Shown here piece by piece: positions 1 to 64,000 of a stretch of 64,000 bases of DNA; the first letter of the stretch is position 1; each line of letters opens with the position of its first letter. The stretch lies in assembly GCA_964608605.1 (NCBI GenBank), contig CAZSOS010000002.1, positions 105,569 to 169,568 of the forward strand. The letters run 5' to 3'. Both the position numbers and the translations under genes were made by a program. The notes below the pieces were generated by a model. It saw nothing but the letters and a program-made list of their open reading frames with translations, was not told the origin of the DNA and made no database searches. Origin of the DNA: an uncultured Candidatus Saccharibacteria bacterium (GTDB taxonomy: Bacteria; Patescibacteriota; Minisyncoccia; Phycocordibacterales; UBA918).

Positions 1-397
1 ACGCCATGGTGTCCAAGGTATCGAAGGAGTACCAGCGGCCGCGCGCCAACGCCTGGTTGTCGGCATGTCCGGCGATCCAGTTATAGCGGACCTCCTGGCC
101 CCGTTTCGGTCGGCGCACCGCGCTGCCGAGGACGACCTGCCGCTCGGCCAAGCCGACCTGGAGCCTTTCGCGCACCACCCGTCTGGCGGCGGCGGCCGGA
201 GACTCGGCCAGATTGACCTCGCCGCAAGGCGGGGCGAACAGCGACCGCCCGAGCGCGACGCCGCCGGTCCGCGACAAAGCCACGCGCTTCCCGGTGGGAT
301 CAATGAGGAGCACGACGACCATTTGCCGGCGCTCTTCATGGATCACCCGTTCGCCCATGATGGTTATGGAAAGATCTCCTACGTTTTCAAATGGCAT
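1..397 (-). CDS. Nudix-like hydrolase (partial; runs off the window start)
   Basis: Minus-strand ORF starting MPFENVGDLSITIMGERV..., preceded by AGGAGG 6 nt upstream. It contains a Nudix-box-like stretch GEVNLAESPAAAARRVVRERLQVGL. The listed + ORF 65..457 overlapping it is low-complexity and probably spurious. Confidence 0.4.
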   Translation of the reverse strand, partial: MPFENVGDLSITIMGERVIHEERRQMVVVLLIDPTGKRVALSRTGGVALGRSLFAPPCGEVNLAESPAAAARRVVRERLQVGLAERQVVLGSAVRRPKRGQEVRYNWIAGHADNQALARGRWYSFDTLDTMA

Positions 398-460
398 GCG
401 TTCCCTCCTGTGCCGATGATGAAAGACCGCTATTTTTATAGCACGCGAAGGCGGTGACGA

Positions 461-492
461 AAAGCGGCGGGGCCTTTGGCCCCGCCGCTTTT
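461..492. terminator. GC-rich hairpin terminator (AAGCGGCGGGGCC-TTTG-GGCCCCGCCGCTT), downstream of rplK
   Basis: 13-bp perfect stem with a T/A-rich flank on both strands. It is copy 1 of a dispersed, near-identical hairpin family. Confidence 0.6.
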
Positions 493-509
493 CTTTTCTA
501 TCTAATCGA

Positions 510-932
510 TCATTTGATATCGACTCCCATGGAGCGGGCGGTGCCGGCGATGGTCTTCATCGCGGCCTCCACCGACGCGGCGTTGAGGTCGGACATCTTC
601 TTCTCGGCGATCTCGCGCAACTGAGCCTCGGTCAAGGTACCCACCTTGGCGGAAGGAGCCTTGCCGGAACCCTTCTCCTTGCCCAGAGCCTTCAGGATGA
701 GCTGAGAGGCCGGGGAGGTCTTCAGGACGAAGGTGAACGAACGGTCATCGTAGACCGAGATCACTGCCGGGACGATCTCGCCCATGCGCTCGCGGGTCTG
801 CTCGTTGAACTGGTTCACGAACTCACCGATGTTGATGCCGGCCTGGCCGAGCACCGGACCGAGTGGAGGAGCCGGGGTGGCTTTGCCGCCCGGAGCCTGG
901 ACCTTTATCTGCTTTACTAGCTTTTTTGCCAT
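510..932 (-). CDS. rplK: 50S ribosomal protein L11
   Basis: Translation [35 protein letters not shown]... is the canonical L11 N-terminus across its full length. Confidence 0.95.
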
Positions 933-1148
933 TTTTGAGAAATTAAGTTGAAGCTTTTCTCGCGTAACAGTGCGAGGATATTACAAGAGAAAACTGGAAA
1001 AATCAATACACGTCCTACCGAAGCCGAAACTTTTAAAATCGGATGCAGTTGTACTGGTTGGAGGAGATTTCACGAGCGAGACGTATACGGATATACGGCG
1101 ACGAGTGAAATTTCCGAAACTGGTGCAAATGCGCCGATTTTAGGAGTT

Positions 1149-1694
1149 TTAAATCTTTTTGACCTGGAGAAAGTCGAGCTCAACGGGAGTCTCCCTACCG
1201 AACATGGAGACCATCACCTTCACCTTGCCGCGCTCCTCGTCGGTCTCGGCCACCTTGCCTTCCAATTCCTTGAAGGGGCCGTCGACGATCATGACCAGGT
1301 CGTCCACCGACAGGTCGACCTTGTGCTTCGGCGTGTCATCGGCGATGCGCTTCATGAGGAAGGACAGCTCCTCTTCGGTCAAAGGCACCGGCTGAGTACC
1401 GCTGCCGACGAAGCCGGTAACGCGCGGGGTGTTGCGCACCACGTACCAGGAATCGTCATCCACGATCATGTCGACGAGCACGTAGCCCGGATAGATGCGC
1501 TCCTCTTCGGTAACGCGCTTGCCGCCTTTGACGCGGATCTTCTTCTCGGTCGGCACGACCACTTCGAAGATCTTGTCGTTCATGTTCAAGGAGTCGATGC
1601 GCTGCTTCAAGTTCCTAGCCACGGCGTTCTCGTAGCCGGAGTAGGTATGAATGGCGTACCAGTTACGCTCCCCTGTTCCCTGTTGTTTCTTCAT
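1149..1694 (-). CDS. nusG: Transcription termination/antitermination factor NusG
   Basis: NGN domain (WYAIHTYSGYENAV) followed by a KOW domain (GDKVRVIDGPFKG-like DLVMIVDGPFKELEGKV). Gene order secE-nusG-rplK is conserved. Confidence 0.95.
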   Translation of the reverse strand: MKKQQGTGERNWYAIHTYSGYENAVARNLKQRIDSLNMNDKIFEVVVPTEKKIRVKGGKRVTEEERIYPGYVLVDMIVDDDSWYVVRNTPRVTGFVGSGTQPVPLTEEELSFLMKRIADDTPKHKVDLSVDDLVMIVDGPFKELEGKVAETDEERGKVKVMVSMFGRETPVELDFLQVKKI

Positions 1695-1713
1695 GATGAG
1701 TATCGTTAGTAAA

Positions 1714-1893
1714 TTAGATGAATCGCTCCAAGATCTGAGTGAAGATGTAGTCGAAGCCCGAGAGCATCAGCGCCGTGACGGCCGAAACGGCGACGACAAG
1801 GGCGGTGTAAGCGGCGGCCTGGGTCGAGGTCGGCCATTTGACGTGCTTCATCTCGGCGGCGGTGTCCTTGAAGTATTTGGTGAGTCTTTCCAT
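1714..1893 (-). CDS. secE: Preprotein translocase subunit SecE (59 aa, below the ORF-track cutoff)
   Basis: Manual translation gives MERLTKYFKDTAAEMKHVKWPTSTQAAAYTALVVAVSAVTALMLSGFDYIFTQILERFI*. It is a single-TM protein with a KxVxWP motif and lies immediately upstream of nusG. Confidence 0.8.
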   Translation of the reverse strand: MERLTKYFKDTAAEMKHVKWPTSTQAAAYTALVVAVSAVTALMLSGFDYIFTQILERFI

Positions 1894-2108
1894 ATTGCGA
1901 ATAATATAACATTAAAAACTTTACCCAGCCCCATTTCTTGTTACGGGCTCGCGCTGCAATGGCTTATCCAGCGTGCGCTTCGCCCGAAATGAAGCTGGGT
2001 TAGAGAAACATAGTCGTTGTCACTCGTTGTTTCTCTAAAAAAACCGCCCTCGCGGGCGATCCTTTATTCCTTCTAATATACCATATTTGGACTAAAAACG
2101 CAACCATG

Positions 2109-2151
2109 ACAACGAAAGCGGCGGGGCCTTCGGCCCCGCCGCTTTCGTTGT
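2109..2151. terminator. GC-rich hairpin terminator (copy 2 of the family), downstream of the SIMPL gene
   Basis: acaacgaaaGCGGCGGGGCCttcgGGCCCCGCCGCtttcgttgt forms a stem of about 20 bp. Confidence 0.6.
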
Positions 2152-2290
2152 CCGTAACTGACTTTTGAAACTTCCTAAATGAGATGAAGTCGCGTTCGCT
2201 GGAGGTCGGGCCACGCGGAAGACGTAGATAGAACTACGGCGACCAAGCGGCCCGACCGAAGCGAATGTGAATTCGCTCATTTTGGAAGAT

Positions 2291-3085
2291 TTACTTGATC
2301 TCGAAGGTCACGTTGACCACAGACTTCACCTGATTCTCACCCGTCGGTATCATCGGCGCGGCCTCCGCCACCTCCGCGCGGGCGGACATCATCATGTCGG
2401 CGCCGCCGTAACCGTAGGGCTGATAAGGCTCTTCCTCGTAGAAGCTCGTGATGCGCACCAACCGGACGCCCAGCTCATCGGCCAGCACCTTGGCCTTCTC
2501 CTGCGCGTCGGCGATGGCGGTGGAGCGCGCCTCGGCCTTCAGCACGGACTGATCGTCGGTGGTGAAAGAGAGACCGCTGATATTGGTGGCGCCGCGCTCG
2601 CCGACGGCGGTGATGAGATCGCCGGCCTTGGAGAGATCACGCACCTTGACGGTGATGCTCTGCGACACCTCGTAGCCGTCGATGACCGGGTTGCCGGGCG
2701 GACAATATGAATTGGCCGGACACACGCGGGTCTCGTAGCGGTATTTCGGATTGAGGTTGTAGTTGCTGGTCTTGATGTCGCGATCCTCGATGCCGGCGCC
2801 CTTCAAGTGCTCGATGATGGCGTTGATCTTGGTGGCCGAATCGTTCTGGGCGGCGGCGGCGTCAGCGCCTTCGGCCATGACCGAGAAGGAGAAAGTGCCG
2901 ATGTCGGGCACGGTCATCACCTCGCCCTCGCCCCGGACGCTGATAGTGGTCATGCCGTACTGTCCGTACTTGGCCTCGCGGAAGGTGAGCTTGGCGTAAG
3001 CGGCCAGGGACACGACGAGGCCGATCAGGATCATGACCAGCAGGGCCTGGACGTACCAGAGAGATAAGAATGGTTGGTTGTTCAT
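2291..3085 (-). CDS. SIMPL-domain (DUF541, Omp28-like) periplasmic/secreted protein
   Basis: N-terminal TM anchor followed by a typical SIMPL region (VSVRGEGEV...TFSFSV...ATKINAIIEHLK...DIKTSNYNLNP). Confidence 0.8.
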   Translation of the reverse strand: MNNQPFLSLWYVQALLVMILIGLVVSLAAYAKLTFREAKYGQYGMTTISVRGEGEVMTVPDIGTFSFSVMAEGADAAAAQNDSATKINAIIEHLKGAGIEDRDIKTSNYNLNPKYRYETRVCPANSYCPPGNPVIDGYEVSQSITVKVRDLSKAGDLITAVGERGATNISGLSFTTDDQSVLKAEARSTAIADAQEKAKVLADELGVRLVRITSFYEEEPYQPYGYGGADMMMSARAEVAEAAPMIPTGENQVKSVVNVTFEIK

Positions 3086-3097
3086 AACGATGATTAT

Positions 3098-4042
3098 TTA
3101 ATTAATGAGCCCATTATATACCGAGCGGAATGAGCCGAGCAAACGCTCGAAGAATCCGATCTCGCAGACCGCCCGGAAAGCGGCGATGTCGTCGGCCGCC
3201 AGGGTGGGCGGTTCCGGTTGGTCCTTCATGAGGTAGTACATGAGGGCCTCATTATCCTCGACGTGTCCGATAGACAGGGAGTGGCCGAGCTCGTGCGCCA
3301 AGACCAGGACCAGCTCCTCGCGGCCGACGAAGCTGTAGACGTTGATCTCGCGGGCGCTGTAGTCTCCCTGCGTGTACTCGTGGCCGTGGGCGAAGTTGTT
3401 GTTGAAATCCCGCACGCGCTCGTTGTATTCCCCCACCATCTCGTTGCCCTTCTGCCCGATGGCGTTGATCTGTTCGACCAGGCCGTTCAGTTCCGCGGAC
3501 AGCTCGTTGATCCGCTGTCTTTCGACCTCCAGTTCGTCGCGAGTCCGCCGCAACGACGCGTACGCCTCCGGAGGCGCGCCGCCTTCGGCGTTATATCTCT
3601 CCACGTCGGCGTTATACGCCGCTTGCTTGGTCTCGAAAGCCGCCACTCGCGAGCGATATTCGGCCGAGTGGGCGTCGTACTCGGCGATGAGCTGCTTATG
3701 CAGCTCGATGAGCACGTCGTTGGCATCCCCGCGCGTCGCCAGGTCGTCGCGCGCCCGCTCGGCCGCTTCGGCGGCCCGCTGGCGTTCGTCGTAGATGAAG
3801 TTGACCTGGAGCCGGGCGTCGTCCCGATACTCGAAGACATCATCGCGTTCGAGTGCCCGCTCCCAGATGGACTCTGCCTCGCGCAGGGCTGACAGCGCCT
3901 CGTCGCGGCTGAGGCCGAAACGTTCGTCGAAGGTCCCGATCGAATACTCGACAGGCAGACGGCACATCGGCAGGTACGGGTTGAACCAGTAGTTTCCGAG
4001 CACCACCAATATTCCCACCCCCAAGATAGCCAGAGCTCTCAT
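3098..4042 (-). CDS. Membrane-anchored metzincin-type zinc metalloprotease with a coiled-coil region
   Basis: HELGHSLSIGHVED matches HExxHxxGxxH, and the downstream ALMYY is a plausible Met-turn. There is an N-terminal TM segment and a long Ala/Glu/Arg-rich helical stretch. Confidence 0.7.
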   Translation of the reverse strand: MRALAILGVGILVVLGNYWFNPYLPMCRLPVEYSIGTFDERFGLSRDEALSALREAESIWERALERDDVFEYRDDARLQVNFIYDERQRAAEAAERARDDLATRGDANDVLIELHKQLIAEYDAHSAEYRSRVAAFETKQAAYNADVERYNAEGGAPPEAYASLRRTRDELEVERQRINELSAELNGLVEQINAIGQKGNEMVGEYNERVRDFNNNFAHGHEYTQGDYSAREINVYSFVGREELVLVLAHELGHSLSIGHVEDNEALMYYLMKDQPEPPTLAADDIAAFRAVCEIGFFERLLGSFRSVYNGLIN

Positions 4043-4104
4043 GCTTCCATTATATCAAAACTGATATACTGAGGACGGTTCCAGTTCTTGAGGAGAGATC
4101 CAGA

Positions 4105-4398
4105 ATGATATTCACCGCCACCGTGAACGAAGCCTCGGGCTTCATCAGCGCCGCCGACATCGGAGCGGCCGAACGCTACGTGCTGGAGTTATTGGCCGGC
4201 AGAGGCATGGAGGGCGCGACCGACATCCACCGCGACGAAGTCAGTTCCAGTTTCTCGGTCGCCAGCCATACGATAACCATCAGGCCGCTGCCAGCGCCTA
4301 GCGACATCCATCCGTTCTCCGCCATTCAGGGCGGCTACACCCGATCGCGGGCGCGAAGAACGCGATACCACGACGACTTCCTCGATGATATATTGTGA
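4105..4398 (+). CDS. Hypothetical protein
   Basis: 97-aa ORF with AGGAGAG 8 nt upstream of the ATG. No recognisable motif. Confidence 0.3.
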   Translation: MIFTATVNEASGFISAADIGAAERYVLELLAGRGMEGATDIHRDEVSSSFSVASHTITIRPLPAPSDIHPFSAIQGGYTRSRARRTRYHDDFLDDIL

Positions 4399-4465
4399 GA
4401 GATCCAGACCAAAGAAGAACGGCCCGCGCGAAGCGCGGGCCGTTCCTGGTTACATGGTCTAACGC

Positions 4466-5083
4466 TCAGCAGCTGAATTCCCCCTCCCCGCACGGATCGA
4501 TGGGCCCGCCGACCTGCGGTTCTCCCGGCTCCGGACCGACGGTGATGAAATCCTCCGCCCGATGACCGTCCTCGCCGTTCCACATCGTCCAGTAGTATTT
4601 CCACTCGTACCAGCCGATGTTGAGGTGCTTGGTCGATAGGCCGTGCCGCGCCAGCGTGTCGCCCACCTTGCGGCTGGCCATGCAGGCGGCGCTGTAGCAG
4701 TAAGTGATGATGTCCTTGCCGGGATTGTCCTTAGCGATTTTCCGGAACTCCCGCACGATCCGGTCCTCCGCACTCTCTCCCGAGGCGTCGCTCGGCGCGT
4801 AATTCGGCACGTTGATGGCACTGGTGATGTGTTCCGCCTCGTATTCGGCGCTACTCCGGAGATCGACCAGCACGAACTGGTCGTGCGTGCCGCGCTGCAA
4901 AGCCGTCTTGATGTCGTAGGGACTGACCGAGGTCAGGTTCTCCACGCGGTAATACTCGGCCATGAGGTCGGCTTCAGTAGGCCGCGCGGCGGCATACCAG
5001 CCGGCGGCGAAGATAGCGGCACCCAGCACGGCGCCGGCGACGAAGGCTCCCAGGATCGTTCGATCTTTCATCATGTCGGTCAA
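4466..5083 (-). CDS. Rhodanese-domain protein, membrane anchored
   Basis: N-terminal TM segment, then a rhodanese fold (VLVDLRSSAEYEAEHI...ITYCYSAACMASRKV with the catalytic Cys loop CxxxxxR). Confidence 0.75.
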   Translation of the reverse strand: MTDMMKDRTILGAFVAGAVLGAAIFAAGWYAAARPTEADLMAEYYRVENLTSVSPYDIKTALQRGTHDQFVLVDLRSSAEYEAEHITSAINVPNYAPSDASGESAEDRIVREFRKIAKDNPGKDIITYCYSAACMASRKVGDTLARHGLSTKHLNIGWYEWKYYWTMWNGEDGHRAEDFITVGPEPGEPQVGGPIDPCGEGEFSC

Positions 5084-5097
5084 GGTTATCCGTTAAT

Positions 5098-5484
5098 TCA
5101 CGCTATCTTAGCACCACCCCGGCCCGGAGCCAGGTCATAGACCGCTTCCGGCTTCACGACCAGCACGCCTTTCAAGACGCGGTCGGGATGTTTGCCGCTA
5201 AGCCACTTAGCCGCCCGGTCGAACTCCTCCCCTTCCCGGCGGTAGTCCGCCCAACCTTTCACCTGCGCGCCGACGAAGCCTTTCCAGAAGGCCACCGAGA
5301 CGCGGTCGTCGCTTCCGAGGTTCGCGACCGAGCGGACCATGAAGCAGTCGCAGATGACGATCAGTCCGTTCTCGAGAAGCACCATCGACAACGGCACCAG
5401 GTTCGGTCCATCGGCGCCGTTGGTGGCCAGCGCGCGCTGATCGGCTTCGATCAATATGTTCATGACTTCGGTGGGCATTTCCAT
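5098..5484 (-). CDS. Pyridoxamine 5'-phosphate oxidase-like FMN-binding split-barrel protein
   Basis: ADQRALATNGADGPNLVPLSMVLLENGLIVI...VSVAFW is PNPOx-family-like. I placed the start at MEMPTEV (5484) so that the CDS does not run through the operator palindrome. Confidence 0.65.
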   Translation of the reverse strand: MEMPTEVMNILIEADQRALATNGADGPNLVPLSMVLLENGLIVICDCFMVRSVANLGSDDRVSVAFWKGFVGAQVKGWADYRREGEEFDRAAKWLSGKHPDRVLKGVLVVKPEAVYDLAPGRGGAKIA

Positions 5485-5493
5485 AGGTATGAT

Positions 5494-5519
5494 ATTATAT
5501 AGATAATTATCTATATAAT
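5494..5519. promoter_or_regulatory. Perfect 26-bp palindrome ATTATATAGATAATTATCTATATAAT in the divergent promoter region
   Basis: Its reverse complement is identical. It is flanked by direct CCATAG repeats and sits between the divergently transcribed PNPOx-like gene and the arsR-family gene. I take it as a candidate ArsR/SmtB operator. Confidence 0.5.
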
Positions 5520-5538
5520 AATCCATAGATGATCGTCT

Positions 5539-5862
5539 ATGCAATCAAAAGCTGGTGAAAAGACCTACAAGCGGCCCGACTGGGTCAAAAGCGGCGAGGA
5601 GGAGCTGTGTCCCGAGTGCTTCAAGGCCGTCGGCGACAAGAACCGTTACAAGCTGATCTGCCTGCTCGGCCGCTCCCCCGACGGACTGAACGTCACGGAG
5701 ATGACCCGGGAGCTCGAACTGGCGCAGCCGACCGTCACTCATCACCTCAACATCCTCCGGGAAGTGAACGCCGTCGACCGCGAAGAACAGGGCCGCGAAC
5801 GGATCTACAAGCTCAACCGCTCCGCCCATTGTTTCGAGGATTGTCAGATACCTTATAACTAA
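5539..5862 (+). CDS. ArsR/SmtB-family metalloregulator (winged HTH)
   Basis: The HTH is LAQPTVTHHLNILREVNAV. There is a CPEC pair near the N-terminus and a ...CFEDC pair near the C-terminus. It sits directly upstream of nirK. Confidence 0.85.
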   Translation: MQSKAGEKTYKRPDWVKSGEEELCPECFKAVGDKNRYKLICLLGRSPDGLNVTEMTRELELAQPTVTHHLNILREVNAVDREEQGRERIYKLNRSAHCFEDCQIPYN

Positions 5863-5867
5863 CCAGC

Positions 5868-7094
5868 ATGCAAACCACTTTGTCGCTCTTTTATTATCTG
5901 CTCTCCCAGGGTCTTGGCTTTGTGATCCTGACCGTCGCCCTGATCCTTTTCGTCATCTGGAGCATCAACGATCTCTACTCCAGGAAGACCATCGTGCTCT
6001 TATCGCTCATTTTGCTCGGCTGGATATTCTTCGGCCTCTTGCCGCTTGGCAATCTGGACTTCCGCTCCTACCCCTTCTCTCTCACCACCTACGGCCCCGG
6101 CGACGGTCCCATCCTGCCTTTCGGCAACATGCTCCGCTTCTTCCGCCAGGCTAACGACCTGGAGCGGGTCGCCGACATCGCCCGCGATCCGAACGAGGTG
6201 CCGCCGCCGATCGACCGCCGGGAACCGGCGGTCGTCGAGCTCAAGCTGACCGCCAAGGAAGTGGTGGCCGAGATGGCGCCCGGCGTCTACTTCAACTATT
6301 GGACCTTCGGCGGACAGGTTCCCGGCCCGATGCTGCGCGCCCGGGTCGGAGACACGGTGCGACTCACCCTGACGAACGACCCGTCGAGCCTGCATCATCA
6401 CAACATCGATCTGCACGCCGTCACCGGTCCGGGCGGCGGCGCCTCCGTCACCAACGTCGCGCCCGGCGAATCGAAGACCCTGACCTTCAAGGCGCTGAAT
6501 CCCGGCCTCTACGTCTACCACTGTGCTTACCCCAATATGGCCAATCACATGGCCCACGGCATGTACGGACTCATCCTCATCGAGCCGGAGGAGGGCCTGC
6601 CGGAAGTCGACCGGGAATTCTACGTCATGCAGGGCGAGTTCTACAGCACCGGCGGCCTAGGGAAACGCGGCCTGCAGGTCTTCGACGCCAAGGCCATGCT
6701 CGACAGCCGGCCGACCTACGTGGTCTTCAACGGCAAGGTGGGCGGCACGGTCGGCAACATGGAGGCGAAGGTCGGCGAGACCGCGCGCGTGTACGTCGGC
6801 AACGGCGGCGTGAACCTAATCTCCTCCTTCCATCTGGTCGGCGAGATATTCGACCGCGTCCACGCCGAAGGCTCGATCGGAAATTCCCCGCTTCAAAACG
6901 TCCAGACCACGCTGGTCCCGGCCGGCGGGGCCGCCATGGTGGAATTCGGACTCGAGGTACCGGGCACGTACGTAATGGTCGATCACGCGCTCTCCCGTGC
7001 CGACCGCGGCGCCTGGGGCACGTTGAACGTCTCGGGGACAGCCAGCAGCACCGTCTACGACGGCGTCCCGGGCGGCGGAGCGCACGGACATTAA
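5868..7094 (+). CDS. nirK: Copper-containing nitrite reductase (NirK) with an N-terminal membrane-anchor extension
   Basis: HNIDLHA is the type-2/type-1 Cu His motif. YVYHCAYPNMANHMAHGMYG gives the Cys-His-Met type-1 Cu ligand spacing. The two-cupredoxin length is right. The first ~70 aa form two predicted TM helices. Confidence 0.85.
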   Translation: MQTTLSLFYYLLSQGLGFVILTVALILFVIWSINDLYSRKTIVLLSLILLGWIFFGLLPLGNLDFRSYPFSLTTYGPGDGPILPFGNMLRFFRQANDLERVADIARDPNEVPPPIDRREPAVVELKLTAKEVVAEMAPGVYFNYWTFGGQVPGPMLRARVGDTVRLTLTNDPSSLHHHNIDLHAVTGPGGGASVTNVAPGESKTLTFKALNPGLYVYHCAYPNMANHMAHGMYGLILIEPEEGLPEVDREFYVMQGEFYSTGGLGKRGLQVFDAKAMLDSRPTYVVFNGKVGGTVGNMEAKVGETARVYVGNGGVNLISSFHLVGEIFDRVHAEGSIGNSPLQNVQTTLVPAGGAAMVEFGLEVPGTYVMVDHALSRADRGAWGTLNVSGTASSTVYDGVPGGGAHGH

Positions 7095-7110
7095 AAGATC
7101 ATTCCTCCTC

Positions 7111-8085
7111 ATGAAAATATTCGTCACCAGGAACATACCGCCGATCGGTCCGGAAAAGCTCCGCGCCGCGGGCCATGAAGTGGTCATCGCCGAGCGGGAT
7201 GACGGCCTGACCCCAGCGGAGCTGATCGAGCGATTGCGCCGCGAGGATCCCGACGCCGTGCTCTGCCTCCTCACCGACCGGATAGACACGGAAGTGCTTG
7301 CGGCCGCGCCGCAGGCCAAGATATTCGCCAATTACGCCGTCGGCTACGACAACATCGACCTCGAAGCGGCGCGGGAGCGCGGCGTCATTATCACCAACAC
7401 GCCGGACATCCTGACCGAAGCCGTGGCCGAACATACCGTCGCGCTCATACTGTCGCTGGCGCGCCGCGTCGTCGAGGCCGACCGTTTCACCCGCGAGGGC
7501 CGCTACCAGGGCTGGGATCCCCTGCTGCTACTTGGCCTGGAGCTGAAAGGCAAGACCTTGGGCCTAGTCGGCGGCGGACGCATTGGCGGCCGCGTGGCCG
7601 AGATCCTGCACCGAGGCTTCGGCATGAACGTCTCTTACCACGACCAGCGGCAGAATACCGCCCTGGAGACCGGACTGGCCGCCACCTTCAGGCCGGAACT
7701 CGACGCGCTATTGGCCGAGGCCGACGTGATATCCATCCATCTGCCGCTGACGGATTCCACTCGCCATCTTTTCGATACTGAAACTTTCGCCCGGATGAAA
7801 CCCAGCGCGCTCCTTATCAACACCGCCCGCGGCGCCATCGTCGACGAAGCGGCCCTGGCCGCGGCGCTGAGGGAAAAGGTCATCGCCGGAGCCGCCATCG
7901 ACGTATTCGAGAATGAACCAGCGGTCCATCCGGAGCTGCTACCACTTTCGAACGTCATCCTGACGCCGCACATCGCCTCGGCCACCCGGGAAGCGCGCGA
8001 CGCCATGAGCCTGATGGCCGCCGACAATATCAGCGCGGTCTTGGCCGGCCGGCCGCCGCTCCATCCCGTCGGTGTGGTACAGTAG
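7111..8085 (+). CDS. D-isomer-specific 2-hydroxyacid dehydrogenase (glyoxylate/hydroxypyruvate reductase-like)
   Basis: NAD-binding GLVGGGRIGGRVAEIL, plus a catalytic R...E...H region (ARGAIVDE...TPHIASAT). Confidence 0.9.
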   Translation: MKIFVTRNIPPIGPEKLRAAGHEVVIAERDDGLTPAELIERLRREDPDAVLCLLTDRIDTEVLAAAPQAKIFANYAVGYDNIDLEAARERGVIITNTPDILTEAVAEHTVALILSLARRVVEADRFTREGRYQGWDPLLLLGLELKGKTLGLVGGGRIGGRVAEILHRGFGMNVSYHDQRQNTALETGLAATFRPELDALLAEADVISIHLPLTDSTRHLFDTETFARMKPSALLINTARGAIVDEAALAAALREKVIAGAAIDVFENEPAVHPELLPLSNVILTPHIASATREARDAMSLMAADNISAVLAGRPPLHPVGVVQ

Positions 8086-8089
8086 CCGG

Positions 8090-8590
8090 ATGCGGGAAAT
8101 ATCTCCGATAGAAAAACAAGCCACCGCGCTCACCAGGTGGGTAGGCTCTCCGGCTTCGATCGTCACCCACACGATCGTGTTCGCGCTGTCTTTTGCCCTA
8201 GCTTTTTTCGGCCTCATCACCTTCGACCGGATGCTCTTGGTGCTCACCACTATAGTCTCCCTGGAGGCTATCTACCTGGCCATCTTCATCCAGATGACAG
8301 TGAACCGCCAGAGCGAAGCCATCGCCGAGGTGGAACAGGACCTCGATGAGATCCAGGAAGACATGGGCGAGATCCAAGAGGACCTCGATGAGATCGGCGA
8401 GGACGTGGAAGAGCTTCAGGAAGACGTGGAGGAGCTGGGAGAAGACGTCGAGGAGATCAGCGAGGATGTCGAGGACCTGGGTGAGGACAAGGCCGAGGAG
8501 AAGCGCAAACGCGAGCAGAAAGAAACGCTCCAGAACATCCATGACATGATGCAGAAGCTGGCGGCGGACATCGAGGAGTTGAGGAAATAG
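8090..8590 (+). CDS. Two-TM membrane protein with a C-terminal acidic nonapeptide repeat tail (DUF1003-like)
   Basis: Two hydrophobic helices, then about six repeats of E[DE][LV][DEG]E[IL][QGS]ED, encoded by imperfect 27-bp tandem repeats at 8330-8490. ATG at 8090 is preferred over the GTG at 8072. Confidence 0.6.
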   Translation: MREISPIEKQATALTRWVGSPASIVTHTIVFALSFALAFFGLITFDRMLLVLTTIVSLEAIYLAIFIQMTVNRQSEAIAEVEQDLDEIQEDMGEIQEDLDEIGEDVEELQEDVEELGEDVEEISEDVEDLGEDKAEEKRKREQKETLQNIHDMMQKLAADIEELRK

Positions 8591-8723
8591 GTAACGAGGG
8601 TGAAGGGTTTAGGGTAGAGGGTTGAGAGGGCGGCGGAGGCTTCGCCTCCGCCGCCCTCTATCTAGTTGCAATTTCCCCCAAACCCGCTATCGTAGCCGCA
8701 AATCAACCTGTTCTTTGGAGGAC

Positions 8724-9008
8724 ATGATGTCTGGATTTTTCTCGTCTTTAGCGATTCGGGTCATCCCCTATCCGAAGCGGATGCCTAAATTCATAAATGA
8801 AGCGCTCAGCTATTGGTGGTTCTACCACAACACTCTGAGTGGCGCGCAAAAGTATCATGACCGGCGCCTCAAAGAGCTGGACCCCGCGTACCGACTCAGA
8901 GAAGCGCAGCATGACTTGGTATGGCAACGTGAAGTCGCCCGCAAGAACGGTATCGGGCCGGACAGCCCTGATTACCCCACTCTCGACACTGAAGAGTTGT
9001 TGCGCTAG
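8724..9008 (+). CDS. Hypothetical protein (94 aa)
   Basis: GGAGGA precedes ATGATG, and the gene is followed by a strong terminator. No recognisable motif. Confidence 0.45.
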   Translation: MMSGFFSSLAIRVIPYPKRMPKFINEALSYWWFYHNTLSGAQKYHDRRLKELDPAYRLREAQHDLVWQREVARKNGIGPDSPDYPTLDTEELLR

Positions 9009-9013
9009 CGCAA

Positions 9014-9063
9014 GCCCCGCCGACAAAACGCCCCGCGTTTTGTCGGCGGGGCGTTTTGTTTTC
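9014..9063. terminator. Rho-independent terminator
   Basis: GCCCCGCCGACAAAACG...CGTTTTGTCGGCGGGGC stem followed by TTTTGTTTT. Confidence 0.65.
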
Positions 9064-9355
9064 CTTCCTTACTCAAGAAAGTAAGGTGCTTCGTTTACCA
9101 GTTGACCATCATCCACGTATCTTTCCATATGGAGAGATACGTGGATGGATTTAATGAGCCGGCTTGTTATGGTTATCTGAACGCAGGCGTGGCGAAGCGG
9201 GGCATTTTGTTATTAATTTCAAAGTTCCAAGTTGCGATAAGACGTTATTTTCGAACAAGGTGGCGAGACTGGACTGAGGCGCGCGTGGGAGCCGTATTTT
9301 ACATACGGTGACGAGCGCGCCGAAGGAAGTCCGTCAGATTGACGAAAATTACGTC

Positions 9356-11035
9356 TTATTTTGTCAGTTTCTGGCGAGTGAGGGCTTGAGCCGCGTTCAT
9401 CGAGTGCTGATAGTAGAGAGCCTTCACCCCCTTCTTCCAAGCGGTCAGATACATCTGGTTGATGTCCTTCGGCGGCACCTGGGGCGGCACCATGATGTTG
9501 AGCGACTGACCCTGGTCGATGTACTTCTGGCGCACCGCCGCCTGGTCGATGACGATGTTCTGGTCGAGCTCGGGGAAGGTGCGGAAGACTTCCCTGTCCT
9601 CATCACTGAGGAAATCGAGATGCTGCACCGATCCGTCATGATCGCGGATCGAGTTCCAGACCTCCTTGGTGTTCTTCCCCTTCTCCTCCAGTAGCTCTTC
9701 GAGAAAAGGATTCTTGATGGTCACCTTGAGCTTGGCCACGTCCTTCACGTAGGCGTTGGACCAGACCGGCTCGATCGACTGCGATACCTGGCCCAGGATG
9801 AAGGCCGAGGAAGTGGTCGGCGCGATGGCGAAGATGGTGGTGTTGCGGCGGCCATACCCCTGGAGGATCTCCGGTTCGCCGAATTCTTCGGCCAGTTTCT
9901 TCGAGGCCGCGTCGCCCCTCTCCTTCAGGTTCTTCCAAATATCTTCGTTCAGCTTCGCCGCCTCGGCGCTTTCAAACGGGATCCGCTGGCTCTGCAGGTA
10001 CGAATGCCAACCGAGGACGCCGAGACCGAGAGCGCGGTGGTTCTTGGCGAAGTTGTACGCCCGCTCCATGAAGAGGAAGGCCTGCTTGTCCGAGCGCTTA
10101 TCGGAATCCCGAAGCGCCTCCAGGCGATCGCAGAAGTCGGTGATGACGGCGTCCAGGAGGGCCACCATCGTCTCCACGAAGTCGGTATCCTTCCACTCGT
10201 CGTAGTGGAGGAGGTTCATGGAGGACAAGCAGCAGACGAAGGAGTTGTTCTCGTCCGATGGCAGCATGATCTCGGAGCAGAGGTTCGAGGCCACGATCTT
10301 CAAGTCCTTGTCCTTGTAGACGTCCGGCTTGTGATTATTGGCGTTATCCGTGAACAGGATGTACGGATAGCCGATCTCGCCGCGGCGCTGGATGATCTTG
10401 GCCCAGACCTTGCGCTTGTCCTCGTCGCCGTCGATCATGGACTGCATCCACTCGTCCCCCACCGTCACCGCGTGGGTCATGTTCTGGATCGGATTGCCCT
10501 CGGTGCCGATCTCCAGGAACTCCAGGATGTCCGGATGTTCGACCGGCAAGTAGGGCGAGAAGGACCCGCGGCGCACCTTGCCCTGCGAGACGACGTGGAT
10601 CAGAGTCTCGAACATCTGCATGAAATGGACCGGGCCGTTCGAGGTGCCATTGTTGGTGATGTTGGCGCCTCGCGGCCGGAGCGCGCCGAAGTAGCCGGAG
10701 GTGCCGCCGCCGTATTTCGACATCATGCCGTTCTCGGCGTGGGTGTACATGATGCTCGACATGTCGTCGGCGATATAGGCGCCGAAGCAGCTGATCGGTA
10801 GCCCGCGGCCAAGGCCGAAGTTGGCCCAGACCGGCGTGGAGAACGAGATCCAGCCCTTTGAGGCGTAGTCGACAAGCTTGTCGGCGTAGCCGGGACGCTT
10901 AAGGATCTTCTCGGCGTAATCGGCGATCTGCCTGACCCGCTCTTCGGGGGTCTGCCCCTCTAGCGTGTAGCCTCGCGACATGAACTGCCGGGAGTTGTCG
11001 TTAAGCCAGTACCAGGATTTGCTGCGATCGGTCAT
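9356..11035 (-). CDS. nrdA: Class I ribonucleoside-diphosphate reductase alpha subunit, without an ATP-cone
   Basis: Active-site SNLCSEI, the C-terminal YY pair (ALYYQHS) and the thiyl-radical loop are present. At 559 aa it starts directly at the catalytic-core helix (WYWLNDNSRQFMSRGY) with no N-terminal ATP-cone. Confidence 0.9.
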   Translation of the reverse strand: MTDRSKSWYWLNDNSRQFMSRGYTLEGQTPEERVRQIADYAEKILKRPGYADKLVDYASKGWISFSTPVWANFGLGRGLPISCFGAYIADDMSSIMYTHAENGMMSKYGGGTSGYFGALRPRGANITNNGTSNGPVHFMQMFETLIHVVSQGKVRRGSFSPYLPVEHPDILEFLEIGTEGNPIQNMTHAVTVGDEWMQSMIDGDEDKRKVWAKIIQRRGEIGYPYILFTDNANNHKPDVYKDKDLKIVASNLCSEIMLPSDENNSFVCCLSSMNLLHYDEWKDTDFVETMVALLDAVITDFCDRLEALRDSDKRSDKQAFLFMERAYNFAKNHRALGLGVLGWHSYLQSQRIPFESAEAAKLNEDIWKNLKERGDAASKKLAEEFGEPEILQGYGRRNTTIFAIAPTTSSAFILGQVSQSIEPVWSNAYVKDVAKLKVTIKNPFLEELLEEKGKNTKEVWNSIRDHDGSVQHLDFLSDEDREVFRTFPELDQNIVIDQAAVRQKYIDQGQSLNIMVPPQVPPKDINQMYLTAWKKGVKALYYQHSMNAAQALTRQKLTK

Positions 11036-11160
11036 AATAAATTTAAAATTTAAATCTCAAAATGAAAACCGGACATTACGTTGGCGAGCCGCCGGGCGGC
11101 AAGCTGCATTTTACATTTTGAAATGTCATTTTGCACTTTGACATTTCAACTTTTCATTCT

Positions 11161-12474
11161 CTAGAAGAGGTCGTCGCTGGTAACGGAGGTCTGACGCTTA
11201 TTGTAGTTTATGCTGCGCTTATCGAAGAAGTCGACGTGCTTGGTGGCGATGACCTCGTCGTTGAACCACTCGGTCTTGTCGAGCATGGCCTCGTCGACCG
11301 AGAAGACGGCCGACATGCCGATGGAGATAAGCGAGTTATTGAGCCGGTGCTTGATGAATTCCTTGATCTCAGCCTTGGGCAGGAAGTCGAGCTCGCCGGT
11401 CTCGAAGATCCAGTCGACGATGGCGCTCTCGGCCTGATAAGCCTCGACGCACATCATGCGCACCGTTTCGCGATGCTCGACGTCGAACCATTCCGGGTGC
11501 TCGGCGCGGATGATGTTGATGATGTCGATGCCGAACATGCCGTGTATCTGCTCCTCCTTCGAGGTAGCTTCCACCGCGTTCGAGATGCCCTTGAAGAGGT
11601 TCTTGTGCTTATTGAAGGACATCATGATCAGGAACTGCGAGAACAGCGATACGTGCTCGATGAAGAGCGAGAAGAGGAGGACCGCCTGCGAGTACTCGCG
11701 CATCTCGCCGGTCTTGGCGAAGGCGTTGACCTTATCGAGGTACTCGACGCGCTTCTTGATGACCGGTACTTCGGTCAGTTTCTTGAACTCGTCGTTGAGG
11801 CCGAGGATCTCCAAGAGATGGGCGTAGGCGTCCATGTGGCGCACCTCGCTCTCGGCGAAGGTGAAGCCGACGGCGCCGACCTCCGGTTTCGGAATGCGCC
11901 CGTAGATATTGCCCCAGAAGCTCTTCACCGCAACCTCGATCTGCGCGATCGCCAGCATGGTCTTCTTGATGGCCTCGCGCTCATGATCGCCCACGCGGGT
12001 CTTGAAGTCGTCGATGTCGCGAGTGTAGTTGAACTCGGTGTGCACCCAGTACGAATGGCGGATGGCGGTAACGTACTCGTAGAGTTCGGGATACTCGTAA
12101 GGCTTCAGGTTGGCGCGCTTGCGGAAAAGGTCGCGTCTCCGGAGACGCTTGCGCTCCGCGCGGTAGATGATGTAAGCCTTGGCGGTCTCGAAGAAAGCGA
12201 GCTCCATGAGGCCGGCCTCCACCAGGTCTTGGATCTCCTCAACCGTCGGGTACCCATCGACGCATTTGCCGAAGTGATGGTCTCCCGGCTCGGCAGTGGC
12301 GGCCCCCACGCACATGGCGACGATCTTTTCATGCACTAGCTTAGCCACGCGCGCGGCCTCGGCCGCGCTTCCCTCCCCCGTCTCGCCAAAGGCCTTCAAG
12401 ACGGCGGCTTCTATCTTCTCGATCTTGAAGTCGACGACGGAACCGTCGCGTTTACGAATCTGAACGATCTCCAT
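11161..12474 (-). CDS. nrdB: Ribonucleotide reductase beta (R2) subunit carrying an N-terminal ATP-cone domain
   Basis: The N-terminus MEIVQIRKRDGSVVDFKIEKIEAAVLKAF... is an ATP-cone signature. It is followed by a ferritin-like di-iron R2 core (ESEVRHMDAY, FIEHVSLFSQF). Start chosen at the ATG at 12474. Confidence 0.85.
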   Translation of the reverse strand: MEIVQIRKRDGSVVDFKIEKIEAAVLKAFGETGEGSAAEAARVAKLVHEKIVAMCVGAATAEPGDHHFGKCVDGYPTVEEIQDLVEAGLMELAFFETAKAYIIYRAERKRLRRRDLFRKRANLKPYEYPELYEYVTAIRHSYWVHTEFNYTRDIDDFKTRVGDHEREAIKKTMLAIAQIEVAVKSFWGNIYGRIPKPEVGAVGFTFAESEVRHMDAYAHLLEILGLNDEFKKLTEVPVIKKRVEYLDKVNAFAKTGEMREYSQAVLLFSLFIEHVSLFSQFLIMMSFNKHKNLFKGISNAVEATSKEEQIHGMFGIDIINIIRAEHPEWFDVEHRETVRMMCVEAYQAESAIVDWIFETGELDFLPKAEIKEFIKHRLNNSLISIGMSAVFSVDEAMLDKTEWFNDEVIATKHVDFFDKRSINYNKRQTSVTSDDLF

Positions 12475-12701
12475 ATGCATGTAATTACTACGCCTGATAA
12501 ACAAAACCGCTTTCGCGGACACTGGTCTGCTCATATATACTCGCGCGCAAAGCCAATCGGGCAATACGGAATTGGATCTACGAACGAACTAGTGAACCTC
12601 CACGCGAAGATCGATGTCTTCGCGTACGCTAATGATAGCATCATCGGTCTTTTGCCCTTTTCGACACGAAAATGACCGGTAGACAAAAAAGCGGAAAATA
12701 A

Positions 12702-12734
12702 AGGGCGGTTTGGCCTCCGGCCAAACCGCCCTTT
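12702..12734. terminator. Hairpin terminator downstream of mscL
   Basis: GGGCGGTTTGGCC-TCCG-GCCAAACCGCCC followed by a T-run. Confidence 0.6.
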
Positions 12735-12805
12735 CCGAGTTATCCACAATCTCTTTCCCCGATCCGCACCAGCAATCATGTTTGCCAAAACGGCAAACTC
12801 CGAAT

Positions 12806-13213
12806 CTACCTCTTTAAGGAATCGCGGATCTCGCGCAAGAGCTTCACCTCCTCGGTCGGCTCGACGACCTTCTGCGACTCGGGCTTCGCTTCCTCCTTGC
12901 GTTCGAGGGAACGCAGGACCTTGATGGCCACGAAGATCGACCAGGCGATGATCAGGAAGTCGATGACGGACTGCAGGAACACCCCGTAAGTGACGGTGGC
13001 GTCGCCCACGGACACGGATAAGCCCTTGAAGTCGATGCCGCCGGTCACCACCCCGAAAAGCGGCATGATGATGTTGTCGACCAGCGACGAGACGATCTTG
13101 TTAAAAGCGGTACCGATGACGACCGCCACCGCCAGGTCCAGCACGTTGCCCTTCAGCGCGAAGGCTTTGAATTCCTCCAAAAATCCTTTGGCTTTGTTCT
13201 TATATGGATTCAT
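12806..13213 (-). CDS. mscL: Large-conductance mechanosensitive channel
   Basis: [51 protein letters not shown] is a canonical MscL N-terminus. Confidence 0.9.
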
Positions 13214-13230
13214 AGGATGTCCCTTAATTT

Positions 13231-14367
13231 CTAATGATGATGGGAATGATAATGTCCGCCTGCGGCCTTGTCCACCTCCCGGCCACCGAACCACCAGGCG
13301 GCCAGGGCCGTGGTGAGCGGCACGGCCAAGATGAGGCCGATCGAGCCGACCAGGATGCGCGCCAACTCGGCGGCGATCACTTCCTGATTCAAGGTGAAAT
13401 AAAGCGGCGCGGAGCTGGTCGAAAAGAGCAGCACCAGAGGCAGAGCCGCGCCGACGTACGCCAGCGCCAGCGTGTTGACCAGGCTGCCGACGTGGTCGCG
13501 GCCGACCTTGATGGCCCGCTGGTAGAGATCGAAGGACGAGAGCGCGCTATTGGCGGCCCTAAGTTCGCGCACCACCGAAGCCTGGGTGATGGATATGTCG
13601 TCTAAGACGCCCAGGACGCCGATGATGATGCTACCTAGAAGCAGGCCGGATAGATCGAGTTCGCCGCGAGTGGCGAAGGTGAGATAGACGGAGGCGTCGC
13701 TGCCGTAGCCAGAAAGACGCATGGCGCCCACGAACCACCAAGCCACCGCGCTGGTCGCCAGGACCGCCGCCACGGTACCGCCAAAAGCGATCAAGGAAAC
13801 GGGATTGAATCCATGAGTACCGAAGAGAGCGAGCGCCAGAATGACGCCGGAGATGAGGAGACTCATCAAGATCGGGTCATAGCCCGCCAGCAATGCCGGC
13901 AACAGGACGAAGACGATGCCGATGATACTGAGACACAAAGATCCCAGCGCTCGAACGCCCTGCCAGCCGGCGAACAACAGCAACAGGGCGACGAACAGTG
14001 CTAATAGGACCAAGAGGCCGCTGCCCCTGTCGACATCCTTCAAAAGATAGATCTCCGTGCCGTCGATGTCGCGGATGTGACTGAGGAATATCCGATCACC
14101 TGGTTCCAGCGTCACCAGATCGTTCTCGAACGTGATGACCTCGTTCATCCTCTCTCCCTCCAGCAGCCGCACGCTCACCGTCTGCACCACGGCCGTGGCA
14201 TCGGTGCCCATGATGGGTTTGATCTGCTCATCGAGTATAGCCTCCACCCGGGCGGGGATGATGGCCTGCAGCTCTTCATAGGCCGTCTGGCCGAGCGCCG
14301 GCTGCCCGGAAGCCAGGCTGGATCCGGCGATCGACACCAGCAACAGGACCTTTACTAAAATTTTCAT
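13231..14367 (-). CDS. YibE/F-family integral membrane protein
   Basis: Signal/TM segment plus an extracellular domain, then a multi-TM C-terminal half typical of YibE/F. The C-terminus is His-rich. Confidence 0.75.
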
Positions 14368-14493
14368 CCCCCCACTATATCAAAATCCCGCGGCGGTCCG
14401 GGAAGAAGACCGACCTTGCCAGCGCCCGGTCGTTGACCGCGCGCTAGGATTTTGCTATCTTATTGCAAATTACTGGCGTTAATATCCATCCTC

Positions 14494-15306
14494 ATGTTTG
14501 AAGCTTTGTTAGCGGCGGCGGGAGTGGCGATCTGCTCATTGGTGGGCGTCTTTTTCTTCGGTAATAGCCGCCGGCTCGAAGGAGCGGAACGGTACGTCAT
14601 TCCAGCGGCGGTGGGCGTCTTCCTCTCGCTGGTGCTCTTTGAGCTCATCCCCGAGACCCTAGAAGCAAGTAGCCACTGGGGCGGTATCGCCATCGCGGCT
14701 GGCTTCATCGCTTTTTACGTCCTCTCTTACGAATTGCACCGCTTCTTTCATCGCCGTGACGAAGACGACAAGGATTGCGACCGCAAAGGCGCCGCTACCC
14801 TGCTCCTTGTCGGCGACGCTATCCACAACTTCGCCGACGGCGTCATTCTGGGAGCGGCCTTCCTGATCGATCCGATACTGGGGACCGCGGTCGCCGTCGG
14901 ACTGGCGCTCCACGAGATCCCGCAGGAGATCGTGGAATTCGGGGTCTTGGTGCGCGGCGGCTTCTCTCGGACCCGCGCCGCCCTTCTCAATCTGCTCTCG
15001 GCCTCGAGCATCATGCTGGGCGTCCTGGTGACCATGCTCTTCGCCGCCGCGCTTCAGGAATACGTCTGGATCATGACCGGCATCGCCGCCGGCAACCTGC
15101 TCTACATCGCCGCCAGCGATCTCTTGCCGCGGATTCACGGCACCCTGAGGAACTATCGCAGCTTCTGGTTCACTCTCTTCTCCCTGATCCTAGGTTTCAC
15201 CCTCATGACCTGCGTCCTGGTCTACACTCACGAGACCTTCGGCCATGGACCGCATGATGATCAGGCCGAGCACGAACACGAGGAGGATGAAGATCACGAC
15301 CATTGA
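14494..15306 (+). CDS. ZIP-family zinc/iron transporter (ZupT-like)
   Basis: HNFADG and HEIPQEIVEFGVL motifs are present, with a His/Asp-rich C-terminal tail. Confidence 0.85.
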   Translation: MFEALLAAAGVAICSLVGVFFFGNSRRLEGAERYVIPAAVGVFLSLVLFELIPETLEASSHWGGIAIAAGFIAFYVLSYELHRFFHRRDEDDKDCDRKGAATLLLVGDAIHNFADGVILGAAFLIDPILGTAVAVGLALHEIPQEIVEFGVLVRGGFSRTRAALLNLLSASSIMLGVLVTMLFAAALQEYVWIMTGIAAGNLLYIAASDLLPRIHGTLRNYRSFWFTLFSLILGFTLMTCVLVYTHETFGHGPHDDQAEHEHEEDEDHDH

Positions 15307-15490
15307 TAGGTCTGGATCAGAAAAAGAAGCCGGCCAGATAGAAACCGACGGCCGCGCCCAGCACGAATAGTATCAAGATGGCCAGTTTGCGGCCTTCGTC
15401 GTCCATCGTTCCAGTATAGCGAAAACGCCTCGACTTTTCACCTAAAAATAGGTATAACTTAGCGGCGCGGCTTCGCCGCGCCGCTGCCAT

Positions 15491-15565
15491 GGCGGCTATT
15501 GTATAACGGTTATTACGTCGGTTTGTGGTACCGAAAATCCGGGTTCGATTCCCGGTAGCCGCCCA
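15491..15565 (+). tRNA. tRNA-His (anticodon GTG) with encoded G-1
   Basis: Hand-folded cloverleaf. 8-bp acceptor including G-1:C73. Anticodon loop TTGTGGT. T-arm CCGGG/TTCGATT/CCCGG. Confidence 0.8.
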
Positions 15566-15672
15566 GATGACCAGCCGGATACGCGTACGCGTTCCGGCTG
15601 TTGTCATATGTGGCCGTTACCTATCCCCGGAACTGTTTTAGACCATGAAGACCTTGGGATATAATTTCCCAT

Positions 15673-16191
15673 ATGCCAGAAACTCAAAAGAAAAATGCTT
15701 CATTCTTCTCCCTCCTCATACCCGCCAACGCCGATCGCCATCTGTTCGAAGGGCATGTCAATAACGTCTGTTCGGTATTGGACGCGCAGATACCCGGCTC
15801 CTACGAGATCGTGGCCGTCGAAGCCGGACAAGACAACCCTACGAACGACTGGGACAACGTCAAGGGCGAAGTGCTGGTCATCATCGACGGCAACCTGGAA
15901 TGCGCGCCCACCACGCTCTGCGAGGTCATCACCGCTTTCCAGGATGGATCGGACATGGCCTTCGCCGGACAATACCGCGATGGCGGCCGCGGCAGCAACG
16001 ACCCTGAGCTCAGCTACTTCGGCATCCGCCGCTCTTCCCTATCGCGGCTTCATGAATCGCCGGAAGGACACCGCCTGATCCTGGAGATACTGGGACCGGA
16101 GACCATCAAGAAGCTGGGCACCGCGCCGCGGGAAGTGTCCGGCAATTACATCCTCAAACACCTGCGCAAGATGATCGGCGTGCAGGAGTAG
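15673..16191 (+). CDS. Glycosyltransferase family 2-like protein with degenerate catalytic motifs
   Basis: FSLLIPANAD...YEIVAVEAGQD...VIIDGNLE parallels GT2/DPM1 motifs, but the DxD is replaced by DGN and part of the nucleotide-binding region is missing. Confidence 0.45.
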   Translation: MPETQKKNASFFSLLIPANADRHLFEGHVNNVCSVLDAQIPGSYEIVAVEAGQDNPTNDWDNVKGEVLVIIDGNLECAPTTLCEVITAFQDGSDMAFAGQYRDGGRGSNDPELSYFGIRRSSLSRLHESPEGHRLILEILGPETIKKLGTAPREVSGNYILKHLRKMIGVQE

Positions 16192-16225
16192 CAAGATGGC
16201 GGCCCTTCGGGCCGCCATCTTGCTA
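16192..16225. terminator. Hairpin terminator
   Basis: GCAAGATGGCGGCCC-TTCG-GGCCGCCATCTTGC. Confidence 0.6.
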
Positions 16226-16243
16226 CTATCTATGTGCCCAGGA

Positions 16244-16326
16244 GAGGACTTGAACCTCCACACCTTTCGGCATATCCACCTCAAGGATACGTGTATACCA
16301 ATTTCACCACCTGGGCCTATGGCTTC
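16244..16326 (-). tRNA. tRNA-Leu (anticodon GAG), type II with long variable arm
   Basis: Acceptor GCCCAGG/CCTGGGC. Anticodon loop TTGAGGT. 15-nt variable arm. Confidence 0.85.
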
Positions 16327-16375
16327 TCGTGAAGCTCCACGATTGTACGCAACATTCCTACTATTTTCAAGCTAA

Positions 16376-16408
16376 CGAAAGCGGGCGGCCCTTTGGGCCG
16401 CCCGCTTT
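16376..16408. terminator. Hairpin terminator downstream of rplS (variant of the hairpin family)
   Basis: GAAAGCGGGCGGCCC-TTTG-GGCCGCCCGCTTTC. Confidence 0.6.
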
Positions 16409-16418
16409 CCATGTCGAT

Positions 16419-16976
16419 TTAATCCTTCTTCTCTTCTACGGCTTCAGGAGCGGTCTCGTTTCCCGCCTCTGGCGCGGCGGCTTCAGCGGCCTTGGCTGCC
16501 TCGGCGGCCTTCAAAGCTTCCTCCTCCGCCTTCTTAGCAGCCTCTTCCGCGGCCTTGGCTTCCTGCTCGGCGCGAGCGGAAGCTTCGATCTCGGACTCGG
16601 TACCGAACGATACCATGGTCATGCGGCGCATCTGGCGCTTGATCTCGCGGGCCACCTTCTCGCGGATGAAGTAGAGCTTGGAACGGCGCACCTTAGAACG
16701 CTTGACGATCTCGATCTTGTCGATCAGGGGCGAGTAGAGCGGGAAGATCTTCTCCACGCCCACTCCGGAGGCCACTTTGCGGACCGTGAAAGTGGCTCCC
16801 GGCTCATCGCCATGCTTGCGGGCCAGCACCACGCCCTCGAAGACCTGCAGGCGGGTCTTGCCCTTCTCTTCGATCTTCTGGTGCACGCGAACAGTGTCGC
16901 CCGGACGAATGCCGAGGGTCTTGCGGTCGGCCATGTTGACCGGAGAGATGTTGATGCCGTTGAGGGTGGAATTCAT
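16419..16976 (-). CDS. rplS: 50S ribosomal protein L19 with an Ala/Glu/Lys-rich C-terminal extension
   Basis: L19 core ([33 protein letters not shown]) plus a roughly 60-aa low-complexity tail. Confidence 0.95.
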
Positions 16977-17015
16977 AATATATATCTTTAAAGTCGGGCT
17001 AATCTAACACAAAAG

Positions 17016-17759
17016 TCAGCCTTGCGCAATCCGGTTCTCCGCCTCCTCTAATTCATCAGGATAAGGAGCGGTGAAGGTCCGTTCTTGCCCATCCGGAAGG
17101 ACGATGGTCAGGGACAGAGCGTGGAGCGCCAACCGCGAGAGTCCGAGGTTGTTCGAACCGGCCGGCTTTGACCCGGCATACAGCTTGTCTCCCACGATGG
17201 GCCGGCTGATGGACTTCAGGTGCACCCGCAGTTGATGGGTGCGGCCGGTCTTCGGTACCAGCTCCAAGCTGGAGAACTCCTCTCCTTCGTGTCTGCCCAC
17301 CTTGAGGCAACGCCAATCGGTCACGGCCTCCCGCAATTGGCCGCGAGCGCCGCGCTCGGCCGAACGCCGCCGCCAGTCGCTGACGCTTCGGCCGATCTTG
17401 CGGTCGATGGTCCCCCATTTCTCCTTCATGGCGCCGTAGACCAACGCTCGGTAGACCTTCTTCACCGCCCGATCCTGGAACTGGGCTTTCAAATAATCGA
17501 AGGTCGCCTGGTCCTTGGCCAGTATCATCACCCCGGAGGTCTCCCGGTCCAGCCGGTGCACCACGCCGCTTCTCTCCACCGTCTTGCCGTCCTGGCCGAT
17601 CCGCGGTTCGCCGACGCCTTTGGCTTCCGGCACGCGGTCAAGGAACCATTCCACCAACGTGCCGGCGGGATCCCCACCCTCGCCATGGACGGCCAAACCG
17701 CCGGGCTTGTCGATGACCAGCACCTCTTTGTTCTCGAAAATTATCTTTGGTTCTTTCAT
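17016..17759 (-). CDS. RluA-family pseudouridine synthase
   Basis: Catalytic HRLDRETSGV motif; LVIDKPGGLAVH matches the N-terminal motif. Confidence 0.9.
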   Translation of the reverse strand: MKEPKIIFENKEVLVIDKPGGLAVHGEGGDPAGTLVEWFLDRVPEAKGVGEPRIGQDGKTVERSGVVHRLDRETSGVMILAKDQATFDYLKAQFQDRAVKKVYRALVYGAMKEKWGTIDRKIGRSVSDWRRRSAERGARGQLREAVTDWRCLKVGRHEGEEFSSLELVPKTGRTHQLRVHLKSISRPIVGDKLYAGSKPAGSNNLGLSRLALHALSLTIVLPDGQERTFTAPYPDELEEAENRIAQG

Positions 17760-17765
17760 GGTGTC

Positions 17766-18038
17766 TCAATGACGGATGGAAAAATCGTCGTGAACGGTCT
17801 TGATCGAACGCCATTCGACCGCCACCGCCTCGACCTTGGAAAGCAACGATCCCTCATGGAGGTGCTCGACGAACTCCTTGAGCACGGTCGGATCGGCCTG
17901 CGCCACGATCTCGACCGTGCCGTCAGGCAAGTTGCGGGCATAGCCGGTCACGCCCAGTTGGTCGGCCGCGGCCTCGACGTAGGCTCGATAGGCCACCGCC
18001 TGGACCTTGCCGGACACGATGCAATACATCTCTACCAT
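17766..18038 (-). CDS. acyP: Acylphosphatase
   Basis: 90 aa. VSGKVQAVAYRAYV matches the VxGxVQGVxFR motif family, and NLPDGTVEI is present. Confidence 0.85.
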   Translation of the reverse strand: MVEMYCIVSGKVQAVAYRAYVEAAADQLGVTGYARNLPDGTVEIVAQADPTVLKEFVEHLHEGSLLSKVEAVAVEWRSIKTVHDDFSIRH

Positions 18039-18105
18039 GACTCGAAGTATAATCCATCCTAAATATAAAACCGAGAGCTTTGACCACTCTCGGTTTCATA
18101 TCATG

Positions 18106-18179
18106 TGGGCGCTGAGGGATTCGAACCCCCGACCCTCTAGGTGTAAGCTAGATGCTCTAACCAACTGAGCTAAGCGCCC
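18106..18179 (-). tRNA. tRNA-Val (anticodon TAC)
   Basis: Acceptor GGGCGCT/AGCGCCC. D-arm GCTCAGTTGGTTAGAGC. Anticodon loop CTTACAC. A hairpin plus T-run terminator lies immediately downstream on the minus strand (18071-18096). Confidence 0.85.
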
Positions 18180-18367
18180 CTCCTGCCGCCACATACTACC
18201 TGTTTTCAAGGATTTTTCAACACGTGGAAAATCTGTTAGGGTTAGGGGCGAGGAAGATTCCTCGCCCTTGTAAGAAACTTCTTCTTCGCTCTCCCCTGTA
18301 TGAGTAATTCATACAGGACCAGCGTTCGGAACCAAAATGTAAGCCAGCTTTCATTTGTTCCTCACTT

Positions 18368-18439
18368 GCCCCTGTAGTTAAATGGATATAACTGCGGACT
18401 TCTAAGCCGTTATTCTTGGTTCGATTCCAAGCGGGGGCA
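18368..18439 (+). tRNA. tRNA-Arg (anticodon TCT)
   Basis: Acceptor GCCCCTG/CGGGGGC with one GU pair. Anticodon loop CTTCTAA. T-arm CTTGG/TTCGATT/CCAAG. There is one A:G mismatch closing the anticodon stem. Confidence 0.75.
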
Positions 18440-18535
18440 CAAGTTAATGCTAGGATGAGCGACCGAAGAGAATCGTAGAATCGGCAACAAAACCACTCTT
18501 CGAGTGGTTTTGTTGCGTCATATCAAAGCCGGTAG

Positions 18536-19312
18536 CTACTCGACACGAATCGACTCGTAGAACGCAGAGCACCAAGGTTCCCTGGCGCCGGGACAGCCTG
18601 TAAACTTGTATGTATACTGAGAACCTTCAAGAAAAAATCCGTAATCTCCCATGTGTGACCTCTCCGCGCACTCGATGCCAGAAATATGATCATTGATTGA
18701 CTTCTCTTTACATTCGCCTTCTGCAAAACTTGCCGTGAGACTAGCCAGCGAACCGGCAGGAAACAGGATAACGTTATTATGTGCGACACCACCTGACTCC
18801 AAACATCCTTCGGGACAAGGATTAAGAGTCCCAAACACAATCGTGCCCACCCCAAATTCCTCTGTCCGATCATAGGGTGTCAACTGATAATATGGCGCAC
18901 CCCATCCAGCATTGTACGGCACTTGCATAGAAAGACCGTCCGCATAATATGGCACGAGCATATAAGGGGAATTTTCATCTTCTGCCCGATAAAGACGAGG
19001 TCTGTCTTCTTTCGAAATGCCAAAGCGCTCCATCAACTCAAGCTCGCGCGCCTCAAGCGCAGAGCGGGAGAATATCGGTCTAGACACCGAAAATGTTTGT
19101 ACGCTTTCCGTAGTCTGTGATGACTCTACCTCCAAGGGAAGCGCTCCCTCTTCAGAGATAGAAAGCGGAGAAGCGTACCAATATCCAAGGGAAAACCCTA
19201 CAAACGGCAAAACAACGAGGAGCGCGAGCGTAAGGTACTTAGAGAGTGGCGTAACGCGATTCCACCAAGGTGTTTCGGCTACGCTGGTCGAATCCATGTT
19301 TTCTGAGTCCAT
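18536..19312 (-). CDS. Hypothetical membrane-anchored Cys-containing protein, in a lower-GC stretch
   Basis: N-terminal TM segment. No recognisable domain. Local GC is visibly lower than the surroundings. Confidence 0.45.
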   Translation of the reverse strand: MDSENMDSTSVAETPWWNRVTPLSKYLTLALLVVLPFVGFSLGYWYASPLSISEEGALPLEVESSQTTESVQTFSVSRPIFSRSALEARELELMERFGISKEDRPRLYRAEDENSPYMLVPYYADGLSMQVPYNAGWGAPYYQLTPYDRTEEFGVGTIVFGTLNPCPEGCLESGGVAHNNVILFPAGSLASLTASFAEGECKEKSINDHISGIECAERSHMGDYGFFLEGSQYTYKFTGCPGAREPWCSAFYESIRVE

Positions 19313-19464
19313 GACGCCATGATGTCACACAATAGATAAAAAATTAAAGACGATGTGTGGATTCTGTCTTTATGTTCTGACTGAAAGAGTTCTTAGCGTT
19401 ATCATGGAATCATTTGGAAGAGGGCGTCGCCTACACAGTATCGAGACCGAACAGGGGCATATAG

Positions 19465-19809
19465 CTAATCGGTCGCTTGGTCGATTTCTATATCGGGAGT
19501 GATCAAAGACATGCCTTTGAGGATAAGCTCGGCCCGGGTCGCCCTTTCTTCGTACTCGCGCCAGATCTCCTGTACTTTTGTCGAATCGTAAAGAGACTCC
19601 TCGGCCTCAACCTGCGACAGCTGGCTCTCCATGTCGCTCCAATAATAGAACCGGTAGGCGGCATAACCGGCGGCGGCCACGATCAAGAGCAGGCCGACAA
19701 CCAAAATCATCGCCCAGCCCGTGAGGATCGAGCTAGCAGCGTTGCCAAAGGCCGCCCGGCGGCGGCCGATGTCTTTTATCCTGGAAAAGATGTCGGAAGG
19801 AACGCGCAT
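19465..19809 (-). CDS. Small single-TM protein at the end of the pilMNO cluster (PilP-like position)
   Basis: TM segment plus an acidic coiled region. Called on position only. Confidence 0.35.
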   Translation of the reverse strand: MRVPSDIFSRIKDIGRRRAAFGNAASSILTGWAMILVVGLLLIVAAAGYAAYRFYYWSDMESQLSQVEAEESLYDSTKVQEIWREYEERATRAELILKGMSLITPDIEIDQATD

Positions 19810-19813
19810 ATCT

Positions 19814-20314
19814 CTATTCTCGCACACTTACCAAGACCGTCACACTCGCTTCCGCCACGTCCGTCTGGCGGGATAAGGACAGGCTCTCGATCCGGGAACG
19901 GTATGGCAGAAGCTCGAGAAGTTCGATCATCTTTTCCACCAACCGTACGTCTCCCTTGATGGCGAACGAGGCCGAGAGTTCGTCGAAGCCGGATTCCTTG
20001 GTCTTCACCACCTTGAGGCCGGTGGCCGCGGTCTCGACCCCGACCTGTTTGGCCAGATCTTCCACGTAGGCCAGGAACCTGACCGCGTCACTTTCGGAAT
20101 CCAGCACCAATCGTCCCAGCTTGGCGGCCGACTCCGACCGCTCTTCCCCTTCCGCGCCCGGTCGCGTCGCTTCCCAGGCTTTGAGGCTCATGACGCCTTC
20201 CTTGATGCTCCGACCGTAGCGTTCCTGTTCGTGCCAGACATAAGCGGCGGCGCCCCCGGCCAAGAGCAGGATACCCAGCGAGATGATGAATAATTTTCCG
20301 GCGGAATTTCTCAT
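19814..20314 (-). CDS. Type IV pilus assembly protein PilO-like
   Basis: Single N-terminal TM plus a periplasmic domain. Lies immediately downstream of the PilN-like gene. Confidence 0.5.
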   Translation of the reverse strand: MRNSAGKLFIISLGILLLAGGAAAYVWHEQERYGRSIKEGVMSLKAWEATRPGAEGEERSESAAKLGRLVLDSESDAVRFLAYVEDLAKQVGVETAATGLKVVKTKESGFDELSASFAIKGDVRLVEKMIELLELLPYRSRIESLSLSRQTDVAEASVTVLVSVRE

Positions 20315-20319
20315 AGAAT

Positions 20320-20838
20320 CTATTTGATCGTGGCCGTTATGGTAAAGGCGGCGTCGCGTTCGTTCACCAGGCTCGCGAGCGGCAGCTCCACCGCTGAGAA
20401 CTGCTTGTCAGCAGTGACGATCTCGCGGAACTCCGAAAGCGCCGCCCGCGTCTTGGCGATGCCGCTTAGGCTCATCTTGTTCTTGGCGTCGAAAGAGAAC
20501 TGGCGCAACTGGATGTCAGGTCCGGCCAGTTCGTCCAGTTTTCTAATGATCTCGAAGTGACCACGCTCCGAATGCTTCTGTGAGAAATGCTCGACCAGCG
20601 TGCTGACGGCGCGGGCTTCGCGCTCGCGCTCCTGGCGCCCCTCTTCGATGCGGGCCATGAGGTCGGGGTCGGCGGCGGCGCTGCCGACCTGATGCCGCTG
20701 CATCAGCCAGGTGGGCAAAGACAGCGCGAAGAACACCAGGAAAGCCGCGGCCAGCATCAGCATGAAGACGGAAGCGAACCTCAGCCGCTGTTCGCGCCTT
20801 AATCTACTCAGGGCTTTGGGAGGCAGAAGATTGATCAT
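20320..20838 (-). CDS. pilN: Type IV pilus assembly protein PilN
   Basis: MINLLPPKALSRLRREQRL is the characteristic PilN N-terminus, followed by a TM segment. The stop overlaps the next gene. Confidence 0.65.
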   Translation of the reverse strand: MINLLPPKALSRLRREQRLRFASVFMLMLAAAFLVFFALSLPTWLMQRHQVGSAAADPDLMARIEEGRQEREREARAVSTLVEHFSQKHSERGHFEIIRKLDELAGPDIQLRQFSFDAKNKMSLSGIAKTRAALSEFREIVTADKQFSAVELPLASLVNERDAAFTITATIK

Positions 20839-21929
20839 GAAGCGGATGAAAAAGAAGCCAGGGCCAGGCCGACGGCGGTGGCGTAACCATAGGAATGGCG
20901 GCGATCGATGGCCGGGGCCAGGAGCTTGGAATCGAAAGCATTCTGCCAGACGTCGGCCAGAGTCGCTTCGATGCCCAGGGTCTCTGATAAGTATGAGGTC
21001 AGGCCGCGCAAGTTGGCGCTGCCGCCGCAGACGATCACGTGGTCGACCGGCCGGGCCACGCCGTTCTTCTCGTTCCAGTACTGCACGCGCGCCTGCACCT
21101 CGTCCTTGATGGACGAGATTATCGGCAACAAAGCTTCCGAGGAATCGTGCCGATCGCCGCCTTTCACCAGACCGAACTGGTTTTTAATGGCGGTCAGCTC
21201 GTCCTCTGGTCTGTCGCCGAGCTGTCGCCGCAGAGCGGCCGACAGATCATCGCCGCCCAGATCGATGGTCGAAGTGTACAGGAGCTGATCATCGTGCACG
21301 ATGCCAAGTCCAGTACGGGACCGGCCGAAGTCGATGAGGACGCGCGTGCCGCGGTCCCCCCGAGGCAGGACCGCTCGGGCGATCGCGGCCGATTCCACCT
21401 CGAAAGACAATGGTGTCACCAGAGCGGCGCGACAAGCTTCGTGATACGCGTCAGCTACCTCCTTGGCGCAGACGGTCACGGAGACCGGACGGCCTTCATG
21501 ACCTTTCGATCTGAGATAGCTGAAATCGAAATAGGCATCTCGCGGCGACAGCGGCACGTTCTCCTCGAGTCGGAACTCCAGCTGCTGCCGCACCTCTCTG
21601 GGTGTCAGCCCCGGCTCGATCTCGGTCTCGAACACGTACACCCGTTCCTCCGGCAGGGATAGCCGCATGTGGGACACGCCCGTCGCTTTCCTCACTCCGG
21701 CCAAAGCGGTGGCCAAGGCCGACACGTCCTTGATCTCACCTTTGGAGAGCACCTCGGGTTTGAGCGGGACCTCTCCGTGTTTCGCCAGAGTCAGAGCGAA
21801 CATGCCGACGTGGCTCGGTTCGAAGCCGACGTACTTTATCGATGTCTCGGAAATATCCACGCCCAATCCGGCCACCCGCAATATACCGGGCGGCGGCAGC
21901 CAGCGATTCATGACCTCAAGGATCCGCAT
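20835..21929 (-). CDS. pilM: Type IV pilus assembly protein PilM (actin-like ATPase)
   Basis: Actin/FtsA-like fold with LGVDISETSIKYV...IDFGRSRTGLGIV...VIVCGGSANLRGL. The start is placed at MRILEV (21929); the longer ORF upstream is low-complexity. Confidence 0.8.
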   Translation of the reverse strand: MRILEVMNRWLPPPGILRVAGLGVDISETSIKYVGFEPSHVGMFALTLAKHGEVPLKPEVLSKGEIKDVSALATALAGVRKATGVSHMRLSLPEERVYVFETEIEPGLTPREVRQQLEFRLEENVPLSPRDAYFDFSYLRSKGHEGRPVSVTVCAKEVADAYHEACRAALVTPLSFEVESAAIARAVLPRGDRGTRVLIDFGRSRTGLGIVHDDQLLYTSTIDLGGDDLSAALRRQLGDRPEDELTAIKNQFGLVKGGDRHDSSEALLPIISSIKDEVQARVQYWNEKNGVARPVDHVIVCGGSANLRGLTSYLSETLGIEATLADVWQNAFDSKLLAPAIDRRHSYGYATAVGLALASFSSAS

Positions 21930-21986
21930 CCGTTCATTATAACCTCCCCACGACCCGACCGCCTGTGGGAACAGTGGGCTATGTGA

Positions 21987-22020
21987 TAAAAAACCGAAGC
22001 GGCGACCGCTTCGGTTTTTT
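21987..22020. terminator. Hairpin terminator
   Basis: AAAAAACCGAAGCGG-CGA-CCGCTTCGGTTTTTT. Confidence 0.6.
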
Positions 22021-22369
22021 ATTTTATCTTCGTTCCCGCCGGTAACGACACGGACGGATACAAGAGCGCGAATGCTTCCTCGGTGCTGGCCGCCAAGATC
22101 ATGCCTTGGCTTTCGATACCACGGATGACGCGCGGCTCCAGATTGGTCAAGAACGGACATTGCCTTCCCACCAATACCTGCGGATCCTCGAAGTAGGTTC
22201 GGATGCCGGAGACGATCTGCCGCGGCCGACTCTCCCCTGTCTCGTCCTTTTCGCCGACGTCCACGGATAGACGGAGCAGCTTATCGGCGCCTTCGACTAT
22301 CTCCACCGACAGGATGGTACCTATCTTGATCTCCAGCTTGGCGAATTCGTCGTAACTGATATTGGTCAT
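22019..22369 (-). CDS. tRNA-binding domain protein (CsaA/Trbp111/MetG C-terminal-like)
   Basis: FAKLEIKIGTILSVEIVEGADKLLRLSVDVGE is the OB-fold tRNA-binding signature. Confidence 0.8.
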   Translation of the reverse strand: MTNISYDEFAKLEIKIGTILSVEIVEGADKLLRLSVDVGEKDETGESRPRQIVSGIRTYFEDPQVLVGRQCPFLTNLEPRVIRGIESQGMILAASTEEAFALLYPSVSLPAGTKIK

Positions 22370-22749
22370 TATTTACTTTTGGTTATGAAACTGTTCAAGA
22401 TGATGGCCGCGGCTGAGGCGTCCGTCTGCGCCGTGCGTCCCTGGCCCCGAAGCGCTTCCTGGGTCGAATACTGTTCCGGCTCCAGATGGATCGGCAGACC
22501 GACCCGCAGCGTCAGATCGCCGATCAACTCCTCGACCGCCGCGTGGACCGGATTCGGCCGGCCGTCCCGCCCCAGCGAATGTCCGATGACGATCTCGGCC
22601 ACCTTGCGCTCCTCGATCAGTCTCTCGAGCTCATCGAGCAGTTTGCCATCGTTGTCGAGCACGATATGCGGGAAGGCCATCTGCCCGCCTTCGTCCGAAA
22701 GCGCTATCCCCACTCGCTTGGTGCCATAGTCGATACCCATTAGTCGCAT
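22369..22749 (-). CDS. ruvX: Holliday-junction resolvase-like RNase H-fold protein YqgF/RuvX
   Basis: MRLMGIDYGTKRVGIALSD...is the YqgF N-terminus. Start chosen at the ATG at 22749. Confidence 0.85.
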   Translation of the reverse strand: MRLMGIDYGTKRVGIALSDEGGQMAFPHIVLDNDGKLLDELERLIEERKVAEIVIGHSLGRDGRPNPVHAAVEELIGDLTLRVGLPIHLEPEQYSTQEALRGQGRTAQTDASAAAIILNSFITKSK

Positions 22750-22833
22750 AATATCTCCAGAATATAGCACAGAATCCAAAAATCTTTGGTCTGTTGGTCT
22801 ATTTATTCAAATATGAAATGTTATTATTAACTA

Positions 22834-23292
22834 ATGGGAGCACGTCGTCCAAACTGCGAATGCACTGTCTGCGGCCAACGAATATATAGGAGACCTTTGC
22901 AAATTGAAGGTGGTCAAATTTTTTGTTCGCGCCAGTGTAGCGGTAAACATCAAAGAAAGGTGCGCGTCTGCGAAATTTGTAAGAAGGATTTCTTGGGTAT
23001 AAAGAAAAAATATTGTTCGCGGTCTTGTTCCAATAAATCTCGTACCGGTACAAAGTATAAAATCGGTAAACCGCACGACAAAGCGTTTTTGGTCAACAGT
23101 CTGAAGAAACAACTTGCTGACGCAAGAGGCGGTACATGTGAACGTTGCGGAGAGAAAAACTATGCCATATTACAGATCCACCATAAGCTAGAAAAACACC
23201 GTGGGGGCAACGATAAACCAGAAAATCTTGAATTGCTTTGTCCCAATTGCCATTATTCTAACCACTTTGGCTTTCGTTTGTTCAAGAGCTGA
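22834..23292 (+). CDS. HNH endonuclease with an N-terminal Cys-rich zinc-ribbon region
   Basis: The HNH motif is ILQIHHKLEKHRGGNDKPENLELLCPNCH. There are several CxxC pairs. The gene lies in an AT-rich segment (about 40% GC). Confidence 0.85.
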   Translation: MGARRPNCECTVCGQRIYRRPLQIEGGQIFCSRQCSGKHQRKVRVCEICKKDFLGIKKKYCSRSCSNKSRTGTKYKIGKPHDKAFLVNSLKKQLADARGGTCERCGEKNYAILQIHHKLEKHRGGNDKPENLELLCPNCHYSNHFGFRLFKS

Positions 23293-23320
23293 AATGATGC
23301 TAGAGTGCTCCTTAATAAAC

Positions 23321-23405
23321 GGAAGCGTAGCCAAGCGGTTTAAGGCACTTGTCTTGAAAACAAGCGTATCGAAAGGTACCGTGAGTTCGAATCTCACCGC
23401 TTCCG
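23321..23405 (+). tRNA. tRNA-Ser (anticodon TGA), type II
   Basis: Acceptor GGAAGCG/CGCTTCC. Anticodon loop CTTGAAA. Long variable arm. T-arm GTGAG/TTCGAAT/CTCAC. Confidence 0.85.
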
Positions 23406-23471
23406 CACTAAGAACCTGTTATCGGCATGACCCGAGTACCTAAGTTCGTAGATTTAAGCTAAAATAAGACC

Positions 23472-24251
23472 ATGAACCGAGGCTTTATTCAAATACCAAT
23501 TCTGATCGCCATACTTGCTGGTATAGCGGTATTTGGTGGCGCTGGGTATGTTGCATACGAAGCTAGTCAGAAGTCTTCAGTTCCAGCCGAAGAATCAGTA
23601 ATCGAATCGACTACTGAAGCATCACTTGGAGAATCTGACGACGTTTCCACCACTTCTGCAGTTAAGACAAATAACGATATCATACAGAAAGAAATGCCTG
23701 CGTCACCGAAAGCCATAGTGTCGCCAGTTATTCCTGCAGCCACAGCTCCTTCAACATCTACACCAACGCAGATATCACTTACTGCTCAAATTCAAACACC
23801 GACCTCTACTGCATCGACAACGGCAAGTGCACCTACACCAACCGTTGCGCCAGCAGTTACTCCAACTCCAAAAGTAAAAGTTACCGCAAGTCCTGAAAAT
23901 GTTGAGTATAATGGCACCTCAGTTATTAGTTGGGTTGCCACAGACGCCTTGTCATGCACACTAGGTTCTTCTCCTGTTCTTCTTGCTGTCACAGGCTCTC
24001 ACTCAGTCGAGCCAACTGACCCTGGCGACGACTGGACAAAGACAAATAAGAAAACCTACTCTATTACATGCACTGGTACAGGTGGTTCTGTTTCTGAAGA
24101 TGTCACGGTAACCGTTCAATCCTGGGTACCACCTGCCGGATATAAAGTCTTACCGTATGGCCAATGCACTAGAGCAACAGCACCTTGTATTACAGGACCC
24201 GGTTTTGGCACGATATGTGAATTTGGCGGTGGATGTAGCACCGGTGGCTAA
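23472..24251 (+). CDS. Secreted/surface protein: TM anchor, Ser/Thr/Pro-rich linker, C-terminal Cys-containing beta-sandwich-like module
   Basis: A low-complexity TSTPT linker, then YSITCTGTGGSVSEDVTVTV, the same C-x-G-x-GG module seen in the CTD proteins. Lower GC than the backbone. Confidence 0.55.
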   Translation: MNRGFIQIPILIAILAGIAVFGGAGYVAYEASQKSSVPAEESVIESTTEASLGESDDVSTTSAVKTNNDIIQKEMPASPKAIVSPVIPAATAPSTSTPTQISLTAQIQTPTSTASTTASAPTPTVAPAVTPTPKVKVTASPENVEYNGTSVISWVATDALSCTLGSSPVLLAVTGSHSVEPTDPGDDWTKTNKKTYSITCTGTGGSVSEDVTVTVQSWVPPAGYKVLPYGQCTRATAPCITGPGFGTICEFGGGCSTGG

Positions 24252-24257
24252 ATTGCC

Positions 24258-24740
24258 ATGTCGCTTCCTAGTATCACAATTCAAATATCTGCCGATAGTG
24301 TTGCTTGGTATGGGGCAATAATCGCAACAATTGCGGCGGTGGTTTCAATTTATAATGCTTGGCGTGACCGCTCTCGAATAGCTTTAGAGTTTGGTAAAAA
24401 CTTTCGTCGCGTCGAAGAATGGGATCAAGCGCTCTTCTATATCTCGATTGTGAACCGTGGACGGCGACCTGTAAAAATTGATAAGGCATGGGTGAAACTT
24501 TACGGATATAAAGGAGAGGCCTTAATAGCCGATAGCTTAGGTACACGCTTAGACCGCACACTGGACGAGAGAAATCCAAAAATTACCTTTTGGGCAAAAG
24601 AAAGCACTTTAGATACGAGTCGCATTTATTGCGTTTTTGCCTCAGACGAAACTGGAAGAGTATACAAGAGATACATCACGAATTTCCCAACATTTATGCG
24701 GCTATGGTGGGTCTTTAAAAAGAAAAGTGTAGCAAAGTAA
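24258..24740 (+). CDS. Hypothetical membrane-anchored protein (island gene)
   Basis: N-terminal TM segment. About 42% GC. No motif. Confidence 0.45.
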   Translation: MSLPSITIQISADSVAWYGAIIATIAAVVSIYNAWRDRSRIALEFGKNFRRVEEWDQALFYISIVNRGRRPVKIDKAWVKLYGYKGEALIADSLGTRLDRTLDERNPKITFWAKESTLDTSRIYCVFASDETGRVYKRYITNFPTFMRLWWVFKKKSVAK

Positions 24741-24871
24741 TTTTATTTACCCATGACCCACATGCCTCATTTCAACCTCTGAAAGTTTGCTGAAATACCT
24801 TTATGGTGCCTCACCGCCCTGGTACTGAACCCGAGTAGCCCGCATCGAAGATGTGATCCAGTGCCGTATAA

Positions 24872-25498
24872 TTGTCCATTATGGCCAAACGATCACAGAA
24901 CCTGAACCGGTACTTCCTCCAGGACATCAATCCGGTGGTGCGCTTCCTCATCGTCTCGGAAACGGTGAGCGCCGGCGCGGTCGGACTCCTGGGCCCGATC
25001 TTCGCCCTCTTCATCGATGACTTCATCATCGGCTCGAACGAAGCGGTGGTCGGTCTGGCGGCTGGCATCTTCCTCTTATCGAAGAGTCTCTTCCAGATAC
25101 CGATCGCGCATTACCTGGATCGGATCCGCGGCGAGAAGGATGACTTCTGGTTTCTCTTCGGCTCGACGGTGCTCACCGCCCTCATTCCCCTACTTTATCT
25201 GGTCATCGATACTCCGATGGAACTGTACCTGGTCCAGTTCGCGCTGGGTATCATCACCGCCGCCACCTATCCGTCTTTCATGGCCATCTTGACCCGACAC
25301 ATGGATAAAGGAAAGGAAGGCATGGAATGGGGCATCTATTTCACCCTGACCGACATCTCGAGCGCGGCCTTAGCCATCATCGGCGGCTTCGTGGCCGCCA
25401 CCGCCGGTTTCCCGGCACTCATCACCGCCGTCGTGATCATCTCGCTAATGAGCGCCGTCTTGATGGTACCGATAAGACCGTATCTCAAAAAGAGGTAG
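24872..25498 (+). CDS. Six-TM membrane protein (half-MFS-like)
   Basis: About six hydrophobic helices. A TATAAT sits 9 nt upstream of the ATG, so the transcript may be leaderless. Confidence 0.5.
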   Translation: MSIMAKRSQNLNRYFLQDINPVVRFLIVSETVSAGAVGLLGPIFALFIDDFIIGSNEAVVGLAAGIFLLSKSLFQIPIAHYLDRIRGEKDDFWFLFGSTVLTALIPLLYLVIDTPMELYLVQFALGIITAATYPSFMAILTRHMDKGKEGMEWGIYFTLTDISSAALAIIGGFVAATAGFPALITAVVIISLMSAVLMVPIRPYLKKR

Positions 25499-25592
25499 CC
25501 AGAGCGACGTAAGTGTGTTATTTTAGTTGACGCTACTTTCATCAAAGTAGCGCTATGAACTGGGATGAAAGCTTGCTTTCATCCGCCCCCTC

Positions 25593-25664
25593 GCTCCCGT
25601 AGTTTAATGGATAGAATGCAGGTTTGCGGTACCTGCGATCCAGGTTCGATTCCTGGCGGGAGCA
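25593..25664 (+). tRNA. tRNA-Arg with apparent anticodon GCG (unusual)
   Basis: Clean cloverleaf: acceptor GCTCCCG/CGGGAGC, anticodon stem CAGGT/ACCTG, loop TTGCGGT, T-arm CCAGG/TTCGATT/CCTGG. Position 34 is G, not the usual A (inosine). Confidence 0.65.
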
Positions 25665-25839
25665 CAAATGGCCGGCGCCGACACGTGAGTGTCGGCGCCG
25701 TTTGCCGACCGCCAGGAATCGAACCCCTTGCCGGGGACCCCTTGGGTCGGCAAGGGGCGGGGTCGCGGCTCGTTACCAGGATCGGAGCGAAGCGAACGAT
25801 TATGGTTACGAGCGGTGACCGGTTCCTGGCGTTCTTTAT

Positions 25840-26334
25840 TCAAAACCCCAGCCACTCCAGCAGCTTGTTGCCCAACGGTTCATGAAGCTCCTCTTCGGGC
25901 AGGCGTTCGCGGAGCAACGATTCGATGTCCTCAAGATGTTCCTCCGGTATCGGCATCACGATGAGCGGCATGTGCAGGCGGTTGGATTTCACCAATAGCT
26001 GCGGACCGCGCTCGTCCTCCTCATCGATACAGAAGGATTCCAAGGCTCCGTAAGGGAACAGCCTCTCGCCGGCGCGGATCCCCCGCTTCCCCACCATGAA
26101 AGGCACGACCCGAGGCGGCTTCACCACCCGAAGCGCCATGACCCCGGCGCTAAGAAGAATGACCAAGGAGAACAGATAGTTGCCGAAGAAGAAGGCGGCC
26201 ACGGCGCCGCAAACGGCGATAATGCCCAAGATCCAGAACCAGTCGGAGCCGCGCTCGACATGGTGATGTTCGGGTGCTTCCCAAGTGATGGCGCGAATGC
26301 TTTCATCCATGACCGTCATTGTAACATCGGTCAA
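25840..26334 (-). CDS. Hypothetical membrane protein
   Basis: Two TM helices and an acidic C-terminal half. No motif. Confidence 0.5.
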   Translation of the reverse strand: MTDVTMTVMDESIRAITWEAPEHHHVERGSDWFWILGIIAVCGAVAAFFFGNYLFSLVILLSAGVMALRVVKPPRVVPFMVGKRGIRAGERLFPYGALESFCIDEEDERGPQLLVKSNRLHMPLIVMPIPEEHLEDIESLLRERLPEEELHEPLGNKLLEWLGF

Positions 26335-26373
26335 AACAAAAACACCCTCGCTCGGAGGATGTTTGTCGCGGAT

Positions 26374-26634
26374 CTAGCCCTTCTTCATCGCCGCCATCAG
26401 GCGGGACTTCTTGCGGGAGGCGGTGTTAGCCTTGATGACGCCCCGCTTGTTGGCCTTGTCGATGGCCTGGTAAGCGGAGGACATGAGTTTCTCGGCCTCG
26501 CCCTTGGCGCCGGAAGCGATGAGCTTGCGCACCTCCTTGACCGCGTCGTTCATCTTGTTCTTGCGGCGCACGTTAAAAACACGCTTGCGCTCGGACGAAC
26601 GGATAGCCTTCTTTGCTCCTTTAGTAATTGCCAT
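26374..26634 (-). CDS. rpsT: 30S ribosomal protein S20
   Basis: MAITKGAKKAIRSSERKRVFNVRRKN... is canonical S20. Confidence 0.9.
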   Translation of the reverse strand: MAITKGAKKAIRSSERKRVFNVRRKNKMNDAVKEVRKLIASGAKGEAEKLMSSAYQAIDKANKRGVIKANTASRKKSRLMAAMKKG

Positions 26635-26670
26635 ATCGCGAGAAATATACAGTAATTAGAGAGAAAACGC

Positions 26671-26700
26671 AAGCGGCGGGGCCTTCGGCCCCGCCGCTTT
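26671..26700. terminator. GC-rich hairpin terminator (copy 3 of the family) downstream of the CTD protein gene
   Basis: AAGCGGCGGGGCC-TTCG-GGCCCCGCCGCTT, identical core to the copies at 461 and 2109. Confidence 0.6.
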
Positions 26701-26714
26701 CCCGTCCTAGCTCC

Positions 26715-28238
26715 TTAGGTCTCCTGCACGTCCGGCAGCACCTTGACGGTGCGAGTGGCGCTGTCACCGCCGACGCAAGACAAAGTGAAAGTGACCTCTC
26801 CCAGCATCTGATGCGATACCGAACCGGTGCGGCCCGGGAGGGATGACAGGATAGTGGCCGCACCGGCCTTGATGGAACAACGGGCCGGGTCGTTGCTACC
26901 CAATTCCCAGCAGACGGGCACGTTCTCGCCTCTCAATACCAGATTTTTGCGGCACTCCGGCGACATGCTGGCATGATCGAAACTGGCTCCGGCGCCACCG
27001 CGTGTAGAGACGGTAACGCTGTCAGAGGCTTGCGTCGTGCCTTGTCCGTAGCACAGGAGTCCGAACGTGTGGCTGGTGTTGCCTATCGGCTCATCGAGCG
27101 TATTGTCGATGCCGGAGACGGCGTTGCCGGTGGCGAACCCGTAAAGCGGCGGCACGGCGGCGCAGGAAACAGTGTTAGCCGAACCACCTTGATTCCAACC
27201 CAGCTCGATCTGATCGGTAGGGTCGATGGTGAGGCTCTCGCTCCACGCCGTGGTACCGACCTTCCTCACCTGGAGATTGGCGGTCGGAGGCGGGTAGACG
27301 ACGGTCACGCTTTGCGTGGCCCAGTTGGCGGTCTCACCGCCTGGTCCGGCGCATTTGGCGGCGAAATTCCAGACACCGACGGTATCGAGAGTTTGGTAGA
27401 TACCGCTAGTACCACCACTGTTGGTCGATATGTCAGACGACCAACTGCCGCCAGGCGGCTGTCGTTGCAATCGACACGAAGTAGCGGGACCACCCACAGG
27501 TATATTAAGAATTTTATCCGGTCCGTAACTTACTAACACCTGACTGCCTTTCGTTATGGTGGCCGGTGAAACCGTCACCTTCGCTGAAGGCGCGGGAGGC
27601 GGACCGTATCGATATGCTGAAAAAGCCTTGCTGGTCGTCCCCCCAGGACCGGAACAAGTCACGGTATAGGTCATCCAAGAATCGTAAGCTGGCGTGTTCG
27701 CTGTCTGATAACCTGAGGTGGCCCCGTTACTTCCCGGAACGACGAAATTACTGCCCCAACAAGAAGTAGCGTTGTAACCATACCAGTACACTCGGAGACT
27801 TTGATTCCAATTCATGTAACGAGAAGTGGGAGCTTGGGCCCAACTGGCATCGAAGAGGTCGTGTTGAAAATCAATGACCGGAGCAGGAACAACGGGTGGC
27901 GGACAATAATACGTAGTGAAGTACAGCACCGGGGAATCGATGTCCCAGTTCTGCAACTGGGCCCAGCTTGAGGTATTGTGCGGCATGGTCACCGTCTGAG
28001 CCCCACCACAGGAACTTATGCCCCAGGGTCCGCCGGCGCTGGTGACCAAGCTGTAGTTCCAGGACTTGCAGGTGTTATTGACGTAGAAAGTGGCGTACAC
28101 GTAATTGCCGCCGGACACGCAGGATTGGCTGACCGTGAGATAAGGCTGCGGCTCGGCTTGGGCCGGAACCGGGTGTGACAAGGCTAAGACGCAAACGATC
28201 AATAGGAACGAGGCGCGAATGTAAGCGCGAACTGACAT
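26715..28238 (-). CDS. Secreted multi-module protein with a conserved C-terminal domain ending VLPDVQET
   Basis: Signal peptide, then repeated C-x-G-P-GG beta-sandwich-like modules. The last roughly 75 aa are homologous to the C-terminus of the 29928..31009 protein. Confidence 0.7.
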   Translation of the reverse strand: MSVRAYIRASFLLIVCVLALSHPVPAQAEPQPYLTVSQSCVSGGNYVYATFYVNNTCKSWNYSLVTSAGGPWGISSCGGAQTVTMPHNTSSWAQLQNWDIDSPVLYFTTYYCPPPVVPAPVIDFQHDLFDASWAQAPTSRYMNWNQSLRVYWYGYNATSCWGSNFVVPGSNGATSGYQTANTPAYDSWMTYTVTCSGPGGTTSKAFSAYRYGPPPAPSAKVTVSPATITKGSQVLVSYGPDKILNIPVGGPATSCRLQRQPPGGSWSSDISTNSGGTSGIYQTLDTVGVWNFAAKCAGPGGETANWATQSVTVVYPPPTANLQVRKVGTTAWSESLTIDPTDQIELGWNQGGSANTVSCAAVPPLYGFATGNAVSGIDNTLDEPIGNTSHTFGLLCYGQGTTQASDSVTVSTRGGAGASFDHASMSPECRKNLVLRGENVPVCWELGSNDPARCSIKAGAATILSSLPGRTGSVSHQMLGEVTFTLSCVGGDSATRTVKVLPDVQET

Positions 28239-28314
28239 TTGTAATCATTATCACCCATGGACAGCGCGCGATGAAGCCCGCGCTGTGGTTAACTCGGCTC
28301 GATCGTCGAGTGGA

Positions 28315-29883
28315 TCAGATCTCGTAGCGCGATAGTTTCCAACGGCCGCCTTCCCCTACCACTTCCCCGGTCTGAATGGAACCGTCCGCGCCGTATAACT
28401 TGCCCTCGCTTCGATTCCCGGCAGAAATGATGGAGGTCTGGTTCCAGATCGCCTGGACCCGGAGCATAGTGTCCAACTGATACCACATCAATCGCGGATC
28501 TTGGAATCTGGCGTGCGACAGCGGATGCAGCACGAAAGAGCTCGCGCTCATTTTCCTGGCGCCCATGACGCCGACGCCGGAGACGCTTTCATAGCAGAAC
28601 AAAGTGCCGGGCAGCCACGAGGCGTCATTGGTCAAGGTCTTGGCCGGACCCGGAACATAATTATAGATAGACCTCGAGGTCGCCAGCGTCTCGTCAAAAC
28701 CCAGGATATCGAGGGCGGCGCCGAAGAAGTAGGACACGTATTCCCCTTGCGGCACCAAGAACTGCTTGTCGACGGCATAGACATGTTTGTTCCGGATATC
28801 GTAATAAAAAGAACGCAGCACCGATCTGGTCGGCGTAAGGGAGATACGGGAGGTATCGACTATAACCGTATCGGAATCGGGATGCTCGGTCTCCAGGTAT
28901 TCCTGGAGGCGCGACACGTCCCCGAAAGCGAACGTGTATCTGGAATCTTCCGGCAACAGCACTAGATCGGGACCCAGCTCCAGGGCCGACTCCACGGCCA
29001 TGATCAGATCCCGATCCTTGGCCGCCTGGCCTTCCCGGTCACGGAGGCTGGAGATGGTGAAATCGGTGTCGACGGCGATGACGCGCTGGCCATCTAGAGT
29101 AGGTGGCGTCGGTACATATATAAGGTTCAAGATGAGAAGGACAGCTCCATAACCCAGCAGAGCGGGATTAGAGAGAACGCGCTCATGCAGACGCAGATAG
29201 ATCAGGCTGCCCAATAGCGCAGCGGCGGCAGTTAGACCGTAAAGACCGGCGAGCGCAGAGACCGGATCGAAGAGCGTGAACCTTCCGAAAGCCAATCCGA
29301 CGTAGCCATAGGTAACGTACGCATTGAGGTACGAACCCGGTCCCAGCACGAACAACGACAACGCGAGCGAACCGGCCAATTCCCCGATCAGCCAGGCTAG
29401 CGGAAATAATACCATCAAGATGAGCAGGGTCGCGCTTCGCTGCATCAGGTATCTTGCCGACAGGGCCGGCACTATCAGACCGGCCCCCAGCGACAAAGAG
29501 CAGGTGAACCAGAAAACGCCGATCATGAGGAGTTGGGCTAGGGCGCTCTCGACACCCATCCAGTTCATTGGGTACGAATACCAGAGCCAGAGCAGAGCGC
29601 CAGACGACTTCATCCAACCCACCAACAGCCCGAGTCCGGCGGCCGAAACAAAACTCTTCGATCGCTGGACCCCGATCAGGAACAACACTAGCCCCGGCAA
29701 TACCATGACACCGAGATAAGGAAAAGTAATGAGCGATAGACAGGCACCGCTCGCCACGAAGGCGACGACGGGGGAATTAAATGACCGTCCCTTTAACAGC
29801 TTCTTTGAAAGTGAGAGCGCGGTGCGGCTGAAGTTTGTTAAGGTCATGATGAGCGCGAAGCATGAAGCGATTTGACTAGCCAA
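28315..29883 (-). CDS. lnt: Apolipoprotein N-acyltransferase-like (multi-TM plus CN-hydrolase domain)
   Basis: Seven or eight N-terminal TM helices. The CN-hydrolase region has LVLLPEDS (Glu), DKQFLVPQGEYVS (Lys; compare E. coli HKRHLVPFGEYVP) and TLFCYES (Cys) motifs. Confidence 0.8.
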   Translation of the reverse strand: MASQIASCFALIMTLTNFSRTALSLSKKLLKGRSFNSPVVAFVASGACLSLITFPYLGVMVLPGLVLFLIGVQRSKSFVSAAGLGLLVGWMKSSGALLWLWYSYPMNWMGVESALAQLLMIGVFWFTCSLSLGAGLIVPALSARYLMQRSATLLILMVLFPLAWLIGELAGSLALSLFVLGPGSYLNAYVTYGYVGLAFGRFTLFDPVSALAGLYGLTAAAALLGSLIYLRLHERVLSNPALLGYGAVLLILNLIYVPTPPTLDGQRVIAVDTDFTISSLRDREGQAAKDRDLIMAVESALELGPDLVLLPEDSRYTFAFGDVSRLQEYLETEHPDSDTVIVDTSRISLTPTRSVLRSFYYDIRNKHVYAVDKQFLVPQGEYVSYFFGAALDILGFDETLATSRSIYNYVPGPAKTLTNDASWLPGTLFCYESVSGVGVMGARKMSASSFVLHPLSHARFQDPRLMWYQLDTMLRVQAIWNQTSIISAGNRSEGKLYGADGSIQTGEVVGEGGRWKLSRYEI

Positions 29884-29920
29884 ACCAGCAAAGCGCCGTC
29901 AGTGACGGCGCTTTGCTGGT
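29884..29920. terminator. Hairpin terminator
   Basis: ACCAGCAAAGCGCCGTCA-GTGA-CGGCGCTTTGCTGGT. Confidence 0.6.
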
Positions 29921-29927
29921 TCACTCT

Positions 29928-31009
29928 TTAGGTCTCCTGGATGTCCGGCAGCACCCGGATGAGCATGCTACTGACGTTATTGCCGTCCTCGCAGTCGAGC
30001 GTGATCACCGTTTCGCCGATGGCCGTGAAGTTAGTGGTACCGGAATCCCGACTGAACGGACCAGCGATGACCACGTTACCAGCGCGAAGCACGCAGTTGG
30101 CGGGATCGCTGGTACCGACGTTCCAATCTATCGGCACCTCGGTCCCCTTCCGCACGATCACCGAAGGCGGTACCGTACTGCCTCCGCCACCATCGCAGCT
30201 GGTATTGGAGACGCACGCGTCCTTGCCGTACTCGACATCCACCTCAGTGTAAGCGGAAGCCACTGACTTCACCGCGTCCGGCAGGCCAGCGCAATCTATC
30301 CAGAACCTAGTCTTCTCCGATAGCGGCCCCGTAGGGTGACCAGAGGAATTATTCCGCGCTTTATTCCCACTCCAATTGATCGGTGACGCTAATTGACGGG
30401 CCGTACAGGTAGTCGTATTGGTAGAGTCCCAAGTTAGGCTTGAGGCTTCTGAATATTTCACCTTAGGTGGATTTGCCCAAATACTGACCGTAGGATTAGG
30501 TGGCGGAGGTGGGGGCGGAGGAGGTGGGGGCGGAGGAGGTGGAGCGCAACTTGGAGCCGTGAAAGTAGTCATCAGCTGGTCATGTTCCGGCCAAGACAAG
30601 GTCCAGTGCTGCACCTCTATGGTGTAGGTCTGATTATGCGGAACGACCACGGTGGTGGGACCTCCATACCTATTTATGCCAGTAACGATGCCGGCCTGAT
30701 GCACGATCAGGTTCAGCCAAGGTTCATACGTGGCCACGAAACCGGACATACTGATACTTAAGACGACGCGATCACTATCATAGCAATACGCGGACACGGA
30801 AGTGCGCGGCGGTTCAGCCACCGTGTAACAGTTAGCGGCGTTATATTCGCAAGGATGAGTATCGCCACTAAACGATGAAGCTGGTGACGTCGCGGTGTGG
30901 GCCGACGCGATATCGGCCGTCCACAGAACCATCGCCATGGTCAGCAAGAACACGCACCCCGCCGCGCGCGCTCCCCTTCCTTGATCCGTCATGTTTGAAA
31001 TAAACCGCA
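29928..31009 (-). CDS. Secreted protein with a P15 polyproline linker and the conserved C-terminal domain ending VLPDIQET
   Basis: Signal peptide (start chosen at MRFISN, 31009). An (APPPPPPPPPPPPPPPNP) tract is encoded by a GGNGG repeat. The C-terminal 75 aa are homologous to the 26715..28238 protein. Confidence 0.7.
30488..30535. repeat. GGNGGN simple-sequence tract encoding the polyproline linker
   Basis: ggtggcggaggtgggggcggaggaggtgggggcggaggaggtggag, read on the minus strand as CCN codons. Confidence 0.7.
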
Positions 31010-31152
31010 TGATATTTTTTAAGTGATAGGACTTTAGCCTAATACTAATGCATGAGGGCGGAAGTTCGGACCTCAAGCTGTGAATAATATCTTCAATTGT
31101 CCACAACCGAGAGGATTGTGCATAAATGAGCCCGCCCGTATAGTTTCTAATA

Positions 31153-32340
31153 ATGACAGTCAATAAAATACTCATATCAATAGCGTCGGTGATCGCGCTC
31201 ATTTTAATAGCGGCGGGAGCTTTCTGGTTCTGGCTTAATTACGCGCCAGCGCAGAACGCGCCGGAAACCGGAGACTCCCTGGAACACAACACCGAGCCCA
31301 TAACCATGGTCCCCGAACCGCTCACCGGCAATAGTCCGATATCTGACCTGGCCGACTTCGTCGCCGGCGCCATGGACGCCGAGGGCAAGTTCTTGCTGAG
31401 TTATCGTTGCGAAGCCCAGAACTGCGAACCAGTACCCTCCACCGAGGCCACGGCCTTCGGTTATTCCCTGCTGGGACTTATCGCCGGCGCTGACGCTGGT
31501 AACGACATAGAGCTGCGCCGCCAGGCCGACCTAGCTATCACCCGCGCGCTTAGGTTGTGCGGACAGGATGCCAACTCCTGCTTGTCGAACTTCTTCGCCC
31601 TCGAAGAATACTACGAACGCACCAACGCCAGTTCTTATAAGCAGGCGCTGGAAAAGGCCGGTCAACTGCTACTTACCACCAACGCCAGCCGCCTGGACGC
31701 CGTGGTGGGAGCCTTGATGTTCTACCCTTACAAAAAAATGGAGAGTCTCTACAAGATCACGGATGACGAAAGCTATCTGGAACTTCTGACTGTCGCCGCC
31801 GATACGGCTCTGAACAACTGGCCAGACCGGATCGAAGGCACCGCTATCTATGAGACTGCCGCCGGTCAGAAAGTGAATTACAACCATCTGCTGATAGCCA
31901 GCACCTTATTCATCCCCGCTTACAGAGCCACGAATGATGAGAAATATCTGCGCGCCGCGGCCGATCTCTTCAAGCGATCGGAGTTGGAGCAACATGCCTT
32001 GGGCCTGCGCTCCGAAAGAGGCGTCACGCTGCTTCTTAACAGCATCGAGGGTCTCTTGGATCTCTCCAAGATCGAGACCTTAAGCCAAGCCGACAGGGAC
32101 GCCTTCAGATCCTCGGCCGCGCTGATCATGAAGGACCTGTTCGGCTGGCAGTACGATGCTGCCGATCGCGCCATTGGCGATGGCACCGGTGGCCTCTTGA
32201 CTGGGGTGTCCGACGCTACCGAACCGGCCGGAGTGAACTACAAGAACATCAACCTCAACGGCTGGTTCGCCTATCTGCTCGCGGACCCTTCCATGGCCGA
32301 TATCGACCTGGTCATCTACAAAGCGCCGACCGGGTTCTAA
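31153..32340 (+). CDS. Membrane-anchored protein, paralog 1 (helical-repeat, possibly (alpha/alpha)-barrel-like)
   Basis: N-terminal TM segment. Shares LSYxCxxxxxxCxP, CxxDxxxCxxNFFxLxxYY and recurring D-x-[KS]-YL motifs with the 33070..34146 protein. Confidence 0.55.
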   Translation: MTVNKILISIASVIALILIAAGAFWFWLNYAPAQNAPETGDSLEHNTEPITMVPEPLTGNSPISDLADFVAGAMDAEGKFLLSYRCEAQNCEPVPSTEATAFGYSLLGLIAGADAGNDIELRRQADLAITRALRLCGQDANSCLSNFFALEEYYERTNASSYKQALEKAGQLLLTTNASRLDAVVGALMFYPYKKMESLYKITDDESYLELLTVAADTALNNWPDRIEGTAIYETAAGQKVNYNHLLIASTLFIPAYRATNDEKYLRAAADLFKRSELEQHALGLRSERGVTLLLNSIEGLLDLSKIETLSQADRDAFRSSAALIMKDLFGWQYDAADRAIGDGTGGLLTGVSDATEPAGVNYKNINLNGWFAYLLADPSMADIDLVIYKAPTGF

Positions 32341-32359
32341 CTCTAGACACGACCAGGCG

Positions 32360-32392
32360 AAACCCGAGGTGACACCGCCTCGGGTTTTTTTG
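32360..32392. terminator. Rho-independent terminator
   Basis: CCCGAGG...CCTCGGG stem followed by TTTTTTTG. Confidence 0.6.
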
Positions 32393-32432
32393 TTCCCGAG
32401 CCGCCGATTGGATAAAGCTGTATAATAGCGGC

Positions 32433-33011
32433 ATGATACGGCAAATTACCGGGACGGTGGTGTCCATGGGAGACAACTTCTTAGTGATAGACGTACGCGG
32501 TATCGGCTACCAGATCTTCACGCCGCGATCCTCGGCTTTCACCCTAGGCAGCGGCATCACCCTGCACACTCACCTAGCGGTGCGCGAGAACGCTCTGGAT
32601 CTCTATGGCTTCACCGTTAGAGACGACCTCTGGCTTTTCGAGCGCCTGATCGATCTGCCGAAGATCGGACCGAAGTCCGCCCTGCAGATAATGAGCCAGG
32701 CTGACAGCGCCATGATCCGCGAAGCCGCGATCAACAACGACCCCTCTCGCCTCTCAAAGATGTCAGGCATCGGCAAGAAGAGCGCCGAGAAGATCGTGGC
32801 CGGACTCAAGGACAAATTCGAAGGCCACGCGATGATCGCCGGCATGGAGACCGCGCCGACCAACGAGGCCTCCGACACCATCGACGCCCTCATCGCGCTG
32901 GGCTACCCGGCCCCTGAGGTGCGGCGCGTGGTCCTCGAAGTACTAACCGAACATCCCAATTCCGTTTCCGCCTCGGAGATCGTCAGGATGTCGCTGCGGC
33001 GTCTGTCCTAA
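32433..33011 (+). CDS. ruvA: Holliday junction branch-migration protein RuvA
   Basis: MIRQITGTVVSMGDNFLVIDVRGIGYQIF...is canonical RuvA domain I. Both HhH motifs are present. Confidence 0.9.
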   Translation: MIRQITGTVVSMGDNFLVIDVRGIGYQIFTPRSSAFTLGSGITLHTHLAVRENALDLYGFTVRDDLWLFERLIDLPKIGPKSALQIMSQADSAMIREAAINNDPSRLSKMSGIGKKSAEKIVAGLKDKFEGHAMIAGMETAPTNEASDTIDALIALGYPAPEVRRVVLEVLTEHPNSVSASEIVRMSLRRLS

Positions 33012-33069
33012 TGGTTAAATTGAAGAACCCGCGGACTTTATATGGGTATGTTAAATTACTTAAATAAAC

Positions 33070-34146
33070 ATGAAAAAAATTCTCTTCCTTATCCTTATCA
33101 TCGTCGTGCTGGCAACGGCCGGAATTGTCATCGCCTGGCAACAGCGTAAAGTCGTGGACGATGCTGTTACGGCCGCGCCCGCGACCGCCGGCGAGCTGGC
33201 CGCGAAGACCATCAAATTCATCGATGCCGCGCTTGATCCCGCGACGGAACGATACGATCTATCCTATACATGCAGCGAAGTGCAGAAGACCTGTAAGCCG
33301 CGCCACAACCCGGACATTCCACCGCACATGGGTTACGCCATCATCAGCCTGAGAGAGGTCGGACTAGCGACCGGCGATACCAGATTGGTCGAAAAATCGA
33401 AGACCATCCTGCACGATGCCATAAATAAGTGCGCCGACGATCCGCGCTACTGCGAATGGAATTTCTTCCCCCTCCATCATTACTACAAGGCCACCGGCGA
33501 CCAGAAATATCTCGACGCCATGCTGGCGGTCTCCGGGAACGTTACCGCGCCCAGGCCGGTCAGGGATCTCATCAAGGCCAACATACCAGTGAAATGGTGG
33601 CGGCTTTATGACGCCACCGGCGACGAGAAGTACCTCAAGCAGCTCACTGATCTGGCCGACGAACAGCTGCGGGTGTTCCCAGCCGAGAGACTTAACGATG
33701 ACCTGGTCTATCGCGACGGCCAGACCGACGTGCGTTCATACGACCTGCCGATGATCTGGGCGGTGTACATGCCGGCCTGGTTCGCCAGCCGGGACGAGAA
33801 ATACCTCGCGCCGGCGCGGGAATTCTTCGACGCCACCGACCTGGCCGCCAATACTTCCCTTTTCTTCGATGTCACCGCGACCGGAAACCTGCTGAAGGGA
33901 GTGGAGTCTCTCTTGAACGCCGCCGAGGCCATCCCCGAGCGCCGGGAGGCATATCGGAAAGAAGCGTTGGACATATTGCGCGTAGTCCTCCAAGAACGCC
34001 TGGACACGCCGGATCGAACCCTGGTAAACGGCGACCATGGCCTGTTGGTATCCCCCCATGAAAAGGAGACCAATATCCAAGGCTGGCTGACCTATACCCT
34101 GCTGGAGCTAGGCGACGAACCCTTGAAGCTGGAGGGCCTCTGGTGA
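33070..34146 (+). CDS. Membrane-anchored protein, paralog 2 (helical-repeat)
   Basis: Paralog of the 31153..32340 protein. Motifs GDQKYLDAM, GDEKYLKQL and RDEKYLAPA recur every 50-60 aa. Confidence 0.55.
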   Translation: MKKILFLILIIVVLATAGIVIAWQQRKVVDDAVTAAPATAGELAAKTIKFIDAALDPATERYDLSYTCSEVQKTCKPRHNPDIPPHMGYAIISLREVGLATGDTRLVEKSKTILHDAINKCADDPRYCEWNFFPLHHYYKATGDQKYLDAMLAVSGNVTAPRPVRDLIKANIPVKWWRLYDATGDEKYLKQLTDLADEQLRVFPAERLNDDLVYRDGQTDVRSYDLPMIWAVYMPAWFASRDEKYLAPAREFFDATDLAANTSLFFDVTATGNLLKGVESLLNAAEAIPERREAYRKEALDILRVVLQERLDTPDRTLVNGDHGLLVSPHEKETNIQGWLTYTLLELGDEPLKLEGLW

Positions 34147-34183
34147 TTTTGGGCGACTGAGGCTTATAATGGTCTGACCAGAT

Positions 34184-35461
34184 ATGATCCTGTCCAGACT
34201 AAAATCATTGATACCCAGACCGCTTCTGGACGTCGCGCGGCCTCCATATCATTTCCTACTAGCCGCCATGGGCAGCATCGTCTACCGTCGCCCTTCTCGG
34301 GAACTCTTCGTGATCGCGGTCACCGGCACCAAGGGGAAATCGACCACGGTCGAGTTGTTGTCGGCCATCCTCGAAGGATCGGGAAAGAAGGTGGCCAGTC
34401 TGTCGACCATCCGCTTCAAGATACAGGATGACATCCGCCCCAACCTCTACAAGATGACCACGCCGGGGCGCTTCTTCACGCAACGCTTTCTGCGCCAAGC
34501 CGCCGATGCCGGCTCTGACTACGCCGTCATCGAGATGACCTCCGAGGCCGCCAAGCAATACCGGCACAAATTCCTGGAACTCGACGCCCTAGTGTTCACC
34601 AACCTTTCGCCGGAACACATCGAATCGCACGGCTCGTTCGAACGATACAAGAAGGCCAAGCTCGAGATCGCCAAACAACTGGAACGTTCCCTGAAGCGCC
34701 CGCGTTACGTCGTCGCAAACGCCGACGACGACCATGGGAATGATTTTCTATCCATCAACGTCGAACGGCGTCTCCCCTATTCGCTGTCGGATCTCGAACT
34801 GTACAATCTGCACAAGGACGGCTGCGCGCTAGTGATCAAAGAAGGCAGCGAGGAGATCACCCTCCGACTGTCCCTGGTCGGCCTTTTCAATGTCTATAAC
34901 GCGCTCGCGGCCATCACTCTGGCGCGCGCGCTCGGCGTCCGCTGGAAGGATATCGAAAGATCGCTCGGCCAGCTCGACAAGGTAGCCGGCCGCGTCGAGC
35001 ATTTCTCGAGCCCCAAGGACAGTCCGAAGAAACTGACCGCGGTCGTCGACTACGCTCATACTCCCGACTCGCTGGAGAAGTTCTACTTAGCCTTCAAGGA
35101 CGTCCGGAAGGTCTGTATCCTGGGAAATACTGGCGGCGGCCGCGACAAATGGAAGCGGCCGGAAATGGCCTCGATCGCCGAACGGCATTGCGACCAGATA
35201 ATCCTGACCAATGAAGACCCCTACGACGAGGATCCGAGACAGATCGTCGAGGAAATGGCCGCCGGCATCGAAGACCAGGAAAAGCTCGACATCATCATGG
35301 ACCGCCGCGAGGCGATAAGGCACGCTTTCTCCATTGCCAACGACGGCGATTACGTGCTTATATCCGGCAAAGGCACCGACCCATACATCATGGGCCCGAA
35401 CGGATCCAAAGAGCCGTGGAGCGACGCCAGGGTGGTAGAGGAAGAACTGACCAAGCTCTGA
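34184..35461 (+). CDS. Mur ligase family protein, MurE-like
   Basis: P-loop VTGTKGKSTT and the DYAHTPDSLEKF motif (MurE DYAHTPDAL). At 425 aa it is shorter than the typical MurE. Confidence 0.75.
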   Translation: MILSRLKSLIPRPLLDVARPPYHFLLAAMGSIVYRRPSRELFVIAVTGTKGKSTTVELLSAILEGSGKKVASLSTIRFKIQDDIRPNLYKMTTPGRFFTQRFLRQAADAGSDYAVIEMTSEAAKQYRHKFLELDALVFTNLSPEHIESHGSFERYKKAKLEIAKQLERSLKRPRYVVANADDDHGNDFLSINVERRLPYSLSDLELYNLHKDGCALVIKEGSEEITLRLSLVGLFNVYNALAAITLARALGVRWKDIERSLGQLDKVAGRVEHFSSPKDSPKKLTAVVDYAHTPDSLEKFYLAFKDVRKVCILGNTGGGRDKWKRPEMASIAERHCDQIILTNEDPYDEDPRQIVEEMAAGIEDQEKLDIIMDRREAIRHAFSIANDGDYVLISGKGTDPYIMGPNGSKEPWSDARVVEEELTKL

Positions 35462-35639
35462 CTCTGAAGTAAGGAGATCATGCGACAAAGAGGCCGGGGC
35501 GCTTAGCGCCTCGGCCTCTTTGCCGCATACCTATTCCGTCTAGTCAGACTAGACGGAATGATGCTGTGAATAAATCTGTGCATAAGACAAGGACAACCTG
35601 TGAACTTGCCGTACAATGGCTACATATACATATTAATAT

Positions 35640-37802
35640 ATGCCAATTAACACCCCTTACGCCCGCGCCGCCAAAAATTTATTGCCTTTGTTATTGATAA
35701 CCTCCCTCCTGTCGCCATCACTGCTTCCGGCTAGGATCCTAGCCGCGTCTAGTATCGACAACGGCTCCGAAAGTGCCGGAGCTAAAGGCAGCAGTCCGAG
35801 CGACAGCGGTAGCTATAGCGGCAGCGACTCAGGGACCACCGGGTTCGAGGGCTCACCTGAGGTAGGCCCCACAGCGGCGGCTCAGACATCAAACGACGCG
35901 GTGGCGACCGAAGTGGCTGCCACCGCCGGCCCCGGCATCAGCGTGACGCCGGTCGACGCCAGTTCTCCGCACGCTCCAGCGCCGGGAAGTAGCGTCAATG
36001 TCAACGGCGTACAAATGGGCGTGGAGGACGCGCGCGGGGCCTTGGACGCCATAAGCAAGTCCAATGGAGTAGCCGACGTCCAGGCGACCCTAGCCGCTTG
36101 GGCCGACCCTAAAGGCACCATCGAAGCGGGACAGGTCGTCGGACCGTATGGGCACGTCGGCCTCCCGGAGGCAGTGGCTCGAGAAACCGCCACGGTGCAG
36201 GCCGGAATAAACGCTATCTCCTTTGCCAACTCACTACCTACCGGAGTATTGGATCCAGGTCGGCTTGGTTACGACCCGAACAGCTGGAGCAACATCCAGT
36301 CACGACTGGAAGTGATCAACGTGGTCAGTGCTCCGGTGAGCAGGACTCAGACCGGACAGATCGAATACGCTAACGTAGTGGGAGTCGGCAAGGACGCTCA
36401 GGATAAAACTCAGACAAGTCCAGAGTATGAAACCAGGGTCCATACCAACGCGGACGTAGCCGCCAGAATGGCCGCGGCCGGTTTCAATCCTGACGGCTCT
36501 TTGCAAAGAGCGGTAACCATAGATTACGGGAATATAATGGGCGTCACCAAAGGAACCGTCAAAGATTATCAAGCCAATGGCACTCTCGACAGCAAGATCG
36601 CCATGGAGCAGAACATGATCGGCATGGCTCTCAACTCCAGCATAGATAAAGCCCAACTAGGACAAGTCGACCCTAACAGCATAGAGAATCACGGCAAGGT
36701 CGATAACCGAGACACCAATGGTGCTTTCGCTAAATCCCTAGACGACACGATCACCCCTGGTTTATGGGTGGACAGCAACCTCACCGGTAAGCAGGAACTG
36801 GCCATGAGTTATTACGCCAATATAGTCGGATATACTGCGAATCAAGCTGCCGGTATCATAGGTAATTTTAAAGCGGAGAGTAACCTGGACCATCTGGAAG
36901 AAGCGGCTGGCCGGGAGCGTTCCAGTGGCCTGGCTCAATGGAACGCTGCCGCGGCTGCCGGCGAACGCAGACAAGCACTGGAGGATTACGCTGGAGTGAA
37001 ATTTTCCGAGCAACTCGTTAACGGCAGACACACCTCAGGTCCGGGGGCTTTCACGCAACTAGCGTTCACCGTGGCTGAAATGGAAGGAAGATTGACGGGA
37101 CATAAAGACCCTCAGTCAGAAGCTGTGGGCCGCAGTTTCAACGCGAATCCGAATATGACGGCCGCTCAAGCTGCTGAAGAATTCCAAAATGGCTTTGAAC
37201 GGCCAGCTGACCGCTCTCACTCTATTGCCGCCAGACAGAACGGGGCAAGCGAAGCATTGACCGCGTACAACAACCTGGACCCAGGTCGGGAAAACTTCAC
37301 TACCGGTAGCGTATCCGGGCAGCCAGGACAAACCGGTGGTCAGGGCGGCAAGACCGGCAGTGACCAACCCTCGAGGCAAAGCGGGGGTTTTGGTCAGGTG
37401 GAATTCGGAGTCGGTGGATTTCGTGTTACCGTCGACACTGACAAGATCGCCGACCTATTTAGCAATATGTTCTCCGGGTCGGGAGGAGATGGAGGAGCAC
37501 CGGAATACACCGATCTGTCATTCACCGGTAGCGATGATACCGGAAATTCCCTGGAGCTGGAACGGGTCGATATCACCCCGGGCAGGCCCGGCATCTGCCC
37601 CGCCGGACCGGCCGAAGAAGGATTTTCATTCAACATAAAATTCCTCAACAAAGAACACACTGATCAGGTCTACAGCTGTAAGGGTCAGACCACGGCGGAC
37701 AACTTCAATATAGTCACGGCTTATCTCAAGAATTACGAAACCGATAACGTGCAAGATGTCGACGTACTGAGCAAGATGCGGGTCACTTCGGCCAAGTATT
37801 GA
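35640..37802 (+). CDS. Giant secreted protein (720 aa) with a lysozyme-like (phage-tail-lysozyme-type) peptidoglycan hydrolase domain
   Basis: The leader is MPINTPYARAAKNLLPLLLITSLLSPSLLPARILAASS. The internal domain has GIIGNFKAESNLD...GLAQWN..R...L, as in the phage tail lysozyme family. The C-terminus has a YSCKGQTT module. Confidence 0.65.
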   Translation: MPINTPYARAAKNLLPLLLITSLLSPSLLPARILAASSIDNGSESAGAKGSSPSDSGSYSGSDSGTTGFEGSPEVGPTAAAQTSNDAVATEVAATAGPGISVTPVDASSPHAPAPGSSVNVNGVQMGVEDARGALDAISKSNGVADVQATLAAWADPKGTIEAGQVVGPYGHVGLPEAVARETATVQAGINAISFANSLPTGVLDPGRLGYDPNSWSNIQSRLEVINVVSAPVSRTQTGQIEYANVVGVGKDAQDKTQTSPEYETRVHTNADVAARMAAAGFNPDGSLQRAVTIDYGNIMGVTKGTVKDYQANGTLDSKIAMEQNMIGMALNSSIDKAQLGQVDPNSIENHGKVDNRDTNGAFAKSLDDTITPGLWVDSNLTGKQELAMSYYANIVGYTANQAAGIIGNFKAESNLDHLEEAAGRERSSGLAQWNAAAAAGERRQALEDYAGVKFSEQLVNGRHTSGPGAFTQLAFTVAEMEGRLTGHKDPQSEAVGRSFNANPNMTAAQAAEEFQNGFERPADRSHSIAARQNGASEALTAYNNLDPGRENFTTGSVSGQPGQTGGQGGKTGSDQPSRQSGGFGQVEFGVGGFRVTVDTDKIADLFSNMFSGSGGDGGAPEYTDLSFTGSDDTGNSLELERVDITPGRPGICPAGPAEEGFSFNIKFLNKEHTDQVYSCKGQTTADNFNIVTAYLKNYETDNVQDVDVLSKMRVTSAKY

Positions 37803-37862
37803 CAATAATCTCTTATTATGTATAATAAAACCAGTTCTATGTTCCCTGAAAGGAGACATATC

Positions 37863-38444
37863 ATGTACGCGACGATAACCGCGGCCGCCACTTTCCTGGT
37901 CATGTTGCTGGTCACCTCGATCGCAATATCGCCGGCCCCGGCCCAGGAAACCGCAAGCATCTACACCAACATCCCGCCGATGTACGAGGTGAATTGGGGT
38001 AGCGACGAGCCGCTGTCCCCGGAAGCTGACCACGCTCTCCACACCTTTTACGTCTGCGAGTACTCTCCGCGCGGCCAAGCCGCCCTGAAGGAACTGCGCG
38101 ACGCCATCGGCAAGATGTCGTTCGATGACGATTCGAACCGCATCCAACGAGCGGATGATCTGTACGGTCTGGCCAAGCAGCATGAGCGTGAGGGAGTATG
38201 CCGATGGAGCGACCATCAGCAAGAATATTTCCTTTACGGTTATTACCACAGCACGGACGAGTACGACCTCTCCGAAGTACCGTGCACTTCGCTTCCGAAC
38301 GGCATCTGCGCCTACATCCAACCGATGAAGAACGCCCTTAAAGAGGACGAGATGGAGATGGTCTACTCCCTCTTCACCGACACGGATGACGACATCGTCC
38401 GCCAAGAGATCTTCGGCGGCGAACAGTGGGCACTGATCAACTAG
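37863..38444 (+). CDS. Small secreted Cys-containing protein immediately downstream of the 720-aa protein
   Basis: AAAGGAGA sits 8 nt upstream of the ATG at 37863. Signal peptide MYATITAAATFLVMLLVTSIAISPAPAQE. Followed by a hairpin terminator at 38467-38493. Confidence 0.55.
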   Translation: MYATITAAATFLVMLLVTSIAISPAPAQETASIYTNIPPMYEVNWGSDEPLSPEADHALHTFYVCEYSPRGQAALKELRDAIGKMSFDDDSNRIQRADDLYGLAKQHEREGVCRWSDHQQEYFLYGYYHSTDEYDLSEVPCTSLPNGICAYIQPMKNALKEDEMEMVYSLFTDTDDDIVRQEIFGGEQWALIN

Positions 38445-38589
38445 CCCGCCGCGGACCCTGGACCATAAAAGACCCCTACCTTAGGGGTCTTTTCTTATCT
38501 CCCGTTCATCGATAGCCATTCTTGTCTCTATCGCGTATGTGTATAAGGAGCGGGTATTTCCAGAGCCTCAGCATACAATATGTACATAT

Positions 38590-41500
38590 ATGTTAATCAC
38601 AACCATGGCACCCCGCTTTTTATCCGTATTATTAATAATCTCCCTCCTCTCTCCCTCACTCCTACCGTCAGTGGTGTTCGCCCAAAGTAGCGGCGATAAG
38701 CAAGAAGCTGGCGATGAGGGTGAAGACTCCGCCGCGGCAGCAGAAGCGGCGGCGGAAGCTGCCGCCCAAACGGTGAATGAAATGGCCAGTCTGGCGGCCG
38801 GACTGGAAGGGCGTTCCTTTACTGCTTCGTCAGTAGGAGGAGCCAATTTCGATGCCAACAATCCTTCCGTCAACATAACCGCCGACACTGGTGAGACCTT
38901 CACCATGACCACCGATCAGGCAGTAGCGGCGGCGGGAGCGATCGGCGACGCGCAAGCCGCTGGTATCAGTACCTCCAACAACTCCAATTCCCCGGGAGTG
39001 GACGTGGCCGCCACTCTGGAGGCACATTCCCAGGGCGAGACGGGCGTGGTCGTGGGATCCATGTCCGGTGAAATAGGGACCCCCGCCGCGGTGGCTCAGG
39101 CGGAGATAGCGGCGGCCAGCCGGCAAAGCTCGGTCAGCGCCCTAAGCGACGCGGCTTTTGATTCAAGGTTCGCGGGTGCGGCTGCTATTCAAGGGAGTGA
39201 TCTCAACCAGGCATTGGCCGCAGCCTATGGGCAGCTAGCCAATAGCGCCAAGCAAGCTGGTATCTTAACCCTGGGCGGCACTACCCAAGTAGGACCGACC
39301 GGCAACGTAAATGCTCAGTACACCATGAACCAGGCCCTGGTTGCCTCATACCAACAATACGCGAACGTACTAGGTCAGTCTGGTAACCTCGGTCTTTCAG
39401 GCACCACCAACACTTCCTACTCTTACGATAGGTCGACCGGGTCATGGGTCGGCGACCAAAACGGACGAACGTATACGACTCAAGAAGTGGTCGGCGGCAA
39501 CAAAGACTTCAGAGACGCGGCCGCGGAATTCGAAAGGACCAACAACAGGTCATACGTCGATTTCTTCGAAGAAGCTCTGGAAAAGGACTCTGGACGTTTC
39601 CAAGTCTCTTTAGACTTTAGGACGAATCAAATAATCGCGACAGATATTGTTACGGGCCAGATAACCGGCACTAATCTGACGACCGGCACGACCGAGAATC
39701 TGGGCGGAATTTTCCAATCATACGACTCCACTACCGGGACAAATCTGGGATACACTCCACCAGCTGGTACTTCCCTGGCTTTCACCGCTACTGGTCTTGG
39801 CAATTATCAAGTGATCAACGCCAAAGCCGAGCCTCCCAAAGAATCCTTTGTGGGTGCCTATGACACTAAACTTTCCAACTCTGCGGCTAGATCTATGCTA
39901 GATGGTAACGTTACGGTAAAAGACGGAGTAAGCTTCGAGGGAGCACGCGCCAGCACCGTAGCCACAGCTAACCAACTAGCTAAAGATTGTAACTGTGTAG
40001 TACCCATAACTTCCGTGACCGATGGAAAGCATGCCGGCGGTAAAAACTCTCATGGAAATGGTGCCAAATTCGATGTCAGTGACTGGCGATCTCTTGAGTT
40101 CACCTCGTACGTAACCGGCGGAAAAAATGGTTGGACTCAAACCGGCACGCGTGGTGGTGGCCACGGAGGACCGATATACACCAACCCTGATTTCCCTGAG
40201 GTTAATATAGTATACGAGAAAAGTTACCATCACTTTGATATACAAGTCGTCGGAGACGTCGGTAAGGCTGGTCTTGAGATCACTTATGCAACTGGTTCAA
40301 TATTCGAAGGATCACTTCACGCGGACCTGCCCCCAGGGGAGTCATTGAGCACTAACTTTTCAAACATACCCGGAGGAGATGAAACTTCACCCGGATCTCA
40401 AGGCGGATCAAACCCTACCCAACCTGGCAACGTATCACCCGACAGTGGTAAAAGCCTGCCCGATATCATGGCTGATGGAATGGACAGGGTCGGTATCGAT
40501 CCCAACAGCGGGATCGGAAGAGGCGTGCTGGGTTTGGCCGCGGCGGCCGACAATCTGCTCGGCCGGTTCGGTATAGATTTTAATGACCTGATGAGCGGCG
40601 GCGGAGCGGGTCCAGGAAATGAAACGGATGCCCAGGGTGCTGACGCTATGACCTGCCCCTACCCCCTTTCCTGCGACGATAACGACCTGGGAGCGTCGGT
40701 CATCACCGCCATCGCTCCAAACTTAGATGTCGTAAGTTGGGTACTTCGAATTTGGAACCTGGTATCAAACAGCGAAGACAAGGAAGTATCGGTGCCAGCA
40801 GGATATGCCCCCACGCCTGATGCCGTACTGGTAGAGATCGTGACCCATCTGTCTGACAACGCCATTGAAGTACATCGTCCCGACATCGAAGCCACCTTGG
40901 CCAATCCTCGTCTTTACTACACCGAAAAACAATACGAGCAACTCGTCGCTTTACTGAGCGAAGAACCGATACTTACCGACCAAGAAGGTTCCATCATCTA
41001 CTCGAACGGCCTCTATTCCCCGCCGGTCGTTGACGGCCGATACGTGGAGGGTTCTCCTAAGTACGTTTACGTGCTCAAGCAGATCGATGAGAGTGGTAAC
41101 GAATTGCCTGCCACCGATGACAGCGAACCCGGAGGGTTGCTAAACCGGGTGTTGAAGCAGGTATTTGGTGACACTTCCCCGTTTAAAACGGACTCGATCG
41201 AGACCGTATCCTACCGCTTGATCGATCCGGACATGGATACTCCAGCAGATGAATACTATGACTACCTCTTTACCTTGAAGGATGGCAGCGAAAGAGCGGT
41301 GGCGGTGCCGCAATTCTCCTCAGTGGCTCATATGGCGAATAAATTCCGCGACATCGGCTACCAAGGAACGCCTCTGGATATATTGATCATGGCCACGGAG
41401 ACAAACTTGCCTCCAGAAAGAGGTTTGATCGGCAAGATATCGGACTGGATCGGCTCTTTGGTCGGACGCTTCATGCCGAGTTTGACCGAAAACCAAACAA

Positions 41501-42264
41501 CGACCACTTTGCCAGAAACAAAGCGAGGATATTCCGCTGACAACATAGCCAGTGTTTTCATCTACCCTAATGCCGCCGTAGACTGTCCAAACATCGAAGG
41601 ATACCAAAATGGTTACATGTACACTGCCACCATTAACGACCCCGATCGTCCCGGATATATGACCCTGGTCACGGAAGGAAGGTGCGGAAGCGGCGGCGAA
41701 GAGGACTTCTTGGCGGACGCGCTGCAACAGCTGGAGAGCCGCTGGGGATTGGCCGGAACCATAGCCGACTCGACCATGAATAAGGTCAGATTCCGATTTG
41801 AAGAAACTCCATATAAACCAGGTTTGGCCATCGCGTATGTAGGCACCGATGTTCCTTCTGGATCCACGGACCCCGAACCAGCGACTCCAGACCCTGAACC
41901 TGCGGCCACGTCCACCACCCAACTCCCCAACCTCACCAACACCATCACCTTTGAAGTGAAGGCGGTGGGAAGCGAAGGAAAAGTGCTGGCCGACTGGACT
42001 CAAGCGGAGCGGATAACCGTGGCTCCAGGAGTACAGCTATACTTCCGCTGGAATGGGACCGATTACCAGCAGTGTCTTCCCTTCCTCAACGACAACGGCA
42101 ACTACGCGTTGACGGTGCGGAACCGAGCCATGACCACGGGCAACACCGAGAGCGAGGGATACAATATCAACGAAAGGAGTGGCGTGTACCGCCTTGAATG
42201 TGGCGGACAGAGAAACAATGAATTCGGGGTGGATGCTAGGGAGATCGAAGTAGAGGTGAGATAG
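38590..42264 (+). CDS. Giant secreted protein (about 1220 aa) with a putative M15/LAS-type metallopeptidase (VanY/endolysin-like) domain
   Basis: Leader MLITTMAPRFLSVLLIISLLSPSLLPSVVFAQSS is paralogous to that of the 720-aa protein. There is an Ala/Gly/Thr-rich N-terminal third. KHAGGKNSHGNGAKFDVS and YEKSYHHFDIQ resemble the H-x-D / WHF zinc motifs of M15 peptidases. The C-terminal module is YRLECGGQ. The start is ambiguous: 38539 GTG, 38590 or 38605 ATG. Confidence 0.6.
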   Translation: MLITTMAPRFLSVLLIISLLSPSLLPSVVFAQSSGDKQEAGDEGEDSAAAAEAAAEAAAQTVNEMASLAAGLEGRSFTASSVGGANFDANNPSVNITADTGETFTMTTDQAVAAAGAIGDAQAAGISTSNNSNSPGVDVAATLEAHSQGETGVVVGSMSGEIGTPAAVAQAEIAAASRQSSVSALSDAAFDSRFAGAAAIQGSDLNQALAAAYGQLANSAKQAGILTLGGTTQVGPTGNVNAQYTMNQALVASYQQYANVLGQSGNLGLSGTTNTSYSYDRSTGSWVGDQNGRTYTTQEVVGGNKDFRDAAAEFERTNNRSYVDFFEEALEKDSGRFQVSLDFRTNQIIATDIVTGQITGTNLTTGTTENLGGIFQSYDSTTGTNLGYTPPAGTSLAFTATGLGNYQVINAKAEPPKESFVGAYDTKLSNSAARSMLDGNVTVKDGVSFEGARASTVATANQLAKDCNCVVPITSVTDGKHAGGKNSHGNGAKFDVSDWRSLEFTSYVTGGKNGWTQTGTRGGGHGGPIYTNPDFPEVNIVYEKSYHHFDIQVVGDVGKAGLEITYATGSIFEGSLHADLPPGESLSTNFSNIPGGDETSPGSQGGSNPTQPGNVSPDSGKSLPDIMADGMDRVGIDPNSGIGRGVLGLAAAADNLLGRFGIDFNDLMSGGGAGPGNETDAQGADAMTCPYPLSCDDNDLGASVITAIAPNLDVVSWVLRIWNLVSNSEDKEVSVPAGYAPTPDAVLVEIVTHLSDNAIEVHRPDIEATLANPRLYYTEKQYEQLVALLSEEPILTDQEGSIIYSNGLYSPPVVDGRYVEGSPKYVYVLKQIDESGNELPATDDSEPGGLLNRVLKQVFGDTSPFKTDSIETVSYRLIDPDMDTPADEYYDYLFTLKDGSERAVAVPQFSSVAHMANKFRDIGYQGTPLDILIMATETNLPPERGLIGKISDWIGSLVGRFMPSLTENQTTTTLPETKRGYSADNIASVFIYPNAAVDCPNIEGYQNGYMYTATINDPDRPGYMTLVTEGRCGSGGEEDFLADALQQLESRWGLAGTIADSTMNKVRFRFEETPYKPGLAIAYVGTDVPSGSTDPEPATPDPEPAATSTTQLPNLTNTITFEVKAVGSEGKVLADWTQAERITVAPGVQLYFRWNGTDYQQCLPFLNDNGNYALTVRNRAMTTGNTESEGYNINERSGVYRLECGGQRNNEFGVDAREIEVEVR

Positions 42265-42275
42265 TTATAATCAAG

Positions 42276-42303
42276 AAACCCCGCCATGGAAATGGCGGGG
42301 TTT
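42276..42303. terminator. Bidirectional hairpin terminator between convergent genes
   Basis: AAACCCCGCCAT-GGAA-ATGGCGGGGTTT. Confidence 0.6.
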
Positions 42304-42318
42304 ATGCGTGCTGCTTCG

Positions 42319-42978
42319 TCAAAATTTTTTAAGCCGTGGAGGCAGAGCCGAGAGGATATTTTCCGGCATGTTGGATCCGGTGCCGGTCGGAGACAGCGGT
42401 CCGAGCGGCGTTTTCGATATCAGCCTGGAAAGAGCGCCGTTATCTGCGACCTTCTGTCCCGGCCACGGCTTCTCGGCCAAGAGCCGAAAATATCCATTAT
42501 CCAGAACCAGGAAGAACGTGGCGTTATCGTAATAACAGTCATATTCCTCCAGGGCCGGTACCTCGGCATTCATGATGAGCAGAGCGGAATCAGCTCTATA
42601 TGAATAACCCGTAACCGAATCCGGAAAAGTTCCCAGGAACTCACCGGTCTTGACATCGAAAAGCAGGTCCCACCTTACGTCGCACTGAAACGACAGTACG
42701 ACATAGTGGCCGCCAAAGCGGTAAGGGTACCTGGTTTCCCGGGCGGTTTCCCGGTAGGTCCGAAAGGCCGCGTTGCGGTTAGCCTCGAGTAGATCGCTGG
42801 CCTGGCCGCATTCTTCCGGCAGGATCTCGTCATCCCACTTTAGCGAAGCGATCGGCCCTTGATAGACCTCCTCCGGAAACTGGTTGAATTTAGGCCAGCT
42901 TTCGGTAGCCGAGACAGCATTGACGAAGAGCATCGCCGCGAAGGTGAACGCGGCCAGAACAATGCGGAGGAACTTCAT
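42319..42978 (-). CDS. Secreted hypothetical protein
   Basis: Signal peptide MKFLRIVLAAFTFAAMLFVNAVSATE. Convergent with the giant protein gene. Confidence 0.55.
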   Translation of the reverse strand: MKFLRIVLAAFTFAAMLFVNAVSATESWPKFNQFPEEVYQGPIASLKWDDEILPEECGQASDLLEANRNAAFRTYRETARETRYPYRFGGHYVVLSFQCDVRWDLLFDVKTGEFLGTFPDSVTGYSYRADSALLIMNAEVPALEEYDCYYDNATFFLVLDNGYFRLLAEKPWPGQKVADNGALSRLISKTPLGPLSPTGTGSNMPENILSALPPRLKKF

Positions 42979-43113
42979 GACTTTCTCCTTCTCCTACCGC
43001 GTTTCTATTCTCTATTGGGCTTTTGCCCACTTCCTGTCTATTAGTATATCACAAAATGAGAGAAAAAGCAACCTTGTCGCGAGTCTGTTGAAAAGTCCGT
43101 GTCATGGCCTGGT

Positions 43114-43608
43114 TCAGCCGTTTTTGAAGAGGACGATACCGGCCGTGACCGAGACATTCAAAGATTCCTTCTGCCCATTCATGGGGATCTCGACGATCGG
43201 GTCGGCGGCATTAAGCCACCCTTCCCCCACCCCTTCGACCTCGTTACCAAACACGTAGGCCACCTTTGGTGGCGGGACGAAATCATGAAGAGAGATCGAC
43301 TTATTGGATTGTTCGATGGCGACGATGGCGAAGCCTTCGTCGCTGAGACGATCGATCAAAACTGGCGCGGCCCGGTCATCGACATGTTCCCACTCCACGA
43401 ATTCCGTCGCGCCAAGGGAGGTCTTCTTTATCTCCGGCACCTCGCGGCCAAAACGATCGAAGGGCGCCGGAGTGGTGCCGATCAGGTAGATCTTCTCCAC
43501 CCCGGCGCCGTCGGCGGTGCGGAATATCGAGCCCACGTTATGAGCGCTGCGGATATTGTCGAGGATGACTATTTTCTGTCGCATAAAATCCGAGTAGAGA
43601 TCGAGCAT
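43114..43608 (-). CDS. SpoU/TrmH-family RNA 2'-O-methyltransferase (TrmL-like)
   Basis: IVILDNIRSAHNVGSIFRTADGAGV...YVFGNEVEGV...IPMNGQKESLNVSVTAGIVL are SPOUT motifs. Confidence 0.85.
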   Translation of the reverse strand: MLDLYSDFMRQKIVILDNIRSAHNVGSIFRTADGAGVEKIYLIGTTPAPFDRFGREVPEIKKTSLGATEFVEWEHVDDRAAPVLIDRLSDEGFAIVAIEQSNKSISLHDFVPPPKVAYVFGNEVEGVGEGWLNAADPIVEIPMNGQKESLNVSVTAGIVLFKNG

Positions 43609-43793
43609 TGCGTGTTCGGTACACTTTTAGATGTCGTCACGAGTTGCTAGATATAATTGTTCGCTACGCTCCAATTCTATTAAGCACTCTTGACCACGGC
43701 TCGCGGCATCTTTCTCCAGGAGAGAGAAAGATGCAACGCTCCGCCTCGAACGCGTATCGAAAAACGACGCGCCGGCGTCGTTTTTCTATCGCG

Positions 43794-43866
43794 TCCGCCC
43801 ACCAGGGATCGAACCTGGGACCATCTCCTTAAAAGGGAGCTGCTCTACCGTCTGAGCTATGGGCGG
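43794..43866 (-). tRNA. tRNA-Lys (anticodon TTT)
   Basis: Acceptor CCGCCCA/TGGGCGG. D-arm GCTCAGACGGTAGAGC. Anticodon loop CTTTTAA. T-arm CCAGG/TTCGATC/CCTGG. One G:A mismatch at 27:43. A terminator hairpin lies at 43760-43790. Confidence 0.75.
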
Positions 43867-43905
43867 AGTCGGCCACACTATAACCCTGCGTGGTCATTTT
43901 TTCAA

Positions 43906-44604
43906 TCAGATCCGGAGCGCCCAGCGCTCGAGAGACACCAAGAGATCCTGCCGACCCAGGCGGCTTTCATGTATCAGTGACAACAATGATCTAGACAATA
44001 CCTCCAGCTCTCCGGGCTTGAATTTCACCAATGCTCCCTTGGCTTTTCTGTAAGGAAAATCCTTGAGTCCGACCGCGGCGGCTGGCTGGCCGGTGGCGGC
44101 CAGCCGCAGAGTCTTAAGCTGCCACCACCAGATGCCGGCGATCTCCTCCGGACTCATGCCGGAAAGGAGCGCTTCGTTCCACAAGAGCCAGAGAAGTTTC
44201 TTGTCCCTTCTTGAGGGCGCGTCGGGCATGGAGAAACCGTTGAGACGCTGCGCCGCCGCGGCCTTATGTTCCTCGCTATGGTCGGTATGCTTGGTGAGTC
44301 TCTTCTTGGCATCGGCCAGCAGTGTGCCTTCGATGACCACGAATACCTGATCCGAGTCCCGCAGCGCCGCCGCCTCGTCGATGACCGCTTCCAAAAACTT
44401 CTGGTCGGAGGATGGCGTGTCGAGAATGTACGCGGTCCGGCCGCCGAAGAGCGGGACGCTGCCGGAAAGAGACGTCAGCAAACCATCCTCGTATCCCGAA
44501 CCTTCGATCATGGTCGGCAAACCGCCCCCCACTGACCGCTCCGCGAAATCAAGCGCGGCGCGGCGCACTTTCACCGTGTCGTTGCCGTAAAAGACCGCTA
44601 ACAT
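43906..44604 (-). CDS. holA: DNA polymerase III delta subunit-like
   Basis: The MLAVFYGNDTVKV...start resembles the HolA N-terminus. It lies immediately downstream of polA. The call is weak and rests mostly on position. Confidence 0.5.
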   Translation of the reverse strand: MLAVFYGNDTVKVRRAALDFAERSVGGGLPTMIEGSGYEDGLLTSLSGSVPLFGGRTAYILDTPSSDQKFLEAVIDEAAALRDSDQVFVVIEGTLLADAKKRLTKHTDHSEEHKAAAAQRLNGFSMPDAPSRRDKKLLWLLWNEALLSGMSPEEIAGIWWWQLKTLRLAATGQPAAAVGLKDFPYRKAKGALVKFKPGELEVLSRSLLSLIHESRLGRQDLLVSLERWALRI

Positions 44605-44605
44605 A

Positions 44606-47005
44606 TCAACCTTCCTTCAGGTTATCCATTTCCGCCCAATTGTATCCTGCCTTAGCTTCGACCGCGACCGGCACTCCTTTGGCGTCCTTGCCTTTGAACA
44701 CTTCGGTCATCATCCGCCGCAATATCGGTACCACCTCCTCCAACTTGTCTTCCCTGATCTCGAACACCAGCTCGTCATGCACCTGGAGAAGCACGCGCGC
44801 GAAGTCCGACCGGCCATCGTTTACCCACTTGTCGATCTCCAACATGGCCACGCGCAAGATATCACCTTCGGTCCCTTGGATGGGCGCGTTGATGGCCATG
44901 CGCTCGGCCGAGGCGCGGATGAACGGGGCGCTCGACTGGATCCCCGGGAAGTATCGGCGGCGGCCGAACATGGTCTTGGTGTACCCGTGGGTCCGAGCAT
45001 AGGCTTTGGTCTCTTCTAGGTACTCGGCTAAACGGGTAAAGGTGTTGAAATAGGCGTTGAGGAATTCCTGCGCCTCCTCCCGACTGGTGTCGTCGCCCAG
45101 GTTGGCCCGCAGAGCCACCACTCCCATGCCGTAGAGGATGCCGAAGTTGATCACCTTGGCGCGACGACGCATGTCGGCCGTAACCGCCTCCGGCTCCACG
45201 CGGAACACTTGCGAGGCGACCGCGCGATGCACGTCCTGACCTTCCCGGAAGATGTCGATCAGCTTGCGGTCGCCCGAGAGCATGGCCGCGATCCTAAGCT
45301 CTATCTGCGAATAATCGATCGAAACCAGCTTGAATCCTGGCTCCGCCACGAAGGCCTGGCGCACCCTCTGCCCTTCTTTGGTGCGGATGGGGATGTTCTG
45401 GAGGTTCGGATCCTTGGAGCCGAGTCTTCCGGTCACCGTACCGCACTGGAGAAAGGTGGTGCGCAACCGACCATCCTCCCCCACCATCTGCGGCAGGTTA
45501 TCGACGTAGGTGGAGGTCAGTTTCGAAAGCTCGCGGTAGCGCAAGATGGCCGGAATGATGGGGTGTTCGTCCCGCAGTTGCGATAGTTCGCTCTCCCGCG
45601 TCGACAAGGCGCCGCTGGCGGTCTTCTTCTGGCGTTTGGTCTTGAGACCGAGCTTTTCGTAGATGATCGTGCCTAGCTGTTTCGGCGAGTTGAGATTGAA
45701 GTCCTCGCCGGCCAGTTCGTATATCTTGGCCTCGAGCATCTTCAGTTCCTCATGGAATTCCGCCGACAGTTCCGCCAAGAACTCCCGATCGAGCTTGATG
45801 CCGACGGCGTTCATGCGGGCGATGACCGGGATCAGGGGCCGCTCGAGGGTGTCGAATATCTCCCACAGGTCCTGTCGCCGCAGTTCCGCCTCCAGGGCGG
45901 CGATGATCGCTGGCCACTCGGTCGTGCCGAAGACGGAACGGCCGTAGTCGATGATGTCGGTGGCGGTCGGGTTGGTGCGGTCGGATTCCAAAAGCCATAG
46001 CATCACCGCCGCTTTGGACACTTCCTCTTCCCCGGCAGCATGCTCCGGGACCTCTTCGGTGTCAGGGATATCGAGGAGCTGCCGGAAGCGCGACGTCAGC
46101 GTCCGGAATCCGAGCTCGGTGAAAAGCGCCAGCGCCTTCTCGCTGTCGACGCCGTCTCGCCAGGTCCGTTCGGGCAGCGAGAACTCTATCGGCGCGTCGA
46201 CGCGGATCGTGGCCAGCATCTTGGAGAACTTCGCCTCTTCCTCATGCTTGGCCACCAGGTCGACGAAGCGCTTCTGCACTCCCGAATCCTTGGCCACCTT
46301 CTCCACTCCATGCTTGACGATGGCCTTATAGATATCCTCTATCGCCCCATAGGTCGCGACCAGTTTCATGGCCGTCCCCTCGCCCACGCCCGGCACGCCG
46401 GGGATGTTGTCGGAGGCGTCGCCTCGCAGCCCCTTGAAGTCGATGGTGAGCTTGGGCCCGAAACCGAACTTCTCCTTGACGGCCGCCTCGTCTATCATGG
46501 CCACCTCTGAGCCCTTCCTTTGCGCGAAGACGCGGACCCGTTTCTTGGATATGAGCTGCAGCGTGTCCATGTCGCCGGAAGCGATGATGACCTCCAGGTC
46601 GGACTCATCCTTAGTCTGCTCGACGATGGTGCCGAGCATGTCGTCGGCTTCAAACCCTGGGTGTTCATATATAGGTATGGAAAGAGCGGCAAAGATGTCG
46701 CGCGAGCGGACGATCTGCGAGACCAGAGAATCATCGGTCTTGGCGCGTTTGGCTTTGTAACCCTCGAAGGCCAAATGGCGATGGGTCGGCTCAGGCAGGT
46801 CGTAACAGGCGACCAGATAGTCAGGTTTCAGGTCCTCGGCGATCTTGATCAGCATCGACACTACCCCGAAAAGAGCGCCGGTCGGCTCGCCTTTAGGAGA
46901 GGTGAAGTCCGGCAGGGCGTGATAGGCGCGATGCAAGATGGCGTGCGCGTCTAAGAGTACCAGCGTCTTTTTATTCATGTTGACGTTCTTGGCGGCCATA
47001 TTCAT
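44606..47005 (-). CDS. polA: DNA polymerase I (5'-3' exonuclease plus polymerase; reduced middle domain)
   Basis: N-terminal 5' nuclease (LLDAHAILHRAYHALP...GVPGVGEGTA) and C-terminal Pol A motifs (DYSQIELRI, RRRAKVINFGILYGM, HDELVFE). At 799 aa it is shorter than E. coli Pol I. Confidence 0.95.
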   Translation of the reverse strand: MNMAAKNVNMNKKTLVLLDAHAILHRAYHALPDFTSPKGEPTGALFGVVSMLIKIAEDLKPDYLVACYDLPEPTHRHLAFEGYKAKRAKTDDSLVSQIVRSRDIFAALSIPIYEHPGFEADDMLGTIVEQTKDESDLEVIIASGDMDTLQLISKKRVRVFAQRKGSEVAMIDEAAVKEKFGFGPKLTIDFKGLRGDASDNIPGVPGVGEGTAMKLVATYGAIEDIYKAIVKHGVEKVAKDSGVQKRFVDLVAKHEEEAKFSKMLATIRVDAPIEFSLPERTWRDGVDSEKALALFTELGFRTLTSRFRQLLDIPDTEEVPEHAAGEEEVSKAAVMLWLLESDRTNPTATDIIDYGRSVFGTTEWPAIIAALEAELRRQDLWEIFDTLERPLIPVIARMNAVGIKLDREFLAELSAEFHEELKMLEAKIYELAGEDFNLNSPKQLGTIIYEKLGLKTKRQKKTASGALSTRESELSQLRDEHPIIPAILRYRELSKLTSTYVDNLPQMVGEDGRLRTTFLQCGTVTGRLGSKDPNLQNIPIRTKEGQRVRQAFVAEPGFKLVSIDYSQIELRIAAMLSGDRKLIDIFREGQDVHRAVASQVFRVEPEAVTADMRRRAKVINFGILYGMGVVALRANLGDDTSREEAQEFLNAYFNTFTRLAEYLEETKAYARTHGYTKTMFGRRRYFPGIQSSAPFIRASAERMAINAPIQGTEGDILRVAMLEIDKWVNDGRSDFARVLLQVHDELVFEIREDKLEEVVPILRRMMTEVFKGKDAKGVPVAVEAKAGYNWAEMDNLKEG

Positions 47006-47478
47006 TCAGTCAAAGCCACGGTCCTCGAGTCGGCGGACAGAAGGAAACGCAAACGCACGGAGTCCGTCGGCAGCAGCTCCTCCACCTTCTCGGCCCATTC
47101 GACGCAGATCAGGTTGCGTCCATCGGCGAGCAGGTCATCGAAACCAAGCACCCGAAGTTCCTCCGGGGATTCGACCCGATAAGCGTCTATGTGGACCAAA
47201 GTGTCGAAACCGCCGCCAGCGGGCAACCGGTACTGCTTCATGATGACGAAGGTGGGACTAGTAACCGGCTCCCGAACCCCGAGCTCGAACGCCAATGTCT
47301 GAGCGAAGGTCGTCTTGCCGGCCCCCAGATCCCCGGAGAGGCCGATGACGGCCGCGCGCTCGCGGAGGGCAGCCCCGCTTCCCTCCGCGAGCGCCGCCAC
47401 TTCCCGAGCCATGCCCGCCAGCGCCGCTTTTTCGGTTATATCCCAGACCTTGCGTTCCATTGGTCCCAATCCTACCAT
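47002..47478 (-). CDS. tsaE: tRNA threonylcarbamoyladenosine biosynthesis protein TsaE
   Basis: GLSGDLGAGKTTFAQTLA is the Walker A region of YjeE/TsaE. Small ATPase size. Confidence 0.85.
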   Translation of the reverse strand: MVGLGPMERKVWDITEKAALAGMAREVAALAEGSGAALRERAAVIGLSGDLGAGKTTFAQTLAFELGVREPVTSPTFVIMKQYRLPAGGGFDTLVHIDAYRVESPEELRVLGFDDLLADGRNLICVEWAEKVEELLPTDSVRLRFLLSADSRTVALTE

Positions 47479-47533
47479 TTTTCACTTTTCCTTGTACTTT
47501 TCCATTTTCACTTTTCCATTTTACAATTGAAAC

Positions 47534-49213
47534 GTGCCCAAATTCGACGAACACATACTCGAAAGCAAACGCTATCAGGAATTCCGCCGCGGCGAGGAGG
47601 AGAATCTGATCCGCGCCCTCTCCAAACAGCACGGCTATACCTACGTGAATCTCCGCGGCATCAGCATCAACCCGGAGGCCCTGATCCTGATACCAGAATC
47701 GACGGCCCGCGAAGCGGGCATGGTGGCCTTCGAGAAGCAGAACAAGAAGGTATCGATCGCCATCAGGAACCCCAACGACCCCCAGGCCAAGGCCGTCATG
47801 GACGACCTCGGCCGTTCCTTCGAGCTTTCCGTTTACATGTGCTCCATCATGAGCCTCGAGCATGCCTGGGAAAGATACAAGGACCAGCGCGGCACCGCCG
47901 CGGTGAAGAAAGGCATCCTCGACATCGACACCGAGGAGATCGAAAAACTCACCCGCTCCGTCCAGTCGGTCGACCAAGTAAGGGCCAAGGTCGAGGAGAT
48001 CAAGACCCTGAACGCCGCCCGCAAGGTCAGCGCCACTCTGGAGGTATTATTCGCCGGAGCTCTCTCACTAGGAGCCTCCGACATCCATATCGAGCCCGAA
48101 CCCGCCTCCGTCCGGGTACGGTTCCGCCTCGACGGCGTGCTGCACGACGTGGTCTCGATAGAGCGCGCCACCTATGAGCGTCTCATCTCCCGCATCAAGC
48201 TCCTGGCCGGCCTGGTGCTGAACCGTCGCAGCGAGGCGCAAGACGGGCGATTCACCTTCGAAAGCGGCGAAAGGCGCGTCGAGGTGCGTACCTCGATCAT
48301 CCCCGGCTCGGCCGGCGAAAGCGCGGTCATGCGTCTCCTTGACCCGACCGTCGCCAGCTTCAACATGGACAGCCTCGGCCTCAACCCGATAATGCAGGCG
48401 GTGATGCTGGAAGAACTGAAGCGCCCTAACGGCATGATCATCACCACCGGCCCCACCGGCTCCGGTAAGACCACCGCCCTCTACGCCTTTCTGCGCGCCG
48501 TGCATAATCCGGAAGTGAAGGTGATCACCATCGAAGACCCGGTCGAGTACAAGGTCGAGGGCATCGTGCAGACGCAGGTGGAAGAAGGCTACACTTTCGC
48601 CTCGGGCCTCCGCTCCATCCTGCGCCAAGACCCGGACATCATCATGGTCGGCGAGATCCGCGATCGCGAAGTGGCTGAGACGGCGGTGCACGCCGCCGAG
48701 ACCGGCCACCTGGTCTTCTCGACGCTTCACACCAACAACGCGCCGGGAGCCTTCCCTCGTCTTATCGACCTCGGCGTCGACGCGCGTCTCATCGGCTCTT
48801 CGACCAACATCGTGCTGGGACAGCGCCTGGTGCGCCGACTCTGCGAAGCCTGCAAGCGCGAGCGCCCGGCCACCGCCGAAGAAAGGGCCAAGATCGCTCG
48901 GGTCATGGCCGGACACCCGAAACCGCCCGCTCTGCCCGCGGACCTCAAGATCTTCGACGCTCCCGGCTGCGCCGAATGCGCCGGTACCGGCTTCAAGGGA
49001 CGACAAGGAGTGTTCGAGGCGGTCAAGGTGGACCAAGCGGTCGAAGAGGCCGTCATCCGCGATCCGCGCGAACACGTCATCCTGGCGGCCGCCAAGCCCC
49101 AAGGCATCCCCACCATGGCCGAGGATGGCATGGAGAAGGTGCTCCAGGGCATCACCTCTTTGGCGGAACTCGAGCGCGTGGTCGACCTGACCGCTTTGCG
49201 CCCGCTGGCCTAG
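47534..49213 (+). CDS. pilB: Type IV pilus assembly ATPase PilB/GspE family
   Basis: GPTGSGKTT Walker A, Asp/His boxes and a tetracysteine motif (CEACKRE...CAECAGTG). GTG start. Confidence 0.9.
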   Translation: MPKFDEHILESKRYQEFRRGEEENLIRALSKQHGYTYVNLRGISINPEALILIPESTAREAGMVAFEKQNKKVSIAIRNPNDPQAKAVMDDLGRSFELSVYMCSIMSLEHAWERYKDQRGTAAVKKGILDIDTEEIEKLTRSVQSVDQVRAKVEEIKTLNAARKVSATLEVLFAGALSLGASDIHIEPEPASVRVRFRLDGVLHDVVSIERATYERLISRIKLLAGLVLNRRSEAQDGRFTFESGERRVEVRTSIIPGSAGESAVMRLLDPTVASFNMDSLGLNPIMQAVMLEELKRPNGMIITTGPTGSGKTTALYAFLRAVHNPEVKVITIEDPVEYKVEGIVQTQVEEGYTFASGLRSILRQDPDIIMVGEIRDREVAETAVHAAETGHLVFSTLHTNNAPGAFPRLIDLGVDARLIGSSTNIVLGQRLVRRLCEACKRERPATAEERAKIARVMAGHPKPPALPADLKIFDAPGCAECAGTGFKGRQGVFEAVKVDQAVEEAVIRDPREHVILAAAKPQGIPTMAEDGMEKVLQGITSLAELERVVDLTALRPLA

Positions 49214-49607
49214 TTTTAGGACGCTCATCAGCATCCACGACACAGCCCCGCTCCACTTTCAAGATTAACAACAAAGCCGACTATGCTATAGTCGGCTTTG
49301 GGTCCACGAGGTTCGAGAAGATGGTTCTCTAAGCAAGCTTTCCGCATAGAAAGTGAATGATGCGCTAAGGGAAATCCCAGCGGCCTCACTCAAGGTAAGG
49401 ACCAGAAAGTCCTCGCCACACCATCCGGTTGCTTAGAGAGCCATACTCTCGAAGGTACGAAGCTTAAAAAAACAGAAAAAAATAGCCGCCGCTTACGATA
49501 CCGTAGCGGTGCTTTTTATTTATGCGCTTTTCAAGTTCCCTTCTATGATAGCATATCTGAGAAAAAAGTCAAGTACCCCTCCTTGGGCGGCTTAACGGGC
49601 TAATTTT

Positions 49608-50609
49608 TTGTATAATAAGGCGATGTCCTCCCCTTCAAGAACCTTCACCAAAGAAGCCAGCGGCAATTTGGACCAGACCCTGCGCCCCCAGAGCTGGGAG
49701 GAGTATGTCGGCCAATCGAAGATCAAGGAAAACCTGCGCATCCTCCTCACCGCCGCCCGCGAACGCGGCCACGCCGCTGAACACATCCTCCTCTACGGCC
49801 CGCCGGGCCTCGGCAAGACCACGCTGGCGCACCTGATCTCGAAGACCTTGGGAACCAATATGCGCACCACCTCCGGCCCGGCCATCGAACGGGTCGGCGA
49901 CCTGGCCGCCATCCTCACCAACCTCTCCCCGGGCGACGTGCTGTTCATCGACGAGATCCATCGGCTATCGAAGTCGATCGAAGAGGTGCTCTATCCGGCC
50001 ATGGAATCGGGAGTGCTCGATATCATCATCGGCAAGGGCCCCTCGGCGCGCACGGTCCAGCTTGAGCTACCGCCCTTCACGCTGGTGGCGGCCACTACCC
50101 GTATCTCGCTCCTCTCCTCTCCTCTCCGTTCGCGTTTTTCGGGCGGTACCTTCCGCCTGGATTTCTATACCGAGGAAGAGATCGCTTCGATACTTCGCCG
50201 TTCGGCCGAGCTGCTGGGGGTACCGGCCGACGCGGCGGTCATCGACTCCATCGCTTCCCGCTGCCGCTCCACGCCGCGCACGGCCAACTATCTCCTGAAG
50301 CGCTGTCGCGACCTGGCGCAGCTTGAGGGCCAAGAATTGTCCGAAGACATCATCGAACGCACCTTCGCGCTTCTCGAGGTCGACACGCTCGGACTCCAGA
50401 AGCCCGACCGGGCGGTCCTCGAAGCCATCATCGGCAAATTCAACGGCGGTCCGGTCGGCCTCAACACCATTGCGGCCGCGACCGGAGAGGAAGCTTCGAC
50501 GATTGAAGATGTTATCGAACCCTATCTGATCCGCCTCGGCCTTCTCGAGCGCACCCCCCGCGGCCGGATCGCCAGCCCTTCCGCGCACGCCCATATCCAA
50601 AACATATGA
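49608..50609 (+). CDS. ruvB: Holliday junction DNA helicase RuvB
   Basis: [19 protein letters not shown]...[17 protein letters not shown]...[10 protein letters not shown] is canonical RuvB. Confidence 0.95.
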
Positions 50610-50923
50610 ACACGGATCAACTAGCCGAGAGACTGCGGAAAATAGACGAGCACTTCCGAGCCAATGATCCGACCCTGACGGAAAAGGAGCGTTTCCTGTC
50701 TCGCTTGGTTAAATTAAACGAGGAGGTCGGAGAACTTTGCGAAGCTGGGTTGTGTGAAAGCGATAAAAATCAACGCCAAAAAGAAAAGGAGGTGGATTTT
50801 GACGCTGAACTAGCCGATGTATTGATCTGCGCGCTACTATTGGCGCGCGGTCGACAGAAAGATGTGTGGTCGGAAGTCGATAAGAAATTGACCAAGCAGT
50901 TCAAAAGATTTAATTTAGAGTGA
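50606..50923 (+). CDS. MazG-like nucleotide pyrophosphohydrolase domain protein
   Basis: The short all-alpha EExxE...E..D pattern ([11 protein letters not shown]...[13 protein letters not shown]) is typical of MazG/NTP-PPase. Confidence 0.65.
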
Positions 50924-50926
50924 ACT

Positions 50927-51478
50927 ATGTCGGGACATAATAAGTGGAGCAAGATCAAACATAAGAAGGCGGCCACCGACGCGGTCAAAAGCCGCGTGTT
51001 CTCCAAACACTCGGCGCTGATCGCCATGGAGTCGAGGAAGGCCGGCGGCGACGTTAATAGCCCAAGCCTCGCGGCCGTGATCGAACGGGCCAAGAAAGAC
51101 TCGATGCCGAAGGAGAACATCGATCGGGCGGTCCAGAAGGGCGCCGGTGCCGGCGGCGCGGCCTTGGAAGAGGTAGTGTTCGAGGCCTTCGGACCGGGCG
51201 GTACCGCCATGATCATCACCGCTGTGACCGACAACAACAATCGGACCTCTCAGGAGGTGCGCCACGTGTTCACGAAACTCGGATACCAACTGGGCACTCC
51301 CGGCACCGCCGCTTGGGCCTTCACCAAATCGAACGGCGTTTACGCGCCGAACAACCCGCTCGACCTCTCCGAGGCCGACGGCGAGAAACTGGCAGAACTG
51401 ATCGAAGCGCTCGAAGAACAAAGCGACGTGCAGGACATTTTCACTACCGCGGATTCGGGCGACGACAACGAGTTATAG
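50927..51478 (+). CDS. yebC: YebC/PmpR-family DNA-binding protein (short form)
   Basis: MSGHNKWSKIKHKKAATDAVKSRVFSK is the canonical YebC N-terminus. At 183 aa it is shorter than the usual ~240 aa. Confidence 0.85.
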   Translation: MSGHNKWSKIKHKKAATDAVKSRVFSKHSALIAMESRKAGGDVNSPSLAAVIERAKKDSMPKENIDRAVQKGAGAGGAALEEVVFEAFGPGGTAMIITAVTDNNNRTSQEVRHVFTKLGYQLGTPGTAAWAFTKSNGVYAPNNPLDLSEADGEKLAELIEALEEQSDVQDIFTTADSGDDNEL

Positions 51479-51492
51479 GAGTCCCGGTAACT

Positions 51493-52050
51493 ATGCTGCA
51501 AAAAGACCAAGTGAATACCAGTGTGGCTCCTAAGGATGTCGAAGATCCTGCTTCGCGCCCTCGCCCTATCTCTAACGGAATGCGCGTGCTGGCGGTAGAT
51601 CCGGGATATGACCGGTTGGGAGTGGCGGTGATGGAAAAGGAAGGTGGCCACGAGCGGCTGCTCTTTTCTACCTGCGTCCTGACCGATAAGAAGACCACAC
51701 TGCCCGAGCGCATCGGCGAACTCGGCGCCGCGCTTGAGAGGATCCTGGAGGCGCATCGCCCCGACCAGATGGCCATCGAGACCCTCTTCTTCAACAAGAA
51801 CCAGAAAACGGCGGTGGCGGTGGCCGAAGCGCGCGGCGTCGCCATATATCTGGCGCGGAAGCACGGGGCCGCCGTCAAAGAATTCGGTCCGGCGGAAGTA
51901 AAGGTAGCCGTGACCGGCTACGGCAAGAGCGATAAGAAGGCGGTCATGGAGATGCTACCGCGTCTGGTGCGGGACTTGCCCACGAAAGCTCTTGACGATG
52001 AGTATGATGCGATTGCTATTGCCGTCACCGCTCTTGCGCATCATCGGTAA
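51493..52050 (+). CDS. ruvC: Crossover junction endodeoxyribonuclease RuvC
   Basis: MRVLAVDPGYDRLGVAV...is the RuvC core. AGGAG precedes the ATG at 51493, which gives a 29-aa N-terminal extension. The alternative start is 51580. Confidence 0.85.
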   Translation: MLQKDQVNTSVAPKDVEDPASRPRPISNGMRVLAVDPGYDRLGVAVMEKEGGHERLLFSTCVLTDKKTTLPERIGELGAALERILEAHRPDQMAIETLFFNKNQKTAVAVAEARGVAIYLARKHGAAVKEFGPAEVKVAVTGYGKSDKKAVMEMLPRLVRDLPTKALDDEYDAIAIAVTALAHHR

Positions 52051-52090
52051 TTAGTTAAAATCTGTTTTCAATAAAAGTAACCGAGACAAA

Positions 52091-52342
52091 ATGACATCAG
52101 CAGACGAAGTTCGCAAAGACGAAGAAGAAGTTGAGGAAGAGGACGGCGAGGCCGGTCTTGACGACTCGATGCTTGATGAGATCGCCGAAGGGGCGGACGT
52201 GGCTGACGAGACCGAGGGTTTTGGGCACATCAAGGAAAGCGGAGATGAAGCGGAGGAAGAAGAGGAAGAGGACGGCGAATCCTTGGAGGAAGACGCCGAG
52301 GACGTCGACTACGACTCCTTCGACGACGAGGATCATTTGTAG
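52091..52342 (+). CDS. Highly acidic small protein (83 aa, about 45% Asp/Glu)
   Basis: The ORF is followed by a hairpin terminator at 52388-52419. No motif. Confidence 0.4.
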   Translation: MTSADEVRKDEEEVEEEDGEAGLDDSMLDEIAEGADVADETEGFGHIKESGDEAEEEEEEDGESLEEDAEDVDYDSFDDEDHL

Positions 52343-52440
52343 TTTAGGGTAGAGGGTTCAGGGTGAGGCGTCGCTTCGCGACCAGGGAAAAAGGCCGGAG
52401 CGAAGCTCCGGCCTTTTTCTAAACCCTCCACTCCAACCCC

Positions 52441-53667
52441 CTACCCGGCCAACACCACCGCGTTGCGCTTCCCTCTTTTCAAGATAACCAAGGGGTCATC
52501 GGCACAGACATATTCGGGATCGGTGATCTTTTGGCCATCCAGGGTCACGGCTCCGCCCTCGATGAATTCCCGGGCTTCACGCTTACTCTTTGAGAGAGCG
52601 CTTCCCACCAACACGTCGACCAGCTTTTGGCCGGCGGCCTCTTCATATACGGGCGCGTTCTTGAATAACACCTCCCTGTCCTCGGCCGATAGATCAGCGA
52701 TCGCTCCAGTACCGAACAAGATCTCGGAAACGCGGGCCACGTGGGCCGGCGCGTCGACCCCATGCACGAAACGGGTCACCTCCTCGGCCAGACGCCGCTG
52801 TCCCAGCCGCAGGGCGGGATCGGCCTCATGAGCCTCTGCCACCGCGGCGATCTCTTCAAGCGGCACTTCCGTGTAGGTCTTGAGATAGTCGATCGCCTTG
52901 GCGTCCTCGACATTGAGCCAGAATTGATAGAACTGGAAAGGACTGGTCTTCTTGGGATCGAGCCAGACCGCGTTGCCCTCGCTCTTGCCGAATTTTTTGC
53001 CGGAGGCGTCGGTGGTGAGCGGTATAGACAGCGCGAACACCTCCTTCCCCTCTCGTCGCCGCACCAGATCGACGCCGGAAAGGATGTTGGTCCACTGGTC
53101 CGTACCTCCGACCTGGAGATCGACGCTATGGCGGCGATTCAGCTCCCAGTAGTCATAGGCCTGGAGGAGCGAATAGGTGAACTCGGTGTACGAGATGCTG
53201 TCGTCCGGGGCATCCAATCGGCGCTTGATGAGATCGCGCTTCACCAGCTCGTTGACGGTGAAGTGCTTGCCGACGTCCCTAAGAAAAGGCAGGAGTTTCA
53301 CCTCGCGCAGCCATTCGGCGTTGTTGACCATGGTGAAGTCGGCCCGATCGCCCAATAATCCCGATAGCTGGGCGCTCAAGGCCGCCGCGTTCCGATCGAT
53401 GACATCTTCCGACAACAGCGAACGCTCGCCCTTCTCCTTGGGGTCTCCGATCATGCCAGTGCCGCCGCCGACCAGAAGATATACCTGGTGGCCGGCGTCG
53501 GAAAGGCGCTTCATCAAGACCACCCAGGCCAAGTGGCCCACGTGCAGGGAGTCGGCCGTCGGATCGGTACCGATGTACACGGATCGCTTTTCACCCAGGA
53601 TCTTGTCCAGGTCGGCGGAAACATGTTCGACGGCGCCCCGCTCCTTCAATTCGTTGGCTAATTCCAT
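52441..53667 (-). CDS. tyrS: Tyrosine--tRNA ligase
   Basis: HVGHL (HIGH) and KFGKS (KMSKS) class I motifs, with a C-terminal S4 domain. Confidence 0.95.
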   Translation of the reverse strand: MELANELKERGAVEHVSADLDKILGEKRSVYIGTDPTADSLHVGHLAWVVLMKRLSDAGHQVYLLVGGGTGMIGDPKEKGERSLLSEDVIDRNAAALSAQLSGLLGDRADFTMVNNAEWLREVKLLPFLRDVGKHFTVNELVKRDLIKRRLDAPDDSISYTEFTYSLLQAYDYWELNRRHSVDLQVGGTDQWTNILSGVDLVRRREGKEVFALSIPLTTDASGKKFGKSEGNAVWLDPKKTSPFQFYQFWLNVEDAKAIDYLKTYTEVPLEEIAAVAEAHEADPALRLGQRRLAEEVTRFVHGVDAPAHVARVSEILFGTGAIADLSAEDREVLFKNAPVYEEAAGQKLVDVLVGSALSKSKREAREFIEGGAVTLDGQKITDPEYVCADDPLVILKRGKRNAVVLAG

Positions 53668-53892
53668 AAGTCGTTTAAGTCTACCAGATAGGAACGGCCC
53701 TGGACAGATGAGTCCTTGACGGCGATCTTCCTCCTGACCAAGTCCTCCCCCCTTCCTTAAAAGCGCCGTTTTTGGTATGTTTGTGCCTTATTTAACCTAA
53801 GATCAAAGAAGCCGCGGACGGCGAAAAACAACGACAGGGCGAGCGCGGCCGCGTGGTATCATTTAGGAATATCGTACTTTCTAAACTTGCTT

Positions 53893-56169
53893 ATGAAGGC
53901 GAAAACATCAAAATTCAAAGGAAGACAGTGGCGAGAATGGCTGGTGGACGGACTGATAGTCGCCGTCGTGCTCGGATTCATCGGCGCGGGCGGCCTCCTA
54001 CTCTTCATCTCCACCCTCAACATCCCCGACCTCTCGGCCTTCGAACAGCGCCGGGTGCTCCAGTCGACTAAGATATACGACCGCACCGGCGAGATCGTCC
54101 TCTACGACCTCAACCAGGACGTGAAACGGACCGTCGTGCCCTACGAGAATATCTCCCGGCACGTGAAGAACGCCGCCGTGGCCATCGAGGATGACACCTT
54201 CTTCACCCACTGGGGCATCAGGCCGCTTCGCATCTTCAAAGCCGTGCTCGACAACCTCACGACCGGCGACCTTCTCGGTGGCCAAGGAGGTTCGACCATC
54301 ACGCAGCAGGTGATCAAGAACGCGCTCTTGGAACGAGACAAGAAGCTGACCAGAAAGATCAAGGAGTGGATATTGGCCCTCCGCCTCGAACAGGTCCTCA
54401 CCAAAGAGGAGATCTTGTGGCACTACCTCAACGAGTCCCCTTACGGCGGCACCATCTACGGCGTCGAAGAGGCCAGCCGGTCGTTCTTCGGCAAGTCGGC
54501 TGCTGACGTCACCCTGGCCGAAGCCGCTTACTTGGCCGCCCTGCCCCAGCGGCCGACGTACTTCTCGCCGCACGGCAGCAACCGCGACGCGCTAGAGGTG
54601 CGCAAGAACCAGGTGCTCGACCGCATGCTGGAGCTGGAATTCATAACTCAAGAAGAACATGACGCCGCCAAGGCCGAGACCGTGGCCTTCGTGGGAGGCT
54701 CCAACACCGGCATCCGCGCTCCTCACTTCGTCATGTACGTGTGGGAACAACTGGCCGAACGCTTCGGCGACGAGGACCTGGCCACTCGCGGCCTCAAGGT
54801 CATCACCACCATCGACTACGACCTACAGGTGGAGGCGGAGAAGATCGTGAAGGAGTACGCTCTGAAGAACGAGACGCAGTTCGACGCTTCCAACGCCGCC
54901 CTGGTGGCCATCGACCCCAAGACCGGCGACATCATCACTATGGTCGGATCGCGCGATTATTTCGACGAGGAGATCGACGGCAACTACAACATCGCCCTGG
55001 CCAACCGCCAGCCGGGATCGTCGATCAAGCCTTTCATCTACGCCAAAGCCTTCGAGAAGGGCTACACGCCGGCCACCACGCTCTTTGACGTGCGCACCCA
55101 GTTCTCCACTTCTTGCTCGGCCGATAACTTCACTTCCGAGGATGGCTGCTATTCGCCACAGAACTACGACAACGCCTTCCGCGGTCCGGTCTCGATGCGC
55201 AACGCCCTAGCCCAGTCGCTGAACATTCCGGCGGTCAAGACCTTGTACCTGGCCGGCATGCAGGAGTCGATCAAGCTGGCGCGCGACGCCGGACTATCGA
55301 CCTTGACCGACTGGCGCCGCTACGGCCTCACTCTGGTCCTCGGAGGCGGCGAAGTGACGCTGCTGGATATGACCGGCGCTTACAGCGTCCTGGCGAACGA
55401 AGGCGAAAAACGCCCCGCTCGTAGCATCTTGCGCATCGAAGACAACCAAGGGAACGTGCTGGAGGAGACGGAGGAGCAGCCCTCGGGACAAAGGGTGATG
55501 GACCGCGACGCGGCTCTCCAGATCTCCGACATCCTTTCGGACAACGTGGCCCGCACCCCGCTTTACGGATCGAACTCCCTGCTCAACTTCGGTGAAGGCA
55601 AGGACGTGGCCGCCAAGACCGGTACGACCAACGACCGCCGCGACGCCTGGATCTTCGGCTACACGCCGAACCTGGTGGTTGGCGCCTGGGCCGGAAACAA
55701 CGATAACGCCTCGATGAACGAGATCTCCGGACTGATCATCTCACCGTTGTGGCGCGCCTTTATGGACGCGGCCATGAAGGATCGTCCCGAAGAGTCCTTC
55801 GCCACCCCATCCCCCATTCCCGACGACATCAAACCGGTGCTGCGTTCCAACGGTTACTTCGTGGACGCGGCCACCCTGGTCGGCGACCTGGACAACAACC
55901 CTGACGCCGCCAGCATCCTGACCGCCCTTTACCAGAACACCCATTCGATACTTCACTTCGTCGACAAGGACGACCCGCGCGGCCCCTATCCGACCAATCC
56001 TTCCCGCGACCCTCAATACAACTTGTGGGAATATGGAGTGACCGCCTGGAAGAACGCCCAATTCTTCTCGGCCTTCGGCGGCGGAAATGAAAGGAGCGAT
56101 GATTCCGAGGAATCCCCCAGCCTCGACCTCGATCTGGGCGGACTCGAAGTGGGAACGCGTCAAAACTAG
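53893..56169 (+). CDS. Class A penicillin-binding protein (transglycosylase plus transpeptidase), PBP1A
   Basis: N-terminal TM segment. GT51 motifs (EDDTFFTHWGI, GGSTITQQ). Transpeptidase SIKP (SxxK) and KTGTT. Confidence 0.9.
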   Translation: MKAKTSKFKGRQWREWLVDGLIVAVVLGFIGAGGLLLFISTLNIPDLSAFEQRRVLQSTKIYDRTGEIVLYDLNQDVKRTVVPYENISRHVKNAAVAIEDDTFFTHWGIRPLRIFKAVLDNLTTGDLLGGQGGSTITQQVIKNALLERDKKLTRKIKEWILALRLEQVLTKEEILWHYLNESPYGGTIYGVEEASRSFFGKSAADVTLAEAAYLAALPQRPTYFSPHGSNRDALEVRKNQVLDRMLELEFITQEEHDAAKAETVAFVGGSNTGIRAPHFVMYVWEQLAERFGDEDLATRGLKVITTIDYDLQVEAEKIVKEYALKNETQFDASNAALVAIDPKTGDIITMVGSRDYFDEEIDGNYNIALANRQPGSSIKPFIYAKAFEKGYTPATTLFDVRTQFSTSCSADNFTSEDGCYSPQNYDNAFRGPVSMRNALAQSLNIPAVKTLYLAGMQESIKLARDAGLSTLTDWRRYGLTLVLGGGEVTLLDMTGAYSVLANEGEKRPARSILRIEDNQGNVLEETEEQPSGQRVMDRDAALQISDILSDNVARTPLYGSNSLLNFGEGKDVAAKTGTTNDRRDAWIFGYTPNLVVGAWAGNNDNASMNEISGLIISPLWRAFMDAAMKDRPEESFATPSPIPDDIKPVLRSNGYFVDAATLVGDLDNNPDAASILTALYQNTHSILHFVDKDDPRGPYPTNPSRDPQYNLWEYGVTAWKNAQFFSAFGGGNERSDDSEESPSLDLDLGGLEVGTRQN

Positions 56170-56172
56170 ATA

Positions 56173-56203
56173 AAAAAGCCGCGGTCATGCCGCGGCTTTT
56201 TTA
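56173..56203. terminator. Bidirectional hairpin terminator
   Basis: AAAAAAGCCGCGG-TCAT-GCCGCGGCTTTTTT. Confidence 0.65.
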
Positions 56204-56205
56204 GC

Positions 56206-56487
56206 TCAGACCAGTCGCTTCGGGGCATTCTTCTCTCCCAACCTTCCGCGAAGATGGTCCAAGACCTCCTTCTCTCGCATCCGCACCTCGGTTCTAAGAG
56301 GTCCGAGACCCTTGATCGCCAATGCCTTAGTGGTCGGATCGTACGAAACCCGGCCCTTGTCCACTTTGACCTGGAACATATCCTCCACCAGCTCCAAAAA
56401 CTCCTTGATGACGGTCCCTTGCGGCGCCAAGAGCGTCTTCTTGTATTTGTCGAAAAGTGAAGAGACTTTTTTTAGTTCGCCGCGCAT
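56206..56487 (-). CDS. DUF721/DciA-like small protein downstream of dnaN
   Basis: 93 aa and basic, in the conserved position after dnaN where DUF721 (DciA) genes usually lie. Called on position. Confidence 0.45.
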   Translation of the reverse strand: MRGELKKVSSLFDKYKKTLLAPQGTVIKEFLELVEDMFQVKVDKGRVSYDPTTKALAIKGLGPLRTEVRMREKEVLDHLRGRLGEKNAPKRLV

Positions 56488-56595
56488 GGTTAGGTTTTAG
56501 TACTTAGCTGCTAGTGGTTAGTTACTAGAGGTGCTGCCCGCTTGGCAGAAAATCGCTCCGCGATTTTCTGCCACTAGCAACTGACAAGTAAGCAT

Positions 56596-57690
56596 TTATT
56601 TATTCATCGGCATCACCAAGTACCGGACGGATATATCGGACACGCCCCTTATGATCACCGGTCGGCCGACGCCGGAAAACTGCAGGACGATGCTGTCGTC
56701 CGCGATGTGGGACAAGGCGTCGGAAAGATACCTTTGGTTGAAATTGAGGGTCAACTCATCACCGTCGGTCTCAGCCTTCAAGGATTCGGTGGTCGTGCCC
56801 AGCTCGCCTCCGACCGCTGACACCGTCAAGGACTTGGCGGTCACGTACAATCCGACCTGGAAGAAGCGGTTGAGGAAGATACTGGTCTTCCTGAAGGCGC
56901 GCGCCAGATCCTCTTTCAGCACCGTGACCTTGGCGGCGAATTCCTTGGGCATGATCTGCTCGTAGTCAGGGAACGATCCCGATATCAACCTAGAGGTGAT
57001 ATAGACGCCCTCGGCGAACTCCAAAGAGAACTGATTATCGTTGAAACGACATACTGGATCGGAAGGTACCGCGTCGAGCACGCGAGCGACCTCCAAGGCG
57101 TTCTTCTGGGGCAATAGGATGGAAGATTCGAAGACCACCCCCTTCTGCGGCACAGTCTTTTCCATAAGGCGGAAGGAGTCGGTGGCCACGAAGGTTAAGG
57201 ACTGCTCCTTCTTTTGATAGACGTACACGCTGCCAAGCTCCGGCTTGATGGAGGACACGGAAGCCGCGAAAGCGGTCGATTTGATTCCTAGGCTGAACAA
57301 ACTATTGTTCACCGTCTGCCCCCCGCCTTCGACGCGCGGTATGGACGGAAATTCTTCATGCGGAATGGTCTTTATCAAAGTTTCCGATCCGCTACCCTCG
57401 ACTACCAGACCACCATCCTCCAAGCGCAGGCTCAGCTCCTTTTCGGTATTCAGATTGACCGTCTGCATCAAGACCGCGGCCGGAACGGTCACCATCCCCT
57501 GATCTTCCACCCTAGCCTTCACCCTGGCTTCGATGGCGATCTCGAGATTCGTGGCCCGCAGCAGCAATTCTCCATCCCCGGCTTCCAGATACACGCACTG
57601 CAAGACCGGCAAGGTAGCGTGCTTGGTGCTCACTCTACCCACCATTTCCAGCTTTTCGTAGAAGTCTTTCTGATCCAGGGTTATTTTCAT
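56596..57690 (-). CDS. dnaN: DNA polymerase III beta sliding clamp
   Basis: Three-domain clamp of the right length. MKITLDQKDFYEKLEMVGRVSTKHATLPVLQCVYLEA is typical. Confidence 0.9.
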   Translation of the reverse strand: MKITLDQKDFYEKLEMVGRVSTKHATLPVLQCVYLEAGDGELLLRATNLEIAIEARVKARVEDQGMVTVPAAVLMQTVNLNTEKELSLRLEDGGLVVEGSGSETLIKTIPHEEFPSIPRVEGGGQTVNNSLFSLGIKSTAFAASVSSIKPELGSVYVYQKKEQSLTFVATDSFRLMEKTVPQKGVVFESSILLPQKNALEVARVLDAVPSDPVCRFNDNQFSLEFAEGVYITSRLISGSFPDYEQIMPKEFAAKVTVLKEDLARAFRKTSIFLNRFFQVGLYVTAKSLTVSAVGGELGTTTESLKAETDGDELTLNFNQRYLSDALSHIADDSIVLQFSGVGRPVIIRGVSDISVRYLVMPMNK

Positions 57691-57699
57691 GGATACATT

Positions 57700-58036
57700 A
57701 TAGCTTAATTGGGGACAACCCGCCCTGATGGTTCTTTTGAAACAAACGCTCTTTATTATTAGGGCTGTGGATTTGGGTATAAGTCCACGATACGGCCACG
57801 AATAAGGTTATTTTTACGAGATTTTTCCCCAGTCGGAACATCAAAGCCCGAGGATAATCTTGTTGATAAGCGCACCGCGGGAAAAAGACAGAAGTTAAGA
57901 CAGTTTTTCCCCTGATCATCACGGAGATATCACCGAGTTCTTATACTCGTTGTCCACGGAATCTGGTGGATTTTCCACAGCTTTTCAGATGCCGCTATCC
58001 ACAGGCGGGAGATTTGTGTCCGATCGGATTATAAGA
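57700..58036. promoter_or_regulatory. Candidate oriC: cluster of DnaA-box-like 9-mers between dnaA and dnaN
   Basis: TATCCACA (57996-58003), TTTTCCACA (57971-57979), TTGTCCACG (57950-57958), AAGTCCACG (57781-57789) and TGTGGATTT (57766-57774), all in an AT-richer spacer. Confidence 0.6.
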
Positions 58037-58058
58037 AAACACCCCGTATCGGGGTGTT

Positions 58059-59438
58059 TTACTTCAGGAGCGCTCGTATCTGGGCTACTTCTTCTTCGAG
58101 CTCGGTGTTTTGCTGTAGTTCGGCCTTGATCTTCTCACAGGAGTGGATGACGGTCGTGTGATCGCGCCCCCCTAGCTTCTGGCCGATGGTGGGGTACGAA
58201 ACGGCGAAATCCTCGCGCAGGATGTACATGATGAGCTGTCTCGGTCTGACCACTTCCTTGCGCCTGGTCTTCTCGTAGATGCTCGCCGGTTCGATGTTGA
58301 AGAACTGCGCCACTTTCTCCACCACGTCGTCGATGGCCATCGAGCGCCGCGGCCGAGTGCTGTTCTTGATGATGACCTTCACTTCCTCCAGCGCCAGCAC
58401 CCGGCCAAGGAGCTGCGACTGGCACATGATGGAGTTTAGCGCCCCCTCGAGCTCGCGAATGTTGCCATTCACGGACTCGGCCAGGTAATCCACCACTTCG
58501 TCGGAAAGAGCGATGCTGTTCTGGGCCGCTTTGGCCTTCAAGATGGCGGCCCTCGATTCCAAGTCCGGCGCCGGGATGTCGACGATCATGCCGGCGGCGA
58601 AGCGCGACTGCAGGCGTTCCTCCATGCCGGAGAGTAGGGCCGGGTGGATGTCGCTCGAGAAAACGATCTGCTTGTTGTTATCGTGGAGCGTGTTGAAGAG
58701 ATGGAACAGTTCTTCCTGAGTCTTTTCCTTGCTGTTTAAGAACTGCACGTCGTCCATCACCAGCACGTCATACTGGCGGTACTTGTCCTTGAAGCTGTTG
58801 GCGGTGCCGTTCTGGAGGGAGTTGAAGTAGTCGACGGTAAAGCGTTCGGCGGTGGCGTAGAAGACCTTCTTGCCGTTCTTCTTCAGGTGGTTCCCCACCG
58901 CCTGGATGAGATGGGTCTTGCCGTGGCCGGTCTTGCCGTAGATGAAAAGCGGATTATAGGCGATTCCTGGCCTTTCACTCACGGTCTTGGCGGCCGCGTG
59001 GGCGAGCGCGTTGAAGGGGCCGATGACGAAGGTGTCGAACGAATAGCGCGGGTTCAGGTTGTCGCTCTTGTTGATGTAGTACTCCTCCAGGGGCAGCGCC
59101 GCGTTGACGTTCTGGGTGCGGTTCTCCTGCTTCTTTTCGGTGCGGGCCACCACGCTGTACTCGATGTTGCGCACGTAGGGGGCGTTCTCGCGCAGCACGC
59201 GCAGGATCATCGACTGGAACTTGTCTCTGAGCCAATCGCGCACGAACACGCTGGGAACGCCGAGGGTGACGGTGCCGTCCTCAAGCCCGACGATGCGCGT
59301 GTCGCGGAACCAGGTCTTGAAGTTGGCCGGAGTGATGGCCAGCTCGATGGAGACGAGCGAATCGTCCCAGAGCTTTTTGATGTCCACTTGCTCGGTTTGG
59401 ATGAAACTGTTGGTGATGGTTGGAGAAACTTGATTCAT
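58059..59438 (-). CDS. dnaA: Chromosomal replication initiator protein DnaA
   Basis: AAA+ motifs (GKTGHGKTHL Walker A, DDVQFL Walker B) and the C-terminal DNA-binding signature (TVIHSCEKIK). Confidence 0.95.
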   Translation of the reverse strand: MNQVSPTITNSFIQTEQVDIKKLWDDSLVSIELAITPANFKTWFRDTRIVGLEDGTVTLGVPSVFVRDWLRDKFQSMILRVLRENAPYVRNIEYSVVARTEKKQENRTQNVNAALPLEEYYINKSDNLNPRYSFDTFVIGPFNALAHAAAKTVSERPGIAYNPLFIYGKTGHGKTHLIQAVGNHLKKNGKKVFYATAERFTVDYFNSLQNGTANSFKDKYRQYDVLVMDDVQFLNSKEKTQEELFHLFNTLHDNNKQIVFSSDIHPALLSGMEERLQSRFAAGMIVDIPAPDLESRAAILKAKAAQNSIALSDEVVDYLAESVNGNIRELEGALNSIMCQSQLLGRVLALEEVKVIIKNSTRPRRSMAIDDVVEKVAQFFNIEPASIYEKTRRKEVVRPRQLIMYILREDFAVSYPTIGQKLGGRDHTTVIHSCEKIKAELQQNTELEEEVAQIRALLK

Positions 59439-59686
59439 GACCGATGCTTAGACGCGTTCCTGGTAGGAACAGTGCTATGAATTATACTCGCCCCGGTCGG
59501 GCTGTAAACTTTTCGCTCGCTTTCCACAACGAGCGGACCGCCAAGTCGAATGCGGCTGTCAATGTGGACAAACATGGGGACAGCTTCCGCCTGAATTTTA
59601 AAGCGCGGCAACTACCCCTTGTCGGGGTTCGCGGTTTTGACTTTATTCGTCGCCAGTGTATAGTAGTGAAAATTTAAAGTAATCGT

Positions 59687-59836
59687 ATGCCGAAACGCAC
59701 CTATCAACCGAAGAAGAAGAAGCGCGCCACCACGCACGGCTTCCTGGCCCGCAAGAACAGCCCTAAGGGCGGCAATGTCCTCAAGGCTCGCCGCCGCAAA
59801 GGCCGCGCCAGCTTGGCGGTGAAGCCGAGCAAGTAG
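59687..59836 (+). CDS. rpmH: 50S ribosomal protein L34 (49 aa, below the ORF-track cutoff)
   Basis: Manual translation gives [49 protein letters not shown]. It lies immediately upstream of rnpA. Confidence 0.9.
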
Positions 59837-59894
59837 TCGGTTGCGCCCGGGGTCCCGTTTCTTCGGATCATCGGCCGCGTTCATGCCCTAGAAT

Positions 59895-60230
59895 ATGTTG
59901 AAGAAAAAACAGCGATTGACGGCCCACCAGTTCGATCGCTTTTTTTCTGCCGGACGGCGGCACCACTTCCCTCTTCTGACCTTGATCTGGAGCGACCACG
60001 AGACTTTCCATGGCGCGGCGGTGGCCGGCAAGAAGGTGTCCAAGAAGGCCGTCGGCAGGAACAAGCTGCGGCGGCGGTTGTACAGCATTTTGTACCGCTT
60101 GTCCCGTGAAAAAGATCTTCGCGGCGTGTATATTGTGATAGCGAAACCCGCCGCCGCCCGCGCTCCCTTCCCGGATCTGAAGAAGGACTTGACCGAGGCG
60201 GTATCGCGAACCCTAAACCCTAAACCCTAA
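59895..60230 (+). CDS. rnpA: Ribonuclease P protein component
   Basis: Basic 111-aa protein in the conserved rpmH-rnpA-yidC context. KKAVGRNKLRRRL matches the RNR motif region. Confidence 0.85.
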   Translation: MLKKKQRLTAHQFDRFFSAGRRHHFPLLTLIWSDHETFHGAAVAGKKVSKKAVGRNKLRRRLYSILYRLSREKDLRGVYIVIAKPAAARAPFPDLKKDLTEAVSRTLNPKP

Positions 60231-60235
60231 ACCCT

Positions 60236-60967
60236 ATGTCTTGGCTTTGGCACACGTTCTTCTTTGATCCGGTCTACAATGGCCTGGTCTTCTTCGTCGA
60301 CGTCATTCCCGGAGGCGACGTCGGCCTCTCGATCATCGCCATCACCATCGTGGTCAAGTTCATCTTGCTGCCGCTTTCCGCCAAGGCGGCCAGGACGCAG
60401 CGCGTGATGCGCGAGTTGGAGCCGAAACTGGCGGAGTTGAAAGAGACTCACAAGGACGATCGCGAGGCCCTGGCGCGGGCGACCATGGCTTCCTATAAAG
60501 AGGCCGGCATCAACCCCTTCTCCAGCATTCTGCTGATGTTCATTCAGATACCGATCGTCATCGCTCTGTACTTTTCGGTATACAAGGGTGGCGGCGTGCC
60601 GTTGCCGGGCATCAACACCGACTTGCTGTACGGTTTCATTCCCTCCCCCGAGACCGTCGACATGATCTTTTTGGGATTCGTCGATATCGCTAAGAAAAGC
60701 CTGCCTTTGGCGTTGTTGGCCGGCGTCACCCAGTTCATCCACGCCGGACTTTCGATCCCCAAGCCGGCCGCTCGCCAGGAAGGCGTGTCCGACATGAAGG
60801 GAGATTTCGCGCGTAGCATGTACCTCAACATGCGTTACGTGCTCCCGATCCTCATCACTTTCATCGCCTATACCCTTTCAGCTTCGGTGGCTCTCTACTT
60901 CACTGTCAGCAATCTATTCGCCATCGCGCAGGAATACTACCTGCGTTCCCATAAACGCCCTTCTTAG
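60236..60967 (+). CDS. yidC: Membrane protein insertase YidC/Oxa1 (short form)
   Basis: 5-TM core with LLPLSAKAARTQRVMRELEPKLAELKE (YidC C1 region). The short N-terminus is as in Gram-positive/CPR forms. Confidence 0.85.
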   Translation: MSWLWHTFFFDPVYNGLVFFVDVIPGGDVGLSIIAITIVVKFILLPLSAKAARTQRVMRELEPKLAELKETHKDDREALARATMASYKEAGINPFSSILLMFIQIPIVIALYFSVYKGGGVPLPGINTDLLYGFIPSPETVDMIFLGFVDIAKKSLPLALLAGVTQFIHAGLSIPKPAARQEGVSDMKGDFARSMYLNMRYVLPILITFIAYTLSASVALYFTVSNLFAIAQEYYLRSHKRPS

Positions 60968-62145
60968 TTCCCGAATTTCAGATTCTTGAACCACAACGTG
61001 TCGTCTATTTTGTTCTTGAAGATCAGGTAAGATCCGAATTGGTCCATTGATAAACCGGTGATATCCACGTCCCGGCCGGCGACAACCGCCAAGTTGTCTT
61101 CCTCGCGCGCGCTTTGGTCGTTCAGATTCACTGACCATAACCGATCCGGGAAGCTGATCAGGCCTTTATACCAGTCATTTTGAGCGTCACGCCCTAGGCT
61201 ATCGAGCGGAGCGCCGCACCACAATATCTCCGGTCTCAAACTATCAAACATGCACTTGTCTGGCAGGGCGACTATGGGAAGCGGCTCGCGCGCGCCTGTG
61301 TTCTCCGTTAGTTTCATCGAGCGAAGATTTCCGGTGACACCATCAACCGCGGTTTGAATATAGATGCCACTCGACGCTTTCGGCGCTACAACACTGAAAG
61401 CTTGGATCTGGTTACCGATCCTTCGTAAACCGTTGTGGGTAATACGGTAAAGAGCACCGTTAAGGCGAGGTGCCGGTAGGTTATATAACAAAGTTTCTTC
61501 CAAGCCCCAAAGCACGTTTATGTCCTTCAAAGGAGAGCTGAAAATGACGTCTGTTTCCCCGGTCTCCAGATCATATCGATAACCCGTGCCGCCATTGTCT
61601 TCGACAACGGTATAGCGGACCTCTCCGGGGCGGGTGAAAGACACGTTGTCGGCGGCGGTCGGAAAGTCGTGGCTTCTTTGCGTTCGCAGATCTTCCAAAC
61701 TAGCCACGGACCCGGTAGGACCCTCGGCCAGCAAGACAACCGCCCCACCATCCGGGGAGAATACCGCTTCGGCGGCCGCCAAGAAAGTCTTGGCCGACAC
61801 GCGGGTCTCTACTCCGGTGCCGATATCGATCCTATAGACATGCCCTGTCCCCTTCTCGGCGTAGATGATATGGGTGGTAGTACTGCCGTTGTCGACAAAA
61901 CCAAAACCCGCGACCGGACGGGTGGTCAACTGTACCAAAGAGCCGTCACGGATATTCAGTTCCGCCGTTCTGGCGAGAGTTTCCGCCCCCTCGGGCGTAA
62001 TGGGAGTCGCTCGTTCGCTTAGGCCGATGTTGGTGAAGACATCAGTTACTTGTCTTGGCGCGCCGAAAAGCAAAAGATACACCCAGGTCAAAAACACGAT
62101 AAGCAGAAGCAGTCCGGCGATAATGATAAAGATCGTGCGCTTCAT
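60964..62145 (-). CDS. Secreted beta-propeller-like hypothetical protein
   Basis: TM/signal segment plus beta-rich repeats. No motif. Confidence 0.45.
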   Translation of the reverse strand: MKRTIFIIIAGLLLLIVFLTWVYLLLFGAPRQVTDVFTNIGLSERATPITPEGAETLARTAELNIRDGSLVQLTTRPVAGFGFVDNGSTTTHIIYAEKGTGHVYRIDIGTGVETRVSAKTFLAAAEAVFSPDGGAVVLLAEGPTGSVASLEDLRTQRSHDFPTAADNVSFTRPGEVRYTVVEDNGGTGYRYDLETGETDVIFSSPLKDINVLWGLEETLLYNLPAPRLNGALYRITHNGLRRIGNQIQAFSVVAPKASSGIYIQTAVDGVTGNLRSMKLTENTGAREPLPIVALPDKCMFDSLRPEILWCGAPLDSLGRDAQNDWYKGLISFPDRLWSVNLNDQSAREEDNLAVVAGRDVDITGLSMDQFGSYLIFKNKIDDTLWFKNLKFGN

Positions 62146-62149
62146 AAGT

Positions 62150-62932
62150 TCAAGGATAACAGCTTATTATGGTGGTTGGTGGGGTGGTTAGTCCGTTCGA
62201 GATCACCGGACTTCCTCCGGCGGCGGAACATTGGTTGGCGGCGGTCACGGCGTCAGTCGGTTGAGCGCAACCGATCGGGTAGCCACTCATTTGGCTGATC
62301 GTGTTTACCGCGCAATGGGAGGAGCTGGAAGGACAAGTGACGGAAAAGTTTCCGTTGCTGACAAATGTGTATCCAGAGCACCCGCTATCAACCATGCCCT
62401 GAGCCACGTCCTGACCATTGACGGAAACCGTGCAATTACCATTATTTCCCGAATCGACCCTGTTGGTTACCGGAGCGCATGATGTCATGGTATCTGGCGC
62501 GCCGCCGGATGAAACAGGCGGTGTTTGACTCGGAGCGTTCGTTGTAGTCGTGACTTCGGCTCTAGGCAAGTTGTTCAACACATCCAGGCGCAGGATCCTA
62601 GGATTGATGGTATTAAGGATAGTAACTGCTCCCAGGATTATCAGTAGACCAAGCAGGGCGCTTTGAATATCTTTCTTGGCCTGCTGTTTGCTGGTGACGA
62701 TCTCCGAAAACATGTATTGCGTACCCGCCCACATCAGTCGCAACACGACCAAAACGGCCGCAGCGCCTATGGCCGCTAGGTACAAGGCGTTTACGTACGT
62801 TTCCACGGATGGATCTACGACCCCTAGAAATGGTATGTTTTGAAAGGTGCTATAGGGAGGATCGGCAGCCAAGGTTATGGCAGGTACCATAGCGACTCCT
62901 GACGTTATGATGATAAGAAGGAGAGTTTTCAT
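62150..62932 (-). CDS. Pilin-like membrane protein (TrbC/VirB2-like topology) with a Cys-rich C-terminal extension
   Basis: Long signal peptide, then two hydrophobic helices (ALYLAAIGAAAVLVVL...ALLGLLIILGAVTIL) separated by a basic loop, then a Cys/Ser/Thr/Gly-rich tail. The assignment is tentative. Confidence 0.3.
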   Translation of the reverse strand: MKTLLLIIITSGVAMVPAITLAADPPYSTFQNIPFLGVVDPSVETYVNALYLAAIGAAAVLVVLRLMWAGTQYMFSEIVTSKQQAKKDIQSALLGLLIILGAVTILNTINPRILRLDVLNNLPRAEVTTTTNAPSQTPPVSSGGAPDTMTSCAPVTNRVDSGNNGNCTVSVNGQDVAQGMVDSGCSGYTFVSNGNFSVTCPSSSSHCAVNTISQMSGYPIGCAQPTDAVTAANQCSAAGGSPVISNGLTTPPTTIISCYP

Positions 62933-63627
62933 ATTCCTAGGTTGAGCATGAAGCCTCGGGTCATGCGCGCCGTCATGCCGCGGTCGGCGGTCACTTCCAG
63001 TCCGATATGGTAGTGTTCTTTCGATTCTTCGGGTCTCTTGAGTATGAGTTGACGCCAGGAGTCACTAAGGGGTATAGGCTGGCCATCTACTCTCCAGATA
63101 CCGCGAAGCGAAGCGCCGGAAGCGGTAAAGTAAGGTACTGCGGCCAATTCCGCTTCCGCACCGATAAGGGCGTACTCACTCCCTATCGCGGTAGCGCTTT
63201 GGCCGCGGAGCGGATTAACTTCGTACAATAATACTTGCGGGTTAGAGACATAGATGGTGTCGTTACGTTCCGCCACTAGTTGGCCCTCCATTAAGACGGA
63301 TAGCTGCACGGTGAATGACCCTTGATCTGGCGCGATGATGGTGATGGCTTGTCCGCGGTCAGCAATGACGCGGCCATCCACACGCCAATTGTAAACGACG
63401 TCGCCGGCTGGCGGATCACGCAGAATAGCGATAAGGCGCACGGGACTGCCGCCGGTCGGCTCCGCTCGGCCTTTATAAAAGAGCGGCGTATAGGTGTCGG
63501 CTTCAACCATGATGTCGACGGTGCCTGTAGGACGTGACGTCGTATTTGGCGCTATTTGCGCTTGGGAAGGTAACGCAGTGCCAAGCGCCAATGCTAGTAG
63601 CGTCAATTGCAAATACTTGAACCGCAT
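62929..63627 (-). CDS. Secreted hypothetical protein
   Basis: Signal peptide MRFKYLQLTLLALALGTALPSQAQ. No motif. Confidence 0.5.
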   Translation of the reverse strand: MRFKYLQLTLLALALGTALPSQAQIAPNTTSRPTGTVDIMVEADTYTPLFYKGRAEPTGGSPVRLIAILRDPPAGDVVYNWRVDGRVIADRGQAITIIAPDQGSFTVQLSVLMEGQLVAERNDTIYVSNPQVLLYEVNPLRGQSATAIGSEYALIGAEAELAAVPYFTASGASLRGIWRVDGQPIPLSDSWRQLILKRPEESKEHYHIGLEVTADRGMTARMTRGFMLNLGI

Positions 63628-63672
63628 GGAAATAGTATATCACCGTTGCGCGGTGCAAATTGGTGGATAATA

Positions 63673-63987
63673 CTATTTTTTTTCTTCGATCTGCGTCTTG
63701 ACGACATAGAGACACCAGAGCCATACCCAGGGAAAGAGATTGGCGATCGGAGCCAAGGTAAGAACGAGTGAACCGATCGCGACCACGGGGCTGGCGATAC
63801 CGTTCATTATCTTAACTCCGCGGAAAATGTAGACGATGATCGCGATCATGAAGGTGACCATCCACATGGCCGCTAGGAGGACCATTGAAATCATAAAGAG
63901 GCCGAGACCGGCATAGCCGCCGGCGGAGAATATATCGAAGAATTCGAGCCAGCCGCCGCTGTACCAGGCCATTCCTCCGAGTGACAA
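63673..63987 (-). CDS. Hypothetical multi-TM membrane protein (may extend beyond the ORF start)
   Basis: Three hydrophobic helices. The window ends shortly upstream. Confidence 0.35.
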   Translation of the reverse strand: MSLGGMAWYSGGWLEFFDIFSAGGYAGLGLFMISMVLLAAMWMVTFMIAIIVYIFRGVKIMNGIASPVVAIGSLVLTLAPIANLFPWVWLWCLYVVKTQIEEKK

Positions 63988-64000
63988 CAGGTAGAAAAGG

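Follow-up and report, generated by a model that had tools for sequence, protein, structure and literature searches.

A Cys-rich ArsR-like protein as candidate regulator of a copper nitrite reductase gene in a CPR bacterium

CPR bacteria have no respiratory chain, and the reason why they retain a nitrite reductase is an open question (PMC5581439, PMC12931201); knowing what induces nirK would constrain the answer. Here, we analysed a nirK locus within a window of 64,000 nucleotides (the whole stretch of DNA under study), which is part of a Paceibacteria-type (CPR) genome. We asked which enzyme the gene encodes, which protein and operator might control it and to which signal that protein might respond.

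The NirK enzyme and its membrane anchor

The 408-aa ORF at positions 5868..7094 of the plus strand matches the NCBIfam model TIGR02376 over residues 100-398 (341.2 bits against a cutoff of 296.3), and AniA (1kbv), RpNiR and other solved NirKs align to it (E=1e-102). With AniA from Neisseria gonorrhoeae and the RpNiR core from Ralstonia pickettii (3ziy), the alignment spans a two-cupredoxin core of ~295 residues, and the HNxDxH, HC, Hx4M, SFHxxGE and VDH motifs, which hold all Cu ligands and the catalytic Asp and His, are common to these enzymes and the NirK of the window. Matching to the AniA ligand motifs located the type-1 Cu ligands at H178, C219, H227 and M232; the type-2 Cu ligands, one of which NirKs take from the neighbouring subunit, are H183, H218 and H373, and D181 and H322 are catalytic. 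Across 121 NirK sequences, these nine positions do not vary, with a single Met-to-Leu change as the sole exception. The copper NirK identity assigned in an earlier, sequence-only reading of this DNA is thus borne out, with the family model above its cutoff and all seven Cu ligands in place; at the level of sequence, these alignments show the ORF to be a genuine NirK, a complete class-II-like copper nitrite reductase.

Residues 1-99 form an N-terminal extension preceding the region that can be aligned to solved NirKs. AniA differs in being a lipoprotein and RpNiR in having a cytochrome c at its C-terminus; here, the extension of ~99 residues contains two hydrophobic helices (5907..6047, plus strand) with Kyte-Doolittle peaks >1.6 at about residues 14-33 and 40-60, and two TM-like segments are present in 109 of 120 NirK homologues. 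The mean net charge is +2.5 in the loop between the helices and -0.2 at the N-terminus. A positive loop at this position would place the enzyme outside the cell, and the predicted topology is N-terminus out, loop in and catalytic domain out. These profiles agree with the earlier proposal of membrane anchoring by two N-terminal helices and show a two-helix anchor which, given the predicted topology, tethers NirK outside the membrane, as in most CPR NirKs. Danczak et al. 2017 (PMC5581439) described this CPR NirK clade, in which N-terminal extensions of this kind, ~99 residues with two TM helices, are standard.

The enzyme had been called unexpected in such a genome, a view that the literature contradicts: CPR NirK is a distinct and already documented clade (PMC5581439), more than 140 Patescibacteria MAGs carry NirK (PMC12931201), and cupredoxin genes have been reported in CPR genomes bearing nirK (PMC5581439, PMC12931201). 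NirK itself is ordinary for the CPR clade. A look-up in the contig index found no exact copy of the NirK of the window. Horizontal acquisition, which the sequence-only reading had proposed to check by composition, is unsupported: nirK is not compositionally foreign, its GC (z=1.3) and GC3 (z=1.2) lying within the spread of the genes of the window, and synteny is kept in four related loci (L001, L002, L029 and L030). In other close relatives, the nirK slot is either empty (L025) or filled by a nitroreductase gene (L027, L028), so that gain and loss do occur locally.

A Cys-rich ArsR-like regulator and its gene neighbourhood

Directly upstream of nirK lies a gene encoding an arsR-like repressor of 107 aa (5539..5862, plus strand). 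The sequence-only reading was right to see an ArsR-family protein with Cys pairs here, the pairs being invariant among its homologues, and wrong to describe its gene as divergent from nirK: both genes are on the plus strand with a gap of 5 nt, arsR comes first in the same operon, and the divergent gene is another one. That gene (5098..5484, minus strand) encodes a small PNPOx-like protein of the FMN-binding split-barrel type (128 aa, counted from the ATG at 5484; PF01243, 39.8 bits against a cutoff of 28.1) with weak similarity to a Desulfovibrio FMN-binding protein and to HupZ. Downstream of it, and probably in the same divergent transcription unit, is a gene for a rhodanese-domain protein with an N-terminal hydrophobic segment (4466..5083, minus strand; PF00581, E=2e-14), whose synteny is kept in L001, L027 and L030. 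On the plus strand, a D-2-hydroxyacid dehydrogenase of the glyoxylate/hydroxypyruvate type (7111..8085; PF02826, E=2e-59; NF009714, 346 bits, which is under the cutoff of that model) starts 16 nt past nirK and is probably encoded by the last gene of the arsR-nirK operon. Its gene comes after nirK in L001, L002, L029 and L030 and, in L025, immediately after arsR, and no terminator-like site was found in 5300-8300.

The regulator matches PF01022 (HTH_5; 37.5 bits against a cutoff of 22), and its best family match is NF033788, 'metalloregulator ArsR/SmtB' (65.8 bits against 55). The NCBIfam BigR model scores 27 bits against a cutoff of 155, and neither Pfam nor NCBIfam gave a match to an Rrf2 domain with its Cx5-6Cx5-6C cluster motif. 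The protein has five Cys residues (24, 27, 41, 98 and 102), of which C24, C27, C98 and C102 are invariant, together with H97, in 80 sequences, giving the pattern CxxC...HCxxxC. The recognition helix QPTVTHHL is also invariant, and a basic N-terminal tail, RPxWVxSGE, is conserved. This shared pattern shows that the regulator belongs to a tight Cys-rich subfamily of ArsR proteins.

We used an AF2 model (pLDDT 88) and Foldseek to compare the regulator with proteins of known structure. Among solved structures, the Zn/Cd sensors CzrA, SmtB and CadC come closest, and a core of 68 residues alone superposes on them (rmsd 0.8 Å); HlyU, BigR, SqrR and RexT are also among the matches. Common to the regulator and CzrA, SmtB and CadC are the small size, the α1-α2-α3-αR-β1-β2 core and an inverted-repeat operator over the own promoter with probable autorepression, as judged from the sites described below. 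However, the C-terminus of the regulator lies just 14 residues past the β-wing (...LNRSAHCFEDCQIPYN), the CzrA alignment ends at residue 93, and past the wing the model contains only a four-residue helix (97-100). Alignment and model thus lack both the α5 dimerization helix and the α5 metal site (Asp/His-x-His ... His-x2-Glu/His), and the α3/α3N thiolate site (CxC) is absent as well, the α3 region NVTEMTRELE having no Cys. Also unlike the three metal sensors, the regulator has the conserved basic tail and a new ligand set, with CxxC at the start of α1 and HCxxxC at the extreme C-terminus. Its duplicated operator is of a 6-4-6 type (ATAGAT-N4-ATCTAT) where ArsR/SmtB proteins use a 12-2-12 type, and its neighbours, unlike those of ArsR/SmtB metalloregulators, are not metal-resistance genes. 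BigR, SqrR, HlyU, RexT, CyeR and MsvR are alike in using Cys residues rather than a metal site as sensor on an ArsR fold, and they control redox, sulfur or thioredoxin genes; they differ in keeping α5 and in having an α2-α5 Cys pair or vicinal Cys, in place of four Cys plus one His, and another operator. In literature searches, we found neither an ArsR protein reported to regulate nirK or nrd genes in CPR bacteria nor a description of this regulator or its operator, which are apparently undescribed.

The gene adjoining arsR varies among related loci. The commonest divergent neighbour is a ribonucleotide reductase (RNR) gene with an ATP-cone, found in 41 of 55 evaluable loci, while the PNPOx-like gene, divergent from arsR in the window, is divergent from or adjoins it in 7 of the 55. 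A divergent neighbour of ~770 aa, considered at one stage to be a CopA ATPase, proved to be a class II RNR with an ATP-cone. Immediately downstream of arsR, nirK is found in 31 of 62 loci, and ~40% of evaluable arsR loci are without nirK. Further neighbours encode AOX, nitroreductase, DoxX and a cytochrome b5/d1 protein, and distant relatives of the regulator adjoin genes for IscS-IscU, thioredoxin, ferredoxin-thioredoxin reductase, VKOR and MsrB. Across 80 loci, no copA, copZ, czcD, metallothionein, metal transporter or chaperone or other metal-handling gene lies beside the regulator. The partner set (RNR, NirK, AOX, flavoproteins and the dehydrogenase) is heterogeneous and points to no single signal.

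Palindromic sites at the divergent promoters

The sequence ATTATATAGATAATTATCTATATAAT occurs once in the window, at 5494-5519, and in none of 100 shuffles even when 3 mismatches were allowed. This is the perfect 26-bp palindrome of the sequence-only reading, and it lies within a perfect palindrome of 28 bp, TATTATATAGATAATTATCTATATAATA (5493..5520), composed of operator site 1 and two outward-facing TATAAT hexamers. The AT-rich palindrome, which is absent from a generic repeat listing, was confirmed by direct reading and by script. The same layout, with site 1 between outward-facing TATAAT hexamers, is present in L001, L025, L026 and L030.

Site 1 (ATAGAT-AATT-ATCTAT, 5499..5514) and site 2 (ATAGAT-GATC-GTCTAT, 5525..5540) are the only perfect matches to ATWGAY-N4-RTCTAT in the window; allowing ≤1 mismatch raises the count to 5, where chance would give 0.82. 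Site 1 sits between the -35-like and -10-like elements of a putative arsR promoter, and site 2 ends with the A and T that open the arsR start codon. The linker between the sites holds a TATAAT (5514..5519, plus strand) that we infer to be the -10 box of the arsR-nirK promoter, and related loci have an AT-rich -10-like hexamer at the equivalent position. On the minus strand, the TATAAT at 5494..5499 is a candidate -10 box of the PNPOx-like gene as read from the sequence; its distance of 10 nt from the ATG implies a nearly leaderless transcript. The promoter hexamers here are weak consensus matches, and a generic promoter scan returned one poor promoter-like site only. The CCATAG copies at 5481-5486 and 5523-5528 had been described as direct repeats flanking the palindrome. 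The first copy includes the ATG of the gene on the minus strand and lacks conservation at orthologous loci; the second is the left edge of the second conserved operator, so the 'flanking direct repeats' are a misdescription.

The pair of sites is conserved among relatives. Two sites precede arsR at a conserved position in 59 non-redundant related loci, with a linker of 10-11 bp and a start-to-start spacing of 26-27 bp in 48 of the 59; site 2 overlaps an in-frame ATG in 50 of them. Position 4 is G in 53/59 copies of site 1 and 59/59 copies of site 2, position 13 is C in 59/59 copies of each, and the central four bases are variable. At ≤2 mismatches, 78 of 81 arsR upstream regions carry the motif, and 587 kb of related loci contain just 4 further perfect sites, 2 of which form a duplicated pair before another gene, divergent from nrdJ. 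Five distant relatives of the regulator that lie in differing gene contexts (P0248, P0258, P0395, P0246 and P0282) each have one of the palindromes ATAGAT-N4-ATCTAT and ATAGAC-N4-GTCTAT no more than 30 nt from the start codon of their own gene, and a sixth (P0256) has a one-mismatch version. Since the same palindrome accompanies these proteins in contexts as unrelated as iscSU, thioredoxin, VKOR and DoxX, it is likely to be the binding site of the regulator itself. The suggestion that the palindrome is an operator gains from its presence in orthologous loci, and this co-occurrence leads us to propose it as the candidate binding site of the adjacent regulator. Where CPR nirK has no arsR beside it, the operator is absent upstream of nirK as well, which, together with the arsR loci that are without nirK, indicates that this control of nirK is lineage-specific.

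Proposed control of the locus and its signal

Taking these observations together, we consider it fairly probable (roughly 0.7 for the explanation as a whole) that the locus is a bidirectional, auto-repressed promoter region from which a Cys-rich regulator would be released by a redox, NO or thiol signal. One transcription unit, on the plus strand, would comprise the arsR-like gene, nirK and the 2-hydroxyacid dehydrogenase gene, and the other, on the minus strand, the genes for the PNPOx-like flavoprotein and the rhodanese. Each palindrome would bind one regulator dimer. Site 1 would fill the -35/-10 spacer, with the -10 boxes of both divergent promoters on its flanks, and site 2 would cover the transcription start and start codon of arsR; with this placement, the bound regulator would shut off both units, its own gene included. 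Release would follow when a signal disturbs the putative Cys24-x2-Cys27 ... His97-Cys98-x3-Cys102 centre, which may take the place of the absent α5 helix and of the metal sites of classical ArsR proteins. As the signal, we think stress of an oxidative, nitrosative (NO) or thiol type the most likely, with a Zn-thiolate or Fe-S centre as its target. The regulator would then be functionally analogous to NsrR, IscR and ArnR while built on an ArsR scaffold, and nirK would have a stress-induced or electron-sink function rather than being a constitutive denitrification gene.

NsrR, an Rrf2 protein that represses nirK/aniA, and ArnR are repressors with an NO-sensitive Fe-S cluster that act on nirK/aniA, hmp and nar genes. 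ArnR is a wHTH Fe-S repressor of N-oxide genes (PMC12343034). The likeness to the regulator is one of proposed logic, with a Cys-ligated, NO/O2-labile centre on a winged-helix repressor at an N-oxide promoter, and the regulator family likewise has paralogues at Fe-S assembly operons, which stand to it as IscR does to NsrR. In contrast, there is no kinship in sequence or domains (neither Rrf2 nor the ArnR C-terminal domain), and the cluster in the regulator is hypothetical.

The sequence-only reading had left the choice between metal- and redox-responsive control. A classical ArsR/SmtB metallosensor would bind Cu(I) or another thiophilic metal through its Cys residues and leave the DNA, so that NirK is made when copper is available or in excess. 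The best family match, the Zn/Cd sensors as closest solved structures, the invariance of four Cys and one His, and the need of each NirK trimer for six Cu are all consistent with such a sensor. We nevertheless regard it as unlikely: the protein lacks the α3N and α5 metal sites of classical sensors, none of the 80 loci has a metal-handling neighbour, the dominant partner, RNR, is not a copper enzyme, and the neighbours of distant relatives are genes for Fe-S assembly and thiol-redox functions. A copper sensor was therefore rejected as the leading explanation, the CopA guess having proved to be RNR. The commonest partners are RNR and nirK, and metal transporters are never among the neighbours, which makes redox or NO sensing, from the sequence evidence, the more likely, albeit unproven; of the two alternatives originally offered, the metal part has no support from gene context and the redox part is plausible and preferred.

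It is also improbable, in our estimate, that the Cys4-His centre is a purely structural zinc site replacing α5 in folding or dimerization, which would make the protein a constitutive autoregulator or a responder to a small molecule, with no part in redox or metal sensing. Site invariance is typical of structural sites, and DSSP analysis of the model places a CPxC knuckle at a helix N-terminus and a Cys pair at the short C-terminal helix, an arrangement that we take to resemble structural zinc-knuckle or treble-clef sites. However, redox, N-oxide or Fe-S neighbours are consistent in both the close and the distant family, which suggests a signal related to those functions. Zn-thiolate sites frequently act as redox switches, so this alternative partly merges with the redox-responsive repressor that we favour.

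We give very little credence to binding of the palindromes by NrdR or a CRP/FNR-type protein in place of the adjacent ArsR-like protein, with regulation mainly of divergent RNR genes: the tandem pair of 16-bp partial palindromes in RNR promoter regions does recall NrdR boxes, and site 1 reads ATTGAT-N4-ATCAAT, containing the FNR-type TTGAT-N4-ATCAA, in six loci, but NrdR boxes conserve C4, A6, A8, T9, T11 and G13 with a linker of 15-16 bp (PMC13584703), against G4/C13 and 10-11 bp here; an FNR box is at odds with the T found at position 14 in 54/59 copies of site 1 and with site 2, which reads ATAGAT-N4-ATCTAT; and the sites follow arsR rather than RNR, being present in the window and the clade with a PNPOx-like neighbour and upstream of distant arsR-like genes with no RNR nearby, and absent upstream of the nrdB-nrdA genes of the window. 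NrdR was rejected on consensus, spacing and this absence, and the FNR box on consensus.

Returning to the redox-responsive repressor, its conserved pairing with an operator is testable in vitro without cultivating the organism, and the 16-bp motif can be used to map regulons across Paceibacteria genomes. With its new arrangement of ligands on an ArsR scaffold that lacks α5, the regulator bears on how the ArsR family evolves new sensors, and the locus ties nirK to ribonucleotide reductase and redox-type genes. A wider proposal, which we put forward tentatively and would hold as possible rather than probable, is that ArsR-like proteins with CxxC...HCxxxC are an unrecognized CPR family of Fe-S or Zn-thiolate redox/NO sensors in the roles of the Rrf2 proteins IscR and NsrR, with one shared operator, ATAGAT-N4-ATCTAT, through which paralogues would switch on Fe-S assembly, thiol repair, RNR and nitrite reduction. 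If this is true, nirK in CPR bacteria would be stress- or NO-responsive, and its expression would be coupled to DNA-precursor synthesis.

Organization of the nirK locus and its operator

The locus lies in a window of 57% GC whose proteins match best those of Paceibacteria/Kaiserbacteria-type CPR genomes. On the minus strand are genes for a rhodanese protein (4466-5083) and a PNPOx-like FMN-binding protein (5098-5484; true start, the ATG at 5484). On the plus strand are those for a 107-aa ArsR-type protein (5539-5862), a 408-aa NirK (5868-7094) and a D-2-hydroxyacid dehydrogenase (7111-8085). As arsR and nirK share a strand and lie 5 nt apart, and no terminator-like site was found within 5300-8300, the nirK operon is predicted to begin with arsR; the dehydrogenase gene follows nirK after 16 nt. 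The sequence-only reading had placed arsR divergent from nirK, but it is the PNPOx-like gene that lies divergently on the other side of the palindrome.

The 26-bp palindrome singled out by that reading occurs once (5494-5519; chance expectation, none) and extends by one base on each side to a perfect palindrome of 28 bp (5493-5520). It is kept at orthologous loci, two of which (L001 and L002) carry the same element, differing solely at the central four bases. Alignment of 59 non-redundant relatives revealed a 16-bp operator consensus, ATWGAY-N4-RTCTAT, present in the window as site 1 (5499-5514, ATAGATAATTATCTAT) and site 2 (5525-5540, ATAGATGATCGTCTAT). In this alignment, a conserved -35 box-like gTGATAT element precedes site 1, which is followed by an AT-rich -10-like hexamer and then the second operator copy. 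The two sites start 26-27 bp apart in 48 of the 59 loci and, in 50, site 2 runs into the arsR start codon, whose A and T are its final two bases. Within the clade to which the window belongs, TATAAT flanks site 1 on both strands (5514-5519, plus; 5494-5499, minus), which accounts for the unusual length and perfection of the palindrome in the window. Each hexamer is a plausible -10 box for one of two divergent promoters; the one on the minus strand is 10 nt ahead of the PNPOx-like ATG. The CCATAG direct repeats reported to flank the palindrome dissolved on alignment, the right copy being the edge of site 2 and the left one, unconserved in relatives, containing the PNPOx-like start codon.

Several loci show variations on this arrangement. 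The left half-site is ATTGAT in site 1 of most loci versus ATAGAT in site 2, a conserved asymmetry, and in six loci (L032, L034, L041, L042, L080 and L087) site 1 reads ATTGAT-N4-ATCAAT, containing a perfect FNR/CRP-type TTGAT-N4-ATCAA box. L042 (526-541) and L044 (951-966) each have one perfect operator-like palindrome (GATTATATAGATnnnnATCTATATATCG) upstream of a secreted-protein gene, itself downstream of nrdJ; the product may be DUF4430/cobalamin-binding-like. At L093 (1059-1130), a duplicated operator pair is followed by a truncated arsR start (MNKKRVGTTQK and a stop), the intact arsR with its own sites lying 2.4 kb downstream. Divergent from nrdJ, the duplicated pair is predicted to drive a cytochrome b5/d1 gene, and appears to show a promoter-operator module being copied.

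Probable pairing of the operator with the regulator

Within the 64-kb window, sites 1 and 2 are the only perfect motif copies (five at ≤1 mismatch, 0.82 expected), and in 587 kb of related loci all but four perfect copies are located at an arsR start. The sites are present with either a ribonucleotide reductase (RNR) or a PNPOx gene as divergent partner; none was found upstream of the window's own nrdB-nrdA, or upstream of nirK in CPR loci lacking an adjacent arsR. This distribution indicates that the sites track the regulator gene rather than any given neighbour. The strongest evidence for the predicted pairing comes from distant relatives of the ArsR-type protein, found by profile search, which have in common a CxxC...CxxxC pattern and the recognition helix QPT(V/I)(T/S)HHL, in quite different gene neighbourhoods. 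P0248, P0258, P0395, P0246 and P0282 each have ATAGAT-N4-ATCTAT or ATAGAC-N4-GTCTAT ≤30 nt from their own start codon, and P0256 has a version with one mismatch; at one locus (L111) the site sits inside a 38-bp perfect palindrome. The pattern looks like that of an autoregulated repressor and its operator, and we place the probability of this pairing, with repression, at roughly 0.85.

NrdR boxes have a conserved C4/G13 and a 15-16-bp linker (PMC13584703), in contrast to G4/C13 and 10-11 bp here, and were excluded. FNR-type boxes were ruled out by consensus.

The window's RNR operon is class I-like (9356-11035 and 11161-12480, both minus), with an ATP-cone fused to the small subunit (NrdB) and a 559-aa large subunit without one. 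Unlike in most relatives, it lacks the ArsR-type operator and lies ~4-7 kb from arsR. A near-perfect 38-bp palindrome (9110-9147, CATCCACGTATCTTTCCATATGGAGAGATACGTGGATG) occupies the 350-bp gap past the 3′ end of the large-subunit gene, adjoining a GC-rich terminator-like hairpin (~9017-9055). The product of the gene at 8072-8590 (plus) is a DUF1003/DUF948-like membrane protein whose coiled-coil tail is repetitive and highly acidic (IQEDLDEIGEDVEELQEDVEELGEDVEE...).

The NirK enzyme

The identification of NirK is as good as certain. It scores over the TIGR02376 cutoff, and its core is ~57% identical to AniA, the class II NirK of Neisseria gonorrhoeae. On alignment it has the type-1 (H178, C219, H227, M232) and type-2 (H183, H218, H373) Cu ligands and the catalytic D181 and H322. 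These nine positions are invariant across 121 sequences, bar one Met-to-Leu change, which rules out a generic multicopper oxidase. The membrane anchor described earlier was also borne out: residues 1-99 comprise a pair of hydrophobic helices plus a linker of moderate conservation, and 109 of 120 homologues have both segments. The inter-helix loop has a mean net charge of +2.5 versus -0.2 for the N-terminus, so by the positive-inside rule the catalytic domain is predicted to be extracellular.

NirK shares 80% identity with a Candidatus Paceibacterota MAG and 76% with a Kaiserbacteria MAG. Kaiserbacteria, Yonathbacteria, Wolfebacteria, Doudnabacteria and other groups have many full-length homologues (405-410 aa); outside CPR, alignment begins only at about residue 100. 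Composition does not mark nirK as foreign (GC 0.636, z=1.3; GC3 0.851, z=1.2). Nor is it unexpected in such a genome, as had been thought: CPR NirK was published in 2017 as a distinct clade with conserved ligands (PMC5581439) and has been reported from >140 Patescibacteria MAGs (PMC12931201). Both papers are silent on a regulator.

The regulator, its neighbours and a candidate signal

Matches in Pfam and NCBIfam, similarity to the solved metalloregulator CzrA (phmmer, E=2e-8) and an AF2 model (pLDDT 88) superimposable on CzrA (Foldseek, 0.8 Å over 68 residues) clearly assign the predicted wHTH core to ArsR/SmtB. The protein stops 14 residues past the wing, so that both the α5 helix and the α5 site are missing; α3 is without Cys. 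Invariant across 80 family members are R12, P13, W15 and E20, within a basic N-terminal tail; C24 and C27, where α1 begins; and, at the C-terminus, H97, C98, C102, I104 and P105. The subfamily is tight, with only 7 clusters (50% identity) at E≤1e-30 in the profile search and generic-ArsR scores beyond, and we found no curated family naming it.

We examined the context of 73 distinct arsR loci from metagenomes, of which 62 were evaluable for the downstream and 55 for the upstream/divergent neighbour. NirK is immediately downstream in 31 of 62 and one gene further on in 3; alternative oxidase, nitroreductase, DoxX or a 700-aa membrane protein with cytochrome b5 and d1 domains also occupy this slot. 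The divergent gene encodes an RNR with an ATP-cone (class II NrdJ or an ATP-cone-NrdB fusion) in 41 of 55, and 7 have a PNPOx-like gene next to arsR on the upstream side (5 divergent, 2 co-directional). In none of these loci did we see a gene for a metal transporter, chaperone or metallothionein near arsR. Distant relatives neighbour cysteine desulfurase and NifU (iscSU), thioredoxin, ferredoxin-thioredoxin reductase, VKOR, MsrB and DoxX.

With synteny otherwise identical, L025 (467-1760) lacks nirK and has a 2-hydroxyacid dehydrogenase directly behind arsR, and L027/L028 (3501-5297) have a nitroreductase gene in its place; from gene order, the slot behaves like an exchangeable cassette. The ~700-aa protein (L090 3839-5947; L093 1273-3357) combines a multi-TM N-terminus with a cytochrome b5-like domain and a β-propeller of the cytochrome d1 haem type (PF02239, E=2e-67), and is a possible NirS/NirN-like haem protein of CPR genomes. 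Its gene separates arsR from nirK in L090; in L093 it follows an operator pair of its own. At L106 (4001-6004), L107 and L112, the distant CxxC...CxxC ArsR-like proteins P0258 and P0282 also carry ATAGAT-N4-ATCTAT. The P0258 gene is directly upstream of iscSU (cysteine desulfurase and NifU_N), and thioredoxin and ferredoxin-thioredoxin reductase genes adjoin both, a position resembling that of IscR.

Taken together, these neighbours point to N-oxide, oxygen, thiol and Fe-S chemistry rather than metal resistance. Because of this context, we infer a redox/NO-labile Cys centre in preference to a metal sensor; of the suggested metal- or redox-responsive control, the metal half found no metal-handling neighbour and the redox half is retained. 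Redox/NO as the signal is a tentative proposal, and an Fe-S cluster specifically is unlikely.

NsrR, which represses nirK/aniA, is one precedent for the proposed control logic. Another is ArnR, a wHTH [4Fe-4S] NO-sensitive repressor of nar and hmp (PMC12343034). The holo or reduced repressor would bind site 1, within the promoter spacer between the divergent -10 boxes, and site 2, over the transcription start and start codon, and filling of both would switch off both transcription units. Modification of the Cys4-His centre would weaken DNA affinity, derepressing the arsR, nirK and dehydrogenase genes in one direction and, in the other, those for the flavoprotein and rhodanese, or RNR in most relatives.

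The original observation is confirmed and its interpretation partly right. The NirK belongs to a known type of enzyme. No description of the regulator and dual operator turned up in the literature searched; they represent a new ArsR-family variant with a defined, testable regulon.

Follow-up and report, generated by a model that had tools for sequence, protein, structure and literature searches.

A class Id ribonucleotide reductase operon from a Patescibacteria host with an ATP-cone on NrdB, a cysteine-bounded cone loop, and a NrdA lacking the C-terminal cysteine pair

Introduction

An ATP-cone carried by the beta subunit of a ribonucleotide reductase (RNR) is a known architecture, described in 2018, in what is overall an uncommon type of RNR. 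In Leeuwenhoekiella blandensis, binding of dATP to the NrdB cone leads to a beta4 tetramer that is inactive, and helix 3 of the cone contributes to the cone-cone interface (PMC5794259). Each species with a cone-bearing NrdB in the 2018 data set has another RNR too (PMC5794259). Beta-borne cones are nearly confined to operons in which the beta gene precedes the alpha gene (Burnim et al. 2022, PMC9669993). According to two papers, all class I RNRs have the cysteine pair in the alpha tail (PMC6187632; PMC9669993).

Here we analyzed an nrdB-nrdA locus within a 64-kb stretch of DNA (the window) from a Kaiserbacteria/Paceibacteria-like Patescibacteria host. A sequence-only reading of the locus had assigned it to the NrdAi/NrdBi type and had named a "Flavobacterium-type enzyme" as precedent. 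We found that this enzyme is that of L. blandensis, which belongs to the family Flavobacteriaceae (eLife 2018, PMC5794259). Three features of the locus appear to be undescribed: a cysteine pair and loop in the cone, a NrdA without the C-terminal CxxC, and a covarying helix in the nrdB leader. The sequence-only reading mentioned none of the three. Our literature search found no published account of an ATP-cone in CPR or of a cysteine insertion in NrdBi.

Results

The nrdB-nrdA operon and its subclass

We found that both genes lie on the minus strand in the order nrdB, nrdA, with 125 bp between them.

11161..12474, minus strand: nrdB, encoding the 437-aa radical-generating subunit of class Id, ATP-cone at its N terminus
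11036..11160, minus strand: nrdB-nrdA spacer, 125 nt, 35% G+C
9356..11035, minus strand: nrdA, class Id catalytic subunit, cone-less, 559 aa

We compared both proteins with solved structures and curated families. NrdB matched the cone-bearing L. blandensis NrdB (PDB 5OLK) with 563 bits over residues 2-437, so that the cone is included in the match. NrdA matched NCBIfam TIGR02510 ("NrdE-prime") with 779 bits (cut-off 602) and PRK09102 with 718 bits (cut-off 620), and its best PDB matches were the class Id alpha subunits 6DQX (707 bits) and 6DQW (618 bits). Judged from sequence, both proteins clearly belong to class Id (NrdAi/NrdBi), and the type proposed in the sequence-only reading held. We fetched 80 related loci, most of them from Patescibacteria metagenome-assembled genomes (MAGs), and found a cone-bearing nrdB in 80/80; nrdA comes next wherever there is enough downstream DNA. 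This agrees with the gene order reported by Burnim et al. 2022 (PMC9669993). The arrangement had also been called rare, which does not apply to this host group.

We looked for a second RNR among the four largest open reading frames (ORFs) of the window and found none; these encode a protein with a phage-lysozyme domain, an unknown protein of 1241 aa, DNA polymerase I, and a class A PBP. We concluded, with a probability of roughly 80%, that nrdB and nrdA form an operon encoding a class Id aerobic RNR of a Patescibacteria host in which the ATP-cone on NrdB would switch activity.

NrdB joins an ATP-cone to a class Id ferritin-like core

Translation from the ATG of the nrdB ORF begins MEIVQIRKRDGSVVDFKIEKIEAAVLKAF. 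We ran the Pfam profiles on this ORF and found the ATP-cone (PF03477, E 1.3e-18, 67.7 bits; cut-off, 25.8) at the N terminus and the RNR small chain (Ribonuc_red_sm, PF00268, E 2.3e-56) within the same frame, which bears out the proposed fusion of a cone to a ferritin-like core. The PF03477 match falls into two stretches because an insertion interrupts the cone.

NrdB keeps its six metal ligands (E180, E210, H213, E273, E307, and H311) and also the residues of class Id (K184, W187, Y217, and T304). E180, K184, W187, Y217, E273, and T304 align with L. blandensis E170, K174, W177, Y207, E263, and T294. NrdB thus shows what is expected of an NrdBi: six carboxylate/histidine ligands, a metal-facing Lys, a conserved Trp, and a Tyr held off the metals. 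By homology, the cofactor would be the dimanganese radical type of class Id, Mn2(IV,III) without a tyrosyl radical.

We also considered whether the cone is vestigial or mis-annotated, with translation beginning at an internal Met downstream of it. Beyond its being raised in the sequence-only reading, all that speaks for it is that we saw no obvious Shine-Dalgarno sequence ahead of the nrdB ATG. Another ATG, at 12480 (two codons upstream), and a TTG (12564) also lie in frame. Against it, protein-level conservation of the cone extends across the 80 related loci, down to about 60% identity, and these proteins start at or within a few residues of a common M-E-I...KRDG point. Together, the conservation and the common N terminus rule out an internal start after the cone. 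In addition, the motifs for nucleotide binding and for the interface are intact, and the Pfam cone score lies far above the gathering threshold. A vestigial or mis-annotated cone is therefore scarcely credible.

The cone contains a loop bounded by two invariant cysteines

12136..12474, minus strand: ATP-cone domain, NrdB residues 1-113, which aligns to the 5OLK cone
12262..12312, minus strand: Cys55-x15-Cys71 loop, a gap in the 5OLK alignment and a 13-residue insertion between cone helices 2 and 3

The AlphaFold2 (AF2) model of the cone was confident (mean pLDDT 84) and resembles dATP-binding cones; its best fold matches were the cones of 5OLK, 5IM3, and 8P28. All of the residues named for the tetramer interface in L. 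blandensis are kept. D83, E86, M90, K99, I102, I103, and R105 are the counterparts of positions 73, 76, 80, 89, 92, 93, and 95 in the L. blandensis cone-cone (beta4) interface.

We found that Cys55 and Cys71 are invariant in 57/57 sequences of the long-loop clade and that the pair is also kept in relatives with 7-, 8-, and 14-residue loops. The loop is predicted to be ordered (AF2 pLDDT, 85 to 89), and Cys55 is placed inside helix 2. The two cysteines lie on either side of the helix 2-helix 3 connection, immediately ahead of the conserved P-T-V-E-E-I-Q-D that opens helix 3. Identity to the L. blandensis cone is only about 41%, and 13 residues are inserted beside helix 3, so nucleotide affinity or oligomerization could differ. 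The insertion is not a general feature of Patescibacteria cones, since related NrdD cones (at most 51% identical) do not have it.

NrdA lacks both a cone and the C-terminal cysteine pair

At 559 aa, nrdA is the longest possible frame, and an in-frame upstream cone therefore cannot be encoded. NrdA did not match PF03477; it matched the Pfam barrel domain and a weak all-alpha N-terminal domain only, and the ORF begins at the latter. The proposal of a cone-less 559-aa NrdA was thus correct. The active-site cysteines C83, C253 (NLCSE), and C268 are present, as is the radical-transfer pair Y541-Y542.

9356..9415, minus strand: NrdA C terminus past the YY pair, YYQHSMNAAQALTRQKLTK plus stop, cysteine-free

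The protein ends in ...RQKLTK, and no Cys follows Y542. The canonical CxxC redox tail expected of class I alpha subunits is thus absent. We searched downstream of nrdA for a displaced Cys tail and found none in any frame.

We then scored the tail in relatives. Within the clade that carries the cone Cys pair, the CxxC was missing in 43/50 complete operons. The alpha tail was kept in 22/22 scored operons without the pair, and outside the Cys-pair clade an alpha C..C pair was found in about 126 to 127 of 130 wider representatives. Of the other four, one has C-x-C, one carries its tail on a neighboring ORF, and two look fragmentary. One representative from outside the clade (P0215) had been a candidate tail-less alpha, but we found its CSACEG tail on an adjacent 72-aa ORF.

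In a distance tree, the Cys-pair clade was monophyletic and tail-bearing lineages were scattered within it. This scatter implies at least 2 independent tail losses, and the number is probably 5 or more. A loss-only count gave at least 5 in 98/100 or more neighbor-joining (NJ) bootstraps, both for NrdB alone and for NrdA and NrdB joined; counts on NrdA alone were as few as 3.

Possible roles of the cone cysteines

We asked what the cone pair and the tail loss have to do with each other. One reading is that Cys55 and Cys71 took over the role of the lost alpha CxxC, which would have made the alpha tail dispensable; the pair would shuttle thioredoxin or glutaredoxin electrons to the disulfide in the alpha active site, or would recruit a redoxin. 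Cys55 and Cys71 are the only cysteine columns present in 43/43 tail-less enzyme pairs, versus 3/25 tail-bearing ones. The pair persists over loop lengths of 7, 8, 14, and 15 residues, tail loss is repeated inside the monophyletic clade, and none was seen beyond it in the operons and representatives scored above. Besides the absence of a displaced tail, we scanned every small ORF in 81 loci for motifs and found no redoxin gene adjoining the operon in the Cys-pair clade; the only Grx-like ORF was at a locus outside the clade (L062). There is also a precedent for an N-terminal redox module on beta, the Facklamia ignava Grx::ATP-cone::NrdB fusion (PMC6187632). However, this support is correlative throughout, and the clade may share another, unseen permissive trait. 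Rather than on a flexible tail, the cysteines lie at the base of a loop predicted to be ordered, Cys55 being in a helix, and for this reason access to the buried alpha active site looks sterically hard. Moreover, C-x15-C is unlike redoxin motifs. We consider a takeover of the tail's role by the cone pair rather unlikely.

Alternatively, the pair could form a disulfide with a structural or regulatory role, or could bind a metal, by the nucleotide pocket and so tune ATP/dATP sensing or tetramerization by redox state. The alpha tail loss would then be unrelated, with a redoxin or small thiol reducing the active site directly. The position of the pair at the helix 2-helix 3 junction fits this, given the part that helix 3 plays in the L. 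blandensis interface, as does the predicted order of the loop. Fixed end cysteines with a loop of variable length are typical for a disulfide-closed loop. A Cys2His2 site is unlikely because the loop His residues of the window are not conserved, and a structural or regulatory role leaves unexplained why tail loss is restricted to the Cys-pair clade and recurs there. On balance, such a role is possible but somewhat unlikely.

The nrdB leader contains a conserved RNA helix

12536..12593, minus strand: helix of the nrdB 5' leader, a conserved RNA structure, covariance-model match of 48.8 bits, E 3e-9
12494..12518, minus strand: putative element read from the sequence, the short hairpin CCGC-GAAA-GCGG and after it UUUUGUUUAUCAG, about 20 nt ahead of the start codon

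The leader helix has 20 bp. Over 44 loci, it was 87% paired, versus 31 to 42% when the partner columns were slid, and we counted 134 compensatory cells versus 54 in shuffles. The signal was strand-specific. No Rfam family matched the helix. Across the 64-kb window, only tRNAs reached the gathering score of Rfam 15, and a scan of positions 9000-13000 at E up to 5 returned noise only (miRNA and snoRNA models, E above 0.2). In close relatives (L001-L004 and L006-L008), the stem of the small hairpin shows covariation and the TTTATCAG/TTTATTAG segment persists.

We searched the leader for the 16-bp NrdR box (ACACWATATATWGTGT-like) and found no match at 12/16 positions or more. Of the loci whose cone lacks the Cys pair, only L063 carried a 15/16 box. 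A tblastn search of the window with E. coli NrdR found no nrdR gene. In positions 9000-13000, our scans found nothing like a sigma-70 promoter, and the coding strand of the operon showed nothing resembling a terminator.

The nrdB-nrdA spacer forms hairpins

11118-11128 and 11139-11149, minus strand: arms of a perfect 11-bp hairpin, inverted repeat TTGAAATGTCA/TGACATTTCAA
11088-11100, minus strand: GC stem

The sequence-only reading had described an AT-rich 125-bp spacer full of CATTTT/CACTTT repeats. Its length and composition stand; the repeats are mostly hairpin arms and form no tandem array. We considered whether they are a tandem protein-binding array or an internal nrdA promoter. The pattern is over-represented: CATTTTNCAYTTT has two copies in the spacer and three in the window, where 0.29 would be expected for all 64 kb. 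The spacer also holds a 20-nt direct repeat that is 80% identical. The closest similar spacer, that of L004, has the AAAATG-type repeats and the final TTTTCATTTTGAGATTTAAATTTTAAATTTA segment in common with it. However, TRF found no tandem array except a 16-nt AAATTTA run, the repeats base-pair with one another to make hairpin arms, and no sigma-70-like promoter was found. We consider an array or an internal promoter improbable. The entire spacer can alternatively form a single long imperfect hairpin (MFE z = -2.9; 2/200 shuffles were equally stable). Most relatives have unrelated spacers of only 0 to 60 nt, and thus the spacer element is unnecessary for the operon. No Rfam family was found at the spacer in the loci of 8 relatives.

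Discussion

We propose that this RNR most likely works as the L. blandensis enzyme does, with the NrdB-borne cone switching overall activity. With ATP present, beta would be a dimer and form active alpha2beta2. With dATP in the cone, contacts between cones would produce beta4 and hence a non-productive alpha2beta4 or alpha4beta4 complex. NrdA is a minimal catalytic barrel without a cone. Its missing tail implies a catalytic cycle that differs from that of the characterized class Id enzymes.

The lineage is unlike the characterized enzymes in its Cys-closed cone loop, its lost alpha tail, and a leader RNA helix without a recognizable NrdR box. A broader proposal would join these: the active-site thiol relay would have moved from the alpha tail to the Cys pair of the beta ATP-cone, one module would act as both allosteric switch and electron delivery, and the operon would be under an undescribed structured leader RNA and not NrdR. 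We regard this combination as speculative and quite unlikely.

The beta-borne cone itself is established, and our finding adds a member from a different phylum. What reviews call universal, the alpha C-terminal Cys pair, is missing from a whole class I clade, and its loss recurs only where the cone acquired an invariant Cys pair of its own. This raises the question of how the active site is re-reduced without the tail and whether an ATP-cone can double as a redox module. Patescibacteria have tiny genomes and rely on nucleotide economy, and regulation by a cone on beta is common among them. In a group without evident NrdR boxes, the leader helix is a candidate cis-regulatory RNA that may govern RNR expression.

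Control by NrdR boxes offers one comparison. Both elements lie directly upstream of an RNR operon; here the element is a covarying RNA helix and there is no box. Canonical class I alpha subunits, such as E. coli NrdA with C754/C759, have the active-site Cys trio and the YY pair in common with NrdA, which is missing the tail pair. The class Id RNRs from Flavobacterium johnsoniae and from Actinobacillus ureae (beta 6CWO; alpha 6DQW and 6DQX) provide the closest solved alphas, which are likewise minimal and cone-less. The beta cores are homologous to that of NrdB (323 bits), but the beta subunits of these two enzymes have no ATP-cone.

F. ignava Grx::ATP-cone::NrdB (JBC 2018, PMC6187632) is likewise a class Id NrdB with an N-terminal cone. 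That fusion has a complete glutaredoxin domain with CPWC, whereas NrdB here has only the cone Cys pair and no redoxin domain. The F. ignava NrdA apparently keeps its C-terminal Cys, as judged from the published reverse primer (PMC6187632), in contrast to the alpha described here. Maribacter loci (L079 and L080), from the Flavobacteriaceae nearest L. blandensis, also keep the NrdA CxxC that is absent here.

The closest parallel is NrdAi/NrdBi of L. blandensis (5OLK, 6SF4; PMC5794259), which has the same two-gene architecture and gene order. The two NrdB proteins have the same cone fold, named interface residues, and metal ligands, and they share the Lys, Trp, and Tyr near the metal site. They differ in host, Flavobacteriia there and Patescibacteria here, and in the 13-residue cone insertion with two invariant cysteines that is present here.

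An ATP-cone is fused to the beta subunit of a class Id-type RNR

The operon and its spacer lie in the window as follows.

9356..11035, minus strand: nrdA, 559 aa, the longest reading frame possible there
11036..11160: nrdB-nrdA spacer, 125 bp, 35% G+C
11161..12474, minus strand: nrdB, 437 aa, from the ATG that gives MEIVQIRKRDGS...

The sequence-only reading had placed an ATP-cone on the beta subunit (NrdB), ahead of its core, and had described a 559-aa alpha subunit (NrdA) without one. It had also proposed a Pfam search of NrdB. In that search both domains matched: an N-terminal ATP-cone (PF03477; E 1.3e-18, 67.7 bits versus a cut-off of 25.8) and, after it, the RNR small-chain domain (PF00268; E 2.3e-56). 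The Pfam matches of NrdA were limited to the barrel and a weak all-alpha N domain, so NrdA is cone-less as described. In NCBIfam, NrdA matched TIGR02510 "NrdE-prime" (779 bits versus a cut-off of 602) and also PRK09102. The Pfam domains and the NCBIfam placement of NrdA confirm the sequence-only observation.

The closest PDB entry to NrdB was 5OLK, the ATP-cone-containing NrdB of Leeuwenhoekiella blandensis (563 bits), with an alignment spanning residue 2 to the C terminus. The next matches were 6SF4, the cone-deleted L. blandensis form, and then the cone-less class Id betas 8DQ3 and 6CWO. For NrdA, the closest entries were the class Id alphas 6DQX (707 bits) and 6DQW (618 bits). We read NrdB residue conservation from the 5OLK alignment using the residue numbers of the L. 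blandensis study (PMC5794259). We found that the metal ligands (E180, E210, H213, E273, E307, and H311), the class Id-typical residues (K184, W187, Y217, and T304), and the cone-cone interface residues of the dATP-induced tetramer (D83, E86, M90, K99, I102, I103, and R105) were all kept. The AlphaFold2 model of NrdB residues 1-135 was confident (mean pLDDT, 84), and its best structural matches were the cones of 5OLK, Pseudomonas aeruginosa NrdA (5IM3), and Prevotella copri NrdD (8P28). The PDB matches and the kept class Id residues support the assignment made from the sequence, namely, the NrdAi/NrdBi arrangement described in 2018 (PMC5794259).

In the L. blandensis enzyme, ATP favours beta2 and active alpha2beta2, and cone-bound dATP leads to beta4 and non-productive alpha2beta4 or alpha4beta4 (PMC5794259). 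By homology, the window enzyme most likely switches in the same way: ATP would give beta2 and active alpha2beta2, and dATP on the NrdB cone would give beta4 and non-productive alpha2beta4 or alpha4beta4.

The cone-on-beta arrangement is common in Paceibacteria

We scanned one genome per species and kept the best 80 of 247 relatives. Among these 80, the nearest were Patescibacteria MAGs (UBA918, 91% identity; Candidatus Kaiserbacteria, 89-90%), and Flavobacteriaceae (Maribacter) first appeared at about 60% identity. The cone was encoded in all 80 loci, and nrdA lay directly downstream of nrdB wherever the DNA sufficed. This order fits the remark of Burnim et al. (2022, PMC9669993) that cones on beta are almost restricted to operons in which beta precedes alpha. 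An earlier count of 93 cone-bearing NrdB sequences found Flavobacteriales in the majority (PMC5794259); evidently, the arrangement is common in Paceibacteria too. Our literature search found no paper connecting ATP-cones with the candidate phyla radiation.

The NrdB cone carries a conserved cysteine pair

The window cone has 13 residues more than that of 5OLK, between helix 2 and helix 3, and this insertion split the Pfam cone match. In the alignment of the 80 loci, the insertion is common to the window and L001-L056. Two cysteines, C55 (..AMC..) and C71 (..KC.DG.P), are invariant in this group (C-x15-C), with a variable loop between them. In the AlphaFold2 model, helix 2 is predicted to reach residue 59 and to contain C55, residues 60-71 form an ordered loop, and C71 immediately precedes helix 3 (pLDDT, 85-89). 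L081-L083, a sister group reached via NrdA homologues, have the same pair around a loop of 7-8 residues. Thus, the cysteines, not the loop, are the conserved feature. Patescibacteria NrdD cones, up to 51% identical, did not have the pair, which, as far as this search shows, appears specific to NrdB.

Loss of the alpha tail follows the cone cysteine pair

The window NrdA ends in ...LYYQHSMNAAQALTRQKLTK and has zero cysteines past the YY pair. We counted C-terminal redox tails in fetched loci with a complete operon. A CxxC[EQ][AGS] ending was present in 22 of 22 operons without the cone Cys pair, and the tail cysteines were absent from 43 of 50 operons with it. Seven loci (L009, L010, L015, and L081-L084) have both. 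For the tail-less loci, a search of all downstream frames turned up no displaced CxxC tail (0/43). Among 120 NrdA clusters 71-92% identical to the window protein, 84 had no C-terminal Cys pair and 35 had one. A wider sample was the top 150 of 1.8 billion representatives clustered at 50% identity, and 130 of these had a recognisable end; 126 of the 130 carried a C..C pair, 1 carried C-x-C, and 2 look like truncated fragments. Based on the operon counts and these wider samples, tail loss appears essentially confined to the clade with the cone Cys pair.

We rejected one candidate tail-less alpha from outside the clade, P0215 from a phage-like locus (the last of the 130), whose ...CSACEG tail is on a separate 72-aa ORF immediately downstream. 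In the phage-like locus L085:627-4883 (Logan contig, SRR22000252), an RRXRR/HNH endonuclease gene lies between nrdB and nrdA, and a CSACEG NrdA tail is on a 72-aa ORF overlapping the nrdA stop. Separately, many close NrdAi representatives (within P0091-P0240) reach 850-1650 aa, and their similarity to the query is broken into 2-4 stretches, which suggests intein insertions in their catalytic subunits; the window NrdA has no such insertions.

We built neighbour-joining trees (100 bootstraps) of NrdA, NrdB, or both, with the tail and cone removed beforehand. The long-loop (C-x14/15-C) group held together as one clade in 86-100 of the 100 bootstraps. After L081-L084 had been included, all members of the Cys-pair clade formed one monophyletic group on a single concatenated tree built with no bootstraps. 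Tail-bearing lineages were scattered inside the clade: the tail-less group that includes the window has L009, L015, and L084 as sisters, and L010 falls within a different tail-less group. Where a tail remains, its sequence is always ...TRQKIC-x-x-CE[AG] and runs on from the ...TRQK typical of the clade, which speaks for tails that were kept, not regained. When only losses were counted, we found at least 5 independent losses in 98-100 of 100 bootstraps with NrdB alone or with NrdA and NrdB concatenated, and down to 3 with NrdA alone; the minimum in any topology seen was 2. The order is that the cone gained its Cys pair and that repeated losses of the alpha tail came later, a pattern to be expected if the tail became dispensable in the clade ancestor.

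NrdB C55 and C71 were the only Cys columns present in 43 of 43 tail-less pairs yet rare (3/25) in tail-bearing ones. The cone pair might have taken over from the alpha tail as a thiol relay or as a redoxin docking site. Facklamia ignava NrdB, which carries a glutaredoxin fused ahead of its cone, is a partial precedent (PMC6187632). However, the evidence is correlative, and in the model an ordered loop, not a flexible arm, carries the pair at its base, so access to the buried alpha active site is doubtful; we therefore consider such a takeover rather unlikely. We found no conserved redoxin gene adjoining the operon. At least as likely (probability about 0.3) is that the pair forms a structural or regulatory disulfide beside the nucleotide pocket while some redoxin reduces alpha directly, although this leaves the clade restriction of tail loss unexplained. 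The window operon poses one sharply testable question.

The nrdB leader contains a candidate cis-regulatory RNA

Two elements lie in the nrdB 5' leader.

12536-12593, minus strand: conserved RNA helix (covariance model)
12494-12518, minus strand: small hairpin CCGC-GAAA-GCGG with a U-tract, about 18 nt downstream of the helix

In a seed of 27 leaders aligned by hand, the 20-bp helix was 87% paired, versus 35-43% with slid partners, and 15 pairs had changed on both sides. The many conserved U-G pairs point to an RNA on the sense strand. In 44 of 85 sources (17 of them outside the seed), the covariance model gave exactly one strong plus-strand match per locus, and this match always lay directly upstream of nrdB. 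It gave no other matches in 920 kb and none in loci whose cones are without the Cys pair, and opposite-strand scores were much weaker. The 44-sequence alignment, which is model-fitted and so leans towards structure, was 87% paired in the helix, with 134 compensatory cells versus 54 in shuffles. The small hairpin with its U-tract covaries in the closest relatives. No Rfam family matched the leader, and no NrdR box was found in the window's nrdB leader. The helix is a candidate cis-regulatory RNA of the RNR operon.

Other elements occur near relatives' nrd genes. GTCGCGA(C/T)-type palindromes recur in leaders and spacers of many Paceibacteria loci (L011, L014, L023, L026, L029-L034, L037-L040, L047, L048, and L051-L054) and may be a protein-binding site; the window has none. 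A Nomurabacteria relative has a LOOT RNA (RF03000, 75 bits) at L026:899-1014 (minus strand), some 5 kb upstream of nrdB.

The spacer is lineage specific

The spacer had been described as full of CATTTT/CACTTT repeats. The repeats are real: CATTTTNCAYTTT occurs twice, versus 0.29 copies expected per window. A tandem-repeat search ruled out a tandem array, and the repeats are a 20-nt direct repeat and, mainly, hairpin arms. An 11-bp perfect inverted repeat lies right after the nrdB stop. A second inverted repeat, 30 nt long and imperfect, lets the 5' portion of the spacer pair with an A/T-rich stretch just before the nrdA start, with a GC stem (GCCGCC/GGCGGC) at the hairpin apex. The RNA fold had a z of -2.9 (2 of 200 shuffles fold as well). 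The spacer may form an mRNA hairpin that sets relative nrdB/nrdA expression or masks the nrdA start. Relatives' spacers range from 0 to about 270 nt and are mostly unrelated to the window's, so the spacer is lineage specific and outside the conserved system; the L004 spacer has AAAATG-type repeats in common with it, as well as its final ~30 nt.

In some relatives (L001, L004, L008, L009, L021, L026/L027, and L043), the nrdB stop is followed directly by a long, imperfect hairpin of ~115-120 nt (e.g., L009:2674-2793), which is absent from the window. Five of these were folded (MFE z, -5.8 to -9.0), and the apical motif CAC(U/C)C(G/A)CCGUA...UACGUCU is kept in 7 of 8. Rfam has no family for this element. 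The hairpin found at this position in L034 is unrelated.

Other features of the window

5868-7094, plus strand: 408-aa two-domain multicopper oxidase or cupredoxin protein of NirK-like size, with an N-terminal membrane segment
35640-37802, plus strand: 720-aa protein with a phage-tail-lysozyme domain
38539-42264, plus strand: 1241-aa ORF after the phage-tail-lysozyme gene, no Pfam match
18000-19000 and 23000-25000: G+C of 0.44-0.48 versus about 0.57 elsewhere

The first is unexpected in a very small Patescibacteria genome. The phage-tail-lysozyme protein and the 1241-aa ORF may belong to a cell-surface or predatory apparatus or a prophage remnant. The low-G+C dips lie near tRNA genes (Val, Arg, and Ser) and may mark islands.

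Comparison with known systems

An RNR with its cone on beta is already known in kind, and the window enzyme is a new member from Patescibacteria. What is new within the known NrdAi/NrdBi kind is that a Cys pair in the cone occurs together with a tail-less alpha and a leader RNA.

Follow-up and report, generated by a model that had tools for sequence, protein, structure and literature searches.

A low-GC island at a tRNA-Ser(TGA) gene of a Patescibacteria genome, read as a homing-type HNH endonuclease gene adjoining a separate two-gene insert

SegB of phage T4 is a free-standing homing endonuclease of the GIY-YIG type, which is encoded in the T4 tRNA gene cluster, recognises the T-psi-C motif of tRNA and has an ORF trimmed by tRNA processing (PMC2330249). 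F-TflI/II/IV of phage T5 are a precedent in tRNA clusters (cited in PMC2330249), and the HNH-type ORFs in the tRNA clusters of T5, mycobacteriophages and Mycobacterium were proposed to spread or reshuffle tRNA genes (cited in PMC2330249, PMC5966550 and PMC6409571). HNH genes have also been found within group I introns of Patescibacteria tRNA genes, the reported cases being in tRNA-Asn at position 35/36 (PMC13011429). In this study, we analysed a 64 kb stretch of a GC-rich Patescibacteria genome (hereafter the window), in which a low-GC island surrounds a tRNA-Ser(TGA) gene. We read the island as two adjoining acquisitions around this resident tRNA gene, namely a homing-type HNH gene and a separate insert, 1.4 kb long, with two unrelated genes for accessory membrane proteins (ORF2 and ORF3), and put the probability of this reading at roughly two in three. 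The features are listed in Table 1.

Table 1. Features of the low-GC island and its immediate flanks, with positions counted in the window.
Feature	Position	Strand	Description
RuvX/YqgF, backbone left flank	22369..22749	-	Pfam RuvX, E 2.8e-24; GC3 0.756
Apparent decayed 5' relic of resident tRNA-Ser (~positions 1-25)	22779..22803	+	Just upstream of the HNH ORF
HNH endonuclease, 152 aa	22834..23292	+	N-terminal zinc-ribbon modules and C-terminal HNH domain; GC 0.427, GC3 0.405
Putative tRNA-Ser promoter	23278..23306	+	Overlaps the HNH ORF end; -35 TTGTTC (23278-23283), 17-nt spacer, extended -10 TGcTAGAGT (23298-23306)
tRNA-Ser(TGA)	23321..23406	+	ARAGORN; Rfam, 62 bits; backbone position
Left copy of 9-bp direct repeat ACCCGAGTA	23430..23438	+	Left GC step; 24 nt past the tRNA
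ORF2, 259 aa	23472..24251	+	N-terminal membrane helix, Ser/Thr/Pro/Ala-rich linker, Cys-containing C-terminal domain; GC3 0.308
ORF3, 160 aa	24258..24740	+	N-terminal membrane helix, Ig-like beta-sandwich, invariant N-x-G-R-R motif; GC3 0.379
Right copy of 9-bp direct repeat ACCCGAGTA	24829..24837	+	Right GC step
Half-size MFS transporter ORF, backbone right flank	24872..25498	+	Pfam MFS_1; GC3 0.789

The initial annotation had described a drop in GC content over the island, which we recovered in both 300-nt and 1 kb windows with an extent revised to ~22750-24830. In 300-nt windows, the GC content is 0.39-0.48 from ~22650/22800 to 24750 and 0.55-0.63 in both flanks, and at 1 kb resolution the island is the deepest GC trough of all 64 kb. 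The better left border of the low-GC tract, ~22750, adjoins the start codon of RuvX (22747-22749), and the better right border lies at ~24830. The only ORFs present in 22750-24870 are the HNH gene, ORF2 and ORF3, and the foreign composition claimed for the segment is confirmed by their GC3 values, the three lowest in a set of 61 ORFs that do not overlap one another and encode 100 aa or more (median 0.734, sd 0.12); GC3 is 0.70-0.83 in the neighbouring genes for RuvX, tRNA_bind, PilM, MFS, DUF5673 and rpsT. The RuvX sequence is 80-87% identical to those of the related loci L002, L001 and L178, all of which begin with MRLMGIDYG, and the ATG at 22749 is likely the start of the gene rather than the upstream TTG at 22779. 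On the other flank, the MFS ORF matches only positions 4-176 of the 347 positions of the MFS_1 profile. Exact-sequence look-up of the HNH and RuvX proteins (with their listed starts) retrieved no record, and Rfam searches with gathering and E-value thresholds, covering the surroundings of the island and L001-L003, detected tRNAs only.

An HNH endonuclease with Cys pairs had been annotated directly 5' of the tRNA gene, and this assignment stands: the protein matches PF01844 (E 8.9e-11; 42.2 bits against a cut-off of 21.4), and its residues 7-143 match PHROG 1271 'HNH endonuclease' (E 1.5e-19). It possesses six conserved Cys pairs. Across 45 sequences of the family, 23 residues are invariant and include all HNH and zinc ligands (C31, C35, C46, C49, C61, C65, C102, C105, H116, H117, N131, C136, N138, C139, H140 and H144); the catalytic and metal-ligand residues as well as the Cys4 zinc site (C102, C105, C136 and C139) are all kept. 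The AF2 model (pLDDT 90) places strands at 114-117 and 132-135 and a helix at 137-145, and Foldseek matched the HNH domain to McrA and the Gme HNH nickase with probabilities of ~1.0. A profile search against PDB retrieved the En domain of a group II intron maturase, McrA and the HNH domain of IscB. The protein is predicted to be an active enzyme, as (i) its ligands are invariant and (ii) its modelled fold resembles those of DNA-cutting HNH enzymes. The likeness to McrA-type (type IV) restriction enzymes is confined to the HNH core (PADLOC mREase_IV, E 2.7e-5, residues 59-145; ~64 residues aligned by Foldseek), whereas the protein described here carries N-terminal zinc ribbons and is encoded at a tRNA gene, not in a defence island. 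The Pfam scan detected the HNH domain alone and no GIY-YIG domain. The ORF is free-standing between RuvX and the intact tRNA-Ser, and lies inside neither an intron nor an intein. No close homologue was found in the database of cultured phages, where the best INPHARED match showed 34% identity over 57% of the length.

The HNH family, the members of which are ~150 aa in size and occur in both Patescibacteria and cyanophage-like viruses or contigs, is tightly linked to tRNA-Ser. Among 83 members aligned over at least 125 aa, which were drawn from metagenomes and viral contigs, a tRNA-Ser gene lies directly downstream on the same strand in 55 and within 120 nt in 60; 4 of the 23 members without a nearby tRNA-Ser are on contigs ending less than 120 nt past the gene. 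The distance from the ORF to the tRNA is 0-48 nt, or else the ORF ends inside the tRNA. The neighbour on the opposite side varies (RuvX, DUF5673 or, in phage arrays, other tRNAs), leaving tRNA-Ser as the sole constant neighbour, and HNH relatives of ~30% identity adjoin tRNA-Gly, Thr, Asp or Cys instead. The tRNA had been regarded initially as a classical integration site. For the HNH gene it is not simply a passive one: judging from this linkage, the family appears to have tRNA-Ser genes as its specific partner or target. As the loci were sampled by the presence of the HNH gene, the frequency of occupancy is known from only ~6 independently sampled loci.

Filled and empty sites were found on cyanophage-like contigs that have both flanks in common. 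L227 and L182 carry an intact tRNA-Ser and no HNH gene, whereas L094 retains only the first 26 nt of that tRNA, followed by the HNH gene and then by a different tRNA-Ser, so that the replacement starts at ~tRNA position 27 and the junction is 26/27. A 20-mer of the relic stands at the start of an intact tRNA-Ser in 75 of 80 viral contigs, whereas in 4 it starts a relic with the HNH gene behind it. This clean pair is one of phage-like contigs and lies outside the lineage of the window. The comparison with relatives within that lineage, which had been proposed initially, gave a patchy picture: the HNH gene is present in the window, L002 and L178, and absent from L001, L003 and L166. In L001, only 58 nt separate the start of RuvX from tRNA-Ser, and it is this spacer that the HNH gene occupies in the window. 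Pairwise identities of HNH and RuvX across 16 loci are barely correlated (Pearson r = 0.22), with strong outliers to either side, as exemplified by the window and L002 (RuvX 87%, HNH 55%) and by L039 and L041 (RuvX 41%, HNH 77%). The HNH gene, which we read as a free-standing homing-type gene, is located outside introns, polymorphic in its presence and, by pairwise identity at these loci, decoupled from its host in phylogeny. In nearly every locus it is AT-richer than the DNA around it (mean GC difference -0.07), the window being the extreme (-0.15); in the locus of the closest homologue, L178, the GC content of the HNH gene (0.433) equals that of its own host. The donor-like low GC of the HNH gene in the window indicates, at the sequence level, an import from a lower-GC relative or a phage, and weak selection on a lowly expressed gene could account for a part of it. 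Because many Patescibacteria with RuvX or DUF5673 synteny carry the HNH gene at the same site, part of the pattern is also explained by a long residence with vertical inheritance and occasional loss.

The tRNA-Ser(TGA) gene itself is syntenic with RuvX in L001, L002, L166 and L178. In an alignment of 40 distinct tRNA-Ser(TGA) genes, the acceptor and T arms of the window gene are identical to those of L001, and the D and variable arms differ. No intron is present, since both ARAGORN and Rfam call a complete, uninterrupted gene. We propose a putative promoter for the tRNA within the end of the HNH ORF on the basis of sequence motifs: TGnTAtAGT at 10-30 nt before tRNA-Ser and TTGTAY in the final HNH codons are kept in the closest clade (L002, L005-L016 and L178), and at the empty site of L001 the tRNA is preceded by TTGGTA-17-TGATAGTAT. 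A generic scan for promoters and terminators was uninformative, and the putative promoter is absent from its list.

Upstream of the HNH ORF in the window, we infer a decayed relic of a resident tRNA-Ser from the following similarities. The segment ends in GTTGGTCTATT (22793-22803), the 11 nt of which recur exactly in the D-loop of tRNA-Ser from L178 (shuffle p ~0.02), and TTGGTC..TGGTCTATT is kept upstream of the HNH gene in L178 and in part in L002 and L017. The tRNA position at which the segment stops (..TATT, ~nt 25/26) is also the one where the unambiguous 26-nt relic of the phage-type loci stops. When scored with a PSSM of tRNA-Ser nt 1-16, the regions upstream of the HNH gene in bacterial-type loci exceeded controls (Mann-Whitney p 2e-5); nhmmer with a tRNA-Ser profile was too insensitive for relics of 16-25 nt. 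The match in the window is to the tRNA of a relative, not to the tRNA of the window itself. A duplication of the tRNA downstream of each HNH gene was ruled out as the origin of the relic (p <= 0.05 in 4 of 55 loci), and by its sequence the relic resembles instead a different, resident-type tRNA-Ser allele. An intron model, with the relic as the 5' exon and the downstream tRNA as the 3' exon, was rejected because the acceptor strands of the relic and of the downstream tRNA are unable to pair in the phage loci. The segment probably serves also as the promoter and leader region of the HNH gene.

Past the tRNA, the two genes that had been described as anchored orphans do begin with hydrophobic helices, but they are not orphans, as we identified 26 homologues of ORF2 (up to 65% identity; some labelled Parcubacteria or Paceibacterota) and 30 of ORF3, mostly on Patescibacteria-type contigs. 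Neither gene matched Pfam, PHROG, PADLOC or NCBIfam. The C-terminal domain of ORF2 is of a type repeated in large Patescibacteria surface proteins, and ORF2 shows weak similarity (E 0.02) to a 507-aa protein encoded at 26715-28238, in the repeat domain of the latter. ORF3, for which fold searches returned only generic Ig-like or pilin-like sandwiches, is an accessory gene of variable, mobile and defence regions, with homologues past tRNA-Ser genes in L166 and L168. The two do not form a conserved operon: elsewhere, the proteins preceding ORF3 are unlike ORF2, and the follower of an ORF2 homologue is unlike ORF3. The direct repeat ACCCGAGTA is the longest word common to both spacers (shuffle p 0.023), and coincides with the GC steps, from 0.53 to 0.35 at ~23440 and from 0.40 to 0.57 between 24780 and 24840; it is a post-hoc finding of modest significance. 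A search for a direct repeat of the tRNA 3' end had also been proposed initially. With up to 3 mismatches allowed, the final 21 nt of the tRNA recur nowhere else in the window, in agreement with the repeat scan, and the 9-bp repeat was the only one found. Nevertheless, the idea that the 3' flank of the tRNA attracts insertions proved sound, as L166 carries past the same tRNA-Ser(TGA) a low-GC element of >11 kb with a large serine recombinase, an MmeI-type restriction-modification gene, a terminase and an ORF3 homologue of 75% identity. On these sequence comparisons, the lineage has a hot spot of insertion at the 3' flank of tRNA-Ser, and the ORF2-ORF3 insert is probably a remnant or a minimal product of insertion there.

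The initial annotation had taken the whole island for the remnant of an integrated element or for a homing-endonuclease insertion. This was partly supported: homing insertion fits the HNH gene well, but a single element does not fit the island, because the HNH gene sits 5' of the tRNA and occurs without ORF2 and ORF3 in L002, L178 and dozens more loci. The island is composite, and consists of two independent parts, a selfish HNH gene and a two-gene insert past the tRNA. The reading favoured initially, a classical island that an integrase brought to the 3' end of tRNA-Ser and that decayed to the three genes, would agree with the foreign composition of the cargo, the short direct repeat around ORF2-ORF3 and the large element of L166. 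We regard it as unlikely, as the window showed neither an integrase gene or fragment nor a repeated tRNA 3' end, no recombinase domain was detected in HNH, ORF2 or ORF3, the tRNA is intact and in synteny with RuvX, and the HNH gene recurs at its 5' position where there is no island; at best, such an element explains ORF2-ORF3 only. Alternatively, the entire 2 kb, comprising the HNH gene, the 5' part of tRNA-Ser, ORF2 and ORF3, was imported at once from one low-GC Patescibacteria donor, either by homologous recombination or through a long co-conversion tract from an HNH cut. Homing endonucleases such as SegB do co-convert flanking markers (PMC2330249), the three genes are alike in their low GC3 (0.31-0.41), and the D and variable arms of the tRNA depart from those of the nearest relatives while the acceptor and T arms do not. 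Set against this, ORF2 and ORF3 are downstream in none of the sampled HNH loci, the insert has its own direct repeat at its GC steps, and ~30 nt of higher-GC sequence part the tRNA from it, so that we doubt a single import.

Two further explanations concern the HNH gene itself. If it were a domesticated cellular factor, inherited vertically and serving tRNA-Ser as a housekeeping or regulatory partner (for instance in processing, in the control of transcription or in repair at the locus), the low GC of the gene would stem from amino-acid composition and low expression rather than from mobility. The strong conservation of the protein, its fixed position, the overlap with the tRNA promoter in the closest clade and the dependence of its GC on host GC across loci (slope ~1, r 0.84) are consistent with such a role. 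We judge it improbable in view of the close relatives that lack the gene, its incongruence with RuvX, the presence of the same family in cyanophage-like contigs with a demonstrable swap of the resident tRNA-Ser, and a GC3 that in the window is 0.30-0.40 under those of its neighbours. Some phage tRNAs evade anticodon nucleases, and by analogy the HNH protein might cleave tRNA-Ser molecules, with the linked tRNA-Ser as a resistant replacement. The strict pairing with a sequence-divergent tRNA-Ser copy would suit this toxin-antidote arrangement on RNA, which we nonetheless consider very improbable: the closest matches in sequence and structure (McrA, IscB, the En domain of a group II intron and one nicking HNH enzyme) cut DNA, a junction at the DNA level inside the gene is what a DNA endonuclease predicts, and we know of no tRNase with an HNH fold.

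Returning to the reading of two acquisitions, the linkage, presence/absence polymorphism, relic, phylogenetic incongruence and composition observed here can be accommodated by the following scheme, for which we infer the specificity of cleavage, the way in which transfer was directed and the logic of expression. The family would travel as a cassette of the HNH ORF and the tRNA-Ser gene directly downstream. The nuclease would cut tRNA-Ser alleles that lack the HNH gene, close to where the D arm meets the anticodon stem, and repair from an HNH-bearing donor would copy in the HNH gene with its tRNA. The resident tRNA-Ser would in this way be swapped from ~position 27, and its promoter and first 26 nt would stay as a relic that now heads the HNH transcript. 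The incoming tRNA-Ser would be divergent in sequence and functional, and may escape cutting because its D-arm region differs, while co-transcription with the tRNA and processing by RNase P would hold nuclease expression low. If this is the case, it is tempting to regard the nuclease and its cut-resistant replacement tRNA-Ser as a self-contained, two-part mobile cassette, which invades resident tRNA-Ser genes at the D arm/anticodon stem junction, captures their promoter and first 26 nt, and moves between viral genomes and the chromosomes of ultra-small Patescibacteria; we put this forward tentatively, as a possibility somewhat short of even odds. Such a homing element would 'heal' an essential RNA gene with its own copy, rather than by splicing out, and sister subfamilies may do likewise at tRNA-Gly, Thr, Asp and Cys genes.

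If the above interpretation is correct, an essential tRNA gene is rewritten again and again by a small family of nucleases, in two strongly contrasting settings, T4-like cyanophages and reduced, episymbiotic bacteria. It would provide a concrete mechanism by which tRNA genes are replaced horizontally and one by which phage tRNA arrays diversify, a marker that may reveal DNA exchange in which Patescibacteria take part, and natural endonucleases with long recognition sites shaped like tRNA genes. For genome annotation, low-GC 'islands' at tRNA genes would then not automatically call for a reading as integrase-type islands.

By analogy, we read the HNH/tRNA-Ser family as a variant of the homing endonucleases of tRNA clusters, for which SegB serves as the example. 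In both cases, a free-standing nuclease gene lies among tRNA genes and is present or absent between related genomes, a motif of the tRNA gene appears to be recognised and neighbouring tRNA genes to be dragged along, and signals for tRNA processing overlap the ends of the ORF, with the probable effect of limiting its expression. The resemblance is functional and not homologous, as SegB is a GIY-YIG enzyme and the family described here is of the HNH type with zinc ribbons. Furthermore, SegB is known from T-even phages only, whereas the HNH family occurs both on Patescibacteria chromosomes and on cyanophage-like contigs, is bound to a single tRNA identity (Ser) and leaves behind a 5' relic of the tRNA that it invades; the activity of SegB is proven, whereas that of the HNH family is predicted. 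F-TflI/II/IV of T5 and the HNH genes in the tRNA arrays of mycobacteriophages and Mycobacterium are alike in being HNH-type ORFs in tRNA clusters (PMC2330249, PMC5966550 and PMC6409571), but those reports describe a general association with arrays, with neither a one-to-one cassette of HNH and tRNA-Ser nor a copy beside a single chromosomal tRNA. The intron-borne HNH genes of Patescibacteria (PMC13011429) share the phylum, the nuclease superfamily and tRNA genes as a home with the present one, which differs in having no intron, a complete tRNA-Ser downstream and an ORF located outside the tRNA. Finally, the foreign DNA 3' of the tRNA and the short direct repeat around ORF2-ORF3 recall integrase-type tRNA islands and prophages, as does the recombinase element at the same tRNA in L166. 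The island described here differs from those in having no integrase, a repeat outside the tRNA, an insert of only 1.4 kb, and an HNH gene on the wrong side of the tRNA.

The initial annotation had read a low-GC tract around tRNA-Ser(TGA) as the remnant of an integrated element or of a homing-endonuclease insertion. The drop in GC content is genuine and abrupt: sliding windows of 300 nt give values of 0.39-0.48 across the tract against 0.55-0.63 in both flanks, and at 1 kb resolution the tract is the deepest trough of the 64 kb window. Its three protein genes, for an HNH endonuclease and two membrane-anchored proteins (ORF2 and ORF3), have the lowest GC3 values among the 61 non-overlapping ORFs of the window (median 0.734, sd 0.12), and the flank genes for RuvX, tRNA_bind, PilM, MFS, DUF5673 and rpsT range from 0.70 to 0.83. 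As to the origin of the tract, a homing-type HNH gene is indeed present, but a single integrated-element remnant is not what we found.

Coordinates of features in the window and in the loci (L numbers) of relatives, metagenomes and viruses compared with it
Feature	Locus	Coordinates	Strand	GC3
Low-GC patch	window	18000-19500
tRNA-Val(TAC)	window	18105-18179	-
tRNA-Arg(TCT)	window	18368-18440	+
258-aa ORF	window	18536-19312	-	0.479
Low-GC tract	window	about 22650/22800 to 24750
Putative tRNA-Ser relic	window	22779-22803
11-nt motif of the relic	window	22793-22803
HNH gene	window	22834-23292	+	0.405
Putative tRNA promoter, TTGTTC	window	23278-23283
Putative tRNA promoter, TGcTAGAGT	window	23298-23306
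tRNA-Ser(TGA)	window	23321-23406
Repeat, two copies	window	23430-23438; 24829-24837
ORF2	window	23472-24251		0.308
ORF3	window	24258-24740		0.379
MFS ORF	window	24872-25498		0.79
tRNA-Arg(GCG)	window	25593-25665	+
43-nt conserved element	window	25790-25831
~60-nt non-coding stretch	L001	8181-8242
~60-nt non-coding stretch	L002	8668-8729
169-nt repeat, two copies	L002	8349-8513; 13127-13289
8-bp stem	L023	about 3962-3990
8-bp stem	L094	3960-3992
DUF5652 gene and element 3' of tRNA-Ser(TGA)	L166	4274-16495 region
Type I RM island	L172	5437-15258

The first ORF of the tract was identified as an HNH endonuclease by Pfam, and the tRNA-Ser(TGA) 28 nt downstream was called by both ARAGORN and Rfam, confirming the arrangement noted initially. 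PHROG 1271 ('HNH endonuclease') spans residues 7-143 of the protein. In the AF2 model (pLDDT 90), small zinc-ribbon modules, two or three in number, and a long helix are accompanied by a beta-beta-alpha-metal finger at the C-terminus. Searches by sequence and by fold lead to HNH domains that cut DNA, namely those of McrA, a group II intron maturase endonuclease, IscB and a nicking HNH from Geobacter. The Cys pairs recognised in the initial annotation are conserved zinc ligands, and the family alignment shows no variation at any catalytic or zinc ligand. Homologues of the window protein number more than 250 (about 150-160 aa, 45-66% identity), and the family forms 138 clusters at E <= 1e-10 in a 50%-identity representative library. 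No NCBIfam model for it and no close homologue in the cultured-phage search were found.

We noticed that tRNA-Ser is the sole constant neighbour of the HNH gene. Among family-member loci from metagenomes and IMG/VR scanned for tRNAs, 83 matches with an alignment of at least 125 aa were counted; a tRNA-Ser lies directly downstream on the same strand in 55 of these and at most 120 nt from the HNH gene in 60, and in four of the 23 loci without a nearby tRNA-Ser the contig ends less than 120 nt past the HNH gene. The anticodon is mostly TGA, with few GGA, GCT or CGA. The gene on the other side of the HNH gene is RuvX in the window and four relatives (L002, L008, L011, L178), DUF5673 in L005-L016 and L045, and another tRNA in array-bearing contigs. 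The HNH stop codon precedes the tRNA by 11-37 nt in the closest clade, in which the tRNA's own putative promoter, judged from sequence, lies within the last HNH codons (in the window, two elements 17 nt apart); in the phage-type clade the gap is -10 to -25 nt, placing the stop codon inside the tRNA. HNH relatives of ~30% identity flank other tRNAs: they precede tRNA-Gly(GCC) by 60-98 nt, or else lie next to tRNA-Thr, Asp, Cys or Gly(TCC) (L077, L106, L108, L109; also L103, L061, L054, L070), a pattern that points to sister subfamilies adapted to those tRNA genes.

The HNH gene is patchily distributed among close relatives, being present in the window, L002 and L178 and absent from L001, L003 and L166. 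In L001 a spacer of 58 nt, which contains a promoter-like TTGGTA-17-TGATAGTAT, separates the start of RuvX from tRNA-Ser; in L166 a DUF5652 gene occupies the place of HNH in this spacer. The HNH gene is also incongruent with its host: pairwise identities of HNH and RuvX are correlated at r = 0.22 across 16 loci with RuvX, HNH and tRNA-Ser (window-L002, RuvX 87% and HNH 55%; L039-L041, 41% and 77%). In almost all loci HNH is AT-richer than its surroundings (mean GC difference -0.07), the window being extreme (0.427 vs 0.574). The closest homologue, in L178 (66% identity, RuvX 80%, same context), has a GC content of 0.433, equal to that of its own 43%-GC host genome.

A direct comparison of filled with empty sites is available for phage-type loci, among which the contigs L088-L095 resemble T4-like cyanophages, L094 having genes for pstS, 6-phosphogluconate dehydrogenase and a tail fibre. 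Upstream of HNH, these loci carry a promoter (TTGAC-17-TATATT) followed by the 26-mer GGAAGCGTGGCAGAGTCCGGTTTATT, which is nt 1-26 of a tRNA-Ser. Viral contigs contain the 20-mer GGAAGCGTGGCAGAGTCCGG in 83 DNA stretches; in the 80 classified it starts an intact tRNA-Ser in 75 (73 TGA, 2 GCT), is a relic followed by HNH in four and stands at a contig end in one. Two empty alleles of the L094 locus, L227 and L182, are 87-88% identical to it in the right flank, and L227 is 78% identical over 1.7 kb of the left flank. In this alignment, resident tRNA positions 1-26 of the HNH-bearing allele are followed by a hairpin, then by the HNH ORF and finally by a complete, very different tRNA-Ser(TGA), past which identity resumes. 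Between relic and HNH start codon, phage-type cassettes have a perfect 8-bp stem, GGTTTATT...AATAAACC, enclosing a second small hairpin; this structure may take part in the processing or regulation of the cassette transcript.

A comparable relic may precede the window HNH gene, where we found the sequence TTTGGTCTGTTGGTCTATT. Over its last 11 nt it agrees fully with the D-loop and D-stem of the L178 tRNA-Ser (shuffle p about 0.02), and this motif also occurs upstream of the L178 HNH. The putative relic ends with ..TATT at tRNA position about 25/26, as does the unambiguous phage relic, and by hand count 16 of its 25 nt match positions 1-25 of an L178-type tRNA-Ser. We regard a leftover of the 5' part of a tRNA-Ser at this place as suggested rather than proven. 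Elsewhere among bacterial-type loci, the region 12-28 nt before the HNH start scored well above controls with a PSSM built on tRNA-Ser nt 1-16: 42% of loci exceeded the control 95th percentile (Mann-Whitney p 2e-5), and the extended -10 element TGGTATACT precedes these hits. No resemblance was found between relics and the downstream tRNA of the same locus, in keeping with a cassette that supplies a heterologous tRNA.

We propose as the most likely mechanism that the enzyme would cut HNH-less tRNA-Ser alleles near the junction of D-arm and anticodon stem, and that recombinational repair off a cassette-bearing donor would install HNH with its tRNA-Ser, leaving behind the resident promoter and 5' tRNA fragment. 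The linked tRNA would be immune to cutting because its D-arm region differs. Linkage and filled/empty evidence together predict cleavage near position 26/27 of tRNA-Ser.

The tRNA itself belongs to the backbone rather than the cargo, as tRNA-Ser(TGA) is kept beside RuvX in L001, L002, L166 and L178. Its acceptor and T arms are identical to the lineage type of L001; the D arm and variable arm differ. The neighbouring genes (PilM/N, a tRNA-binding protein, RuvX, rpsT and large repeat-domain surface proteins) assign the window to Patescibacteria, and PilM-matched relatives carry the label Patescibacteria or Paceibacterota. From tRNA-Ser to tRNA-Arg(GCG)/DUF5673 the region is variable among relatives: empty in L003, about 450 nt in L002, Lnt and an acyltransferase in L001, an element of >11 kb in L166, and ORF2, ORF3 and a half-size MFS gene in the window. 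The 208-aa MFS ORF, of native composition, aligns with the MFS_1 profile in its N-terminal half alone (positions 4-176 of 347), and the remaining half was not found within the window; the gene is truncated, or else it encodes a half-size transporter. tRNA-Arg(GCG) and the 43-nt element are inverted relative to the DUF5673-like gene in the window, while in L001, L002, L003 and L009 tRNA-Arg(GCG) lies downstream of DUF5673 on the same strand, so the sequences indicate a local inversion or rearrangement of the inter-tRNA region. In L002 (Patescibacteria UBA918), two 85% identical copies of a 169-nt repeat with an internal inverted repeat adjoin tRNA-Arg(GCG) and tRNA-Arg(TCT); the repeat has no Rfam match and could represent an element of MITE-like or tRNA-flank type. 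A conserved ~60-nt non-coding stretch 3' of tRNA-Ser in L001 and L002 (74% identity) belongs to no Rfam family, and the window lacks it. A second low-GC patch of the window (0.46-0.50) adjoins tRNA-Val(TAC) and tRNA-Arg(TCT) and includes an ORF with the fourth lowest GC3, for which neither a Pfam match nor a homologue in L001-L004 was found; it may be another tRNA-adjacent acquisition.

ORF2 and ORF3, initially labelled orphans, both have homologues. In ORF2 an N-terminal anchor and a low-complexity linker are joined to a C-terminal domain that contains Cys and shows weak similarity to the repeats of a 507-aa surface protein nearby; in ORF3 an N-terminal helix is combined with an Ig-like sandwich, and the NxGRR motif is invariant. 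Among homologue loci the two genes do not form a conserved pair, and ORF3 homologues occur in variable contexts: within the L166 element directly 3' of tRNA-Ser(TGA), as the second gene past tRNA-Ser(GCT) in L168, within a type I RM/Shedu/Mrr island in L172, and in other contexts in L171, L175 and L176. Besides its ORF3 homologue, the low-GC L166 element encodes an HTH protein, a large serine recombinase, a terminase large subunit and an MmeI-type RM enzyme; it is a candidate for a prophage or integrative element of Patescibacteria. In L172 the homologue (180 aa) lies between a Bro-N protein and HsdS of a type I RM operon that includes a Shedu-like SduA_C protein and Mrr, a setting that hints at a link of the ORF3 family to defence islands. 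In the window, the two copies of ACCCGAGTA bracket ORF2-ORF3 and coincide exactly with both GC steps (shuffle p 0.023); this repeat, a post hoc find of modest significance, fits a target-site duplication or att core. The insert contains no recombinase. The proposal that the tRNA 3' end served as att site was not upheld, as the direct-repeat check found no copy of the tRNA-Ser 3' end in the window.

Homing endonucleases of phage tRNA clusters are already known or reported, namely T4 SegB (PMC2330249) and, as cited there, T5 F-TflI/II/IV. HNH genes have also been described in mycobacterial and mycobacteriophage tRNA arrays (PMC5966550, PMC6409571) and inside tRNA introns of Patescibacteria (PMC13011429). 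Our full-text search, covering searchable texts only, retrieved no account of an HNH family linked one-to-one with tRNA-Ser, of the relic/replacement architecture, or of such HNH genes beside single chromosomal tRNA genes in Patescibacteria; this is absence of evidence within those texts, and we regard the tRNA-Ser-tied family as a variant of the known systems. The phage-type ORF extends into the tRNA, and RNase P processing would therefore strip the HNH stop codon, which echoes the proposal for loss of the ORF end in T4 SegB and the T5 F-Tfl enzymes (PMC2330249). The main value of the present system lies in its family-wide linkage to tRNA-Ser and in the filled/empty evidence that the resident tRNA gene is replaced.
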